Under the pieces are notes generated by a model that saw only the letters and a program-made list of their open reading frames with translations, did not search any database and was not told the DNA's origin. From Piedraia hortae CBS 480.64 (taxonomy: Eukaryota), in contig MU006000.1 in the NCBI GenBank assembly GCA_010093745.1, forward strand, positions 1 through 64,000: a stretch of DNA of 64,000 bases, written 5' to 3'. Shown piece after piece: positions 1-64,000 of this stretch. A program made the translations under genes and the position numbers. Every line of letters begins with the position of its first letter. The stretch's first letter is position 1.

Positions 1-13
1 CACATATTCCGCA

Positions 14-103
14 GATTCCAACCGATCACAGGGCTGAAACCAGCCAGATCTCAGATAGATTTTCAGTCGGTTTCAGACCGATTTCAGGCTGATTTCGTCT
101 GAT
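14..103. repeat. Degenerate ~11-bp tandem minisatellite (GATTTCAGnCy-like, about 8 units)
   Basis: Units gatctcagata, gattttcagtc, ggtttcagacc, gatttcaggct, gatttcgtct read consecutively; more degenerate units lie upstream. Confidence 0.5.
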
Positions 104-1438
104 GAGGGATTGGCTGTGTACAAGGGGGTTTTCTTGAAAGACGCGCTGTTTGCTGCTTAGCGAACAAGCAGCGTACACTATCTATTCTACGCTTTTTCTA
201 ACTGGTTTCTGACACAGGTCACCACAGTTCATCATTTTAAAGGCCATATCTGTTAAAGAAGCCTGTCTCGCGTTCAAGACGATGAGAGCAGCATTCGCAA
301 AGAAGACAGGCAGGTGTCCGAGCCTGTAATGAAGCTGTTTGTTCATCGATCTAACGAGGAGTCAGAATTTATGATGCCCAGAATTAATAATACAAGCGAG
401 ACCCGGAAACACGCGATGACAGCGTAAGAAAAACGGTGACGGTGAAAGGGTTCCTGAAACTCACCCAGTAGGGTATTAAAAATCGCGATATTGCCGCAAA
501 GCTGACCTAAGCTCGGGGGACACCACCAAGTCGCTAGATGATGCATCCTCTGGAGATGCTGACGCCTGCAGACCAGGAACGAAAAAAGAGCATGTTGATA
601 AAGCAAAAGGGATCATCATGACCAGCGACGGTCCCCGATCTCACGCCAAAGAGGGCACATATGCGGTCATCATGACCAAACAGCGTCTAATTCGTGGAAA
701 GCAGTATCAACGGAGGCCTAATGCGCACAAGGCGTACAGCGCGTCGAATGGCACGGGCAAGCAATACACCAACGCAAGCATCAGCCTGAAGCTGTCTGCA
801 CTGGATAATCCAACCGTGGATTGTGGTATCGAAGCCGCTGTTGCTCGGGGAACCCCCAAGGTCTTATCAGTAGATCAAGTGGACGCAGTATCGCAACATG
901 AGGATGTGAAATCACTGAACTTCACTGCTTTGAATTGCCTTCGTGCAGACCTTTGCAAATTTTTGTAGCAACCTCCAGCATACAGTCGCGTCTCGCCGCT
1001 CTAGAGAAGCAAGCACATGATACTTCCTCTCGTCAGGTCGAGTCTATCAACCTCCATACTCAGATGCTGTCACGTCTTTCGGATGTAGAGGGTCGTCTGG
1101 CACATTGTGCATTTGAAATTTCATGAACGATTCCTCTCGAGGCCACTGCGAAAAGAATGGGGCAGAGTGGGTGAATGCTGTTGCCATTGGGGTTTCGCGA
1201 TGAAGCGTAGTCGGCTCAACCTAACAACGGTGAATGCTGCTGCTCACGGGTGTCACCAATCACAAGACGCCATCCGCATGCGGTTCGTTGCGTTAGTTGA
1301 CCCAAAGTCCTTAGTATTCCCATTGATGCATCTCTCTTGACCTGGGTAAATATATTTTCCTCCAATGGAACGTCGCGGTGTGTTATTAGAAACTCGACCT
1401 CAGCCACAACCTAACTCTTTCTTTCTACACACGACACA

Positions 1439-3906
1439 ATGGACCAGTTGCGGCCAAAGTCGTTCGATAAACTGGAGGAGACAAATGGAGAGCTGAAGCA
1501 CAAGTCAGATGGCGAAGCTGAGGCGTTGGACGACCCGGCTAATCGTCCAGCCGCAACGGAGAAGGAAAGCCAGTCATGAGAAGCGTATTATAAACCTCAG
1601 CGCCCAAGTCCGTTAACGCCAGTTTGGACGTTGGATTTCAGAAAAACATGAACGGGTTGCTTGAGAAGGAGAACAAGGAATTGGCCGATCAGCTCAAAAC
1701 GCTGACAGAGAGCCCTGACGCAGAAGCTGCGACAGCTTATAACACTGTCAAAGCAGACTCAGAGGCAGTGATAGAGGAAAGGAACACACGGATAAATAGG
1801 GCAGATGAACTACGCACGTGGCTGCGCAATGCCCAAGATGCTCTTAAAAATTATGCTAAGGAGAAGGCCAAGACTGTGCAGATCAAACAGATGCTCGCTG
1901 AGATTGAGCAGTTCAAGAAGGAAAAGGCCGCAACTCCCGGCTCAAGACCGGACGATTCTCAGCTTGGGCAGGAGCTGAAACGTGTGCAGCAAGCGTTAAA
2001 CGGACAGCAAGAACAGCTTAGTTTCGCGGTGGCTAGAACCCAAGCCCTGCGTGAGGCCAAACAGATATTGGAGACTGAGATTATGCGGATGACAGAGAAG
2101 TTGGACCAGGCTAAGGTGTACGTTTTGGATCTAGAGCTGAAAAGTTCTCAGGCAGAGGAGGCAGCTAACGCGGCGCGTCAAGCCTTGTGCGACCAAAAAG
2201 AACAGCTAAAAATTGAATCAGACGGAAAGACGGCTACCCAAAGCGCCGAGGTGGAGAGCTCAAGGGCACAAGCTGCGAACGCACAGAAGAAAGCGGCTGA
2301 GCTGCATAACAGGGTCAACTAGCTCACCGAGGAGATATGTCGCGTCAGAGCAAATTTGAGGATCAGAAAAAGGAAAACGCAAAAATCACCTCGAAGAGCA
2401 ACGGGTTGCTTGCCGAGAATGAACGGCTGAAGGAGAATTGCGACAAGGTTGCCAAACGCTCAGATGGAGGTGACAAGCTGATTGAGCAGCTTCGCGAAGC
2501 CAAAGATCGGCTTAAAAAGGGAGAAGAAACGACTGCTGCGATGACGAGGAAGGTCAGCGTTTGCTCGCTGACCATGGGACATTAGAAGCCGAAAATGCTG
2601 TGATTGCCGAGAAGTTGAGAAAATCTCAAACTACGATAGTAGGTCTGAAAAAGCAGCTATATCGGAACGCAAGCGTGCGACAGACGCAGTTGCTGAGAAA
2701 TCCGAGGCTGACGTCCGGTCTCGTCTAGCAGATCAGATCAGCAGGAGCGCAACACCAAGCTTGAAGCAGACAACAAGCGCCTGGCAGCTGAGGGCAAACT
2801 ACGCAAGGAAGGCAAGGATCGCGCAATTGCTCGAGCCACCACGCCAGAGAGCGAAGCAAAAGAGGAGGCAGCTGTGCTTCAGAACAAGGTCGACAAGCTG
2901 ACCGAGAAGATATGCAGCTCCAGAGAGACCTCGAGGGTCAAAAGAAGAAAAACGAAGAAATCGCTGTAAGTCATAAGGAGCTGCTCCCCGAAAATGGACG
3001 TCAGAGAGAAAATCGCGACAAGGTCGCCAGGTGCTCAGACGAAGATAACAAGTTCACTGAAGAGCGTTGTGAGGCCAAGGATCGGTTTCAAAGGATTGCT
3101 GCTGAGATGACGGAAAGCCGGTGTTTGCTTGCTCTCAATGAGGCGTCTGAAGCCGAAAAGGCAGACGCCGTTGAGAAGCTGAGCGAAGTCCAGACTGACA
3201 TGGCAGATCTGGGAGAGCAGCTCACGTCGTAGTGCAAGCGTTTGGCAGACCCCGTTGCTGCCGCCGAGCAGACTGCCAGTGACATCCGGCCTCGGCTTGC
3301 GGATCAGCAGGAACGCAACGCCAAGTTCGAAACAAGCGGTAAGCGCCTGGCTGCCGGAAACAAACAACTCGAGGAAGGCAAATATCGTGCCATCGCTCAA
3401 GTCACAACAGCTAGGAGCGGAAATCTTGAGGTCATAACGCAACTCAGGATCAAGGCAGACACTCTTGAAGCTCGTGTGCAAGACACTGCCAGAGAACTGG
3501 ACACTGCGAGGGCAGATCTCAGAGTCCGAGATAATACCATCGCCCATTTAAACCTGCGCAAATAAGAGGAGCGGAATCGCATCACGAAACTCCGGGAGGA
3601 GCTCAAGGCATTAAAAGAACACGCCGACAAGTATGAGCTTAAGATGGACGCGGTTGAAGATAATATAGCCAACCTGCAAAGGGAGAAGGTCACCCGAAGC
3701 AAAATCAAGACCAAGTTATGAGGTGGGTCGCGGAACAGAAGAAGGACAGCGACATGGTGCAAGCCAAAATTGAGAGTATGAAGAGGGACAAGGCGCAAGT
3801 CGCAAAGTACATTGCAAAACTGGGCAAACAAAGCATGGAGCTGAAGAAGTTGATACTCGAAGGTCCGGTATTTTCCTATGTACGGCATAGTCTCGTTTCT
3901 TTTTAA
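1439..3906 (+). pseudogene. Decayed long coiled-coil protein gene with internal ~575-bp duplication
   Basis: Consecutive E/K/Q/A/L-rich heptad ORFs (1624-2322, 2337-2585, 2912-3232, 3242-3565, 3718-3906) are broken by stops and frameshifts with no splice signals to bridge them. 2305-2880 is homologous to 2881-3430. Confidence 0.7.
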
Positions 3907-4150
3907 CTTCCAGTTATCTTGCCATTATTCACAATGCGTCGATGTTTGCTCGTGATTGCAGTAAGGTCTTGTGTAAGTGCCAAATCTTTCTAATCCTGAG
4001 CACATCAGCAATGTCGCTCTTTCAAGCACCAATGGCTTGAGCTGCTGAACGCACATATTGCCAAACCGCAAACACGCAGAACAAACGCAATCCACGTTTA
4101 AGAAGTGTCTTGCCTCTGCCTCATACACTGACCATTTACCAATCCAAAGC

Positions 4151-4596
4151 ATGGCTAATCCAGTCATGTTGAATCTTACCATTAAGCCCAGTAAACACGT
4201 CCATACTGTCGCTTAAGGACGCAAGCTGACCAAGACCGGACAGAGCAAGAAGATCAAACGTTTATGGTAGTAATTTCCTCATCGGAGACTGTGTCCGCTC
4301 TCAAGAGCAGGATTTACAAAGATGCAAACCTTCCTCCGTGCCAACAGGTTCTCATTTGGCGGGGGTTCCTTTTGCAAGATGACGGGAAGCTGAGCGACTA
4401 CTCTGTAAATGCCGAAGAGCCGATATATGTTGCAAAGACAGTGGGCAATAGAAATCCGGAACGTTGTGGTCGCTGCGTCTGTACGAAAATGCCGCCCGAG
4501 GTTGAAGAGACGGATGGTGAAAATGGACACTCTGCGGATAAGAGTGTTCATGATGTAGAAACGCAAAAGGTCAAAGCAAGTTGGATGCTTTTGTAG
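4151..4596 (+). CDS. Ubiquitin-like domain protein with C-terminal CGRCxCT motif (intron 4191-4243)
   Basis: Spliced product MANPVMLNLTIKPKQEDQTFMVVISSSETVSALKSRIYKDANLPPCQQVLIWRGFLLQDDGKLSDYSV has the Dsk2/Rad23-type Ubl pattern. The intron gtaaac..gctgac..cag joins in frame. Confidence 0.75.
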
Positions 4597-4722
4597 CGTT
4601 TCGCACATTAAAGTTTGATGAGTTAAAGTGTTATAGTTGTGAGTAGATGTGTACCAGTATGCATACAGGTCTCTACGAAAAATTAGTTGACGCGTCAAGT
4701 CGAGTGCCGAGCGCCGATTACT

Positions 4723-4872
4723 AATAATGCGTGTAGTATATCGCATCTTCGCAACATGGAGGATGTGTCACGTAATGATCATGAACAACGTACCCTCATG
4801 TATTCAGTATAGATACCTATACAAATATTCAAGTCTCAGTGTACTCACACTATCAGTTTGTCCCCTTTAACT
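4723..4872 (+). repeat. Dispersed repeat, probably LTR-derived; homologous to reverse complement of 39375-39727
   Basis: Blocks gatgtgtcacgtaatgatcatgaacaacgtaccctc and gtctcagtgtactcacactatcagtttgtcccctttaact match the reverse complement of 39630-39666 and 39375-39415. Confidence 0.7.
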
Positions 4873-5545
4873 CGATGAGAGCGTGACCTGCTCCATTTGA
4901 GTTAACCTTTTGAGTTGCCCGCTTTTCCACTCGTCTATACGGTGGTGCCTGAAAATTCCACCAACAAAGTTCCTCAAAGTCCCAGTTTCCAAACCTCGTT
5001 CGCTCTGAATACTGTACCTGGCATGCATCACAGGTTTAGTAAAGATCTCGCTCTGTTTGATGTGACTCGCGCCGGTACACTTGTATGCACTGGCACACTC
5101 TCACGTCCAAGTTACAACAATCTCGCCTGACACGTTTTCACAAGTTTCATCGCGGAAGAGTTCCGCTGAAAGACTTCGCCCCCCACTCGACAACCACACA
5201 CCCACACAACACAACGTAACACAATGCGTCCTCCAATCACGATCTTCCCTCTACGATGCTAGTTAGACCTGAGATGGGCTAGGGGCATCAAATATATCAC
5301 CGCCAGGCTTTCCCCGCCGCCCTTACCTGGGGCCGGAGAGGAAAAGAGTTGTCATCTCACCGGTAGACGGCTCGAGATCGTAATGGAATTCGCGGGCAGA
5401 GTGCAAGGAAGAGAGGGCAAAGTCATCGCTGAGTCTGCTCTGAGCCCGTGAATTAGAGCGCGGGTGGATGAGGGGGACGAGGAGGAAGGAACGGCAAGGA
5501 TGGCAGCAACCGAGTCTGATCAGGCAGGGATATGACGACACACGA

Positions 5546-5905
5546 GCAAACAATAATTTCAACTCAACTATTAGTATTTTGTCAATATCAGCAGTTCCTC
5601 CTTGCTCAGTGGCAGCATTACTGGAAGAATCATCCACTGGAACTCGATCAAATGCATCTTTGCGTCAGAAGTGTTCGGCGTGGCGGACGGCATCGACATT
5701 GGCTTACAAATCTTAACCACGATGAAAAGGGTCTCTGGATCTACCAATCATCCATCCCGGCAGGTGCACAGATTTCTGATCGAACTTTGACAAATCAGAA
5801 ACAAAGAAAAAAACTACAACTATACAATCTTATGAGCAACTTGAAATTTTGAACCTTCATTGGATCGCTGGAGACGACAATTCCGCAGACATTCATGAAA
5901 ACCAA
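5546..5905 (+). mobile_element. Degenerate Ty1/copia retrotransposon RNase H relic
   Basis: Frameshifted peptides ANNNFNS, GRIIHWNSIKC, IFASEVFGVADGIDIG, CTDF*S and IQSYEQLEILNLHWIAGDDNSAD occur in the order of the fungal copia RNase H motifs (FANN..., IIHWSSxKC, LAxELYGMxxGFDIG, CTDSKS, RQSYERREI..WIxGxxNPAD). Confidence 0.8.
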
Positions 5906-6429
5906 GCAAGACTGTGCGCCAAAACCCAAGAACTGGTCAATTGTTGCTACCACTGGCCGTGCCAGAGTAACGCTAAAGCAACTGAAACACAATTCATGAG
6001 TCCGAGGAAGTATGGAGTTACATTCTCCTATCTCGGAGAGCCTGAACAGTGCCCCACCGACTTTCTAAAAACACTCTACTGTTGGGGTGCGCATCGCCAC
6101 ACAACATTTCCACTGCCCGACGGAGGTCGCCTTTCTGCGCCGACAGCACTATCGCTACGCCCACAACGACTCCGACTTAAACGGCCATCAAGAAGACAAA
6201 AGCTCTAATGTGGTGATGTGGTACCGAAGAAACATGCGGCTGTCTCCTACCCTATTTGGTCGTCTCCGTTCCACGGTGCAAGTTCACGAGATTGTTGTCT
6301 GCACGAAGGACCTTTGGATCTCACCTTCCAGGGTCATCGCCATCTGCCAACACAGCATCAAAATCGACTATGACATTCAGGCAAAGCATGTTGAGAAGCC
6401 ATACGCTGTTCCATCTGTGCACGGATACG

Positions 6430-6775
6430 TGTAGGACGCACTAGCACGGTGAGCCCTTTATCAGATGAGGTAGATAGGACGCCCGAGGCTTCGCAGGGTT
6501 TTCTGCCTCATAGAGGAGTTTCCCCCTGTGACGAGGTCACGTCATTTCGTGGTCTCGGCAAATGCGGTCTGGCCAACTGTGGGTCTGTGGAGGACGTTGC
6601 GTTAGCTCTCGGCACGTAGAGACGTACACAGTTACGCATACCTCTTCGCCCATACTTCACGTCTTACACACCCAGGGAGGACTCGGTGCCCTTTTATCAA
6701 TCACTGTCCACTCTGACAATCACATGGGCCGCGCACGATAGCGCTTGGTAACGCACTTCATGTCAGCCAGTTACA
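6430..6775 (+). mobile_element. Diverged LTR-like relic (boundaries tentative)
   Basis: Core 6496-6572 resembles the core of the solo LTR at 55875-55935 and is close to the reverse complement of 42034-42111. Possible TGTAGG...TTACA ends; no target-site duplication seen. Confidence 0.45.
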
Positions 6776-8518
6776 AGCGGAAGGTAGACAGCCTGGACGA
6801 AGATGATTTTGAATCCTGCAGATAGGAACGGCCCGTTAGGCAATAGCAACTGCCAGACTGAACCCGTTCGGTCAGTGGATGATCAATAGTTACTACCCAG
6901 ACCTCCCGCTGTACGTTTACCCAATTGTTGTGGGATTGGTACAGGCTACCTGGTGGAGAAGTGTCGGTTGCTGTGAGCGCGTGCTTTGCAGGACGGTCGA
7001 GAGCCAGTTCTTTTAAGAGCCCTCCGAGATACATCGAGAGCGGATGGTGAACATGACGCTGCGATAGCTGACCTCGATGAGGCTTGCCTAGAGTGCTGCA
7101 TCTCGCTGTTGGATGACAAAGCCGGGGATTGACGATACATCAAACAAGCCCGCATCGATCAAGATTGCGCAGTTCCTGCCAGTGGAGAGGATTTTCTCGT
7201 GTGTGTGGATACCCTCTGAGCAGTCCTGTTGACATGCACTATTGTTTCTTACCAGAGAGATGCGGTCCATGGCTGGTTAGACACGCGATAAGCTATCGCC
7301 GCCAAAACTATACCACCTTCTAGAAAGCCATACAGTCACACCAGTTGCAAGGAGAACATTACGCCGCGATATATCATAACCTCTGATTTGATGGGTAACA
7401 TTATAAAAGAACGCACGGACAAGATGCTCCCGCCCTCCGACCTGATCGCCTCAAAGACCTCCGCCGAATCCAGCCGGGCAACTCAATGGGTTTGGATGAA
7501 CTCTAAGGTGCTTCATCGCCTGACCATGACCTCAGAATCCTCTTCTACCATCAAATCTAGGCAGACCACCCAATTAGTTTAGTTAGAACGCTGAAGAGAA
7601 TATTGTATATTATAAGGTGCACGTCTCCGTCACCCTTCCATTCGGGCGACAGGATTTTTTACAATATCGTGTTGGGAGGGACTTATGATGTGGGCTGGGG
7701 TGGATGATTTTGATCAGCATTGATTTGGATAGTCCTCCGATAGTCCTCCCAAGGAGGCATGGGTAGAGACGTGAGGATTATGTTGTCTTGTTTGGCTCGC
7801 TGCCATGCATTCCCGTGAGATCGCTGTGTAGCTTGATATTTGGACGTGATTCGAAGCGTCGAATATACCCTAAAGCTAGGCCTAAGTCTAACTCGGAAAG
7901 AAACGAATCCCATCGGTGATGTATCCTCGTATGACTAGTCGGTTCTGTAAAGACTCCCTCATAGGTGGTTTACAACATCCCATGCAATTCACAGCTGATC
8001 GAGAGTTACGAAACCCTGTTGGAGATCTCAAATCGTATATACATCGACTAACAGCGGAGGGAGCAAGATTGGGCATATTTCTGTGAAATGTCGGATTTGA
8101 CCTACGGCTCACCAATCGTGGAAACCTGTGGAACGCCCACACTAGCAACTCATTTGGTGGATTTAATAGGAGAGAGAAATATGACTCTACTGTGGATACC
8201 GTTCGAACGGGTAACTGACGTTATTCCGGAAATTGTTGTTGCTCGTTATCTCTTCATCCAAGGCGTGATCGAGATTCAATCTCACAGTATAGCTGGTAGA
8301 TGGCTGGCAAGAATTCCCCTTGGTAGAGTACCTGCTCAGTCCTCCCTATCCATGGATGGAGTGGTAGAGGCGGAGCCGCAATCACGTATACACTCAGAGC
8401 TCCTATAGTCTGCCCGCAAAAGCAGAGAATATCAATTCCACAAATGCAAATTCATACCGTCATATCTACTCCCACGCAACAAACAATTTCCACTCTCATC
8501 ATATCCATATCATTCCCT

Positions 8519-10341
8519 TCACCGCCTATACCTATCCCTTTCAACATAAACATCACGTTCATATTCACGTTCATAGTCGCGATCGCGGTTCCGCGCAATG
8601 GGGGGAGGAGGGAGCATTCTCTGCGGAGCATCGTACTCTTCACGTTCGAGTTGGATTTCCTTGATGCGTTGACGACGTTCTTTTCGTATATCAGTTGATA
8701 GCTGTACCAGACGGCGAACATCATCCTGGATGGTATGTTAGATGGGACGGTGAGATGGATGGAAAGACTTACGTAACGGAGGTACTGCATGACGAAGAAA
8801 TAGTCTTCGGTTTCTTCGTAGTCGTAGCCGAGGGTTTCGAGGGCTTCTTTGAGGACGAGATCTTTGGTCACTTCGGTCCACATGCGGTCTCGTTTTGGAC
8901 GGGGAGCGGGCTGTTGTTCTTCCACGACGCGTCGTTCGGTGATACGCGTTTCGCGGAGCTCGGTCTCAGGCGGTTCGACAGCCGGCGCTGGCGGAGGGGC
9001 CACAGCTGGAGGGGCGGCTGGGGCAGGTGGAGGTTCGATTATGTTACCGTAACGATCTTCGTAGACGCGTTCGCCCGAGGAATATTTGGCCCGACGTTCA
9101 CCGGCATAGCGGTCCCAGAATATTTCCTGCTGGCCGCCTCCAACGCCATCCATACGCACACGTTCGGTGCCAGGCGGGACGTCCACGAGCCCCCAATCCC
9201 GCGTGGCGCCGTTCCAAGCCTCGCCAGGGTAGGCTCGGTCCCTCACACGGCGGTTGTAGTAGTCGGCTTCAGCGACAAATTCGTCGTCGTACACGCGTCG
9301 GTGCGGAGAAGGGGAGCGTCTTGGCCTAGACGCAGAACGGTTACGGTGCGTGCTCATGCTAGGAGACCGATGCTTATCCTCTTTTTCAATCAAAATCTTT
9401 TCCTTATATGGCTCCCCGTTCCGGGTGCCTTGGCGTCGAATTTCAATTTCGAGATCATCCTCCCTTGGCGGCGAGGGAGGAGCAGGAGGAGGAGGCGTTG
9501 GGCTTCTCGCTCGCTGCACGCCGTGATCGATGGTGCGGCGGTGGGTGATGACTTCCTGAATGATTGGCGGCCGCACAATCGGAGACGGAGGCGATGGTGA
9601 TCGGGGTGCCGGTGGAGGCTCAGGCGATGGACTACGTTCCTTGCGTCGGATGATGATTTCTTCCTTGGTATCGTCCCGAGGAGGCGGAGGTGTATGGGCA
9701 GAAGACCCCCGACGGGGCCGGACGACCCATTCCTCGTTCTTTCGAGCTACGAGGGTCGGCCTCGGACGGCTGGTAGAACGTTCGATTTCAATACGTTCAC
9801 GACGCACTTCCCGCACCGGGGATCGGTGGCGCGGCTCGTCGATGGGAGGATCTCCTGCGCCGCGGCGGAAACGAATCTCGTCGACCTCCCGTCCGGGATC
9901 TTTCCGCACAGTAATGTCGAGCTCCTCGTCACGATCGCGGGGTGCAGGACGGGAGCGGGTTCTCTCACGAATCACCTGTTCCTTTTCCACATATTCTCGC
10001 CTCGGCGCTCTCGCGGTTTCCCGCTCCTTGTAGATGAATTCATCCCGCTCTGGCATACGAGTGCGGACCGTTTCAGTGCTGCGTTTGCGCGCAGGAGCAC
10101 GGCTGTAGACGTCATCTTCGCGCTCCTCCCGCCGCACGACGATAGCACCGGCGTTCGACTTCCGGTCATAGTCATCACGGAGAAAGTCGGGCACACGAGG
10201 TCTGCTCCGTTCACGCCGCTCCTCCACTATGACGTCGGCCCGCGGGGCTCGAGACACACGGGAGCGGCCGTCTACGTGGTCATAGTCGCGTTCGCGACGG
10301 TAGACGTCAGTCTCCTCGTACCTGTAATCGCGACGAGACAT
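8519..10341 (-). CDS. Conserved fungal Arg/Glu/Pro-rich protein with C-terminal MWTEVTKDLV..EA...GYDYEE domain (intron 8726-8772)
   Basis: Long ORF, likely starting at MSRRDYRYEE. The gtaagt..ctaac..cag intron restores QYLRY|DDVRRLVQLS and a TGA at 8519. Confidence 0.8.
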
Positions 10342-10674
10342 GTTGCTGGAGGAAGAGAAACCGGCGGCGGGTAGGTGGTGGGCGCTTGGGCGCCATGCCG
10401 TCATCTCGCATCTCACGTGAGAATCAAACAACGTCAAACTGGATGGCGGAGGGATGAAATTAGACCAGATTGTCGGTGATGTTACCTGTCCTTGCTGCTT
10501 GCTGCTTGCTACTTGCTTTCTGCTGTCTGTCTTGCTGTCTCCATTCTTGCACACTCACAGTGCTGGAAAGCGGTCTATCGGCGCAAGACGCATATAGTTA
10601 TCAGCGCATCACGTAAGATCGTTGTTTTTCTGACATGTGAATGCTGTCATCTCCGCACGTGCCAAGACGTCGGT

Positions 10675-13182
10675 TCAAAGAAACTTCCACCTGCCATCAA
10701 CCAACCTTTTCTGGACTAGTGGTCTGACCGCAACCGTAGCAATCCCTAGTGCGGCAACGGTCATGAGCATCTGGCCCTTGTTGAACTCGGTTCCCAGTAG
10801 ATCGAACTTGCCGCTAGGCGCCAATCTCGTTGTGAAGATATCCAAGCCGTAGGCAAAAATCAGCGATGCACTCTCCGCAATTGCGGGAGCAGCGAGCACA
10901 TCTTTAACTCCCAAAATGTCGCGGGAATGGCTGAGGTACCATTTGGGGTTGAATTCCAGAACTGGATTGTACCGCGTGAGGCCTTCGGACAACTCTTCCT
11001 TGGTAGGATCACGATGGACAGGCCGCCGTGGGTCGAGGGCTAAGAAGGGAATGCCGGCAATGGCGTGGGTATAGGGCAGAACCGCCAACAGTTGGCGAGA
11101 AGTAATGCCTTGTCTTGTTCGCGTTGCGGAGAGATGGGTAATCGGTTCTGGAACTTGGTATGCTTGTGTGATAATTACAGGATTGCCCTCGCTGCGTTGG
11201 TTTGGAATCAATGATTCAAAGGCCTCACCGATGACGAGTTGGTGGCCTTTAGTCTTGCCGTAGCTCGTGAATGAATACGTAAACCAGTTTTCGGTTACCA
11301 TGGCTGGCATAGGTGCGGCAGTGTCGACTTCTGTGTGTTGACGGCTCCAAAGCACCTGACCTGATAGGGTGTTTAGCAGAGTCGCCGTGATGCGGTCGTC
11401 ACCGGCGGTGATGATAATTGCCATGTTTGGGTCGAGGTATTTGTACAAAACTCGCCGGTCACCAAGCACTTTGCCAATGGAAGCAACAGGATCTTGTAGG
11501 TGGCGTGCACTGATGGTCTTGATGTTTTCCTCTGGAGCAAACGTCCACAGACTCGCATTGAAGCTCTGTGCCCGAATAGTATTGTCCCTAGATGTGAACG
11601 TTGTGGATGGACTGGATACGTCAATTAAGTGTTCCTCTCCCGTAGAGGCATCGTACTTGGTGCCAAAGACCTGCACGATACCTCCAGCCGGAGATGACAC
11701 TGTGGAATTTCGAACACTGAGTGGCCGACTCCAAAGAGTTTTCAGGTTCCCTCGGTCGAGTGCAATCAGTCTCTGTTCTGTAGCACATACAACGATGGGA
11801 TTGAAGCCCATTTTATCAGTGGGATCTTCGCTCTTCTCAAAGAAATGCCTCACAGCACCAGGCAGTCTCTCCAAATCCTTTACATGTCTCTTGACTCTGT
11901 GCACGTAGGCCGCAACAGCATTGCTGTGCGCTTCTTCCTCAATCTGGCTCTGCTGTTCAACTGTTTCGTTGAGCTGTACAAACGAGGCCGAGATCGTCTC
12001 TGCCAGAACCTCTGGTCTATGCCAAGACACATTACCATTTCGCAGCATGACCCAATCCCCCGTGCTCAACCAGACGGCGGAGCGCACGGCGGATACGACG
12101 TCTCCCCTGGTCGCAACTTCTGAGACGGCGTGCAAGGGGGACACGGTCTCATCTTTCCAAGCAACAACTCCAAGGTCGCCAACGTCCCACCGTCCCAAAG
12201 CCATCTCGCTCGTGGCCGAATAGACAAGCACCTCTTTCTCCGTAATTCTGGTGAAGAAGGTTTTTTCCGCGGCAGTGCTCGCTGCAAACGCTCCTTTTCC
12301 AACGACAACGGGCAGGGCGTAAGCCTTCTTGGCCTCGTTCCCGGTTACCGAGAAGACTTGTGCCCAATGCGAAACATCACTTTCAAAATGCACCAGAAAC
12401 GCGTCAGCGCCGCTGTGCAGTTTGACTTGCGTCACATCATCAGCACCATCGATCTTAAACAGTGCAGTCTTGCCCAATCCTAGCAGGTGGACCGCAAGCT
12501 GCTGCTTCTGCATCCAAACCGCAACGCTGCCCCTTCCCAGAACGACGTTGTCCGCACCAAGCGTCTCGTCAGCTTTCTTCTCCCCTGTCTCTGCATCCAA
12601 GGCAGTAGCTACCATGCCTCCACGCGCATGCGCAATGACAAATACGGTCCTGTCTGCAACCCTAATGTGCCTTACGTGGCCACTGATTCGCGAGGTCCAG
12701 ACGCGCAACCCATCCAAGGCTCCAAGTCTCTCTACCGTCCCATCACGCAGCGCAACGACGGGGTCCCCTCCATTTGTCGCCGCGAAGTCGACAATCTCAT
12801 CGTGTAGCGATGCTTTGAAAGCTAACCGTCCACTTGCCGCATCCCATGCGGCTAATCCGTGTCCGTGCGATCGTAAAACACTGTCTCGTCCCGGACGGAG
12901 GAGGCCTGGTCCCGCGTGAGGAGCAGTACCCACCGTGTTATCATCCCTTTGTCGCCATACGGCATCTCCGTTTTTTGGATTTATGGCGCCGAAGACTTGC
13001 TTTTCTGAGAGGGTGTACAGGAGGTTCGCAGGTGAGGCCGGTCGGGGCGGGGCGAAGAATGTGCTGTGCTCGAGTGGTGGACCGAAGAGTGCAAGGTGGC
13101 GGTCGAGGATGCCGACTTCGTCGCTGTGGATTCCGTTAACAGCGCCGCTTAGAAGGAGGAGCAGCGGAAAGACGACGTTCAT
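10675..13182 (-). CDS. EMC1: ER membrane protein complex subunit 1
   Basis: Signal peptide, PQQ-like beta-propeller N-terminus, VLGDRRVLYKYL and LDPRRP motifs, C-terminal FDLL..FNK followed by a TM helix; 835 aa. Confidence 0.93.
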   Translation of the reverse strand: MNVVFPLLLLLSGAVNGIHSDEVGILDRHLALFGPPLEHSTFFAPPRPASPANLLYTLSEKQVFGAINPKNGDAVWRQRDDNTVGTAPHAGPGLLRPGRDSVLRSHGHGLAAWDAASGRLAFKASLHDEIVDFAATNGGDPVVALRDGTVERLGALDGLRVWTSRISGHVRHIRVADRTVFVIAHARGGMVATALDAETGEKKADETLGADNVVLGRGSVAVWMQKQQLAVHLLGLGKTALFKIDGADDVTQVKLHSGADAFLVHFESDVSHWAQVFSVTGNEAKKAYALPVVVGKGAFAASTAAEKTFFTRITEKEVLVYSATSEMALGRWDVGDLGVVAWKDETVSPLHAVSEVATRGDVVSAVRSAVWLSTGDWVMLRNGNVSWHRPEVLAETISASFVQLNETVEQQSQIEEEAHSNAVAAYVHRVKRHVKDLERLPGAVRHFFEKSEDPTDKMGFNPIVVCATEQRLIALDRGNLKTLWSRPLSVRNSTVSSPAGGIVQVFGTKYDASTGEEHLIDVSSPSTTFTSRDNTIRAQSFNASLWTFAPEENIKTISARHLQDPVASIGKVLGDRRVLYKYLDPNMAIIITAGDDRITATLLNTLSGQVLWSRQHTEVDTAAPMPAMVTENWFTYSFTSYGKTKGHQLVIGEAFESLIPNQRSEGNPVIITQAYQVPEPITHLSATRTRQGITSRQLLAVLPYTHAIAGIPFLALDPRRPVHRDPTKEELSEGLTRYNPVLEFNPKWYLSHSRDILGVKDVLAAPAIAESASLIFAYGLDIFTTRLAPSGKFDLLGTEFNKGQMLMTVAALGIATVAVRPLVQKRLVDGRWKFL

Positions 13183-13442
13183 GATTCCCCCACTGTCGTC
13201 TTGCCGGCGGAGGTGAGGTCAATTTTAAGTTTGGCTAGAGATTGATAGGGTTGCTGCAGCTGGACTTCAGTTCATTAGAGTTGCTGGGTCAGATTGTTTC
13301 GAGCTCGAATCTGCGCAGTAATTGGTAGCTACGTGTAGGCAAAAGAACAGTCATCTTCGACCATTGCTGTATGTATCTTGCCTATGCTTCTGTATCCTGT
13401 TCTATGTCCATTATCCACTGGTATCTCATGTTCAAAGTCCCA

Positions 13443-15122
13443 TTACCAAACCTCCCACAACGCCGCCGGAATCATATCCCTCATCATCCACCAATGCCTC
13501 AATGCATTCTCCTCTTGCTGTGCCTTTACGTCCCCCTCTCCAACCCCATCTGCTGCGGGAAACTCCCTCTCCCACTCCTCCCTCGGAACGAGATATTTCC
13601 TTCTCATCCTACTCCCCAAGTAATCCCTCTCCGTCGGTTCCCTAAACCTCACCTCCGCACCAGGCTTATTCCTACAGAACACAACAAGATTCATGAAATC
13701 GCCCTCCTCCCCATCCCCATCCCTGAACAATCTACACTGTTCCTCCCACACCTTATATACCGTCCTCAACACCCTCTGCGTCATCTCCTGCTCCAACCTC
13801 CCCGCATAAAGCACCGCAACCGCCCCATCCGGCGCCATTAAACCGCGAAGCATCCCTAAAAACTCCTCCCCAAACAACCCCTCCGGCTCCGCCCCTCCCG
13901 TAAAAACATCATGAACGATATAATCAAACCCCCCTTCCTCCGCATCCGCCCGCCTCCTGACCCACCTCTTCGCATCCGCAACCTCCAGCCTAACCCCCAT
14001 CGGCAGACCAAAATACCCCCTCGCAAACCGCCCAACCACAGGATCAACCTCCACAACCGTCGTATCGATCCCATGCGCGTAAAGAGCCTTAGGCGCCGTC
14101 CCCGCCCCCAGACCTACCACAAGCGCGGTAGCGTCCCTAACCGCATCTCTCCTTCCAGCCTCCGTGTCAATCAACCTCACAGCCTCAAGAAGATGAAACG
14201 CCCCAAAGATACTCTCCTCGGTCCTCCACCCCTCGGCCCTTCGAGCGGGTGTGAGTAACCACTCTCCCCCAAGAAGCGAGTGATCCGCGCGCAGGACGCG
14301 ATAGCCGTTCTTGCTATCCTCCACTACGGAGACATATCCCGTCTTGGACCAGCTGCGGTCGAGTAGGGTGAGGTTGTGCGGGGAGAGGAGATGTGTTGCG
14401 ACTCCGGGGTTGACGTGCGGGTTCGCGAGAAAGGTGTGTAATACACCGGGCACGGCGAGGGTGAAGAGCCAGTACGGTTTTGTGTGGCTTGCGAGGGCTA
14501 GGAACCCCCCCTCGAGGAGTTGGAGGAGCGGTGGGGTAGGCATGCTTCGCGGAAGGTAGTGTGCGAAGAGCCATTGTAGGGGGCGGAGGAGGATGAACGT
14601 CAGGGCCATGGCGGGGAGGGTGGCGGCTGTCACTTGGCCGAGGGAGGTGGAGAGGTTGAGGGGTTCGAGGGTTTGGGCGATTGAGTAGGCTAAGAGGAAG
14701 GTCAGCGCGTGGCAGCTTAGGAAGCCTTGCGCAATGGGGCCGAGGATGGGGTCTTTAGTTGACTTGATGGTTGAGAGGAGCATTTGGAGGGCGGGCATCC
14801 AGACCATGTAGAGGGCGGTGTAGGGGGTGATGTCCGCTTGGGTCCATGGGGAGAGGAGGTTGCGCCAGACGTAGCCCAGGATGAAGGATGCAGTTAGGGT
14901 GCTGATGTGGTTGATGCTGCTTGGGAGAGAGCCGTAGACCGGAGCGAGGGTCAGTTGGGATATTTGACTGTTGAGTGCGATTATGACTACATAGGCGAAT
15001 GACCGGAGGATGATTGGGATTCGAGGATCCCTGGATGGAGTTGGTGGTGGTTGATTTTGCTTTTCCGAGTGAGTCGACTTTCCCTTGCGTGGGAGAGGAA
15101 CATTTTGTCGACCTTTTGCCAT
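13443..15122 (-). CDS. Membrane-anchored spermidine-synthase-like SAM-dependent methyltransferase
   Basis: Multi-TM N-terminus, RVLRADHSLLGG, ALVVGLGAG (motif I), VVEVDPVV, DYIVHDVFTGG. The ATG at 15122 is preferred over the GTG ORF start at 15185. Confidence 0.85.
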   Translation of the reverse strand: MAKGRQNVPLPRKGKSTHSEKQNQPPPTPSRDPRIPIILRSFAYVVIIALNSQISQLTLAPVYGSLPSSINHISTLTASFILGYVWRNLLSPWTQADITPYTALYMVWMPALQMLLSTIKSTKDPILGPIAQGFLSCHALTFLLAYSIAQTLEPLNLSTSLGQVTAATLPAMALTFILLRPLQWLFAHYLPRSMPTPPLLQLLEGGFLALASHTKPYWLFTLAVPGVLHTFLANPHVNPGVATHLLSPHNLTLLDRSWSKTGYVSVVEDSKNGYRVLRADHSLLGGEWLLTPARRAEGWRTEESIFGAFHLLEAVRLIDTEAGRRDAVRDATALVVGLGAGTAPKALYAHGIDTTVVEVDPVVGRFARGYFGLPMGVRLEVADAKRWVRRRADAEEGGFDYIVHDVFTGGAEPEGLFGEEFLGMLRGLMAPDGAVAVLYAGRLEQEMTQRVLRTVYKVWEEQCRLFRDGDGEEGDFMNLVVFCRNKPGAEVRFREPTERDYLGSRMRRKYLVPREEWEREFPAADGVGEGDVKAQQEENALRHWWMMRDMIPAALWEVW

Positions 15123-15311
15123 TCCGAGCTGGTATATCGGGAAAGCTTTTCCTGCTCCCCGGACCAATCGCGTGTCATCGTCCACGCTAGGCTACTCCCG
15201 CTGTCCTATTTGGGGGGAGCGTTGCCCCGCCAACGATTTTGACAGCTCCAACAGCGCATCACATTTTCCAGCGTGATGTCAGACGGACACTGTCAGTAGT
15301 AGATTCTAACA

Positions 15312-16913
15312 ATGCCTCCGCAGGGGTATGGAAAGCGGTCTCACCAGATATGTGAGGTTTTCTGGTTCAGTACCAGCCAGATTGACGACGATCATCCCAA
15401 CAAAAACACGGGAAATGCACTTGCTGAGCGGGAACTGAATATCGTTGCAAATGAGAAAGTCGCCAAGAAGGATGACAGATCAGCTAAGAAAGATAAGCCT
15501 GTCAAGGAAGATAAACCAGTCAAGAAAGATAAACCCGTCAAGAAAGATGTCGAAGCCAAGGAAGACAATATGCGCACCCTAGAGAAGGAGGCCAAAGCCA
15601 TGCAAGACAAATCATTAAACCATACTATCGGTAAACCAGAGGAGGAACAAACCATCCCCACACTGTATGAGCCACCGGTCAAAGCTTTACCACGCATGGC
15701 CGCCCAACACAGTCTTCCGACACCGGACCAACCTTCGCAAGAAAAAGCCTCCGTAAGCTCCGGCGGCATCGAAGCCCTCATAAAGAAACTCGACACTGTC
15801 ACAATATCCCCAGCTGATATCTACAAAGAACACTGCCAGCCGGTGTTATCCCATACCACCCACCGCATCCGCACATTCCACACATGGGGCACCTCTCTCG
15901 CGAAGTACTTCACCTTGACCAAAATAGCCGAAGCATCCTTTGGCGAAGTGTACCGTCTGACGCATCCGTCATCAGCGGGAAGTTCAATCCTCAAATTGAT
16001 CCCCCTAACACCACCCCCGAACGTCCATTGCGAAATACCTAAAGAGCACATGACGCCCCCTAGTGGCGTCGCTCGAGAAATATCCCTCCTTCAATGCATG
16101 TGTCCCATCCCGGGATTTACCTGTTTCCGCGACGTGCGTGTTCTACAAGGCATACCGTCATTAAACTTCATCAAAGCATTTGACACCTTCCGCGAAACTC
16201 AGGACGAGAATGAAAGCGAGCTCCCGCACCCGCTAAATGTCCCTTCCAACCAGCTCTGGGCGGTGATTGAGATGGCTGACGCGGGACCCGATCTAGAGGA
16301 TCTCATTGACGCGGAGCGCACGCGCAACATCTTCGTTATTTGGGAGATTTTTTGGCAGATTGTTCTTGGACTGGCTAAGGGGGAGCGCGTCGCTGGGTTT
16401 GAACATAGGGATCTTCATTTGGGGAATGTTTGTGTCAAGGGGAACTTGGAGCCGCCGCAGCAGATGAAGTCCAAGTTGCGGTTTACGGACATTGAGGTCA
16501 CGTTGATTGATTACACTGTTTCGAGATGCGTGCTTGAGGGTGAGGAGGTGGTCTACTCGGACCTCGCAAAGGAGGAATACGCCTACCTCTTCGATGGAGA
16601 TGCGGAGTGTCATATGCAGTACGAGATTTACAGACTCATGCGTGGCGCACTGGATAAGGAAGAGTGGGAGCGATTTACGCCCGTTACGAACGTCGTCTGG
16701 CTGTACTATATCCTGCACTGTCTCATGGCCCAAGTCGGGCCGTGCAAGGGCATGTCCAAGACTATGCAGTCAAAAGGGAGAGGTCTGAAGGCTACGTTGA
16801 ATAAAGTACAGACGATGATTCATGTAAAGCACCGCAAAGTCCAGTCTGCGAGTGAACTGGTGGCCATGTCTCTGAGCGAAAAATGGCTTGATGAAGAAGA
16901 CGTTATTAGCTAG
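15312..16913 (+). CDS. Haspin-family protein kinase (Alk1/Alk2-like)
   Basis: KIAEASFGEVY, FEHRDLHLGNV and the haspin-specific IDYTVSR (DYT instead of DFG), QYEIYRLMR; short KKDKPV repeats near the N-terminus. Confidence 0.88.
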   Translation: MPPQGYGKRSHQICEVFWFSTSQIDDDHPNKNTGNALAERELNIVANEKVAKKDDRSAKKDKPVKEDKPVKKDKPVKKDVEAKEDNMRTLEKEAKAMQDKSLNHTIGKPEEEQTIPTLYEPPVKALPRMAAQHSLPTPDQPSQEKASVSSGGIEALIKKLDTVTISPADIYKEHCQPVLSHTTHRIRTFHTWGTSLAKYFTLTKIAEASFGEVYRLTHPSSAGSSILKLIPLTPPPNVHCEIPKEHMTPPSGVAREISLLQCMCPIPGFTCFRDVRVLQGIPSLNFIKAFDTFRETQDENESELPHPLNVPSNQLWAVIEMADAGPDLEDLIDAERTRNIFVIWEIFWQIVLGLAKGERVAGFEHRDLHLGNVCVKGNLEPPQQMKSKLRFTDIEVTLIDYTVSRCVLEGEEVVYSDLAKEEYAYLFDGDAECHMQYEIYRLMRGALDKEEWERFTPVTNVVWLYYILHCLMAQVGPCKGMSKTMQSKGRGLKATLNKVQTMIHVKHRKVQSASELVAMSLSEKWLDEEDVIS

Positions 16914-16954
16914 TCATAGATGACTTGATGAGCTAGACACAGAAGACTAATGAG

Positions 16955-17933
16955 CTAGAGGACCATATCCTCGTCTTCATCCTGCGGTTTACTGTTCGCA
17001 GCGTCCCAGTAATCGGCCATTTCGGCGTCGAGTTCTTGCTCCGTCTTCATCGGTCGACGTTCCTGTCCCTGATTCCGTCCATGACCCCGTCCTCCTCGCG
17101 GCCGTCTAAGCGGCGATCTCGACCGCGAGAAGTTTTTTCGGGGCACATAGCGATCGATGTTCCTCCCGCGCGGCAGATCCATCCTCTCAAACAGACTACG
17201 TTGAGGGCGTTCCCTAGCGCGACCCACCGGTCCCGTCGGGACGATGGTGATGCTTATCGGCTGTCCATTGGCGTTTTGTCCGTCAAAGTCCGCCATGGCG
17301 GCACGCGCATCCCGCGCATCGTCGTAAGTCACAAAAGCCGTGCCTTCGCTACGGTCCTGTCGGTCATACATCAACCGCACCGACCGCACGGGGCCCTTGC
17401 GCTCGAACAATCCCTACAAATGTCAACACTTCCCCCCATGAGAGCTCTTGCACTCAAATACATACGCGCAACTCGTCCTCGGTAAGATCATAATGGATAT
17501 TATCGACGCGCAGCTTCGTCCCGTAGTCTTCCTCCTCCCTCCGCCGTCGGCTCGGGCGCTGCTCGAATCCATACGGACTAGGGCGGCGACGGGGGTACTG
17601 CTGCTGTTCATCGAAGCGGTCGTGGACCCAGTCGCTAGATTCCCCGTCAGTCCTGTTGTTACATACAGATCAACCGGTGACCAACTTACGAGTCCAAGTC
17701 CATCCGTTCCTCGCGGTTCTGTCCGTGTTAGTGTTTCCATTCTCCCGGGCTGGTTAAGGCGCTTCGGCGCGTGCCTTGCGGTGGTAAAAGTCGTCCCGGC
17801 GCGGTCGCATCGGTCCTCGTGCCTGGTAGCCTCCTCGACGGGGTGCACCGGCCTGTGAATAACTGTTAGTGTGGATCGGTTGCCGACGGATGGAGAGACC
17901 AACAGAGATAATCTCGTCTAGACTGCGGTCCAT
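16955..17933 (-). CDS. Yra1/ALYREF-like RRM mRNA export adaptor (introns 17853-17903, 17719-17774 GC-AG, 17635-17689, 17414-17465)
   Basis: N-terminal MDRSLDEII, DWVHDRF motif, RRM (KLRVDNIHYDLTEDEL...RSEGTAFVTY) and C-terminal KTEQELDAEMADYW; all four introns join in frame. Confidence 0.85.
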
Positions 17934-20297
17934 AGCAATATTTGTTGCTGTTGTTGTGGCTGCTGCGCTGATCGTCGCAGATGCGAGCCATGTGGGTAGG
18001 GCCTGTGGTTGGTGGGAAATTCTCGGGGCGTATGCAGACATAAAACGGTTGCTGACTCAGCATTCTGTCTGCCTGGGCGTCTGGCGTGTCGCTAGGGCCT
18101 TTGCTCTGGCGACCACGCTCGAGAATTTGGCCTACTGATGGCAATTGCCAGTATTCGGCGAAGATAGTGGACTTAGAGATAGGCATTGGGTCGATGGTCA
18201 ATGGCCATTGGCCATTGGCAAGTAACTTGGCTGCAACAGCAGCAGAGATAACTATGGACAACATGACTAAGGAGCCGAAATCGCTCTTTTCCTTTCTCAG
18301 TTAACAACGGTTCGCGTGCTATTATATCAGCCGTGAGGAGTTTACAGTTTGTCGGATGTCCCTATGCCAACGAGCCACTTCCACTTGAGCACGGCAGAGA
18401 CGTTGTCGGTCCCTTAAAGTACCTGCAGAACATACATAAGCTTGAGCGAAACTTTGTTTCAAGTACGCCGTGGTACTCAAGGTTGAAACCCGCTCTACGG
18501 CCTCGAAGCCACCAACAAAGGCACTAATCGATTATGCCTATTCACTCTCAGCTCCATTTAATTGCCGTGGCAAGAATCTCTTTTTAACCCTTCCCTTTGC
18601 ATTGTCGGGAAAATTTCCACCAATGGCCAAAAGGTTCATGTTTACTCAGATGATCACGTTCATAATGATGAAGTCGAAGTGAAATATTCCAAACTTGATG
18701 TCACAGCAGAGCAAATTGTTCACAGGTCCATCGTTTTGGCCTGAATCAGTTCTATTCGCCAATGTGAAGGGGTTATGCCTGACATTTGACAAGTGGGAGT
18801 GGTTGTTCTCTTTTAACCGCAGCAATACATCAAAACACTGCGAAAACGAAGTTTACACATATTCAATCCCTAGCTTTTGAGTTGAGGATAGACTTAAAGT
18901 GTGGGAAGAGGTATAAAGTCAATCGCGTAAGCTTGCCAATTGAAGTTTAACCGTCATTGACAACTCTGGGTTAAAGCAAATTGAGCTCGTAGATTTTGGT
19001 TACCAAGTGATATACCCTTGACTAAATGCCCCGATGTGAAGGGCTTCTCGGGCAGGAAAACTCGTTGCAGCTGTGTGGCTCAACTTCACCAGGACACCTT
19101 GATTTAACCAACAGTATCGGCCAAACTGATGGAGGTCTGCCGGAGACATTGGTGTTGAATGCCACTCACTCAGCTCGACCATATGACAAACATATAGGCT
19201 GTAAAGTCATTCGCCCTGGATCACGGAAACCTCTGATTGGCCAGAAAACCCCGCCAGTCTCTGGAATCGATGCGGCAGGAGCAGATTTGCACACCCACTA
19301 GCGTCCGACAGTGACCGGTCGATCAACTCGACGTTATGAAGCCGGCAACCCACAAAAGAATGATCAAGCCATGGTAAAGATGTAATTACATGATGATTGG
19401 GCCGTCAGCAAGGCTCCGGCACGAAAATCTTGATGCCCCCACACGAAGACTCAACCTGAGCATCAAATCCGCTCGAGCCTGGCTCGAACATGCATGCTAA
19501 TGCGGTAAGAAATAGAGTGTCTACTTCTCAAGCCTGGCTCCCGGTTTCACATCGCGAGGCTCACGGTGGTGTCAAGCATCGTCACTAACGCGTATGCGGG
19601 ACATTGCGCAGCCACGCCTCGAAGATCAGCAACTGTATTGTCCTTCCTGAGATTTCCTCAAGATCAAGCTGCATTCGCCATGGGGAATGCGTCTTGCTGT
19701 TGTTGGTCATCCACGAACCAACATGATGTAAGGCTCGTATGTATGTCTCACTTGGGCAATATATATTCCCTGATGCTCCCTCGTGGAGGTACTCGAACCC
19801 ACCAGAAATACCTCTTTTTCATCGATCTCCATCTGTTGGTACTTCCTTTTAGCATAGTTCAGCCTTTGCACCCCACCCACAACATCGCCATCCAAGCTTC
19901 CAGTCCCTGCGCAATGCAGTCGCAAGAATGAAGCAAAGCATCGCCACCTCTGCAAAGCAACAGCGTATTTCCCAATGAAGAGTACCCACCCTACGAAATG
20001 CATTCTCAAGCACGAAAGCCCAAACGCGCGCTTTCGGAAGGATGATGACTGCATTGACCTTATCGCGGATGCCGCAGGTCACCCCCTCCCCCCCACCCCC
20101 TCCCAATTGCTTTTTATGGTGGCTTGGAACTAGTAAGCGGCTTTACAGCAACGTCCTGATCTCCCGAATGCTGATGAAGGCCTGTACATCAGTTGCCGCC
20201 CGTGGTGAAGCTGACATGCAATGTGGAAAAAGGAATTGAGTCGTCGGAGGGAATCGTCCCCGACCTGCGCTCGTTCCTCGGACTGAGTCCAGTAGTG

Positions 20298-20510
20298 ATG
20301 GTGGGTGTTCCCGACTCGGATAGTTTCCTAGATTGCCAACGCAGGTACTCGATCCGCGAGGACAGTGGTTCTCTGCGAGGTACGAGCTGTAAGAGGTGTT
20401 GAAATCTTGGGAGACGGCCATGGTGGATGTTTCCATCTCGGACAGTTTCCTAGACTGCGTACGCAGGTACTTGATCCGCGAGAACGCTCTGCAAGGAACG
20501 AGCTGTAGGA
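20298..20510. repeat. Imperfect direct repeat, two ~95-bp copies (20298-20394, 20420-20510)
   Basis: Shared tcgga(t/c)agtttcctaga..., acgcaggtact(c/t)gatccgcgag and acgagctgta. Confidence 0.8.
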
Positions 20511-20577
20511 AAATCATGAAATCATCCTCAATAAGTCTTTCCTCATTAGATTATGCACATAGTATAAACCAGCTCCA

Positions 20578-22851
20578 TCAGGTTACCCAAAAGATGCCCA
20601 GCGAAATCATGAGGCACATTAGTAACACCTCCGCCCAGTCTAAACCCGCAACACGAGCTCCAACGCCCAAGAAAGGCTCGGGCGATTCTATTGAAGAGGA
20701 TGCAGATGCTGATGATGACCCTGTACCCTCTGGGCCAGCGCTCGCACCCGTAGCCGATCCTGGGATGACTGATATCCCTAGCAATGTGACGACTTCTTGG
20801 GTGTCCACCACCGTGCTGGTGACTGTGGATGAAGAGCCTCCTGCCCATGTGGCATGGAGGACGGTTTCGGTCGTCGCTGTGTTTGTTGATGTGGATGTAG
20901 CAGTCGCGGAAACCAGGACTGCCACGCCATTTGCAGTCACAGTCACGACTTTAGCGTTGGGAAGGCTTTTGATTGCGTCGCTGACTTTTGAGGGTAGCTC
21001 GGAGAGCTCGACAACCATTTGTGTAGTCGTGGACGTGGCGACGGGGATGACTATTGCCTCGGTAATGGTTCGAGAACCTTGAACAGATACAGTGGTTTGC
21101 GTACTGTAGCTGATAATGGTCGAGGTAAGCGGCTTCAAACCAGGAGAATCTCCGTTTCCAGACCCTTGACCAGTTGCAATGGTGCTGTAGAGGGTTGTGT
21201 AAGTGGTTGCCTCATTTTCGGACACTGTCTCGCTCTGCCCAGCGCTTGAAGTTGTCGATGGTGAAGTGCTGATGAAACGGATACTTGAGGAGGATGATAT
21301 TTCCCCCGTTGCCGTGAGAGGTTTGGTTGTTTGATTCGTAATCACGGCCGGCGCCGACGATAATGTGCTAACCAACTCGGACGTGGGTTTGAACGAAGTG
21401 ATTGTTGCTTTGGGGCTTGATGTTTTTGTTTCCGAAGTCGGGACTAGAGATGAGATGGTTATGGTTGTAACTGGAGATTGTGTCGCGGACAATGAAGTGG
21501 TGGAGTGTGTATTCATACTTGTTGAAGATTGAGCTTGAGATGGCAGTGAACTTGTGCGCTCTAGCGTCGATCGCGAAGTAACGGTCAGGGTTGACGTAAT
21601 CTTTGCTGCCGAGGAGGAAGTAGTAGAGTTTTGACCTTTTGTTTGAGACAAGTAAGAGCTTGTGCTCTCCCACGTCGATGGCGAAGTGACCGTCAACGTT
21701 GATGTGAGATTTTTCGCCGAAGAGGAGGCTGTATTTTCTGGACCTGCCAGATAGGAATGCGAAGAGGAAGAGGTAGAGACTGGGATACTCGTAGGAAATT
21801 GTAATGGAGACGAGTATGAAGTCTTGCTTTTAGATGTTGACGGGAAAGTGGCGGTCGTCGTGGCAATTGTTGTAGAATTCGCGGACGAAGAGGATGTTGA
21901 AGAGTCCGGACCAGCGTCTGATGAAGATGACGTTTGGGATAGCGATGAAGTAGTGTCCACTTGCAAGCTGGTACTCTTCTTGGTCGACTGTGGAGTGAAA
22001 GCGGTATACGTTGTCGTAGATGGGGTTATTGGTGCTGTAGACAATTCACTCGAAGTCTGTGCTTGGGTGGAAGATGTAGAAGATGTACTGCTTTTCACCT
22101 CTGAGCTCGAGCTTTGTGAAGTGGAATGGGAAGTTGAAGTCTCACTAAGTAAGGCCGATTGGGTGGAGTTCGGAAAACTTGTTGAATTGAATGGGCGCTG
22201 CTGCCTTTTCGACAGGGTCTGTGATGGTGCCACATAGGTCGGTGCAATTTGAGGCGTGGCGGAAGTCATTGAAATCGAGCAGCTGCCGAGCGGTATGCCA
22301 TCGAGCCCTTGTACATAGTCCACCAAGCCATCAGGCAGGGTAGTTCCCGTAGGTTTCGAATATACCATCGGCTGCGCAAAGGGTACCATACTCATCGCAC
22401 TGTCTCCGTTCGTTGTGGCTGCATCAAAGCCTAGGTACTCGACATAGGTTGATCCGTAGGTCCTGGAGCAAAGTTAGAGAACATTCAAACTGTACCTCCA
22501 AAAGTACATACAGCTCGTGACCATGGTAGCTCATCGTAGGAATTTCACCTTCGTGGAAGGTTGATGCATACGGCAAGGGCTCCTGAGTACCATACATGTT
22601 GACAATACTGGTCATCGTTGCAGTATTATTGAAAACATGGAGGACTGGCGTTACGATCAGTGTAGCTTGTATCGGAGCTGGAAGTGCTATCACATTTGTT
22701 GCAAGTCGAAGAGTGCATGACGGTGTGGAGGCGTTGACTTGGAATTGTTAGCTTGAAGGCCATCCCGACGAGTGAACATACGCAGCGCAAGACCGGCTGA
22801 CAATGGCAAAAAAATCGCGAGGGTGGTCGCGGTTAGCCAGGGTAGATGCAT
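20578..22851 (-). CDS. Ser/Thr-rich, probably GPI-anchored mucin-like cell-wall protein (introns 22738-22781, 22463-22511)
   Basis: Spliced N-terminus MHLPWLTATTLAIFLPLSAGLAL looks like a signal peptide; long S/T tract; hydrophobic C-terminal tail after small residues. Both introns keep the frame. Confidence 0.8.
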
Positions 22852-23184
22852 CGCGAGACTCGGTTGAAGTTTGAAATCTTGACCACCGAGCGTATGTTCT
22901 CAAAGGGATAAGCTGGACCGGAATGGATGACCGTTGGGGATCCATAGTAAGTGCTTTGGCCACGCTTGTCCAGAGTCTGCTTCATACAGCAAGGCTGATT
23001 GTTCGCGTGATCTGCATGGTCAGCATGCGGTGAACACTAATTTCTTTTTGCGCCGGCTTTGCAGCTGAGCTGCAGTGTACCATGTACCACGGATGTGGCT
23101 GACAGTCAGCAGTTTTCGCCCCTCAAATCTCGCCCGAGGCCGATCATTCCTCCAGGCCGCTGCCTTGACCTCGCAACAACAAGC

Positions 23185-24981
23185 ATGGCAGATCCCATTT
23201 ACGTACCCCCTTCAGGCCGATGGGATGGTGCTGATGGAAAATGGTCTTCGTTCCAAATGTCGGTTGGCAATCCTCCCCAACGGTTTCGAGTATTGCCGGC
23301 ACCAGTTGACACGGTGGTTTCGGTGCCGCTCGCAGCAGTCTGTCAAAATAACCTCTTCAGCCAACGCAAAGACTGCGGTGACTTGAGAGGAGTGGAGAAC
23401 TATCAAGGGAAATCCAGCCCCGGATTTAATGCAACAGCATCCATAGACAACACCAATATAGTGGGTGGCCCTTATACTTTTCCTCCGTACCAGCGTTATT
23501 TTGGCAACCAGACAGCCGGTGGCGCCAGTTTCTGGAATGACAGTGTCTCTATTGGTGATGCGCACACTGTCCCAAAACAACTTGTTGCTGGAATCAATGC
23601 GCAAGAGTTTCTTTTGGGCGAAATGGGACTCGGGCGGCTGGAAACCACTTTGCAGCAAGGTATGACACCGGTTCTCAGCCTTTTGAGCTCGTTATATGAT
23701 CAAAAAATGATACCGCGACCTGGATTCGCATATACAGCCGGGAGATCGTACGTTCATCCACCGATGAACGGCAGTCTGGTGTTGGGAGGATTCGACAAGT
23801 CTGGGCTCACGTCCAACTATGCCACAGTAACAATCTCCAGTCCGGATACCCTTCCCTTACGGCTGTACGATCTTGTTGCCGGACCGACCTTGACAAGCCT
23901 CCAGCAGCGCCTCATAAGCCACGAGGATGGCATAACAGCTTACATTGATTCTTCCGTTGCTCAGCTCTGGCTACCGAACAAAACTTGTGATGCCATTGCC
24001 GCCGCTTTCAACCTGACATATTACGATTCATCCAACTATTACGGCGTCCCGGATGAAGGCACCGAATCGCTGTCGATATTGCAGAATGCTACATTCACTT
24101 TCACCGTGGGTTCTGTCTCCGACAAAACGGGTAATATGGTTCAGATTATTCTGCCTTACAGTGCATTTGACTACAATCTCAGTTTCCCGATTGAAACTTC
24201 AACAGTTCGTTACTTTCCTTTGCGCAGAGCTCTGAACGATAACCAGATTACCCTGGGACGAGTCTTTCTACAGGAAGCATATATCGCTGTGGACTGGGAT
24301 GCAAAGCAAATGGTTATTGGGCAAGCCCCAGGGACCTTGAAGCACAACATCGCTTCGCTGAACGATCTATTGAGCACTTCTCGACCAGTGGCGAGCCCTC
24401 CCACAGCCTCTCCCACAGCCTCTATAGCACCGAGCCCACCTCAAGGTCCACAAGGATTGCCGAGGGGTGCAGTTGCAGGGATTGTGGTGACTGCCGTGGT
24501 CCTTGCCGCAATCTTCACTGTTGTCTCGATATCGTGCTGGCGCAGGAGGCATCACGGCAAGAATGATAGCTGGATGTCCTGCTGGCACTTTCCTCGTCCA
24601 AAGCGAACCAGTAAGACTCGGCCTCCTTCTTTGAGTGGAGACGAGGAACAAAGCCGAGGTATGTCTCCCTACCTTGACGACTCGAAGAAGCAAGGCCCAA
24701 ATGTTTCAGTCGTTGAACTGGTAGAACTGGCTAGCGAGTGCCATATGCCAGAATTAGATGAAGGGAAGGAGGCCAGCCATGTTCATGCGCGCCCCCGAGT
24801 TGCAAGACCACTTCTCGGATCGCGGGAAAGCACTGTTTCGGAACTGGAATGTCCTCGGAGCATGCGAGATATATCCGCGGACTCAACATTGTGCAATGAT
24901 AGAATTCGCACTCCCTCTCCTCGACGGCCGGTATCGCCATCGCCGCTGCACAATTGCACTTTCTCATCTGGCCTTGGCTAA
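23185..24981 (+). CDS. Single-pass membrane A1 aspartic-protease-like protein, probably catalytically inactive
   Basis: WDGADGKWSSF..VGNPPQRFRVLP, GSLVLGGFD, IDSSVAQLWLP, ITLGRVFLQEAY; TM helix AVAGIVVTAVVLAAIFTVV. The first DTG motif is absent. Confidence 0.82.
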   Translation: MADPIYVPPSGRWDGADGKWSSFQMSVGNPPQRFRVLPAPVDTVVSVPLAAVCQNNLFSQRKDCGDLRGVENYQGKSSPGFNATASIDNTNIVGGPYTFPPYQRYFGNQTAGGASFWNDSVSIGDAHTVPKQLVAGINAQEFLLGEMGLGRLETTLQQGMTPVLSLLSSLYDQKMIPRPGFAYTAGRSYVHPPMNGSLVLGGFDKSGLTSNYATVTISSPDTLPLRLYDLVAGPTLTSLQQRLISHEDGITAYIDSSVAQLWLPNKTCDAIAAAFNLTYYDSSNYYGVPDEGTESLSILQNATFTFTVGSVSDKTGNMVQIILPYSAFDYNLSFPIETSTVRYFPLRRALNDNQITLGRVFLQEAYIAVDWDAKQMVIGQAPGTLKHNIASLNDLLSTSRPVASPPTASPTASIAPSPPQGPQGLPRGAVAGIVVTAVVLAAIFTVVSISCWRRRHHGKNDSWMSCWHFPRPKRTSKTRPPSLSGDEEQSRGMSPYLDDSKKQGPNVSVVELVELASECHMPELDEGKEASHVHARPRVARPLLGSRESTVSELECPRSMRDISADSTLCNDRIRTPSPRRPVSPSPLHNCTFSSGLG

Positions 24982-26699
24982 AGCTGCGGCGTGCAGAGAA
25001 TAACGCCACTATTACCCCTCCTCAATGCGGGGTAGTCCATTGCATTGTCGGCTGACTGCGACCGTCTCCGACTCGAATGCACGCATGTAATACCGCAGGC
25101 ATATCGGAAAGTTGTTTTGGGATATTTTAGCCAGCCACTTCATGAATCACATGTATATGTGTAAATTCACAAGCCCTTCGTCCAATTAAGAGACCATATA
25201 TAGTTTACGCCTGCCTAATCCGATTATTCTGGAACCGGCGGCTGGCACATATAAATGAGGCTGCCTAATATTCATTGCTATTTTCTTGGATTAGATTCTC
25301 AGGGTCGATAGATCTTCCAGCTCATCTCTAGACTACTGCTTCACTTGCATCGGAAGCAGCGGATCAGACGGATCTTTGAGTGCCTTGCGCATTGCGCACA
25401 TCGCTCGAGGGCATTCTGGGTACACCTCAGCTGCCCTAATGTTGTGATTGGAAGGCGTTCAGGCGTTCAAAGCCAGTGGCGTCGAAAGTGACACGACGGT
25501 CGGAAAACCTTGCTAGTGGGACCAAACCCGTTGAGGACAAAGCGATTGTAACTTAGACACCCGATTGGATATGCCTCAGTGATGATCATTTCCACGTGAT
25601 TCTCCTCGATTCAGAAAAAAATTCTGATCAAGTGAGAGTCTGAGTTCAAGCATGAAGGTTGAGCCTCTGCATTCCTTCCCACAACAATCGATACTGGCAA
25701 TAATAGACCCTCAGGACGGCAGAGTACCACTAGAGTCAGGGTTGAAAGCCAATGCGTCCAGAGGTCTGGCACCCAACCTTTGTCGTGCTACAGCCACGGG
25801 TTGCCACAAGGTTGTTCTGTTCGTGGTAAGTGGGGGTGCAGGCCCGAGCCCCTATCTCTCCCTTTATCAAGCGACGAACTGCGAGGGTAAGTTTACTAAT
25901 CGTGCATAAGGACCGCATCTTGCACAGGGACTTTGAAAGTTCCGAGTGTGAGTGGGCTATTCCCGCCTTGGCGCCTCAACCACATCCCCTCGGCGTCCGC
26001 TTACGATGCGATGTTATTCAGCACGGAAGCTCGGGCATGTAAGCATATGTTCGTTTAGCCACACACATTCAGACATTTGCAGCCCATCGCTGATCCAATC
26101 AAGCGAGAATGATACGACACGTTTTTGTTGTAATTGTTCAACTGGCAATAAGCGATGACATGGCCGAAGTTTTGGCGCTTCCGCTGTCATACAGCCAGAA
26201 CTACTCGAAGAGACATGTGAAGCGGCAAATGTGAGATTCAGGCCCTATATCGATGTCTTGCCGTTTGGCATGTCCAACTTTCAAACTGCCATCCCGTCCG
26301 TCTCGTACTTTCGGCCCGGTCCGAATAGCCGCCACCTAACCTCATCCAGGTCAAAACAACTCGGAATAAAATTCTTTCGCCCTACCATGCATCTCCATGC
26401 TACGAGACCTGTTCACAGACCGTATGAGAATGAGTCTTAATGATGAAACCACAGACTTGGACAGCATTGCTCCCGCGGCAAAGTAATCCATGATGACGTT
26501 GGCAAATAGATCTACACAGCATACAAGCCATCTTTTGGGATTACACTATCTCAGCGGCCTCACTGAAATGGGACACACCCATCCATAGTGAATACCTAAC
26601 GCTCCCCAGCTCCTAGCTGGCTATTCATCTCTTGAGAGACCGCATCTGAGACCTCAGCGCCTTATGCTCACTCATACCCGACAAGAGTGCCTTCACACC

Positions 26700-28091
26700 A
26701 TGATAGTAGTTGCCCTCTGAAGGCCACCTCGGGTCGTGCCTCGGAGCATGCTTGCGGTAAACGCTCTGATCGCGACGCTGGTCGAGAAGACTAAATCATC
26801 ACATCTTTGTCAGTGCCCAGGCCATGAATTTGGTCCGGTCTTCACATACCTTCTGGTACCAGGCCAATCAATACACAGATGGATGCAGTTGGGAAGCAGC
26901 GGTTCCTGCACGCGTTCCAGAGGAGTCAGATAAATCTGACTCTTCACCGGGATGTAGAAGTCGCGGAACCTTGGACAGCTGCGTCCCTGCGCAACAAGAA
27001 ATCTGGCTGAGATCTCGGCTGTGTTCTGCAAATGGAAGACTTCCAGGTTAGGGAGCGCGGTAACAAGGCTGATGACCCCATCGCCCGTGACTTCGAATGT
27101 CTCCATCAAGTCGTCAGCATGTCCGATCTCAAGGTGTCGCAATTGCTTTAGGCCCCTTAGGCTTTGGAGATCCTCGTCGTCGATGTAGATCTTGCAGCAG
27201 TCAAAAACCACTATGAGTTTCTGCAGACTTGTTAGGGCGCCGAGCGAGTCGAAAATTTTGCTGTTATCGATGGGGAAGCTGAGGTTCATGACGTAGAACT
27301 TGGCAACTTCCATGTGGGTGAAGATCGGAGAGAGAAGGGGGGATTGCGGGCTTTGCATGTCCATTTCAGACCACGTAGCCCGCAGCCAGCGGACCCATCC
27401 TGCAGGATAATCTCCTCTAGGATTTCGCATGAAGCATATGCGCAAAAGTCAAGGCATTGAAAACCGGGGCGTTCTGTTGCTAGCTGCAATGGCGCACTCC
27501 CATCGATTATCGTCGACTGCTCTCGGCCCAAAGCAAAAGACACGAGCTGTTTGAGGTTGCCGACCAGCCTCATGATATAGTCCTCTGAACGAGGGCGAGG
27601 AGTCGGATACATAGCCAGATCCCCCATCTCGTACTCAATATGCAAATGCTTGAGCCCAGGACATGCCGATGGCAGCAGGCTTAACGGGTCCCATCGCAAG
27701 GGTGCCCACTCGAAATAGTGATGGGTGACGCTTGGGTGGAGATACTGCTGAAATGGAATGTTGACGATATGGTCAATTGCCCTCATGTTTGAACGGAATG
27801 CCAGATGCGTAAGGCATGGAAAAGAGATGCCCGCCATCGCAGCGTGTCCCTCCATGGTCGTCTCATCTTTAATGGACAACTTCTGGATGGCGTTCGCATA
27901 AACTGCCTTCAATTGGCAGGTAGCTTGGCCAACGCCTACAGCGGAGGATCACGCCAGAGGACTTGACCGCCCACGTCGAACCACGGTTTTAATACTTGCA
28001 TCACGTTGAAGAGCGTTCGACGATCATCCTCAAGTAGTTCTTTCGAGGCTATTAGACACTACAGCTGGCTGCGGATCTTGCTGAAATGCAT
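26700..28091 (-). pseudogene. F-box/leucine-rich-repeat (RNI-like) pseudogene
   Basis: N-terminal LLEDDRRTLFNVMQVLKPWFDVGGQVLWRDPP is flanked by TAG/TGA stops. LRR-like FPCLTHL, CPGLKHLHI, LKQLRHLEI and LPNLEVFHL are split across frames. The 3' boundary is approximate. Confidence 0.7.
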
Positions 28092-28608
28092 GGTTGGCGT
28101 TTGTGGCAGATGTCTTGAGGCAGCGTCGCCTAAACTCGTCGCTGGTCCTCAGCATGTTCATATTCACTGTCCAGGCATGTGAAAAACTCACGATAATGCT
28201 GCTGTACAGTTACGAATCCATCCACATGTAAGGCCAGTCATTCACTCATCACACCGTATCCATCAACAACGTGGATTGATGACTTAGACTCACATGTGCG
28301 GAGTGAATCTACATATCGCAACAGTTAATGTCAGTAGACGTGGATTTATCGGCAACTTGAAGTTGTCGAGCTCTACGGGGAGCTCGAGGGATGGGAGCGA
28401 GAAGGCGAGGCGGTGAGACGTATGTGTAAATGATGTGATGTCAAACAATGTCCTTCTCAGTGGGATGAGTCCATCTTTATCTAGGCAGGCCTTTGTCCAA
28501 AGCCAGGCAAAACAACCACGAAAAACCAAAGCCATCACAAAGGCTATCGCCAAGCACACATGCATCCAAACACGTCATATCAGCAATATGAAGCTTTGGG
28601 TACTACCA

Positions 28609-31600
28609 TCAAACTTCCAACGAACAAACTAAACCTAAAACCCCGCCACCAATCAACGCCCTGGTCTCCCACCTATTTCGACTTATTTTCCTCCTCTCAA
28701 TCCTCTTCCTAAGCCGTCTGAGGTACTCCATCGCCTCCATCCTATCCTCACACCCATCAATCCATTTCTGCAAATGATCCGCCCCTCTCTTTTCTGCTTT
28801 TCTCTCAGCACTGACATCCTTCAACTGCCGCCTTTCCCGATTTAGATATTCACTCAACTTCTTCCTCGCCTCCTCCAACTTCTTCACCCGTTCTATTAAT
28901 CTTCCCTCCACCTTCTCTTTCTGCTGTTCTACCTTTTCCTTCTGCTGCTCCACTCTAACCTTCTGCATCCCCACCATCCCATTCATCTGCTCCAACTTCG
29001 CAAACGCAGCAAGACTGGAATCAAATCGAGTCTGCAGGCCTTCCAACATCCCCGCCCCTCTGCTGTTCACGAATAAGCACCTCGTTCAACATCCTCTTAG
29101 ACTCTTTCAACTTCTTCGACTCTTTCAGCCTCTGCAGCCTCTGGCGAAGACTCTTCTCCACCTTCTCCTTCTGCACCATCAATTTTGCATACGCCGCGTC
29201 ACTGGCCTTAAGCTGGGTGCGCATGGCTTTGGCGACTTCTTCACTCTCAGCTTTTAAAACGGCTAGTTCCTCCGGGATGAAACCCACTTAGGCTTGTGGT
29301 CTGTTCGCATCTGCGATCAGACCTCCATTCTCCGCCTCACGGGTGTTAATCTCCCTGATCTGGGCGCTTACGCAGTTATTCAGCTCCACAACCTTACTAT
29401 TCAGACGGGCAACCTCATCCGGATCATGAAACTCAACCGGAGATGTCTGCGCTCCCTTCGACACAATCTGTCTCGCTTTCGCTTTTGCGGTCTGTTCTTC
29501 AAGACTATTCTGCATCTCATCTACTTTCTTTTCAAGGGCCTCCTTCTCCAGCTTAAGTCTTTCTCTCTCGATCCTCGTATTCTGCAGTTCGCTGCTCTCG
29601 CGAGCGAGTCTCTTCTCTGTATCCGGTGGACGATTTGCTCAGACTCTGCCCCTGCTAGGCGAGAGGGGATGTAGCGGATTTCGTCGAATTGGGCTTGAAT
29701 TACTTTTCTCAGAGTGTGCGAGTCGGTTTCTTTGACCTGGAGTTGGGATGTTTTGAGCTGCGAGTTTTGATGCTTAGCACTTTGTTTTGAGTTCGTCTTT
29801 CAGCTTGTTGGCACTCACCTCGAGAGTCTCAGCGCGCCTGCGTTCCTCTTCGTGTAGGGCCGTGAGTCGTTGGACTTTGTTCGTAGCGGTCTGCATTTGC
29901 TCCGAGGCGGTTTTGAGTTTGGTGGTTTTACGACCAACTCTCCTCGAGCGTTGCGTGTTGGGGCTTGCCCATTCCGCACATTCTGTTCCAAGACTTGGGC
30001 TTGCTGGGTCAGCGTCGCGTGCGCTTGGATAAGTTTTTCGAGGAGCTGTTATACACTCGACCCGTTGGAGATTGCTTGATGCGCTTCTGTGCAGAGTTGT
30101 TGTTCGTTGGCTTGCTGCGCATGCAACTGGTTGGTTGCTTGTTGCTCCGTGGTGGTTAGCTACTGGCGCAGTCGGGTGTTTGCGTCGGTCATGTCTTGTT
30201 GTTGGGATTTTAAGTTGTTCAGTTCTCTTTGTGCGGTTTGTTGAATTTCACTCCGGTGTTGTTGCAGTCTTGTGATTTCGTCTGTTAGCTGCTGCTGCTT
30301 GGTTTGCTGTGCGCTAGACTTCTCGGATGCGGTCTTTTTGCTGGCTACTTTTTGTTCCTGTAGTTTAGTATTCTGGACGAGAAGGTCTTCTTGTTTGGTT
30401 TGCAGCGCGCTCAGTTCCATGATCGCGTCTTGGCGGCAGTCTTCCAACTGCTGTTGCAGTCTGTTGTTTTGTTCCGTCAGCTTCTGCAGCTGAGATCGCG
30501 ATACACTCGATGCTGTGTTTGCGGCTTGCTGGGCTTATGCCAGCTGCTGTTTTAGGCTGTTGTTTTCTCAATTAACTTCTGCTGCTCGGATCGCAGCGCG
30601 GTCAACTACGTGGACTTAGACTTTCCTCCAGCTGATATTGTTGCAGTCTGGCATTCTCCCTGGCTAGCTCTTGCTGCTGGGCTCTCAGCGCGCTTACTTC
30701 CGTGGATGTGGATTGCTGGGCTTGCTGGGCTTCTGCCTTTTGTTGTTGTTGCAGTCTGGCATTCTCCTCAACCAGTTCCTGCTCTTCGGTTCGCAGCTTC
30801 TCCAATTCCGTGGATGTGGATTTTTGGGCTTCTACGGCTTCTATAGTTTCTTTTCGCAGTTTACTGTTATCTATAGCCAGCTCCTGCAGTTGGGATTTCA
30901 CTCGGCGCTGTGCTTGCAGGTTTCTGGGCTTCTGCCAGCTGCTGCTGTAGTCTGGCGTTCTCTTCGGTTATGTCCTGCTGTTTAGAACGCAGCTCACTCA
31001 ATTTCCTAGGCGTGGTTTGTTGGACCTGTTGGGTTTGAGCCAGCTCTTGCTTCAATCTGGTGATCTCCTCAGTGAAGGGTTGCGTCACACTCGATTCAGC
31101 CCTTGAAGCTTGCTTGAGGGCTGTCAGCTGTTGGTCCATTATGGCCTGCCGCTTGTTCAGCCCCTTCCTCCCTAGCCTGTATCCTAGCTCTTTCCGTGGA
31201 CAAAGCATTCTGGGCATTCGTCTTTAGAGTTGCTCTTCTGGCATGGCCCAAGACCCGCTCTTTATGCTTAGCCACCAATTTATTCATTTTCCCAGATGAA
31301 ATTTCATCAGCATTTGCTTTGAAATGTTTTAGACCTTTATTCCCTTGCTCCAGGCCCCGCACTTTAAGCTCCACCGAATATATGTGCGTGGCTACGTCTT
31401 CTTTGAACCCTTGTCATCTTGCAGTATTCTATTCTCTTCAACGAGCCTCTGATGGTCAAGCTTCAGCGCATCCATCTCGATAGACGCAGCTTTTTTGGTC
31501 TCTTTTACTTGTTGCTGTAGCTTGGCGATCTCATTGAGCAGTGGCTTGATAGTGATGGTATGCTCTACATGCACACCCTTTTGTACTTCCGTTAGCTTCT

Positions 31601-31920
31601 GTTACAATTGCTCAACTTGCGCTCCTTTGCCCTCCAAATCGTGCCTTAGCGTAGATATTGTGGCCTCTGCAGCGGCAACTTGCACTCTGAGACCGCTTAT
31701 CTCTGGCTTCCTTTCATCTAGCTTCTCCTGGAGAGCACTCAATTTGTCGCGGAGTTTGCCCTCGCTGATTTGGCGGTTGATAAGAGACCTTTGGGATTTT
31801 TCATGCGCCTTTTCCAGGTTTGGGAAACGCTTCTGACTTTCCTCAAGGTCCTCTCTGAGCTCGCTAATGACCCTACCTCACTCTCTGTGCTCCGCAAGGG
31901 TGAGTTTGGACATCTGGAAA
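28609..31920 (-). pseudogene. Decayed Q/E/K-rich coiled-coil gene with internal tandem repeats
   Basis: Nine or more fragment ORFs in shifting frames; repeated L..LR..QQEL.EENARLQQ units at roughly 100-nt spacing within 30100-31050. Confidence 0.7.
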
Positions 31921-32327
31921 GGCTTGGAGGTTTGTGAAGAGGTACTTGCTGTTGGGAGCCACTTCTGTAGCTTTGCACAAGGTACCTTTGTTTATCTAGC
32001 TGGATGCGAACGACTGTGGGCTCACGAGAACGTATAAATTGAGGCCTAAGCTCTCGATATCGTAGCTTGGGTTACCGGGCCAATCAGTCTTTGTTCTCAT
32101 TGTCAAATGGCTTTTGTTTGTGGTCAAATTTTTTGTCTCGGCTTTGATGGCTTGAACATGACACCAGATCCAGGTAGATTATTACACTTCCCTGTGGAGA
32201 AGCCTTCCTTCCAGTTGTAATAGTTTTGGACAAAGACGTGTAGTTGGACAGATGATCAATTGTTTGTTTATTTGCTTGTCTTTGACAACATCGCTGCAAG
32301 CCTCACAACGCCAAGCAACATGACCAT

Positions 32328-32688
32328 TGTAGAGATTTAGCTCTCGTGGGTGAGAGTGCACAGCGACCCGAAGAGGACGGAGCGATAGACGGAATCAGGG
32401 ACAGGAAAGATGTAGATGTATGTGAGTCAAATACCAGTTGCAGTATGGTAGTGTGAATGACTATATTCAAAATGAGGGGACGTTCAGAATGAAAATTCTG
32501 TACCGGTGGGCCGGTGACGTCACGTCGTACACTAGCGGGGCGTATTCACCATGTCACATATGACATGACCCTGAGGGAAACCCTCTGTGAGGGAAAAACC
32601 TAGAATGCAGCTGGTAGTGTAGGAGGTATCGCTGACTTGCTATGCAAGTGCCCTGCATACGCGCTAGCGGCGATGCTTGAATCCAACA
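32328..32688 (-). mobile_element. Solo LTR (Ty1/copia-like), 361 bp, 5-bp TSD ACCAT
   Basis: Reads TGTTGG...CTACA on the minus strand; ACCAT on both flanks (32323-32327, 32689-32693); near-identical inverted copy at 55789-56147. Confidence 0.93.
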
Positions 32689-33121
32689 ACCATCCGCCAC
32701 AATACAGACAATAAGCTAAGTTGAACCAACATAACTTGTGGCAAGAACACCAACTATCCAACGAACTTGTGTAACACGATACCTTGAAGTAGACACGCCA
32801 TGCAAATACCAACCACATAAAGGGGCCTGATATCGTTGCCATGACATTAAATCCAGTTTCATATGTCGTTGCGATGACAGCTCGGCAGCAGGACGCACAG
32901 ACCTTATCTTGACGTTCAACATGACTGCTGTTAATCTACTGCCACGATACAGCAGAACCGTGATGCCGTACAGATAAAAAAACTAAGAATGAACTCCATT
33001 TGAATAGCTAAGGGGCTTGCAATGTGATAATAGTGAATCCTCCATAACCTGTCACAACAAGAACCACAGGGAAGACTCGTCACTGTCAATTTAAACCCTC
33101 TGTCACCGTACGAGTCATCAC

Positions 33122-34891
33122 TCACTCACTTTCACCTTCGCTTTCCTCCCCTTCGCTATCGCCATCATCTAGAACCCCAAAAGCGCCTGTACAGTCCCAC
33201 CTATCTCCCGGCGCAGCCTTAGACACATACTTTACAAACCTCATCGTCCCCCTATCCCTCAGCACAAGACTAAGCGTGTTCCAGCTCGCCGGGTAAGTAA
33301 ACAGAATTCCGTCGTCACCGTCATCATCAGCTTTGTATACTGCGGGATCGTTTTTCGCTTTGCGGGAAGTAGAGGGGCGATCGCCAGCGCCGGTGTGAGA
33401 CGAAGGACCCCCTTCAGCTCCCCCTTCGGCGTTTCCTACCTCATCAACCTCCTCGTCAGCGGCCATGTACATCTCGTACCCACCGACTTCTTGGCCTTTA
33501 TTGTCCCAGCCAGTGGTAGGCGTGAGGTTAAGAGTATATTCAAGGACTGTTTCCTCACTACCGTGGCGCTGAGCTAGCTGGTAGTCTAGTCCTCGGCGGA
33601 AGCGACGGGCAACGACGCACGCTTCATTCAGAGTCAAGTCAGTGGCATGGGAGAGCCACTTTTTAAACGGAAGCGAAGAGAGGAGATCTAACGCTTCTGT
33701 AAGAGGGGTTGCTGGGTCTTTTGAGTCTTGTAGGTCCTCGAGGGATATGTATTGGAAGCGGTGTTTGTATGGTGGGACAGCAACTTGCATGTTCGTCTCC
33801 TTGTTGTCGAGGGTTTGGATATAGGTTTTTAGTCTCTGGGCGAATGATGGGTTGAAAAACTCGGCTAATTGCACCGCGGAATCGTTAGTGAAGACTTCAG
33901 TGAGCTCGTCAACTGTGTCAGGTGTGAGATAACTGGGGGTCATGAATTTGCGGAGGTAGTCAAAGTCTAGCTCTGTAAAATCGACTCCCGGGCTGCCGCC
34001 TTGGGGTATAAAATAATTGATTCGCGGCTTTTCGAATCGTTCATCCTTGTTTTGTAGCTGGAGGAGTGAGCTTTCTAACGATAACTTCTCTTCCAAGCCC
34101 CGCTCATAGCCTTCTTCGCCTTCTTGCGGAACATGAAACCAGCCGCTGATTGCCATTCGCATTCTGTCTCCGTTTTCCCCGTGGTAGACCTCTTCTACAT
34201 CATGAAAGCTCTCGCCAGGCTGGACAGCAAAGAATGAGAGTTGATTCCACGCTGGTGGAATGGAAACTGTCCATTCTGGACTGGGGATCTTGTACGTTTT
34301 ACCGTCATCTCCGATCTTTTTATCAACAGGATACAAGCGCAGAGAGCCCCCGTATTTAGCTCCCCATTTGTCATCAGGATTAGTCAGATACAGAATGTAA
34401 CTGACCCGTCGACTGCCAATGACGTCGTCGTGGCAAAGTAAGTGGCAACCCGGTACGTAGATGTTGACAGCCATGTCGGTCTTTTGACCCGAAAGGGGCC
34501 CTGAACCCGACACTCGGGAAATCCAGTGTCTGAACTCTCGCGAGTATAGGGCATCTCGCAGCTTCAGCAGTGAAGGTAGTCGCTTCAATGCGGTTGGGTC
34601 CAGACCATCTAGGTTGGCCAAGTCGCCCGACTGGTGGATCTTGTATATGTCGGTTTCCTTCGGCGTAAAATGAATGTTCTGTAACACCTCATGACGAACG
34701 TTGCGTAGCAATGTATCATCTATAAGTTTGGAGACTACGGCATGCTTGTAGGGCTCAGATGCTGCATAGGAAGCTGCATAGTCCAGCACCGTCTTTTCAT
34801 CAAACAGACCGTCTGAGAAACGATGTTCAATAGACAAATCGACTGCTTTATTAGGTCTAGCTGGCTCCTCATCCTCAGTCTTGCGCTTCAT
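33122..34891 (-). CDS. TPA1: Prolyl 3,4-dihydroxylase Tpa1/Ofd1/OGFOD1
   Basis: FTPKETDIYKIHQSGDLANL, HLLCHDDVIGSRRVSYILYL, SFHDVEEV, RMAISGWFH, and a C-terminal domain with LRDRGTMRFVKYVS. Confidence 0.93.
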   Translation of the reverse strand: MKRKTEDEEPARPNKAVDLSIEHRFSDGLFDEKTVLDYAASYAASEPYKHAVVSKLIDDTLLRNVRHEVLQNIHFTPKETDIYKIHQSGDLANLDGLDPTALKRLPSLLKLRDALYSREFRHWISRVSGSGPLSGQKTDMAVNIYVPGCHLLCHDDVIGSRRVSYILYLTNPDDKWGAKYGGSLRLYPVDKKIGDDGKTYKIPSPEWTVSIPPAWNQLSFFAVQPGESFHDVEEVYHGENGDRMRMAISGWFHVPQEGEEGYERGLEEKLSLESSLLQLQNKDERFEKPRINYFIPQGGSPGVDFTELDFDYLRKFMTPSYLTPDTVDELTEVFTNDSAVQLAEFFNPSFAQRLKTYIQTLDNKETNMQVAVPPYKHRFQYISLEDLQDSKDPATPLTEALDLLSSLPFKKWLSHATDLTLNEACVVARRFRRGLDYQLAQRHGSEETVLEYTLNLTPTTGWDNKGQEVGGYEMYMAADEEVDEVGNAEGGAEGGPSSHTGAGDRPSTSRKAKNDPAVYKADDDGDDGILFTYPASWNTLSLVLRDRGTMRFVKYVSKAAPGDRWDCTGAFGVLDDGDSEGEESEGESE

Positions 34892-34945
34892 CTTGGTGGC
34901 AGCTGACCCCAAGAAAATTGGTAGTGCACAACAACGGAAAGCCGC

Positions 34946-34953
34946 TGACGTCA
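34946..34953. promoter_or_regulatory. CRE/ATF palindrome TGACGTCA in a 122-bp divergent promoter
   Basis: Perfect TGACGTCA centred between the TPA1 ATG (34891) and the MARVEL gene ATG (35014). Confidence 0.4.
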
Positions 34954-35013
34954 TAAGGCAGCCTCATACAAAACACCCAACACGCACCAAGCTGTCTAGC
35001 AGATATTAGCACA

Positions 35014-35587
35014 ATGGCCTTGCTCGATAGCGTAGGCAGTCATTCGCACAGCGGTGGGTTGACCGGGGCTATTCTACGCGCTATTCTGCGGTTCTTTCAA
35101 TTCATCATGGCTCTCGTCGTTGCCGGGCTTTATGGCCAAGACCTGCAACATCCACACAACGCCGACAGCAAATATGGGCGTGGGAAGTGGATCTTTGCCG
35201 AGATATGTGCAGGACTGAGTGCATTCACGGCCCTGATATATGGTATTCCATTCGTCAAGAGCTTTTGGGGATTTGGGTGGGATTGGATCCTGTTGTAAGT
35301 GTCTTTCCACTTTTAGCTTTGACTTTCAGCTATGCAGGAGTGATATTGATAACGTTAGTCTTCTCTGGACAGCTCTGTTTGGCATGTTTGGCAAGATGTA
35401 CATCAACACGCACAAGACGCAAGCGGGCGAGAACGGCAAGCAAGTCGGTCATACTCGTATGAAGAATGCTGTTTGGGTCGATCTTGTCTGTATGCTGCTG
35501 TGGTTGGTTACTGCCATTTACTCGACTATTCTTTTCTTCCGCCATCGGTCTGGACGGACACTGCACACGGGCAGAGCAAGGGTTTAG
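35014..35587 (+). CDS. MARVEL-domain four-TM membrane protein (intron 35295-35358)
   Basis: LRFFQFIMALVVAGLYG, KWIFAEICAGLSA, WDWILFLLWTALFGMFGKMYI, RMKNAVWVDL. Confidence 0.82.
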
Positions 35588-35809
35588 CGATTTACTGAAA
35601 GGCAGTGATATCTTTTTAGGGTAGAGCAGTCAAATACCTAAGTAATGAATGAACTCGACTAGTCTCCAGTCGAACAAGAGAATCTCCCCTGGTTCATCTC
35701 ATCGGGATCAACATTAGGGTTACCAGGGCACAGACCCTAATGAGGCCCCGCCGAATGACACGCCGACGGCAGTCAGGAATGCGCAGCGACAACAGAAACA
35801 TGCGCGGCA

Positions 35810-38800
35810 ATGTTCCTCTCTGCCCTCGTTCAAAAGGCCCAGCAGCTCATCGTCGACCCGTCGGGTCTTCCGGCTTTTGGTAGTAACGGTTCCCAGCGCC
35901 CGTCCAAGGCGCAGCTGTTCAGGCACCAGTTCCGGCTCCCAGACTCCCAGAATCCACTGTACGAGATTAGTGCCGAGCTGTCACTGCCCGTCAGTAAGAC
36001 AGGGCGAAAAGGCGGCCAAGATTCGTGGAGTAAAGATGATTGGGCGAGTGATCGAGGCTCGCGTTATGTGGGCCAGCTGCATCTGAGCGAGCAGTTTCTA
36101 TGCTTCAGCACTGTTTCTACCTCGTTCAGCCTCCATGCCAGCTCATCTGCCTCTGCCGCCTTTACAGGAAGGACGCACGGCACGGGGCCGGCCGGCAACG
36201 GCTTCACACTGCCCTTGTGTTCTGTGCGGAGAGTAGAACGGCTGCACTCGCAAAGCTACATGTTTGCTTTGTCTATAACGTCGTGGAATGGCTTTGAATC
36301 TGCTGCTGCTCCGGCGCCAAAACTCACAATTCGGCTCGAGGGCAGCAGGCCGCAATGTGAGCGATTTTGTGACGGACTCAAGAAAGGCCTGCGTCAGGGC
36401 ATCAAGGAGGTTGAGAACCTGCGCTCAGTGGCTCTAGATTGTTACTCGGAGTATTTTCTCAAAGCTGATTTTGAAGAAGCGGTAGATGAAAAGCCGCCAG
36501 ATACAGGCTTGGGTAGCATTTTCAAGTACCCGGGAAACCCACGGAAGCTGAGAGACCGTAGCAAGATGCGGCTGTGGCACGAATATATGAAAGAGAACGG
36601 CAGACACGCTACCCTTGTCAGGCAACCAGACTTTCACCGGTTAATACGCGTGGGACTGCCCAATCTACTCCGAGGGGAGATGTGGGAAATCACGTCCGGT
36701 AGCTTCTATATTCGTCTACAGAAGCCCAAGCTTTACCGTGAAACGCTAGAGTCGCACGAGGGCAAGCAGTCGTTGGCAATCGACGAGATTGAAAAGGACT
36801 TGAACCGGTCCTTGCCCGAATATGCAGGTTTTCAGAGCGAAGAAGGCATTGGCCGGCTGCGGCGGGTGCTGACGGCATACAGTTGGGTCAATCCCGACGT
36901 GGGCTATTGCCAAGCCATGAACATTGTCGTGGCAGCGCTGCTAATGTATGTGATTCCCTTATTCTTTGATCTTGGACTAAGTCTATTAGCTATCTCTCTG
37001 AAAATCAAGCTTTCTATCTTCTTTCTATCTTGTGTGACCGCTTATTGCCTGGGTATTATTCACAGACAATGTACGGCACGTTATTAGACCAACGCGTCTT
37101 TGAGAGCTTGGTCGAGAAGACGATGCCCGTCATTTGGGATCATCTGGTCAAAAACGATGTGCAGTTGTCCGTCGTATCTTTGCCATGGTTTTTGTCCCTC
37201 TATATCAACAGCATGCCGCTCATATTTGCCTTTCGCGTGCTGGATGTGTTCTTCCTCGAAGGTCCAAAGGTGCTCTTCCAGATTGGCTTGGCAATATTGC
37301 GAGTCAATGGCGAAGAGTTGCTGGATGCCACAGACGATGGCACTTTCATAAGCGTGTTGAAAAACTACTTTGCACGACTGGGCGAGTCAGCACATCCAAA
37401 GTCGTCCAACACAAAATTGCGGGCAATCACAAACTTCCAGGCTTTGATGGTCGTGGCCTTCAAGGAGTTTGATGGCATTACGCAACAGTCCATCACCGAG
37501 CAGCGGACAAAACATAAGGCAGCCGTGTTGGACAGCATAGAGTCCTTTGCCAAGCGGACCTCTATCCGCAATCTCGGCCCTGAAAGCAAAAAACTAAGTG
37601 TAAATGACCTTGGTTTCCTGTATGACCGCTTTTATGCCGTGCTTTATGAGCGACGGCAACGGCTGCAGATGATTCAGGCTGAGGAAGAACGAAAGCAGAG
37701 GATTGCAAGAGCTCGGAGATCGGAGCTGATACCGGGCATCCCGCAGAACACGCCTGAACTAGGAAGAGTGGCTCTCGGTCCAGGGAGCTCGTCGGCTATG
37801 GATTACGATGCATTCCGGGAATTTTTGGCAGGTATATCTCGATGGGCAGTCACAGATTCCCCAACTCCAGAGAACGGCCAGCCTACATCCTTTGCCAGCA
37901 GCATGCGGCGTCGACCCAGCACGCTCAGGCCATGGGGCAATGGACCAGAGCCGGCAGATCACGACTTCATGCAACGCTTATTTCATAAGTGGGATCGCAA
38001 CCAAAAGGCAGAGCTTGGCCTGCAGGAAGTCGTTTACGGACTGGCACCGATCAAGGGCGATCGCGACATAATGAGCTCGATTGCCTACTTTTTCGACCTT
38101 TACGACGACGATCATGATGGCAAGGTTGACCGGGAAGGTATGCTAAAGATGTCAGAAGCGTTGCTTTTTCTCAGCAGAAGAGGAGTTCCCAGTGGACCGG
38201 ACAGCGAAGGTAAGGGTGGGGCCAAGGATGACCAGTTCCTGGGCGTTGTCTCGGCCTTTATACGGCGCTGCTTTGAATACGCTGATCCGGGCCAAGCGGG
38301 CAGTGGAGAGCTCCTCCCGAAGTCTCCGGGCAGCGTGCACAGCGAGAAAAATATTGATAAGAATGCTGCACTGGATCCTCAAAGTCCTGTGCACATCACG
38401 CTACCCACTTTCAGAATGTTGGTCCTCGCCGATGAGATTCTGGAATCATTCTTCGATTCTGGCTTTGCAAACTCCTTTCATCTCGCAGATGCGCCTCTAC
38501 CATCATCAACGGTTACATCACCCTCTTCGCTAAGTCGAAGCTCAACCTCTTCCTCCATCCCGGGCATAAGCACGGCCGGTGCAGGCGCAGGTGTTGTCGG
38601 CCCCAGTAAAGGCCTTCGCGGCATGCTCGACAACATAGTAACTGACGGCATGCGCGTTGCAGTCGAGGTAAGACGACGGATGGAAGACGCTCAACACCAA
38701 AATGCGTCAGCAGCAAGAACAACACAAGAGTCCAGCATGGACGACGCCGCTAATGACGACGACGATCAAGATGAGGATGATGTGGATCTTTTAGACGGTG

Positions 38801-38910
38801 CGGATGCGAATGCTAAACCTGAAGTCGAGGTGGAAGCTGTCACTCCTGATGGTGATGTCATTACGGATGAAGGGCAGGTCAGGGAGAACATTGAGCAGGA
38901 TGGGAAGTAG
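35810..38910 (+). CDS. GYP2: Rab GTPase-activating protein, TBC + EF-hand (Gyp2/Mdr1-like; intron 36946-36989)
   Basis: IRVGLPNLLRGEMW, EIEKDLNRSLPEY, GYCQAMN, EF-hand DDDHDGKVDREG; the 44-nt intron joins the two ORFs in frame. Confidence 0.9.
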
Positions 38911-39374
38911 ATTTTTCATTGTAAGCTCACATTTTTGTCCATGTATGATTGTCTTCAGCTGTTGCATTAGGCAGTCGACAACGCATATAAAAGTGGGACA
39001 AACGTCTGATGGTAAAAAGAAGCGTGGGTCTTGTTCAGGCTTGTGCAGGCCATTTGTCCAGTCTGCTTTAAGCGGCACCGTGGCCTACACGAACCATATC
39101 CTTTCAATGACTCGCATTTCCCTCTTCATCTCCCTCGCCCTGCATAACGCATTCAAATTTTCATAGTGACGGCGACTTGTCTGACAGATTGGTCCGACCT
39201 TTCATTTCTCGTTCACGAGGCGACATTGGTAAAAGCAAAAGACTGGCTCCAGGTTTGACGGGCGAAGTGTCTGTTGCACGTGGCCGAGGCAAGGGGTGAA
39301 AGTGGACCCCGGGCTTGGCATAAGTAACTTATGTTCTCTTGCCAGTCTCTTAATATACCTTTCGAAAGAAGGGC

Positions 39375-39727
39375 AGTTAAAGGGGATGGACTGATAGTGT
39401 GAGTACACCGAGACGTAAACATATATATTACGAGGCGGTGGCATAATGTCGATCCTTGCCGGTGCCTCGGCATGTCCATCGTATGATCGACATTTTTGTC
39501 GCTAAAAGATTAGTTGTTTTCTTGTATATAGTTCCGCCCGCCGGCTCGGGCGGGCAGTCGCGTTGTCTTTCTTTCATCGCTGTTTCCTGTCCACACCAGT
39601 GATATATATTAGTTAAAGGGGGGGCGAAACGAGGGGACGTTGTTCATAGTCATCACGTGACACATCATTCAACTAGAGCTGTTGTGCTCGTTTGGTAAAT
39701 CATGATGCGAATGATAAACGCTTAATT
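39375..39727 (-). repeat. Dispersed repeat homologous to 4723-4872, probably LTR-derived
   Basis: Two ~38-bp blocks nearly match 4762-4797 and 4833-4872; shares GAGGGGACGTT with the solo LTR (32474-32484). Confidence 0.65.
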
Positions 39728-40353
39728 GCCAGCTGCTCTCATATGCATAACTCAGGATGATTGTCAGGCTTTGTTCGCGATGTTTCTGCGCGAGCATTAT
39801 CGTCTTGCTTGAAATGAATAAGGCGACAAGTGTGATCCCAGTTAAATGTAGTCAGCACAATGAGACTATGGGTAGGAGGACTCTTGAAGTGGTTTACAGG
39901 CTCAGGTTTGAGCAACACTTTACCATACGTGGCTGGAGTCGTATACCCTAGCGCCGTTGCTGGCAGTCCTTGGATAGTCCAGCACAAGAATACCACCGCG
40001 TACCACTGGTCTCCCCAGACTCAGAATGTTCGAGCAGAATAAGTTGGTCTATCTGTACTGGTTGAAGTCTCTTGTGTTTTCAATGTGTTCATCTTGAAGC
40101 CTTTCGATGCGGAAGATATCTCGAAAATTGATTTTAGACCCAATAAGCTACAAATCTCTTCTGCGTTATCTCAGCGCACAATAACAAAACACGTTAAAGT
40201 AAAATGCGCGGGCTGCGTCCACAAACAACGGCACGCAAGCGCGCTGAAAACCACATAACAAACTCTACCCTCTCTCTCTTACTTCCTTTCCGCAAATACA
40301 TTCCCACCACAAACCTCCTCAACTACAGCAACTAACAGCAACAGCATCCAACC

Positions 40354-41368
40354 ATGTCCATGCCTACAACACCACAGGGCGGCTCGCAAGCCCCCTCGCC
40401 TATGCAGATCGACAGCTCCTCGCCCGAAGACCACGAAGCAACCCCGATGGAAATCTCCCCCAGCGAAGCAACTAATCCATCAATAAACGGGCCCTCCTCA
40501 CCGACAGTATCCCAACTCTCAACCCCTCATCTTGAACCTCGTATCATCCTACCTCGTTCTCTACGTCTCGAACCCCCAGTTCCCTCCTTTCCCACAGACC
40601 CAGAGTGCAACTGTCCAGAGGATTGCACAAGCATCCTCTGCCCAAAGTACATCAAGCAAATCTTCGCCCGCGAAGCATCCCTCCTCAAAGAAGAACAAGA
40701 ACTCTGGCGAAGGGGAGGAATTACACGCAACAGATGTGATGATCCCTCCACTCATCTCTTATCTGAATACATGAAGATGCTCGAAGAAGCGGGTTGTTTT
40801 TATCTGGAGAGACCACGAGCGACCCCTCCCCCAATGAGCGCGAATACGAATGTGAGAATTAGGGTGGAGAATAGTAAGTTTTTGGTCATTTCTTTCCTGG
40901 CAGAGCACCCTTCCTTAACCTGGGCGCTTACTTGCCCGCCCGGCTACCTTAACCCCTTTCCTCCTCTGATCCGCTCCCCCACAAGCCACCCAGTCACCCA
41001 ACCCGCCCGCCCGCTTTACTGACGTTCCAGTGCTACAACAAGTCGTCTTCCTCACCGGCCGCTTATCAATCTCAACAGTAGGCGAGATCAAAGTTGTCCT
41101 CGCGGATGAAGATGCCAGATACCGAGGGTGGGATTTACTCTTGCGACCTCTACTTCGGGGACAGGATATTAGAGTCGTTCCCGCTTGTTACATTACGCTG
41201 ACATGGGGGGATCGGATTTTGAGGGATGATAGAAAATCGTTGTGGGAGTTGGGGCTTAGGGAGACGAGAATTTCGTTGATGGTGAGGTACTCTTCGTTGG
41301 AGGATATAAGACCGTGTGGGAGATGTGAGTGTACCAGGGTGGAGGTGGAGAGGTGGCTTCCTAGGTAG
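40354..41368 (+). CDS. Divergent ubiquitin-like domain protein with Cys-rich N-region and C-terminal CGRCECT (intron 40874-41030)
   Basis: The gtaagt..ctgac..cag intron joins VRIRVEN|MLQQVVF; STVGEIK and LTWGDRILRDD.KSLWELGL resemble Ubl elements. Confidence 0.65.
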
Positions 41369-41974
41369 GGGTTGGGATTAATTGGGTTTTTGATTCGAGG
41401 GTTTTGTTCGGGAAGTTGAGGTTAGGCCATTCGTGTGGACGGGATGGTTAGGTAATCGCACTGGTGTTGATGGCTTGATGACCGGTTATCTCTGATTATT
41501 CGCTAAAAGGGCGAGCTTCAGGGCTTTTCTTTATCTCCGTAACCGTAACGCGATTACTTGCGATGGCTACAATCAAGCGATGCCTGCTGTGAACTTTGTC
41601 AATACACTTCTCAGTGTAGATGCTGTTTTCCATCTCAAAGAGTGTTTTTGTGAATATTTTTAGCTTCTGTCAATATTTCTTGGCGGAATGGAACACGGCC
41701 CGCGCCGGGCCGGTCCGTCAGCCCACTTGAAATTTGATCATTCTGCACGGGTCTTGTCCATCCGACTGCGCTTGGCGAACTGTAATAATTGTTTAACGGT
41801 ATCATATGTCTTTCTTTTTTTCAGTTGTGCTTATAAATTCTTCATCTAGTGCGCTGTTCTCCTGCAGATGAGTTGGCATATCTATGATGAAATATGAACA
41901 CGGAGAGTGGGAACAAGAACAGTATCTGTGATTATGCTCTTGCATTGAGTGATATTGTCTTCTTATTGTATCGA

Positions 41975-42210
41975 GGTATTGAGGAAATGAGGGGTTGAGG
42001 TGAAGTTCCACACTGCCCCACATTCCGGCACGGTCCAGACCGCATTCGCCGTGATCATGTCATGTGACGTGATCACGTCCCAGGGAAACGTCCTTTGTGA
42101 GATAAAAACCCGAGAAGTTTAGCCACACATGCTCACGTGCTCATAGTAACGAGGCTTCACGCCAATAATATGCTCGCTATAATCAGTCCTGGCCTGTGCA
42201 AACGTCTACT
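41975..42210 (-). mobile_element. Diverged LTR-like relic (boundaries tentative)
   Basis: aaatgagggg and cgcattcgccgtgatcatgtcatgtgacgtgatcacgtcccagggaaacgtcctttgtgagataaaaacc parallel 32470-32600 in order and spacing. Confidence 0.5.
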
Positions 42211-43106
42211 GATTAGTCTCCCTCAATGCTATAGCATTATTTGCCAATCTATAGAAAGGCAAACATAAAACCATCAATTTAGCTTTGCCTGGCAACCCAT
42301 TCCAATATGCTGGGCTCAGATTGTTTGCAAAATGTTCTATCTAGAGCTGCAAACCTGTGTCTTGTCCGACCTACTCCGGGAAACCGACCAGTTATCAAAG
42401 ATGAGCATGTCTGCTTCAAGCAAGCTTAGACCACCATTTCTGCCTTAGCTGGCTACCTGTTAGTTGTCTGCAATGCAAGAGACAGGCTTTCGAGTGTCCT
42501 CTCCAACTTGCATAGGTGGGTTTCCTGGCACTAGTCCTTGCTGCAGCATGCATAGATAGTCACTTGAGATCAAGAGGGATCCCTATGCCACCTTAGATCA
42601 GTCTCGTACCCTCAGTGTGGAACTCGTAAACATGTAGCCGCATCTTTGGCTGCGGACAGCATAAGAGTTTCTCCAGGTTTGCAGTAGAATCTCTTCCGCA
42701 GTGTTACTGCAACGACGCGGTCCAAGATATCAGACCCACACATATGAGCATTCTCATGTGCATGCCATGAGTACACTCGTGAGCCCTGTAAACGAGGAGC
42801 ATTGACTCTTGAAGAGCTCGGGTGAAAGCAGAAGACCCCTCAGTAAACGTTCTCATCCATAAAAGGGAATACAAAAATTCTTGGCGTCTCCCACGGTCCG
42901 AGCCTTCTACTTCCCTTCTAGTTAGAGCCCATTATAGCTTGAGCGCGTCACAGGCAGTGTATGTTTTTGTTTTTTTTTTGCGCTCGACACATCAGTTCGG
43001 AGTTTTCTTCCTTTTTTGACACGTCCTCCTCATTACTTCTCCCCAACACCCTTACCTCAACACTCCTTCAACATTCTTCCTTTTACTACTGCCAGCTTCA
43101 ATCATC

Positions 43107-44234
43107 ATGGATCGCAATCTGACGGTCGAGGAAATTCAGGCCATGTCGCCCACTGTGCGCCTCGTTCCTCAGGAAGTGAACATGTCGGTTGCGGCCAACG
43201 GCAACCGACGTGTTATGTATTCTGCTGGCACTATGCCTTCTTCCAAACAACTCAATACCAAAGAGTCGATTATGATCGGCGCTAGTCGTGAAGTGCTCAC
43301 CGCTGCTGCGGAGGGCGATTCTGATTTTGGCAATGAAGACCATGGATGCCATGGAGGCTACTTTGAAACTGCCCACAGCGGCTCAAACGCCGATAAGGGA
43401 AAGGCCAAAGAAACCGTTAAGGCTCAGGGCGGCAATATTGATTCGGCTTCTCCTGCCACCACCGCTGGTCCGCCGAGCGAACTGTATGACTCTTCCAACA
43501 CGGCTGCCGAAGTGGCTGCCCCGGCAGGGTCGGTGCGTTTACCTGTGAGCCCCATTATGTTTTTGCGTGGAGAGAGTATTGCGTCCCGTGTGGATGCCAT
43601 TATGGGTCATCCCGCTCGCATTGCTGACGCTAATGGAACCAAAACATCGTCCTCCAAGGATGCCGCCAACACTGGCAGTGCCCATGCATCCGCGCCATTT
43701 GGAAACGCAACCCCGAGTAATGACTATGGTTCGTCTCGCTCATTACTCGCCACCCATAGTCCCGCGAGCGATGGCCATGAACATCAGGGAGGAGGCAAAC
43801 ACCGCATCTCTAGGATTGCGGGTAAGGTTGTCCGTAAGGTCAAAAGCTTGAACCTTAGAGATACGTTCTTGCCGACGCATAGCGATGTGCGCGCTTCGCC
43901 TGTGCCCACGGCCCGCCCTGTGCGGGCGAGTGCCACTATAGGCGGCACGCCTATGACCGTCAGGATGCCGGTCCGTCATAACGTCGCCACGGAGAACGTG
44001 CAGCCCGGCGGTATCGGAGCGGGCGGTATCCAGTCAGGAGATGTTAAGTCGGGCGGTGGCCCATCCGCAGATGGTTCTCACACCGTCAATGTGCGGTCGG
44101 GCGGTGTTCAGCCGCAACCGGATGTTCAGCAGAAGCTCGTTGGTTCAACCAGCACAAATTCTGGAGCTTCCAGCAGTGATATATTGAAGAGAATCATGAA
44201 AAAAACGAAGGGCGCGTTCTCCAAACGGGATTAG
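43107..44234 (+). CDS. Hypothetical low-complexity (A/S/G-rich) protein
   Basis: Uninterrupted 375-aa ORF preceded by a pyrimidine-rich leader; no recognised domain. Confidence 0.6.
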   Translation: MDRNLTVEEIQAMSPTVRLVPQEVNMSVAANGNRRVMYSAGTMPSSKQLNTKESIMIGASREVLTAAAEGDSDFGNEDHGCHGGYFETAHSGSNADKGKAKETVKAQGGNIDSASPATTAGPPSELYDSSNTAAEVAAPAGSVRLPVSPIMFLRGESIASRVDAIMGHPARIADANGTKTSSSKDAANTGSAHASAPFGNATPSNDYGSSRSLLATHSPASDGHEHQGGGKHRISRIAGKVVRKVKSLNLRDTFLPTHSDVRASPVPTARPVRASATIGGTPMTVRMPVRHNVATENVQPGGIGAGGIQSGDVKSGGGPSADGSHTVNVRSGGVQPQPDVQQKLVGSTSTNSGASSSDILKRIMKKTKGAFSKRD

Positions 44235-44580
44235 ACAGTAGCTGGTAGCTGGTAGATGCTCCTAATGAGTTTAGACCGATGAGGTTACTTTGTGTCTGCT
44301 CTTGTTGTGTACCAATCTCGATGCTCATCTCACAAGATGCACCTCGTAAACTTCAACGTTCACCGTTAGGTAAGTAGTAGCATGACTTGTTCAATTGTGG
44401 GTATCTCTCAGCGTGGAGTTGACATGCATTCCGCCGTGAAAGAAACAGACCTTTTCTCGTCAGCATTACTTAAGAATCAACATGGTTTGGCACCTGTAAC
44501 TTAGCAAACCTTGCGGCACAATACAAACTAACCATTATTTCAGTGCCGCTCGTTGGGTTCGCATGAGACCATTCCACTTG

Positions 44581-46044
44581 TCAGTGCTTTCTACGCTTGT
44601 TAGTTCCTTTTGGCTTGCGAGTGCTCTCGCCCATAGACTCTTCCTCACTACCCTTATGCTTGCGCTTTGATCCGGGAGCCGTGGTGGGAACTTCCGAGTC
44701 ACCGGTGGCTGCCTGCTTGTGCAATTTTTCGGAGTCTGTATGCTTGCGTTTTCTACCTGTTACCGGTTTGGATCCAGTCGCCTTGTCAGGATTGTCGCTC
44801 TCCATTTCGATATCAAAGTCCTTATGCCTTTGCTCTTCTGCTTCCTCTTCCGCCTCTTCCTCGTCCTTATTCTCTTCTCTCTCGACGTCCTCTTCTCTCT
44901 TCTCCTTCTCATTCTCACCCCTGGCTTTGGCAGCGTTGGTGCTCTGGACTTCGTCCTCTTGTGCGGCCGGCTCCAGGTTATTATAGTAGTGCGTCATCCA
45001 GGCCCTGTAGTTCCCATCTTCATCGTTCAACTGCTCATCGATCTGCACATCACCCATGATAAACCATACGGGCGGCATTTGAGGAATCACGCCCTTCTCG
45101 AACAAATTTCGTATCTTTTCGAGAGTATTCATGATAATCTCGTAGTCTACAGGGTCTTCAGTGCAGAACTTCTCTTTAAACTCCTCCATGTAGTTGAGCG
45201 GAAACGCTTCGTCGTTGGTAAGGTTTCGCTTTTGTTTTTTCAAGTTAGTCCGGCGTCTATCGGCATATTTGCTGCCAGGCTTGGAGTAATCGGCAATGGC
45301 TGCTTCGTGATCATTATTGTGCCTGGCCAGACATCTCTGGTATTCCCTATATCGATCATTGATGGATTTGTTCATACGAATTTTAAACTTTGCCTGTGGA
45401 CGCCACGTAGCGTAGCGAAGAAGCTGGCCTTCGATGTAGTACTCAGCAAGCTTGAAAGCCTCCTGCCTCTTGGCTTCCGGCTCCCTTGACTTGACTTTTC
45501 CGGGACGTTCTGCATGCTGGTAACATTTTCGGCAAAAGGTATGTCGCACCTTTCCTGGGACCATGTTTGCCTCGAACCGGCTCCCACCGAAGTATCTGTT
45601 GGCAGGGTTGCGCTGGTACTTTCTATGCGAGTGGTATGTCATGCCCGTACTGCACATTGGATTGCCACAGCGCCATGGCTTGTCAAGGTCGGCATACTGT
45701 GGGGCAATTGAAGAAGTTCCGAAACCGGTCGGGTTGCCTTCACATTTGAGCAGAGCCACGGACCGCAGCTTCTCCTCTTCCTTTTCCTCTGCGGTGCTTA
45801 GTACCCGGGACCGCCTCTTTATAAGTGTATCGACCGATGCGGCAGGGGCAATCTGCGGTGTCTCAGCTTCAGTCTCAGACTTCTCATTGCTTGGACTGGG
45901 CTCCGGAGTGGATGGCCTGACTGCTATAGTCTTTACAGAAGCCTGAGCCGTAGCCTCTGTTTCGACTGCATGCTCAGGCGCAGAGTCCTCTGACATGTAG
46001 GAAGATGGGCTGCTGCTCCCGTTCTCCACAATCCTAACTTTCAT
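44581..46044 (-). CDS. Hypothetical nuclear protein with a Cys/His motif (CGNPMC...YFG...FCRKCYQ), resembling fungal 'ORP1-like' proteins
   Basis: 487-aa ORF with a globular middle, acidic tract and basic NLS-like RKRKH repeats. The family resemblance is from memory only. Confidence 0.65.
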   Translation of the reverse strand: MKVRIVENGSSSPSSYMSEDSAPEHAVETEATAQASVKTIAVRPSTPEPSPSNEKSETEAETPQIAPAASVDTLIKRRSRVLSTAEEKEEEKLRSVALLKCEGNPTGFGTSSIAPQYADLDKPWRCGNPMCSTGMTYHSHRKYQRNPANRYFGGSRFEANMVPGKVRHTFCRKCYQHAERPGKVKSREPEAKRQEAFKLAEYYIEGQLLRYATWRPQAKFKIRMNKSINDRYREYQRCLARHNNDHEAAIADYSKPGSKYADRRRTNLKKQKRNLTNDEAFPLNYMEEFKEKFCTEDPVDYEIIMNTLEKIRNLFEKGVIPQMPPVWFIMGDVQIDEQLNDEDGNYRAWMTHYYNNLEPAAQEDEVQSTNAAKARGENEKEKREEDVEREENKDEEEAEEEAEEQRHKDFDIEMESDNPDKATGSKPVTGRKRKHTDSEKLHKQAATGDSEVPTTAPGSKRKHKGSEEESMGESTRKPKGTNKRRKH

Positions 46045-46831
46045 ATCTGTGTGTGATGGATGTTCTGCTCATGTAATGATACTTGAATGGTGAGTCTAAG
46101 AGTGGCAGAGGGCAAAGGATTAATATCGAATATGTCGTGTCCGTGGATCGGTGTCACTGCAGAGGTGGGCCCACGTGAGGACTCGATAAGTATTAGCGTG
46201 GTAGAAACATAGCATTACATGAGAGCAAATGACATCACATGATCAATGTGCGGTGTGTGATCGACCGAGCACTCAAAAGTTCGCTGGTGTCTATCTGCAA
46301 TATACCGAGGGCTCGGCTGGTCAGAGTTCTCTGAGAAGGATATCATTTAAACAGCAAGTCTTTGATGATGGCTTGGCTTCCAGTTGGAAACGTACTGGTA
46401 TCGTTCTCGGTGGCTTTATATTCCTATATAAATCTTCCTCAAGCTGCACGTAATACAGTCAACTCGACGGGATTGACTCTTCGTCCAGGCCTCATGCTCA
46501 TTGTCAGCCTCTACTGAACGGCAGTGTATGCATATGCGCTCAATCATTGGGGAGCGCCGGAAACACTTGCTGCGGGGGCAACACGAGCAAAGTGTCAAGC
46601 GGTAACACCGCAGCCAGAGCCAGGTAAGCGTGGCAGACTCGTACTTCGACAGTGAGCGCTACGGGCATGTGGTGGGCGTGCGTCCAGGTGTGGCACATCA
46701 GATAAGGCATCACGTGCTGGAATTTTTTTCTGGTGCCAAGCAAACATTGCAAGAAACAACGCCTCTAAGATCCAGTGGAATCTTGGGTGGAAGCACGACT
46801 ACAGCACACTTAAAAAAACAATTAAGCGGCC

Positions 46832-47443
46832 ATGTTTAGCTCCAAAAAGAAGAAACAGTCAGTGGTGAGCGAAAGCGGGCACCGCAGCCCCATTCAGCAC
46901 CATGACGATAGCGAAGGTCTCCTTGCTGCTGAACCTGAGCGTCTTGAAACACCAACTAACTGGTTCAAACCACGCCGTACCTTGAGCACTCTCCGCAGCC
47001 AATCGGCCCAAGGCCAGGCTGCATCAAGCCATAATCCGAACTTTGTGAAAAGTGTTACTGCTCATACCAAGCAGCTGACCCGAAGGCTATCAAAGGCCGT
47101 GCTTCCCAAGAAGGAGCCTTTCTCTGCAGAAATAATCCCTGGTTCACTGGTCAGTCACTCAGGAAGCATGCGTGTGGATCTGATTTCCCTCGATGAAGCG
47201 CAGCGGCGGGCTGCGGAGGGCGAAACACCTTTAAGCATCGGCCACCCTCGCCCTCTCGACACCATTACCGAGGACTGTGCCCACAATGTTCCGAGTCACC
47301 GCTATTCTTCTTACGACTACAGCTCATTTTCAGGTAACCCCTACTACAGTTCAGTTTATGGGAACCTGTATGACTCTGACTCGATGTCTGATCAGCAATC
47401 TACAAAGGAAGGACGAGTGTCGGGAGGAATTCCTAAACCGTGA
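46832..47443 (+). CDS. Hypothetical protein
   Basis: 203-aa ORF with ATG in good context (gccATGttt); no recognised domain. Confidence 0.45.
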   Translation: MFSSKKKKQSVVSESGHRSPIQHHDDSEGLLAAEPERLETPTNWFKPRRTLSTLRSQSAQGQAASSHNPNFVKSVTAHTKQLTRRLSKAVLPKKEPFSAEIIPGSLVSHSGSMRVDLISLDEAQRRAAEGETPLSIGHPRPLDTITEDCAHNVPSHRYSSYDYSSFSGNPYYSSVYGNLYDSDSMSDQQSTKEGRVSGGIPKP

Positions 47444-47890
47444 TGGCGCCTATGGCGAGGACATAGCTGTGTTTTCTCTTCAGTAAAGTGAGTAGCCATC
47501 TACAAAGGACAGCTCTAGTTGTCCACAACGCTTTGACACATGTAGTATCCTGGCTCTACCATTGGAATTAGCATCACCTGTAAATTCTCTATTCCATTCC
47601 CTCGACTACCTTGATAAGCGAAAGTATGTTACAGCAGAAGCGCTAGATGTTCCGGTTGACCAAAAGATTACCCAAAGACCCAGCTGCCATTCATAGGCCA
47701 TGACGTATGAATCAGGAAATTTCCTTACGGCTACGAGGCCGTCTATTGACGAGACACTTACGTAAATGGGGTTTAAGGCTCGGCTAACACCCGCTAAATT
47801 GCCTGATTTGGAACAGTGAAATTTGTTTACGCACCATTCTCTCCACCCTTCAAAATTCAGTGAAACCCTCTTTTACAGTGATCACCCAAA

Positions 47891-48650
47891 ATGAATGCGT
47901 CTATACCAGCTTGTACCCCTTCCCAACTCTACGCCCGCAGGGCCTCGTACCATTGGACGCCCCTTCAGCCGATTGGGGAAGAAGAAGACGCGGCCGATAG
48001 CCTCAAAGTGTCTGGCCAGCACGCCTGCAGCTCTTCCGCCGGCGCCAGCATCAGCAGCGAACATACAGACCGCCAGGTCTTGCAACGGTCTGTCACGACC
48101 AGTACTCCCCACAGGCGGTTTCGATACGACAAGCCCCTTCCGCCTCTGCCGGTCACCCAGCCGGCAGCAAGGCCACGACACAGTTCCCCGCCAAGCAGCC
48201 CGTGGTCTACTCCCCCCAGGGGATCGAGCCTTTGGCGGAGGGCGTCGAAGAAAGACAACCAGCGTCAAGGCCGCGCAACGCTCGCCTCCGCCGAGCTGGA
48301 GTACGGCAGCGAGCCGGCACTCATGTTCGGCGCTCTTGATCCCGCCGCCAACACTCCCGAGCCGGCCACAAATCCCCCGCCGTTCTCTCTTGTCGCTCGG
48401 CTGCAGAACCAGGCTCGGGCGGCCATCACCAAAGATTTTTCTCTTTCCGCTGCAGAAGCCGGGGCCTTTACGGTATCTCTCACAGAAGGCAATGGCATCC
48501 ACGCGCAAGATTTTCAGCGCGTTCCACTCAAAGGCTAGCCAGGACGAGGCTGCCCCGCCAAGAACACATGTGGACAAGGCTAAGTTCTTTCGGGGTCACC
48601 CGGAACCTCTGCGCTCACATCCGCAGGACGGCCCGGATTTTTGCGGATAA
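47891..48650 (+). CDS. Hypothetical protein (DKPLPPLP motif); 3' part may be spliced or frameshifted
   Basis: ATG ORF 47891-48538 overlaps a second open frame to 48650; GC-rich, coding-like composition. Confidence 0.45.
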
Positions 48651-49523
48651 TCTTCTTAAGCCGGCATCTGGTCCATGATGGAGTTATGCGATATATCTGG
48701 TAGAATGTAATTTTAAGATTGTTGTGGGGTGGAAAGCGAGTGTCCAAGTGACTCAAGATGTTCTTGATGTGGTGTCATCTGCATGTAGGCTGCCTTTAGC
48801 TATACGTACACCTGGCTTTGAGCATAGTCGCCATTGTAGTCTGCTCACGCGGCTCTTGCTTGTCGTCGTTCCTCGGTCAAGTGTTGGGTTCTCTCACACG
48901 TAGCCTGCCAACAGATTTCAAGGCTCAGCAGGCGGTAGTCAGTTGGAGGGTAGCGACCACAGCGCAGCTTGGTCTTCTTCCTTGGCTCAGCGCTGTAGTC
49001 GACGGGATGAAACAAGGTTAAAGCTCCTTCCTCTTTGGGCTGCCTCCTTGTCATTGCAGAAGCTTGGCAGACCGATGCGCCCGAGCATCAGGTTTTCTGC
49101 CATTAATCTGCATTGCAATGCTTTCGCTATTTATGGCAATCCTGCACGGCCCAATTTAGCTGCTTACACCTCCTGTCTTCGGCGCAAATCGAGTCGCTCC
49201 AAGGGGTCGCAGCAGTCCCCAAACCAAGATCCCTGTTACTCTTTCTTCTGGAAGGGCGGCTAGGTCCGAGAGTCTAACCTTGTTCCAGATGCGACGCGTC
49301 GCGACTCGACATCTGTGCATTTGCTGATCGCCGGGCCATTGCTGCTGCCTACAGCCAAATGTTGAAGTAGTCCAAAAGTGCTCTGAGTACCCAGCTTTGC
49401 GTGAGATTGCCTCATTGAGGAGATCAAGATCGGAGCTGGCGGGTCATCCACCGAGGAACATTACTCGGCGTTGTGGCTGTTCAGTGCGCAAATGGACTAG
49501 ATCATACAGGAAGCTAAACGAGG

Positions 49524-50269
49524 CTAGAAGATAATACACATGTTCCGCGCTGGTCTGCGGTCATCACGACGTCTCCTTCTCCTCTCCCGCCAGTGTCTGT
49601 CAGACGACCGACCATGGACATCCCTACCGCCGCCGCGCGACACGAGCTCCCGTCGAAGGACTTGTCGAGTCACGTCCACAAATGCCTCTGTCACGTTATG
49701 GTTCCTCCTCGCACTGGTTTCGTAGTACGGGATGTTCCCCCATGCCTGGCTGACCTGGAAAGCTCTGGACCGCGATACGGCTCTGTCCTCTTCCAGATCG
49801 CATTTGTTGCCGACCAGGACAATGGGCACATTGGGATCGCCGCGTTTGATCTGAATTATTTGGTCGCGCAGCTCCATGAGCTCTTCCAGGGACGAAAGCG
49901 AGGTGATTGTAAACACGAGCAGAAAGCCCTGGGCGTCGCGCATGTATGACTCCCGTAACGAGGTGAACTGCTCGGTTCCGGCAGTGTCCATGATCTCCAA
50001 CACAACATGGCGGCCGTCGATATCAATGGCTTTGCGGTATGAATCCTCGATGGTCGGATCGTAGCTCTCGATGAAGATGCCTTGAACAAATTGGGCTGGC
50101 AGACGGAACTTTAGTAAAGTTCAAATGGCGGCGCCAGACTGCATACCAGTAAGACAGCTCTTTCCCACCCCGCCAGACCCAATGACGGCTATGCGGTAGT
50201 CCCTGCACCGTTAGACCGAGTTCCGACTGCGGATCTGAGCTGCTCTTGCCTGTGATGGGCTCGAGACAT
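49524..50269 (-). CDS. RSR1: Ras-family GTPase, Rsr1/Rap1 type (introns 50203-50249 GC-AG, 50096-50146)
   Basis: GSGGVGKS, YDPTIEDSYRK, DTAGTEQF (Thr at position 61, the Rap signature), NKCD, ETSAR, CAAX box CIIF. Confidence 0.9.
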
Positions 50270-51456
50270 GGCTCGAGAACGCCGACGAGGCGCGCGTCGA
50301 CTTCTGCTTGGTTGGAGCGGGCCGGCACGAGCCGGCAGGGAATGGTTTGTAGAATGAGCAGAAAAAATCAAAGGAAAGACGATCTAAGGAGCGAAAAAAA
50401 GTGCAAGCTTCGTGGAAACCGGGCGAAGAGAGTGGAAAAGAAGTAAAAGGTCCCCCCAACAACCCTCCCCCGGCCTGTAACAATTTGCCGTACATATTTT
50501 GCGGCGTCTCCTTCAGCATCCCCTTGGACTTTATTTTTTGGATGTCGGCCCGGCCCGGACGATCGCGGAACACCGCCGAGAGAGACGCTCGTCCCGACCC
50601 GTCGTTTCCCAGAAGTCCCCCGCGTGGCTCCGCGGCCCCATTTTTCAAACGCCACGAGGTTGACACGTTACGGCATGGATCATCTCCGCTAGGAAGCTCC
50701 TCGTCGTCTAGAAAGTTCTAATTTGAGGTAAGCTTGTGACAGATGGCAACGAAACAAGGCCGGGAAAGCGGGATTACTTCCGTGCAGATCCCTGCGGTAA
50801 CCTTGCGCCAATGTCGGGAATTTTCAATGACGACGGACCGGTCGCCTGGTAATCCTGCTCTTCGCATAAATATGGCAATTCAGCACATCATACGCGTTGG
50901 CCACGTTCAGCAAATTCAAGCGAATGCGAGGCAGATCATCATGTTCGCAAGATTTGACGCCCCAGCTGCCACTCTAGTTAATATTGCGCCTTCTGCATGA
51001 CGCGCAAAGTGCTACTCATGCAACAGTCCAGACATTCCCTGTGCGAATGTTTCACTGCCTCACAACGACTTTGCAGATCGAGTGCCGGAGATCCCTGCCC
51101 ATGATCATCCTTACACAAACCGCATCTGCATGCGCCATCCGTCTTTATCCCATACCCATTGCTTTTTCACGGGCATTATGTAACTGCAGATCACAACGAT
51201 ATGAGGCCCACGGCTTCAAGCGCATTCAACTTTTACACAAATGAATTAACCAATACAAAGTTGCATCGGGCACTGTCCTAGGCTGTGACTGGTTGGTTAT
51301 CAACCTTGGCACTGACCAATTGAAGTGTTTCCCTCAAATTCAGAGAAGGAAGCATGTGCGCTCGTTATCAGGCACATGAGCGAAGCGATTCCCCGCTTTC
51401 TGTCTGGTGAGCACTAGTTGATTACCACTACCTCAAGTGACTGAAGCGATCATATC

Positions 51457-52560
51457 ATGGGGTCGTGGTCTTTCACCCGGTTTATACGAGTCAAACATGG
51501 GGTCAGAAGACAGGACCGTCACAAGTGGGCTGCAAACTTCTGGCAGAACAACATTCCGAGAGATCATTGGGCATTTACAGGCGATCTGGAGGCAGGGAGC
51601 GCCTGCTGTTGCGAAGGAGTTGCAATCGGCAAGCCCGAGCCCAATTAGCATGGCCATCACTAATGAAAAGCAGTCCGTACAGAAGGCCATGCGGCGCATG
51701 GTCCACTTCGAGCTTTATAATGTCGACATTTGGCGAAGTATCAACGCCCTGGTCGTGAGCTTTAGCCTTTGTACCGGAACGAGACAAGTTTTGTGGCTAG
51801 CCTATCCAGGAGGAGCTTCTTCGTCGAGACATTTTGTCCAAGGAACAGCTCGCTGTTATCCGAAAGGGCATCCCAACTTGGTGCGGCCTTCGGTCTCGGC
51901 TGAACATTGTGGGGAGCGGCCCCGCGTTGTTCGAGGTTGTTCAGGCCTTCAGAGGCATGGACGGGATCCTGCCGTCTCAGTCACAACGGCGATGGCAGAG
52001 GCCGTGGCGGTTTGGGTGAGTTTCGTTGGCCGAATCAAATCCAGGCCACTTTTGCTAATTACAATACGTGCAGCGATGGAAGGCCGAACAGACCCGGACA
52101 ACGTCCTCCGCCGGCCTGAACATACACGTCTCTGCCAGTTCCGATCGCCCCTACAGTGAGCTAGGCGAAGCAGCCAGGTCGGTACTGTCAGGGCTATCGA
52201 TTTCAGAATTTCTGATGTTTTATAGGCAACGCATCCTGCAGGAAGACTTGGATGTATATGGATGGACCGAAGACGATGATGTCTTTCAGGTAACCAGGAT
52301 ATGGCTGTGTATATCAATATATACCTGGTTCCATGCCCGACTTATCGACCCGTTTAACATTCGACGAGAGTGTGGTATGAGGGCTGGGCCTACACTGCGC
52401 CGGAGTCCATAGACTTCAGGTCATCCTTCGCAAGGTGGGTGGGTTCTGGGAGAAGCAGCTCATCGCAGCGTGTTTATATCAACTCATCTTATTTGCTATA
52501 CTCATCATTCATTGTCCAAAACGATGGTATCATCCTTGCGCCGGTAATCGATTCAATATT
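51457..52560 (+). pseudogene. Fragmented unknown gene
   Basis: Overlapping short ORFs in different frames with a clear intron (gtgagt at 52016..ctaat..cag at 52073); no continuous frame found. Confidence 0.35.
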
Positions 52561-53326
52561 GAACATGTACATTCATCAGTAGTAAGTCATGGTCTTGCAG
52601 AAGGTATTGAAGAAAAGGTTGTGTCAAGGTTGCCTAGATGTTACATATTGGATGCTCTATGTACATAAAGTCTTTACATTTCAAATTTGGAGAGTGGTCC
52701 TTGTAAATGAACGCTCACATTCAGTTCAAGTGAAGACTTGAAGTCTTGGATTATCAGTCACCATTCAATCCAGATTTCACATGAGAATAGAGACGATATT
52801 ACGCAGGTACCGTACCTGTACTAGTTAAGATATCGCGTATTAAACTCAGAGTCATCTGCTTACTTTTGTGGGGCGAGTGCCAAGCTTCATCTACAAGATT
52901 AATGTACAGGTGACATCATGCTGTCTCGGACCAAGCCACGTACGGTGTATATGACTATGGAAAGTATAAAAAACCCGATTTTTCCAAGCTGGATGGGCGA
53001 AAAGGTGTGAATACTCCAGATATTCCAGACTTGCCCGCAACGATGCACTCCGAAAAAGAGTGGACGGCTCCCCTAATTTCGCGTTGAATACTGCAAACAA
53101 ACATGCACATACTGTACGCCAACCAGGTCGCATAACGTAATTGAAGCCTTAAGACGACGCGAGAGAGTATGTGTGGAGGCGTGTGTGGCCATGCACGACG
53201 CAGCACACGATCATTCGCCCCCGGGGACAAGTAGGATGCTATCTGATCACACATAGAATATATTACCCCAGCAGCTCTGTACAATCACAGCAAACGCCAT
53301 CTAAGACTAACTGAAACCGATCTTTA

Positions 53327-53525
53327 ACAACGCGCTGAGGGAGAATGTCGATCTGGAAAGGAGAATATGGTATGGCGCTCTGCGCATTCGCGACTGGCTC
53401 TTCACCCCAGTCAAGGACCCATTTTGCACAACACTCCGGTAGAGAATGTCGATCTGGATAAAAGAACACGGTAGGGCGCTCTGCGCATTCACAATCAAGT
53501 CTTCACTTCAGACAACATTTCACAT
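53327..53525. repeat. Imperfect tandem repeat, two copies, 101-bp period
   Basis: gagaatgtcgatctgga...ggta(t/g)ggcgctctgcgcattc at 53341 and 53442. Confidence 0.8.
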
Positions 53526-53718
53526 TGGACAGCAGCAGCTTTTTACTCTAGTCAGCATCTTCATATCAACTTGCCCCAAGTGAAGGTGCCATTTCATTTT
53601 CCAGGCAGAACTCTTGCCCAAACGCATTCCCCTTCAAAACTCTCTTTCCATGCCTCCAGCCATTCTCCAACCAAACTTCCCGAACCACATCTCCAACTAC
53701 AACCCAAAACACCATACC

Positions 53719-54748
53719 ATGTCACTCTTATCTTTCCCGCGGGCCGATGACAGACTCGCCTACCTTGAACGGGACGTCAATCAGCACGTCGAAGCCGTTG
53801 AAGAAATGCAGCAGCACCAAGACGAACCAACGGTGCGCATTATCCAGCAAGAGAAGCTGCTCGCTGCTGCATCAGCAGAAAAAGATGCGAGGTTTGCAGG
53901 AGTAATGAAAGAAAATGCTTTTGTTGAGAGAGGAGCTGGCTTGTGCCCAACGCGCGGGCCATGAACTTCTGCGAACAAACGAGCAGCTGTCTGCGGAGGT
54001 TGCCGAACTAAAGAACCATCTGGAGGCCGAGCGTACTGCATGCACTGGAGCGTGCCAAGTACATGAGCATCAGCAGTTGGCCACTGTCAATGCCAGGCTC
54101 AAGCGGGAATTGGCATCGATCAAACCCCTGGCTAGCATGCGGTATAGCAGGTTCAAGCGGAAGATCGCGATCCTCATGCGCCTGCTGGTCGAGGCGCGGA
54201 AGGAGGAGAGTGCCGCGCTGAAGCGCTAGCTGGAGGAGGACCGGCGTGGCACGACACCAAAAAGAAAGGATGCGGAGGAAGATATGGATGAGGTTGGTGG
54301 GCAGGTGACGCCGGATCCTTCCTCGGTGTTGGGCTCCGATAAGCAATTCCACGGTTCAGGCGAAAAGTCTTCCCCGACCTCGAAGGACTCGTGGTCTGAC
54401 GATCAGTCAGACGGTGAGTCAGACGAGGACGAGGTCATGGAGGATGCTCACTCTCTTACCCCAGATCGCCTCCCCATGGCCAACACCCAGCTCTAAGAGG
54501 AGCTGTGCTCGGCCCGTCAGATCGGCCTCAACGTCGCCGAAGAAATCCAAGACTTCAAGGACCAGATCGACACGCCAGTGTGCCAGCTGGAAGAAACCCA
54601 GCGGGCTGCGTGTGCGGGATTGTGCACCATTCCGCATCACCATCATCTGAAGCAAGAGAATCGGCACCTCCGCGAGCACCTGGTAGGGGCTCAGCAGGTC
54701 GCATTTGCCGTGGACAAGGATGTCATCAAGTCGTCACGTCCTTGTTAA
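53719..54748 (+). pseudogene. Coiled-coil gene with two CxGxC-x4-H modules; one frameshift and two in-frame stops
   Basis: Frameshift near 53915, then one frame to 54748 with TAG 54227 and TAA 54494. Modules are ACTGACQVHEH and ACAGLCTIPHH. Confidence 0.65.
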
Positions 54749-55446
54749 AGTAGTGGCATACTGAATTCTTCTCTTACCCTCCCGTAACAGAAAGAGACTT
54801 GGTACAATGCACCTACCATGCATGATTTGGCTGGGGAAATGCGAAGCTGCAAGTGCAATACCAAGGCGTCGCTTTTAATGGGTATGAAATTATGCGTGAG
54901 AAGTATTAGATGAAGACCGAGGTGTAATATTGAAGCGTTTGAGATGAGCGAGGTCAGAATGTAGACCTATAAGGAGAGAAGTAGCAGGACCTAGTGCGAA
55001 GATGCGGTAGCCGGGGAGTCAAGTATATGAACATGCTAGAGTGAGGTAGATTCAGAGGGTCTGATGTTAATACCTATCGCAGTTCACGATTTCACAGTAT
55101 AGGTACTAAGGAATCGAATGCCAAGCTTGAAGCGAACCGGGCCGCCGTTGTATCTGAGCGTATCCATTGATGTGGGGCAGCATTGGAACTCCAAGGTTTC
55201 GTTTATCAGCCCAGTGACTCGACTATCTGAGATGAGATGTCAATTCATCAGCCTAGCCAGAATTAGTGTTCCCCGAAAATGAGATTTGAAAAACATAATT
55301 GGATCTCAAAAGGAGCCACACCCTACCGCATGGGAGTTGAGAACATTCCCTGGCAGGAGTGGTAGAAAAGCAGGGAGTGTATTATCCCCTTTGCCGATTG
55401 CCGCGATTTTGCGCCATAACACCCATATAATTGACCCTTTTAGCCG

Positions 55447-57270
55447 TTAAGCAACATCCATCTTCCACTTCATGTCGTCCTTTCCATTCCGGGAGTACAA
55501 GGCGATCAAAGATCGCTTGAGCTTAAGATTCTTGTATTGAGAGTCACTCCTTTCTCTTTCCACGTCCCTCTCAGATCTATTCGAACCGCCAGGGGTTGGG
55601 AAGTTGGGCTGGGCATATTGGTGTGATCCCGCACGACCATGCTGATAGGAGGTGACCTCCCGTTGATCTCGGTCACGCTCTCTCTCCCTTTCCCTAGGAG
55701 TGGATTCTCGGTTCACTGTATCTGTGGTTTGGGCCGGGGCGGGGCGGTAGTTTTCATGATCCGCGGAGCTTGGGGCATACCTAGAATCTGTTGGATTCAA
55801 GCATCGCCGCTAGCGCGTATGCAGGGCACTTGCATAGCAAGTCAGCGATACCTCATACACTACCGGCTGCACCCTAGGTTTTTCCCTCATAGAGGTTTTC
55901 CCTCAGGGTCATGTCATATGTGACATGGTGAATGCGCCCCGCTAGTGTACGACGTGACGTCACCGGCCCACCGGAACAGAATTTTCATTCTGAACGTCCC
56001 CTTATTGAAAATAGTCAGTGACACTACCATACTGCAACTGGTATTTTGACTTACATACATCTACATCTTTCCTGTCTCTGATTCCGTCTATCGCTCCGCC
56101 CTCTTCGGGTCGCTGTGCACTCTCACCCACGAGAGCTAATATCTACAGAATCCCGTGGTGGATGCGAAGGATTCCGCGAATGCTCTCTGGGATGGTGGTC
56201 CCGATCCTGTCCGGCAAGTGAGGGGGCAGCAATATACAAATCCCTAGGAGCGGATTGCTGGGGAAAAGCAGGGGGAGTGCCGTAGGTTCCGCCAGGGTAG
56301 GCCTGTTCCGGGCGGGAAGTCATTCCGGGGGGGTAGAAAACCTGTCCTGGAGCTTGAGCGGGATGTCCTGGCGGCTGGGCGCGTTGTCCTGCAGTTTGGG
56401 CATAATGTCCTGGCGGCTGAGGATGGTATCCTGGCGGCTGGGGATTGTATCCTGGCGGATGGGGGTTGTATCCCGGCGGCTGGGGGTTGTATCCTGGCGG
56501 ATGGGGGTTGTATCCCGGCGGCTGGGGTTGGTATCCGGACGGCTGTAGCGGCTGGGCATAAGGTCCTACTGGTTGAGCGTTATATCCCGGGAGCTGGGTG
56601 CGGGATCCTGGCGGCTGGGCGAGCTGTCCTGGCGATTGTAACGGTTGGGTAGGGTGTCCTAAAGGTTGAGGGTTATATCCTGGAGGGGCCTGATATGGGT
56701 AGTTGGGCCTGTAAGATGGATCCGAGTAGGGTGACTGACGGGAAGGCCAAAACTCCTCAGGACGACCAACAACTGGCGTGACTAGAGTCTGGCAACTTCG
56801 ATCATCGAAGCGCGGTGATTCCTCCCGACGGGCGTCTATTCTCTTCTTGGAGTCATGATATGTGCTCGAACCTACGTAGTCATCGTCTACGGATAGTTAG
56901 TGGCCCAGAGCATGGGCGGTGGAGATATGACGCACTTCGTCTGCCGCGCCGCTGTTCTGCCCTCCACTTGGCAGAATCTGCACGAAGGTCCTCGACCATA
57001 GCCTAGAGGGTTAGTTTGGTGGCAGAGTACTCTGCACTGTGCATACAGATGTCAGGTTACGGTAGGCCTTGATCCAGTACCCATGGATACCCTGTCAACA
57101 TGTCAGCAAATGCCTGAACTTGCAAGAGTGCTAACCTCATATTCGCCGGTGCCAATTCCCGGGCGCACTGTCGCATCGTCTCCCAGGTATCGCTGAATGT
57201 CACCAGATATCACAATGCGGTCGATTCCTTCGCCGGGTACAAACCACTGGTGCAATTTGAACTTGGACAT
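55447..57270 (-). CDS. RfeG-like protein, interrupted by a solo LTR (introns 57092-57135, 57003-57046, 56887-56935)
   Basis: Spliced MSKFKLHQWFVPGEGIDRIVISGDIQRYLGDDATVRPG...GYWIKAYRNLTSAMVEDLRADSAKW matches the fungal RfeG N-terminal pattern. The current product would stop at 56123 inside the LTR. Confidence 0.8.
55789..56147 (+). mobile_element. Solo LTR (Ty1/copia-like), 359 bp, 5-bp TSD GAATC
   Basis: TGTTGG...CTACA; GAATC at 55784-55788 and 56148-56152; near-identical to the reverse complement of 32328-32688. Confidence 0.93.
56345..56690 (-). repeat. 21-nt coding tandem repeat encoding QPPGYNP heptads
   Basis: Repeated cagccgcc(a/g)ggatacaacccc units in the RfeG-like reading frame. 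Confidence 0.85.
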
Positions 57271-57482
57271 GCGGAAGTCCTGAGAGTGTCCGAATATGCG
57301 GGCTGCAAAAAAGTCCTGGAAACGATGATGCCCAACGTTAACGGCGTCTCCAACGACGGTCTGTGCAGAATCACGTGGAGACAAAGGATAAAGGCCAGAA
57401 AGGCTTCTTATATTTACAGTGGCGCTGCAGCCCAACGCTAGGCTCCGGGCAGCCCGACGTCGCACACGCAAGGCTGGTCGAC

Positions 57483-58483
57483 TTAGAAGCAAAACACCAT
57501 GTCCTCCCTCTTGCTTACCGGCCGCGCCTTGTCGTAGCCTAGCGTCTCGGTCGCCTTCTTCATCGCGCTCACCATTGGTGGCGGGCCGCAGACCAGGATC
57601 TGTACATCCTTGGCCGGCGCCGGCAGCTTTTCCTTGATCATCTCGGGGCTGACGAATCCCACCCCGCCTTTCCAACCCTGTGGCGGATTGTTTAGCACAT
57701 AGTACACGTCAAAATTGGCGTCTTGCTGCTCTAATTGGCGCAGCTCGTCCTGCAGCAGTATATCCTCTGGATTGACGTTGGCAAAAATAAGGTTAATCTG
57801 GGTGCGGTCGCCTCTGCTGCGTCTTCTCAGCACAGCGCGGATAATCTGCAGCATGGGAGTGATGCCCGTACCACCGGCAATCATGCCAAATGCGCGAACC
57901 ATGTTGGGCGTGTAAACCATGGCGCCCTTGGGGCCCTTGACCTTGATCGTGTCCCCAAAGTTCAGGGTAGTTAGGTGGCGGCTGATATTACCTGTCGGGT
58001 AAGACTTGATGAGCAGGTCAAAGTATCCGGGCGTGGTGTCTGAGCTGATTGGGGTGTAAGAGCGGACAACTTCTTTGCTCTCCACTGCGCCGGTCTTGGG
58101 ATCGGTGACATTGAGCACAGCCGCGACGGAAATGTGCTGGCCAATAGGCAGGCCGAGGATGCTGTTTGCTGAAGGCAGTTTGAAGCGATAGATGGCCGTG
58201 TTGTGGGATATGGCCGTCTTCTCAGCCAGAGGGAAGTTGGCATATTTGGTGGGATCCAACACCTTTTTAGGTCCTGCATCCCGCTCGTTAGCAGTGGGAC
58301 ACGGTCACGGCGCAGTTGTTGACACCCACGATTGGACACGAACTGAAAGGCTCCTAAGGCAACAGCAACAGCTACGGCAATGGGCACAAATGACGGCTTG
58401 ACGGCAGCAGACACGGCAACGAGGGCAGTCGAGGGTACATAGACACCCCAGACGAAGCGTGGGGAGGTCAATGTAGAAGCCAT
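57483..58483 (-). CDS. CBR1: NADH-cytochrome b5 reductase 1 (intron 58274-58329)
   Basis: N-terminal TM anchor, [33 protein letters not shown], ending VFCF. Confidence 0.93.
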
Positions 58484-58554
58484 TGTGGCCGGCAGAGCGA
58501 AGGACGTTCAGAAGGTGATGGAAGTGGCAGGTGGTGAACATATTTTTCTACGAG

Positions 58555-60097
58555 TCATGTCTGAGCGGGGGCGGGGTCTAGCAAATGTGCAAATTGCTGA
58601 TTCCATTCGGCAATGCCCCGCTCCAGCATCACCGCCATCTCAGCGCTGTTCATCTCGTCAAACTTCCGCTCGCTTGACCCCTCCACCTCACCTCGCTCCC
58701 CAATCTCCGCTGCTGTTTGCCGGATGAACAGCGACATGTTGTCCAGCGCCTTCTTCATGTGAGCAGCTGTCATCTCCACTGGCTCTTCGGGGCGAGAGGA
58801 ATTATTTTGCTTGCCCCTGCCTTTGCCGAACCGGCTCTTGGCGACGTTTTCAACCGCAGCTGCGGGGCCATCACCGTTGGCAACCTCGTCGCCGCTGCTG
58901 CCGCCGGCCTTTCGACGCTTGGATGGGGATCCATTGGCGGCGGCTTGGGCAGCCTTCTTGCCCTTCTTTCCAGGGCCTTTGCGTCGAGGGCTGGCTGGGA
59001 CGGGTGATTGCGATCGCTTGATCTCGGTCTCTTCGGGCTCAGGGTCTGTAGACGGTCAGCCAAGCAAATAAAGACTATCCCACAGCGACTCACCGTCTCC
59101 TCGGCGTCTTCCAGCCCGCTCTTGCCGTCTTCCAGCGGCTTCTGCACGAGCCTGCTCACGCTCCTTTTCCCTTTCTCGCTGCTCTGCCTGACGTGCCATC
59201 TGTGCAGCTTCGGCACGACGCTTCTTGGCCTTTGCCGTTCCCTCGTCATCTGACGCCCCCTCGGTGGCTGTCATGGAAATCGAGGCTGTGCGTTGGCGCT
59301 TCACATCGGTTTTGGCCCTGGATAGCGTTAGCAAATGCTCTAATGCACCGCCAGTTGCGCTCATACTCCTCTCCACTGCCCTCCCTGCTCCTCTTCCCAT
59401 TGGTCTTCGTAGCATCGGGGTTTGCATCGCGTCTGCTTTCTTCCAATGCTCGCCGCAGTTGCTCTTCTTCAACATCATGCTCCTTACTTCTCATGGTGGC
59501 GCGTCTGCGCACCGACACCGAGTCCATGCTGGCACGCGTGATGTGTGCCTCCCGTTCTTTTCGCGCCCTCTCATCGCTGCGGCTGACGGAGGCTTTGCGC
59601 TTGGGTTTATTAGCTACAGGCGCATAGATGGAGTGCTTCTGGCCACGCGAATCGGTCTGCAGCGAGTGTTCCTTGGGCTTGCACTCTTCGCAATAGTACT
59701 TGTCCGGCGTGCGGCTCTCCTCAACGATGCCGACGCATCCACCGTGCTGCCAAACACCACAACCGTCACATTGGATGAAGAGTCCGCCGACCTCCTCGGA
59801 CTGCGTATCAATGCCGTGAAAGGCTCCGCTCAGAGGCGGCCCGGGATAGTCTTGGGATCCGCACACGCAACGTGTCACGTCATCGTCGTCATCTTCTTCC
59901 TCTTGGACCTCGTGCTGCCGTCCCATGTCTTCTCCCTCTCGTGAGGACCGCGACCCTGCCGCTGATGCAGACGCCGATGCGACCTGTCGCACTGGACGAT
60001 TCGTACGTGAATTGGACGAAGACTCGGATGCTGGCGCTTTCCGCAAGGCTTGTGGTTGATGGTTTGCGCGTGTTGAGCGTCGACCGGGCGAAGGCAT
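58555..60097 (-). CDS. CTI6: PHD-finger protein, Cti6-like (Rpd3L complex; introns 59318-59366, 59046-59093)
   Basis: TRCVCG...FIQCDGCGVWQHGGCVGI...YYCEEC PHD finger; RRRATM...EEEQLRRALEES; the introns join three ORFs in frame. Confidence 0.75.
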
Positions 60098-61021
60098 GTC
60101 TTGAACGTTCAATGAGAAAATGATCCGACGGACAAGCTGATTGGTCTGTGCCTGGCGGTCCTCGGTGGGGCTCGGGATGATTCCAGGATTGGCTAACTGC
60201 TTTCGTCATAAAGCGGGGTGATCTGCCTGAGCTCTTAAATAAGCATCATTTCCACGTGATATGTTGGCATGGATCTAAGTATCATAGCAGGGTAAAGGAG
60301 CCGGTAGAAGGCTCGGAATAGATTTGCGTAAGACATTATGAATAGTGTACTCATTTTCCAAGCGCTGCAACGGGCAAAGCATGATGCATGCAAGCAATAC
60401 GCGATATATCAACCGGCATATCAGATTAAATATTTCTGCATGTTCACCCGAGGTTTGAAAACTGTAGATAGACTTTATTTTCCTCTATAGATTGAACGTA
60501 GCTTGAAGGAACTTTCCAGAGCGCCGTTGGGCCAGCCATCAGATGCCAACGTTTAATCCTCAAGCCCACAAACTTTTGTAGTCACTAAACAAAGGTTGCA
60601 GACGTCGTTTCAGCATGCATAGCTATCAGGTACGAGCACTTTTGACGCGATAAGAGCAAAGGTCTAGGCCATCCGGTAGCTTGATCCCTGTACGGGAATG
60701 GCTGCATCGAATAGCGTGGTATGATGTCAGAGCTCGGCCCACCGTGAGCACAAAGCACAACGCCTTCAATGGGTAATAAAGAGGGATTATGCCCGATTGC
60801 GACTGCGCTCACGTTGCGACGACATGGACGATCAGGCGGAACTACACGGCGATAGTTTAGCAACGCCTGACAGTATGATGTAATCCTAAATGCCCCGCGC
60901 ATGCCCCTCCAACCGCACCGCATCAATAAAACTCCCCGATTCCGACGTTTACCGCCTCTTTTCTTCCTACATTCTCCTGTTCAGCAGGCCAACCCCTTTT
61001 CATAATCTTCAGTAGTTAAAC

Positions 61022-62680
61022 ATGCTGTCCCCGCTTCCCAGTGTTCTCAAGAAAGATGGGTTCTTGCGGAAGCTGCACACCCGCAAAGATAAATCAAAGA
61101 AGAATGAGGAAGAAGACCGGGCTACTCAAGAACCAGACCTGGCTGGCGAGCCTTCTTCATCAGTTTATCTATCTCAGTCACACGTCAAGTCCGATCCTGC
61201 TCTGCCAGTGCAGCGTCCGCCAATGATTAGTTTTCCCTCGCAGTCGGCGAACTATGCTGGTGAGGATGATGAGGATGAGGATGATGAGGATGATGATGAT
61301 GATGAATACGCTCTCGAATCAGTCCCGCCAACACCGCGTTTGGAAATTCATCAGGCTGAGGATTTGATATCGTCATTGGAGCCTCTCACACAGACGGAAT
61401 CGCGCACATCACGTACAAAAATCCAGTGGGCATCGAACGTTGAGATGACACGGAGAGAGCGCCGTCCGAGCTCGGGCGCGCGTAGCCGCCGTTCGTCGAT
61501 ATACCAGCGCACTGCAGACGGTGAACACTTGGAAGGAGTGGACTTTGGCGTCGGCTCCAAGGCTCGTCGGGTGTCCATCTTAATTCCGAAGGAATTTGAT
61601 CTAAAGCCATGTCCGCTGGTGGACCATTTCAAACTATTTGCGCGTTTCCAGAAGAAGCATATTGGTGAAGGCGGCGCGGCAACGGTCCAGTTGATGCAGA
61701 GCAAGACGGCTGGTCAACTAAACGGAGAAAAGAAATGCAACAAAATCTACGCCATCAAGGAGTTCCGTGCGTGGGATAAGAACGAAGAAACGGAGGAAGA
61801 ATATACCCGCAAAATCAAATCCGAATACGCCATTGCCAAGACTCTGCAGCACCCCAACATCGTTGAGACATACCGCCTGTGTTTTTCCGATCATGGCTCC
61901 CGCTGGTACCATGTCATGGAATACTGCGACCAGGGCGACCTCAACGATATAATCCAGACGAAGCAGTTTTCCCGCGAGGACAAAGACTGCATGTTCAAGC
62001 AGCTTGTGCGTGGTGTCGACTATCTCCACGGCCACGGCATCGCCCACCGTGACATTAAGTCCGACAACCTCCTCCTCACACGGGACGGCTGCCTCAAAAT
62101 CGCCGATTTCGGCACATGCGACGTGTTTAGCGGTCCCCATCCCGGCTTCCGCAGTCAAGGCATACCCGACCCCGTGCAAGACGCATGCGAGGTCCGCTTT
62201 TGCGAGCCCGGTCTAGTCGGCAGCAAGCCATACATGGCACCAGAAATCGTCTCCCGAGGAGGGAAATACGACCCACGCGCAGTCGACGTCTGGAGTTGCG
62301 CAATCGTCTACGTAACATTAATAACAGGCGGCACACCCTGGGAAAGTGCCGACCCCTTGGTCAAAAACTATGGAATCTATACTCGATCCTGGGAAGAATT
62401 TGAACAGAAGTTCCCTCATGTCGATATGCTTGGCGAGGAGTATCCTCCATTGCCTAGCTTCGCGTCCTCGAAGCAGTTTGCCTCGTTGGGAACTCTGAGC
62501 ATCAGAGGCATCATCATGGCTATGCTCAACCCTGATCCGGCTAAGCGAGTTCAGATTGATAAAGTCAAGTCGCATAAAATCATTGATGAATTCGCGTGTT
62601 GTCAGCAGAAGGGTTATAGTCAGGACTTGAAGAACAGACAGAGGAAGGCTTTGCATAACCACTGTATTAAGAAGAAGTAG
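61022..62680 (+). CDS. HAL/Npr1-family Ser/Thr protein kinase
   Basis: IGEGGAATV, YAIKEF, SEYAIAKTLQHPNIVET, HRDIKSDN, DFG, GSKPYMAPE, YDPRAVDVWS; poly-D/E tract at 61262-61306. Confidence 0.9.
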   Translation: MLSPLPSVLKKDGFLRKLHTRKDKSKKNEEEDRATQEPDLAGEPSSSVYLSQSHVKSDPALPVQRPPMISFPSQSANYAGEDDEDEDDEDDDDDEYALESVPPTPRLEIHQAEDLISSLEPLTQTESRTSRTKIQWASNVEMTRRERRPSSGARSRRSSIYQRTADGEHLEGVDFGVGSKARRVSILIPKEFDLKPCPLVDHFKLFARFQKKHIGEGGAATVQLMQSKTAGQLNGEKKCNKIYAIKEFRAWDKNEETEEEYTRKIKSEYAIAKTLQHPNIVETYRLCFSDHGSRWYHVMEYCDQGDLNDIIQTKQFSREDKDCMFKQLVRGVDYLHGHGIAHRDIKSDNLLLTRDGCLKIADFGTCDVFSGPHPGFRSQGIPDPVQDACEVRFCEPGLVGSKPYMAPEIVSRGGKYDPRAVDVWSCAIVYVTLITGGTPWESADPLVKNYGIYTRSWEEFEQKFPHVDMLGEEYPPLPSFASSKQFASLGTLSIRGIIMAMLNPDPAKRVQIDKVKSHKIIDEFACCQQKGYSQDLKNRQRKALHNHCIKKK

Positions 62681-62762
62681 AGTAATCAACAAAGGTTTCA
62701 TTGGACAAGAAGCTTTTACAGAGGATGAAATACACCAATACAATATTTCTTTCTCTTGGTAA

Positions 62763-64000
62763 TCACTTTTCTTCCATAATCTCATCAAGCACCAGTTCCC
62801 TTAGTCTCTCCGGCGGCGGTGTAGTCTTGGACCTCATCTGGGGCTTGAACGAAATCCCATACGGGATAACATGTTTCAAGTCCATATCCGGGGTGTAATT
62901 CTCATCCAAGAATACAGAGGGATACTCGTCATCTGTTTCTCGTCGCTTCGGTATCGGATCCTCTTTCTGTGAACGCAGAGGACAGGTCAGTAAAGCGACG
63001 ACTTTGGGATGGGTCGGTCTTTTTCTCGCTAGAGGAGGAGGTTGCACCTGTTCCGTGGTGGGAAAGGATATGTGCAGGGAATTTCTGTTTGGTTGGATGC
63101 GGGTTCGGGAGATGGAGGAGTATTTGGATACCTTTTTTCTGTCCGTCTTGCGGGGGGAGGTCGTTCCAGTGGAATTTCTCTCGCCATTTTCGTTACTTGG
63201 TGAGGCTGGTTGGGAGACGACGTCTGAGGCCTTTGGTCGGGGTCGAGCAAGTGGGATTAGACTTCGGGGTGAGGTTGCTCCTGAGTTGGGTCCCGAGCTT
63301 GCTTTTGTTGAGTTGACTGTCCTGACACATGGTGATTCCGATCCGGAGCTCCGGGCGGGGCCATCATCTGGTCGTGGGGGTGTTGCGAGTCTTGGTATCT
63401 TGGGTTCACCTGGGTTTAAGGTCAACGTCATCTTCCCATCAGGGGCCGCATATGTCTGGTCGTTGCTTTGCTGGGAGCCTGCCTGCTCAGCAATACGCTC
63501 CAGTGCCTTGACCTTGTCTAGTCTTGTCGATCGCCCAAAGACAGGTGTATGGCCATCGCATGTTGCACAGTTGGGTGAAGACTCCTGCAACTGGTGCTTG
63601 CCTGCTGCTGTCGACCTTCTAGGGACGCGTGCAATGTGTAGTGCTTGCTCGAACATACGCTCAACTTTCTTGTCATGACCTGGTCCCGTAGATAGTTCAC
63701 CATTTCCTGATGCCTGCTCTGACGTGAGCTTCAAAGCAGTCGACTGGTTTGGTTCGATTGGGCCTCCAACTGAAAATGTGAGGCCATTGCACAGTGGGCT
63801 TTCTTGCTCAGGCTTGAGCTTCAGCGCCTTGGAGTTGTCTGGTCCAATCGGCCCAGGTGTAAACCCATTCCATATTACATTGTTAGACACAAGGCCCAAT
63901 CCCTGGAGATAGTCTGGCCCCGTCGACTCTTCAGAGACAGGTATACTCCCACTACCTGCAGCATACTCCGGCCCCAAATCCTTTGTCAGACCCATACACG
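62763..64000 (-). CDS. Hypothetical S/P/R-rich protein, possibly 5'-truncated by the window edge
   Basis: 410-aa ORF open to the end of the window; duplicated NG.T..GPI.P..S.ALKL..EQ unit. Confidence 0.6.
   Translation of the reverse strand, partial: CMGLTKDLGPEYAAGSGSIPVSEESTGPDYLQGLGLVSNNVIWNGFTPGPIGPDNSKALKLKPEQESPLCNGLTFSVGGPIEPNQSTALKLTSEQASGNGELSTGPGHDKKVERMFEQALHIARVPRRSTAAGKHQLQESSPNCATCDGHTPVFGRSTRLDKVKALERIAEQAGSQQSNDQTYAAPDGKMTLTLNPGEPKIPRLATPPRPDDGPARSSGSESPCVRTVNSTKASSGPNSGATSPRSLIPLARPRPKASDVVSQPASPSNENGERNSTGTTSPRKTDRKKVSKYSSISRTRIQPNRNSLHISFPTTEQVQPPPLARKRPTHPKVVALLTCPLRSQKEDPIPKRRETDDEYPSVFLDENYTPDMDLKHVIPYGISFKPQMRSKTTPPPERLRELVLDEIMEEK

What the first reader, a model, noticed from the sequence alone, without database searches (positions are those of the whole stretch)
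55447..57270. Solo LTR inserted in the last coding exon of an otherwise intact RfeG-like gene
Seen: on the minus strand the exon reads CCA CGG GAT TC|TGTAGA...LTR...CCAACA GATTC|T AGG TAT GCC. Removing the LTR and one GATTC gives P-R-D-S-R-Y-A in frame and fuses ORF 56123-56323 to ORF 55447-55800. The upstream exons have no stops or frameshifts. As it stands, the protein ends 7 codons into the LTR (SVDISSRG*) and loses about 110 aa including an RE/RD-rich tail, while a TTG in the LTR end is in frame with the orphaned tail. Inference: a fairly recent antisense insertion followed by LTR-LTR recombination created a truncated or split allele.
Basis: partly seen in the sequence, partly recalled or inferred. 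Interest (0 to 1): 0.7.

Follow-up and report, generated by a model that had tools for sequence, protein, structure and literature searches.

The report
Solo LTR truncating a fungal RfeG-like gene
A leftover 359-base piece of a jumping gene sits inside the last coding exon of a fungal regulator-like gene, so its expressed messenger RNA now carries an early stop and the protein should lose its last quarter; this is real but an ordinary kind of event.

Summary
A 359-bp element (56147 to 55789 on the minus strand, TGT...ACA ends) is flanked by a perfect 5-bp duplication, GATTC. A 94.5% identical second copy at 32328-32688 has its own duplication, ACCAT. In DNA run X1, 43 contigs leave the element at the same end base into unlike flanks. 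It interrupts exon 4 of a four-exon gene. The first ~78-95 residues of that gene are 61-69% identical to three proteins that public sources name RfeG. A spliced RNA contig confirms all three introns, and another RNA contig runs from the exon across the junction and the new stop. The reading frame ends after seven LTR-encoded codons, giving 336 aa against 440 aa without the element. The orphaned 112-codon stretch is in frame, open (P about 0.003 in shuffles) and has normal codon usage, but no homologue was found anywhere. The "antisense" orientation cannot be told. "Recent" is not shown. A "split allele" started from TTG is implausible in a eukaryote, because the only in-frame ATGs lie in the last ten codons. 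A collapsed full-length element in this short-read assembly is not excluded. This is a new member of a known kind, of low to moderate interest.

The parts
57136..57270 (-). Exon 1 of the RfeG-like gene (ATG at 57270-57268, 45 codons)
   Evidence: Sequence read. It is 100% identical to the first 45 residues of public protein P0001 and 73-79% identical to the other seven hits, three of them named RfeG. The following intron, 57135-57092, is skipped in a spliced X2 contig (table 5).
57047..57091 (-). Exon 2 (15 codons)
   Evidence: X2 joints 57090->57135 and 57001->57046 have CT..AC ends, which is GT..AG on the minus strand. The spliced frame is open.
56936..57002 (-). Exon 3 (67 bases)
   Evidence: X2 joints 57001->57046 and 56886->56936. 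The frame is kept across them.
56148..56886 (-). Exon 4 up to the insertion: a Pro/Gln/Gly/Tyr-rich low-complexity region that includes a 21-bp tandem array at 56343-56545
   Evidence: Open frame. Tandem array. X2 contigs lie on 56617-56886, 56517-56646 and 56110-56333 with no joint inside.
56148..56152 (-). Target-site duplication, copy 1 (GATTC on the minus strand)
55789..56147 (.). Solo LTR, 359 bp, TGTAGA...CCAACA when read on the minus strand; its transcriptional direction is undetermined
   Evidence: The ends are fixed by the second copy and by 43 X1 contigs and 25 X2 contigs that leave the element at 55787-55789 (table 7). No Rfam family and no tRNA were found.
56123..56125 (-). New stop codon TGA supplied by the LTR, after seven LTR-encoded codons
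   Evidence: It is contained in RNA contig X2 record 13.
55784..55788 (-). Target-site duplication, copy 2 (GATTC)
55447..55783 (-). Orphaned former C-terminal coding stretch: an Arg/Glu/Asp-rich part, then a basic end, and the old stop TAA at 55449-55447
   Evidence: It is in frame with exon 4. A frame open for 112 codons had P = 0.0032 in shuffles. Its codon-usage score of 14.7 lies within that of in-frame pieces of other genes and is reached by 3 of 214 out-of-frame pieces. It is covered by X2 contig record 9. No homologue was found.
32328..32688 (+). Second solo copy of the same LTR family (361 bp), with its own duplication ACCAT at 32323-32327 and 32689-32693

Best explanation
An LTR retrotransposon integrated into the last coding exon of a fungal RfeG-family gene and duplicated the 5-bp target GATTC. 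The window most likely comes from Piedraia hortae CBS 480.64, because exon 1 is 100% identical to a protein of that strain. Only one LTR is now present in the assembly. The usual cause is recombination between the two LTRs of the original element (inferred). The gene is still transcribed and correctly spliced (shown). Its messenger RNA runs from exon 4 into the LTR (shown). The reading frame therefore closes after seven LTR-encoded codons (shown). The predicted product is 336 aa instead of about 440 aa. It keeps the conserved N-terminal ~95-residue RfeG domain and the Pro/Gln/Tyr-rich middle, and it loses a 111-residue Arg/Glu/Asp-rich, basic tail. That tail was real coding sequence before the insertion, as inferred from frame, openness and codon usage. 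The named RfeG relatives are only 212-254 aa long and share nothing with this gene beyond the N-terminal domain. The shortened protein is therefore probably still functional and is not a null (inferred). The tail is most likely untranslated now, as part of a long 3' UTR or as sequence downstream of a new 3' end inside the LTR (inferred).
For: LTR nature:
- TGT...ACA ends and perfect 5-bp duplications at 2 of 2 copies in the window.
- The two copies are 94.5% identical.
- 43 X1 contigs and 25 X2 contigs leave the element at its terminal bases, 55787-55789, into unlike flanks (table 7).
- No Rfam or tRNA match.

Gene identity:
- 8 of 15 candidates scored E<=0.01 with exon 1. They include a 100% match named Piedraia hortae CBS 480.64 and three proteins named RfeG.
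- The spliced protein matches those three at 61-69% identity over 78-95 residues, E 3e-35 to 3e-37.

Expression and splicing:
- One 787-base X2 contig skips exactly 57135-57092, 57046-57003 and 56935-56887 with GT..AG ends. No such joints occur in DNA run X1 (table 5).

Junctions:
- X2 record 13 covers 56110-56333, with 38 letters in the LTR and 0 differences.
- X1 record 7 covers 56118-56474, with 30 letters in the LTR.
- X1 record 1 and X2 record 9 cover 55000-55815, with 27 letters in the LTR (table 8).

The tail was coding:
- It is in frame.
- A frame open for 112 codons occurred in 0.32% of 20000 shuffles.
- Its codon log-likelihood is 14.7, against 12.6 +/- 5.3 for 107 in-frame pieces and -2.2 +/- 6.1 for 214 out-of-frame pieces, of which 3 reach it. 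Its two other sense frames score 2.8 and 0.6.
- With a stop penalty, its antisense frames and the flank beyond TAA all score negative.
Against: - No homologue of the tail was found: none of 2395 candidates, 0 of 1.84 billion representatives, nothing in the ESM Atlas and no Pfam family. The tail therefore has no comparative support, and the RfeG relatives found show no similarity to it.
- X1 may be the data the assembly was built from, so it is not independent.
- Contigs break inside the repeat, so nothing shows that a single LTR, and not a whole element, lies between the junctions.
- The published assembly of this strain is Illumina-only: 270-bp fragments plus a 4.5-kb mate-pair library, assembled with AllPathsLG (Supplementary Table 5 of PMC7082219).
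- The in-frame comparison pieces come from the same ORFs that trained the codon table.
- No protein-level or functional data exist for either form.
Confidence: 0.85

Rival explanations
1. The locus really holds a full-length LTR retrotransposon (LTR, internal region, LTR), and the short-read assembler collapsed its two near-identical LTRs into one. The gene is interrupted at the same base with the same seven extra codons, but no LTR-LTR recombination has happened.
For: The published assembly of the strain named used only Illumina 270-bp fragments and a 4.5-kb mate-pair library with AllPathsLG. All contigs of X1 and X2 that enter the LTR from the flanks stop after 27-38 letters. The reads seen here therefore cannot tell one LTR from two.
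Against: The window has no N and no gap. Mate pairs of 4.5 kb would not join the two flanks across an element of typical size, so a gap or a break would be the expected outcome (inference). The LTR in the window carries its own variants relative to most other copies (table 3), which suggests it was resolved as a specific copy. No internal retrotransposon sequence lies anywhere in the 64-kb window.
Confidence: 0.07
2. The LTR is removed from part of the messenger RNAs as a new intron, from donor GTGAGA at 56126 to acceptor TCTAG ending at 55781. This takes out the LTR's own stop and keeps the frame, so a near full-length protein with the old tail is still made.
For: A GT..AG pair at those places keeps the frame. 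A script join gave one open frame of 446 codons with only a terminal stop. Donor and acceptor look no worse than those of the gene's three confirmed introns. The tail frame is still intact.
Against: No joint from about 56127 to 55780 is listed for X2. X2 contigs read straight through both proposed splice sites: record 13 down to 56110, and record 9 up to 55815. The nearest branch-point-like CTGAC lies about 60 bases before the acceptor, against 12-15 bases in the three real introns. At 346 bases the intron would be seven to eight times longer than the real ones.
Confidence: 0.04
3. The downstream open stretch was never part of the protein. On this view the element landed in or next to an intron or near the natural end of the gene, and the 112 open codons are chance.
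For: No homologue of the tail exists in any library searched. A donor-like GTATGC begins three bases after the insertion point, at 55780. Known RfeG proteins are short, at 212-254 aa.
Against: The upstream frame has no stop before the LTR, so before the insertion it must have run on into the downstream flank. That flank is open for 112 codons (P = 0.0032) with codon usage typical of genes and unlike its other frames. The X2 contig over 55000-55815 shows no skip after 55780.
Confidence: 0.04

Closest known systems
Solo LTRs of fungal Ty3/gypsy- and Ty1/copia-type retrotransposons, for example those of fission yeasts described in bioRxiv 10.1101/2022.12.06.519325 (passages read)
   Same: A short terminal inverted repeat TGT...ACA, a length of a few hundred bases (392-407 bp there, 359-361 bp here) and a perfect 5-bp target-site duplication. 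Solo copies far outnumber whole elements in that paper (63 solo LTRs against 4 intact and 15 degenerate elements).
   Different: No full-length parent element has been seen for this family. Its superfamily, its PBS and PPT, and its direction are therefore unknown. This copy lies inside a coding exon, not between genes.
Solo-delta insertion alleles of Saccharomyces cerevisiae such as lys2-128delta and his4-912delta (recalled from memory; a search for them found no paper in the library)
   Same: A single LTR left inside or just before a gene changes its product or its transcription, while the rest of the gene stays intact.
   Different: Those are 5'-end insertions selected in the laboratory that abolish expression. 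Here the insertion is at the 3' end of a natural gene, and it leaves the conserved domain and the expression in place.
RfeG-named proteins of Pleosporales (P0003, P0006, P0007; names given by their sources)
   Same: An N-terminal domain of about 80-95 residues that is 61-69% identical, followed by a Pro/Tyr/Gln/Ser-rich low-complexity region.
   Different: They are 212-254 aa long against 336 aa now and about 440 aa before the insertion. They have no heptapeptide array and no counterpart of the Arg/Glu/Asp-rich tail. No Pfam model covers the family. The 'Rfe' label goes back to Aspergillus genes that raise FLO11 expression when expressed in yeast. I saw this stated only for RfeC (PMC9769893, passages), not for RfeG.

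Membership tests
LTR retrotransposon (solo LTR) | Ends 5'-TG...CA-3' forming a short inverted repeat | tested here: met
   TGTAGA...CCAACA, that is TGT...ACA, in both window copies.
LTR retrotransposon (solo LTR) | Perfect target-site duplication of fixed length (4-6 bp) that differs between copies | tested here: met
   GATTC/GATTC at this copy and ACCAT/ACCAT at the second: 2 of 2 copies, 5 bp each.
LTR retrotransposon (solo LTR) | Dispersed multi-copy family with the same boundaries | tested here: met
   Two copies lie 23 kb apart in the window. 43 X1 contigs and 25 X2 contigs leave the element at 55787-55789 into unlike flanks, with flank agreement of 0.37-0.53 (table 7). The other end is less sharply marked, because contigs diverge 8-11 bases before it.
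LTR retrotransposon (solo LTR) | A full-length element with the same LTRs around gag-pol, with a primer-binding site and a polypurine tract | not testable with these tools
   No whole genome is held. No internal element sequence lies in the window. The single read-laying run gave only consensus loose ends.
LTR retrotransposon (solo LTR) | U3-R-U5 organisation, which defines sense or antisense relative to the gene | tested here: inconclusive
   The motif scan found no TATAAA on either strand. It found only TATGTA (56057) and AATAAG (56006) on the gene's strand. No transcript ends are available from contigs.
RfeG protein family (as named in public records) | Conserved N-terminal domain | tested here: met
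   61-69% identity over 78-95 residues to three RfeG-named proteins, E 3e-35 to 3e-37.
RfeG protein family (as named in public records) | Curated profile (Pfam) match | tested here: not met
   No Pfam family for exon 1, exon 4 or the tail at E<=1, and '-' for all eight hits. No curated model appears to exist, so this does not count against membership.
RfeG protein family (as named in public records) | Regulatory activity (raising FLO11 expression, or acting as a transcription factor) | not tested
   No functional data. In the papers read, only a knock-out strain is listed (PMC10449517, Table 1 passage).

The most novel reading that the evidence does not exclude
The LTR has become a facultative intron. 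Its own GTGAGA overlaps the new stop codon, and a TCTAG acceptor lies at the duplicated target. Splicing between them would remove the LTR in frame, so one LTR-interrupted exon would yield both a short and a near full-length RfeG-like protein. That would make the element a switch, not just a lesion, and would explain why the tail frame is still intact.
Probability: 0.04. Interest if true: 0.6.

Novelty: new member of a known kind. Interest (0 to 1): 0.25.

Why it matters
This is a clean, RNA-supported example of a retrotransposon remnant reshaping the 3' end of an expressed regulator-like gene. The host has the smallest genome and gene set among 101 sequenced Dothideomycetes (16.95 Mb, 7,572 genes; PMC7082219, passages). 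It shows that the public 128-residue model of this gene is wrong. It gives a natural truncation for asking what the fast-evolving tails of RfeG proteins do. It also defines an abundant, apparently uncatalogued LTR family whose copies could be used as strain markers. It does not reveal a new mechanism.

Tried and rejected
- Whole-genome search for other LTR copies and a parent element: no genome is held.
- Orthologue test of the tail:
  - The search for homologous proteins with the tail, longer proteins: none of 2395 candidates.
  - The same tool with exon 4, similar lengths: none of 1161 candidates.
  - Exhaustive phmmer of the tail against 1.84 billion representatives: 0 hits.
  - ESM Atlas: no usable hit.
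  - Pfam: nothing.
  - All three homologous-protein searches are spent, so closer (Capnodiales) RfeG proteins could not be fetched.
- Empty site: no contig in X1 or X2 joins 55783/55788 to 56148/56152. Contigs show presence, not absence, and both runs match the window without differences in the unique flanks. They are probably the same strain, so this says nothing about other isolates.
- RNA holders: no listed holder is on record as RNA. X2 is only guessed to be RNA by the tool; its spliced contig shows that it holds cDNA of this gene.
- Contig depth figures (1388-2603 upstream of the LTR, 222.6 over the tail in X2) cannot rank parts of a gene. I draw no conclusion from them about termination in the LTR. 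The X2 contig over the tail also runs on into the convergent neighbouring gene, and contigs carry no strand.
- Direction of the LTR from the loose-end consensus letters (table 7) and from promoter or poly(A)-like motifs: no TGG-type primer-binding site and no clear polypurine tract next to either end. This stays undecided.
- An intron starting at the GTATGC just after the insertion: no skip in the X2 contig.
- tRNA- or SINE-like origin, or a known RNA: 0 Rfam matches and 0 tRNAs.
- Weak blastn hits of the LTR at 17060-17098 and 19572-19607 (82-84% over 37-39 bases): no repeat structure lies around them, so I take them as chance.
- Earlier findings of this scan: nothing for this genome or this sequence.
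- Literature on RfeG: of 36 papers holding the term, the 15 listed were mostly unrelated acronyms, and only a strain-table entry was relevant.
- Searches for published solo-LTR-in-exon cases gave no directly comparable paper.

Full report
**1. The observation**

On the minus strand the sequence reads ...CCA CGG GAT TC|TGTAGA...CCAACA|GATTC T AGG TAT GCC.... A script recomputed the coordinates.
- The element runs from 56147 down to 55789 and is 359 bp long.
- GATTC lies at 56152-56148 and again at 55788-55784.
- The upstream frame continues for seven codons into the element (V-D-I-S-S-R-G) and ends at TGA 56125-56123.
- GAT is a codon in both flanks. The downstream stretch 55785-55447 (112 codons, then TAA) is therefore in the frame of the upstream exon.

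**2. The element is mobile, with LTR hallmarks**

The repeat finder reported 5 inverted pairs in the window. Three of them (I1, I2, I4) together form one second copy of the element.
- That copy lies at 32328-32688 on the + strand. It is 361 bp long and 94.5% identical over 362 columns, with 16 substitutions and 4 gap columns.
- It begins and ends with the same bases and has its own perfect 5-bp duplication, ACCAT.

The two public runs that hold the locus were laid on 55000-57600.
- In X1, 6+13+24 = 43 contigs match the element up to 55787-55789 and then continue into unlike sequence. In X2, 4+8+13 = 25 contigs do the same. Flank agreement is 0.37-0.53 (table 7).
- The family is therefore dispersed in many copies and ends exactly where the duplication says it does.
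- At the other end the contigs diverge 8-11 bases early, because the first bases vary between copies, as they do in the window's second copy.

No Rfam family (E up to 1) and no tRNA was found.

These features match fungal LTRs as described for fission yeasts (passages of bioRxiv 10.1101/2022.12.06.519325): TGT...ACA ends, a few hundred bases, a 5-bp duplication and many copies.

What is missing is the parent element.
- No genome is held, and no internal retrotransposon sequence lies in the window.
- The superfamily and the direction of the LTR, and hence the word 'antisense', remain open.
- A motif scan gave no TATA box on either strand. It gave only TATGTA (56057) and AATAAG (56006) on the gene's strand.

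**3. The gene**

The gene has four exons: 57270-57136, 57091-57047, 57002-56936, and 56886 onward. The frame was checked and gives 336 aa as the gene stands.

One 787-base contig of run X2 skips exactly the three predicted introns (49, 44 and 44 bases, GT..AG on the minus strand). DNA run X1 shows no such joint (table 5). X2 therefore contains cDNA of this gene, and the gene is expressed and correctly spliced.

Exon 1 found 8 proteins with E<=0.01 among 15 candidates.
- One is 100% identical, a 128-aa model named Piedraia hortae CBS 480.64, which identifies the likely source organism.
- Three are named RfeG (Pleosporales, 212-254 aa).

The spliced protein matches those three at 61-69% identity over its first 78-95 residues (E 3e-35 to 3e-37). 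Nothing beyond that survives composition correction. No Pfam model exists for any part.

The 'Rfe' label goes back to Aspergillus genes that raise FLO11 expression in yeast. In the papers at hand I saw this only for RfeC (PMC9769893, passages). For rfeG I saw only a knock-out strain in a table (PMC10449517).

**4. The insertion lies in coding sequence, and the tail was coding**

The upstream frame has no stop before the LTR, and the RNA contigs show no joint between 56886 and 56148. Before the insertion, the frame must therefore have continued into the downstream flank.

That flank behaves like coding sequence.
- It is open for 112 codons, which occurred in 0.32% of 20000 shuffles. As a background figure, 8.7% of all codon positions in the six frames of this gene-dense window have 112 open codons ahead.
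- I built a codon table from 15 other open frames of at least 300 codons (8137 codons, with this locus left out).
- With that table the tail scores 14.7, and its other two sense frames score 2.8 and 0.6.
- By comparison, 107 in-frame pieces of the same length score 12.6 +/- 5.3. These pieces come from the training frames, so they are not independent.
- 214 out-of-frame pieces score -2.2 +/- 6.1, and 3 of them reach the tail's score.
- With a stop penalty, the antisense frames, the 336 bases beyond TAA and the LTR itself all score negative.

Against this stands a complete lack of homologues.
- None of 2395 candidates.
- None among 1.84 billion representatives.
- Nothing in the ESM Atlas.
- No similarity to the RfeG-named relatives.

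Because the C-terminal halves of those relatives are themselves not alignable to this gene, the orthologue test is uninformative here. It is not negative.

**5. State of the locus in reads**

- The gene-to-LTR junction is carried by X2 record 13 (56110-56333, 38 letters in the LTR, 0 differences) and by X1 record 7 (56118-56474, 30 letters in the LTR).
- The LTR-to-tail junction is carried by X1 record 1 and X2 record 9 (55000-55815, 27 letters in the LTR) (table 8).
- By the tool's 31-letter rule only the first of these four counts as a bridge. The others stop where a 31-mer graph would break on entering a repeat.
- The RNA contig contains the new stop, so the truncated frame exists in messenger RNA.
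- No contig crosses the whole LTR.
- The published assembly of the named strain was made from Illumina 270-bp fragments and 4.5-kb mate pairs with AllPathsLG (Supplementary Table 5 of PMC7082219).
- A full-length element collapsed to one LTR therefore cannot be excluded. I rate it at about 7%, because the window has no gap and the copy carries its own variants (table 3).

**6. Age**

- At 8 of 359 places, 84-100% of the X1 contig depth reads another letter than this copy. At 2 more places, 57-75% does (table 3; 16 places are listed in all).
- Depth sums are not copy numbers, so this is rough. Still, the copy is not a fresh replica of the family majority.
- With about 2-3% drift, the chance that 336 neutral bases have gained no stop is well above one half (my estimate). 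The intact tail therefore does not prove recency.
- Both runs match the unique flanks without a difference and are probably the same strain, so nothing is known about other isolates.

**7. How it most likely works**

- Shown: the insertion with its duplication, intact and spliced upstream exons, a transcript running into the LTR, and a stop after seven LTR codons.
- Inferred: a full element first, then LTR-LTR recombination.
- Inferred: a 336-aa product that keeps the only conserved part of the family and is longer than its named relatives, so it is probably still active.
- Inferred: the tail is now untranslated.

A separate product started at the TTG is unlikely. The organism is a eukaryote, and the tail frame has no ATG before its last ten codons.

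I also examined a more exotic reading, in which the LTR is spliced out in frame between GTGAGA at 56126 and TCTAG ending at 55781.
- The frame fits.
- But the X2 contigs read through both sites and no such joint is listed.

**8. Verdict**

This is a real, well-delimited solo-LTR-type insertion in the last coding exon of an expressed RfeG-family gene. It is a new member of a known kind of event. Interest is low to moderate (0.25). It is useful for correcting the public gene model, for defining an LTR family, and as a natural truncation allele.

The decisive follow-ups are:
- a PCR product or long read across the site in this and other isolates;
- full-length cDNA;
- a search of the whole assembly for the parent element.

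Noticed in passing
window 32323-32693: A second solo copy of the same LTR family (361 bp, + strand, duplication ACCAT). It lies between the ends of two minus-strand open frames (about 30867-32071 and 33122-34963), so it is intergenic. It differs from the exon copy by 9 transitions, 7 transversions and 4 gap columns.
   Followed up: partly
window 56680-57270 (minus strand): The public 128-aa protein model for this gene (P0001) disagrees with the spliced RNA contig. It lacks the first eight codons of exon 2. It also ends in another frame near 56684, through an intron that the X2 contig over 56617-56886 does not show.
   Followed up: partly
window 56343-56545: A 21-bp tandem array of about ten units encodes a Pro-Pro-Gly-Tyr-Asn-Pro-Gln/His heptapeptide repeat in exon 4. 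The RfeG-named relatives have no such array.
   Followed up: no
window 4762-4872 and 39375-39666: Another dispersed repeat in inverted orientation (83-89% identity over 36 and 54 bases). The two pieces are adjacent in one copy and about 200 bases apart in the other. It could be a second mobile-element family.
   Followed up: no
window 56121-56126 and 55781-55785 (minus strand): A donor-like GTGAGA overlaps the LTR-supplied stop, and an acceptor-like TCTAG lies at the duplicated target. Together they would remove the LTR in frame. No such joint was seen in the RNA contigs.
   Followed up: partly
window 2275-3419; 53316-53517: An internal duplication of about 580 bases at 68% identity (2275-2853 against 2851-3419), and a 101-bp unit repeated twice at 72% identity (53316-53517). 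Both are probably repeats within coding regions of neighbouring genes.
   Followed up: no
window 57483-57540: The spliced RNA contig of the RfeG-like gene runs upstream to 57540. That is past the stop of the preceding same-strand open frame (57483-58304), so either the two transcripts overlap or there is read-through.
   Followed up: no
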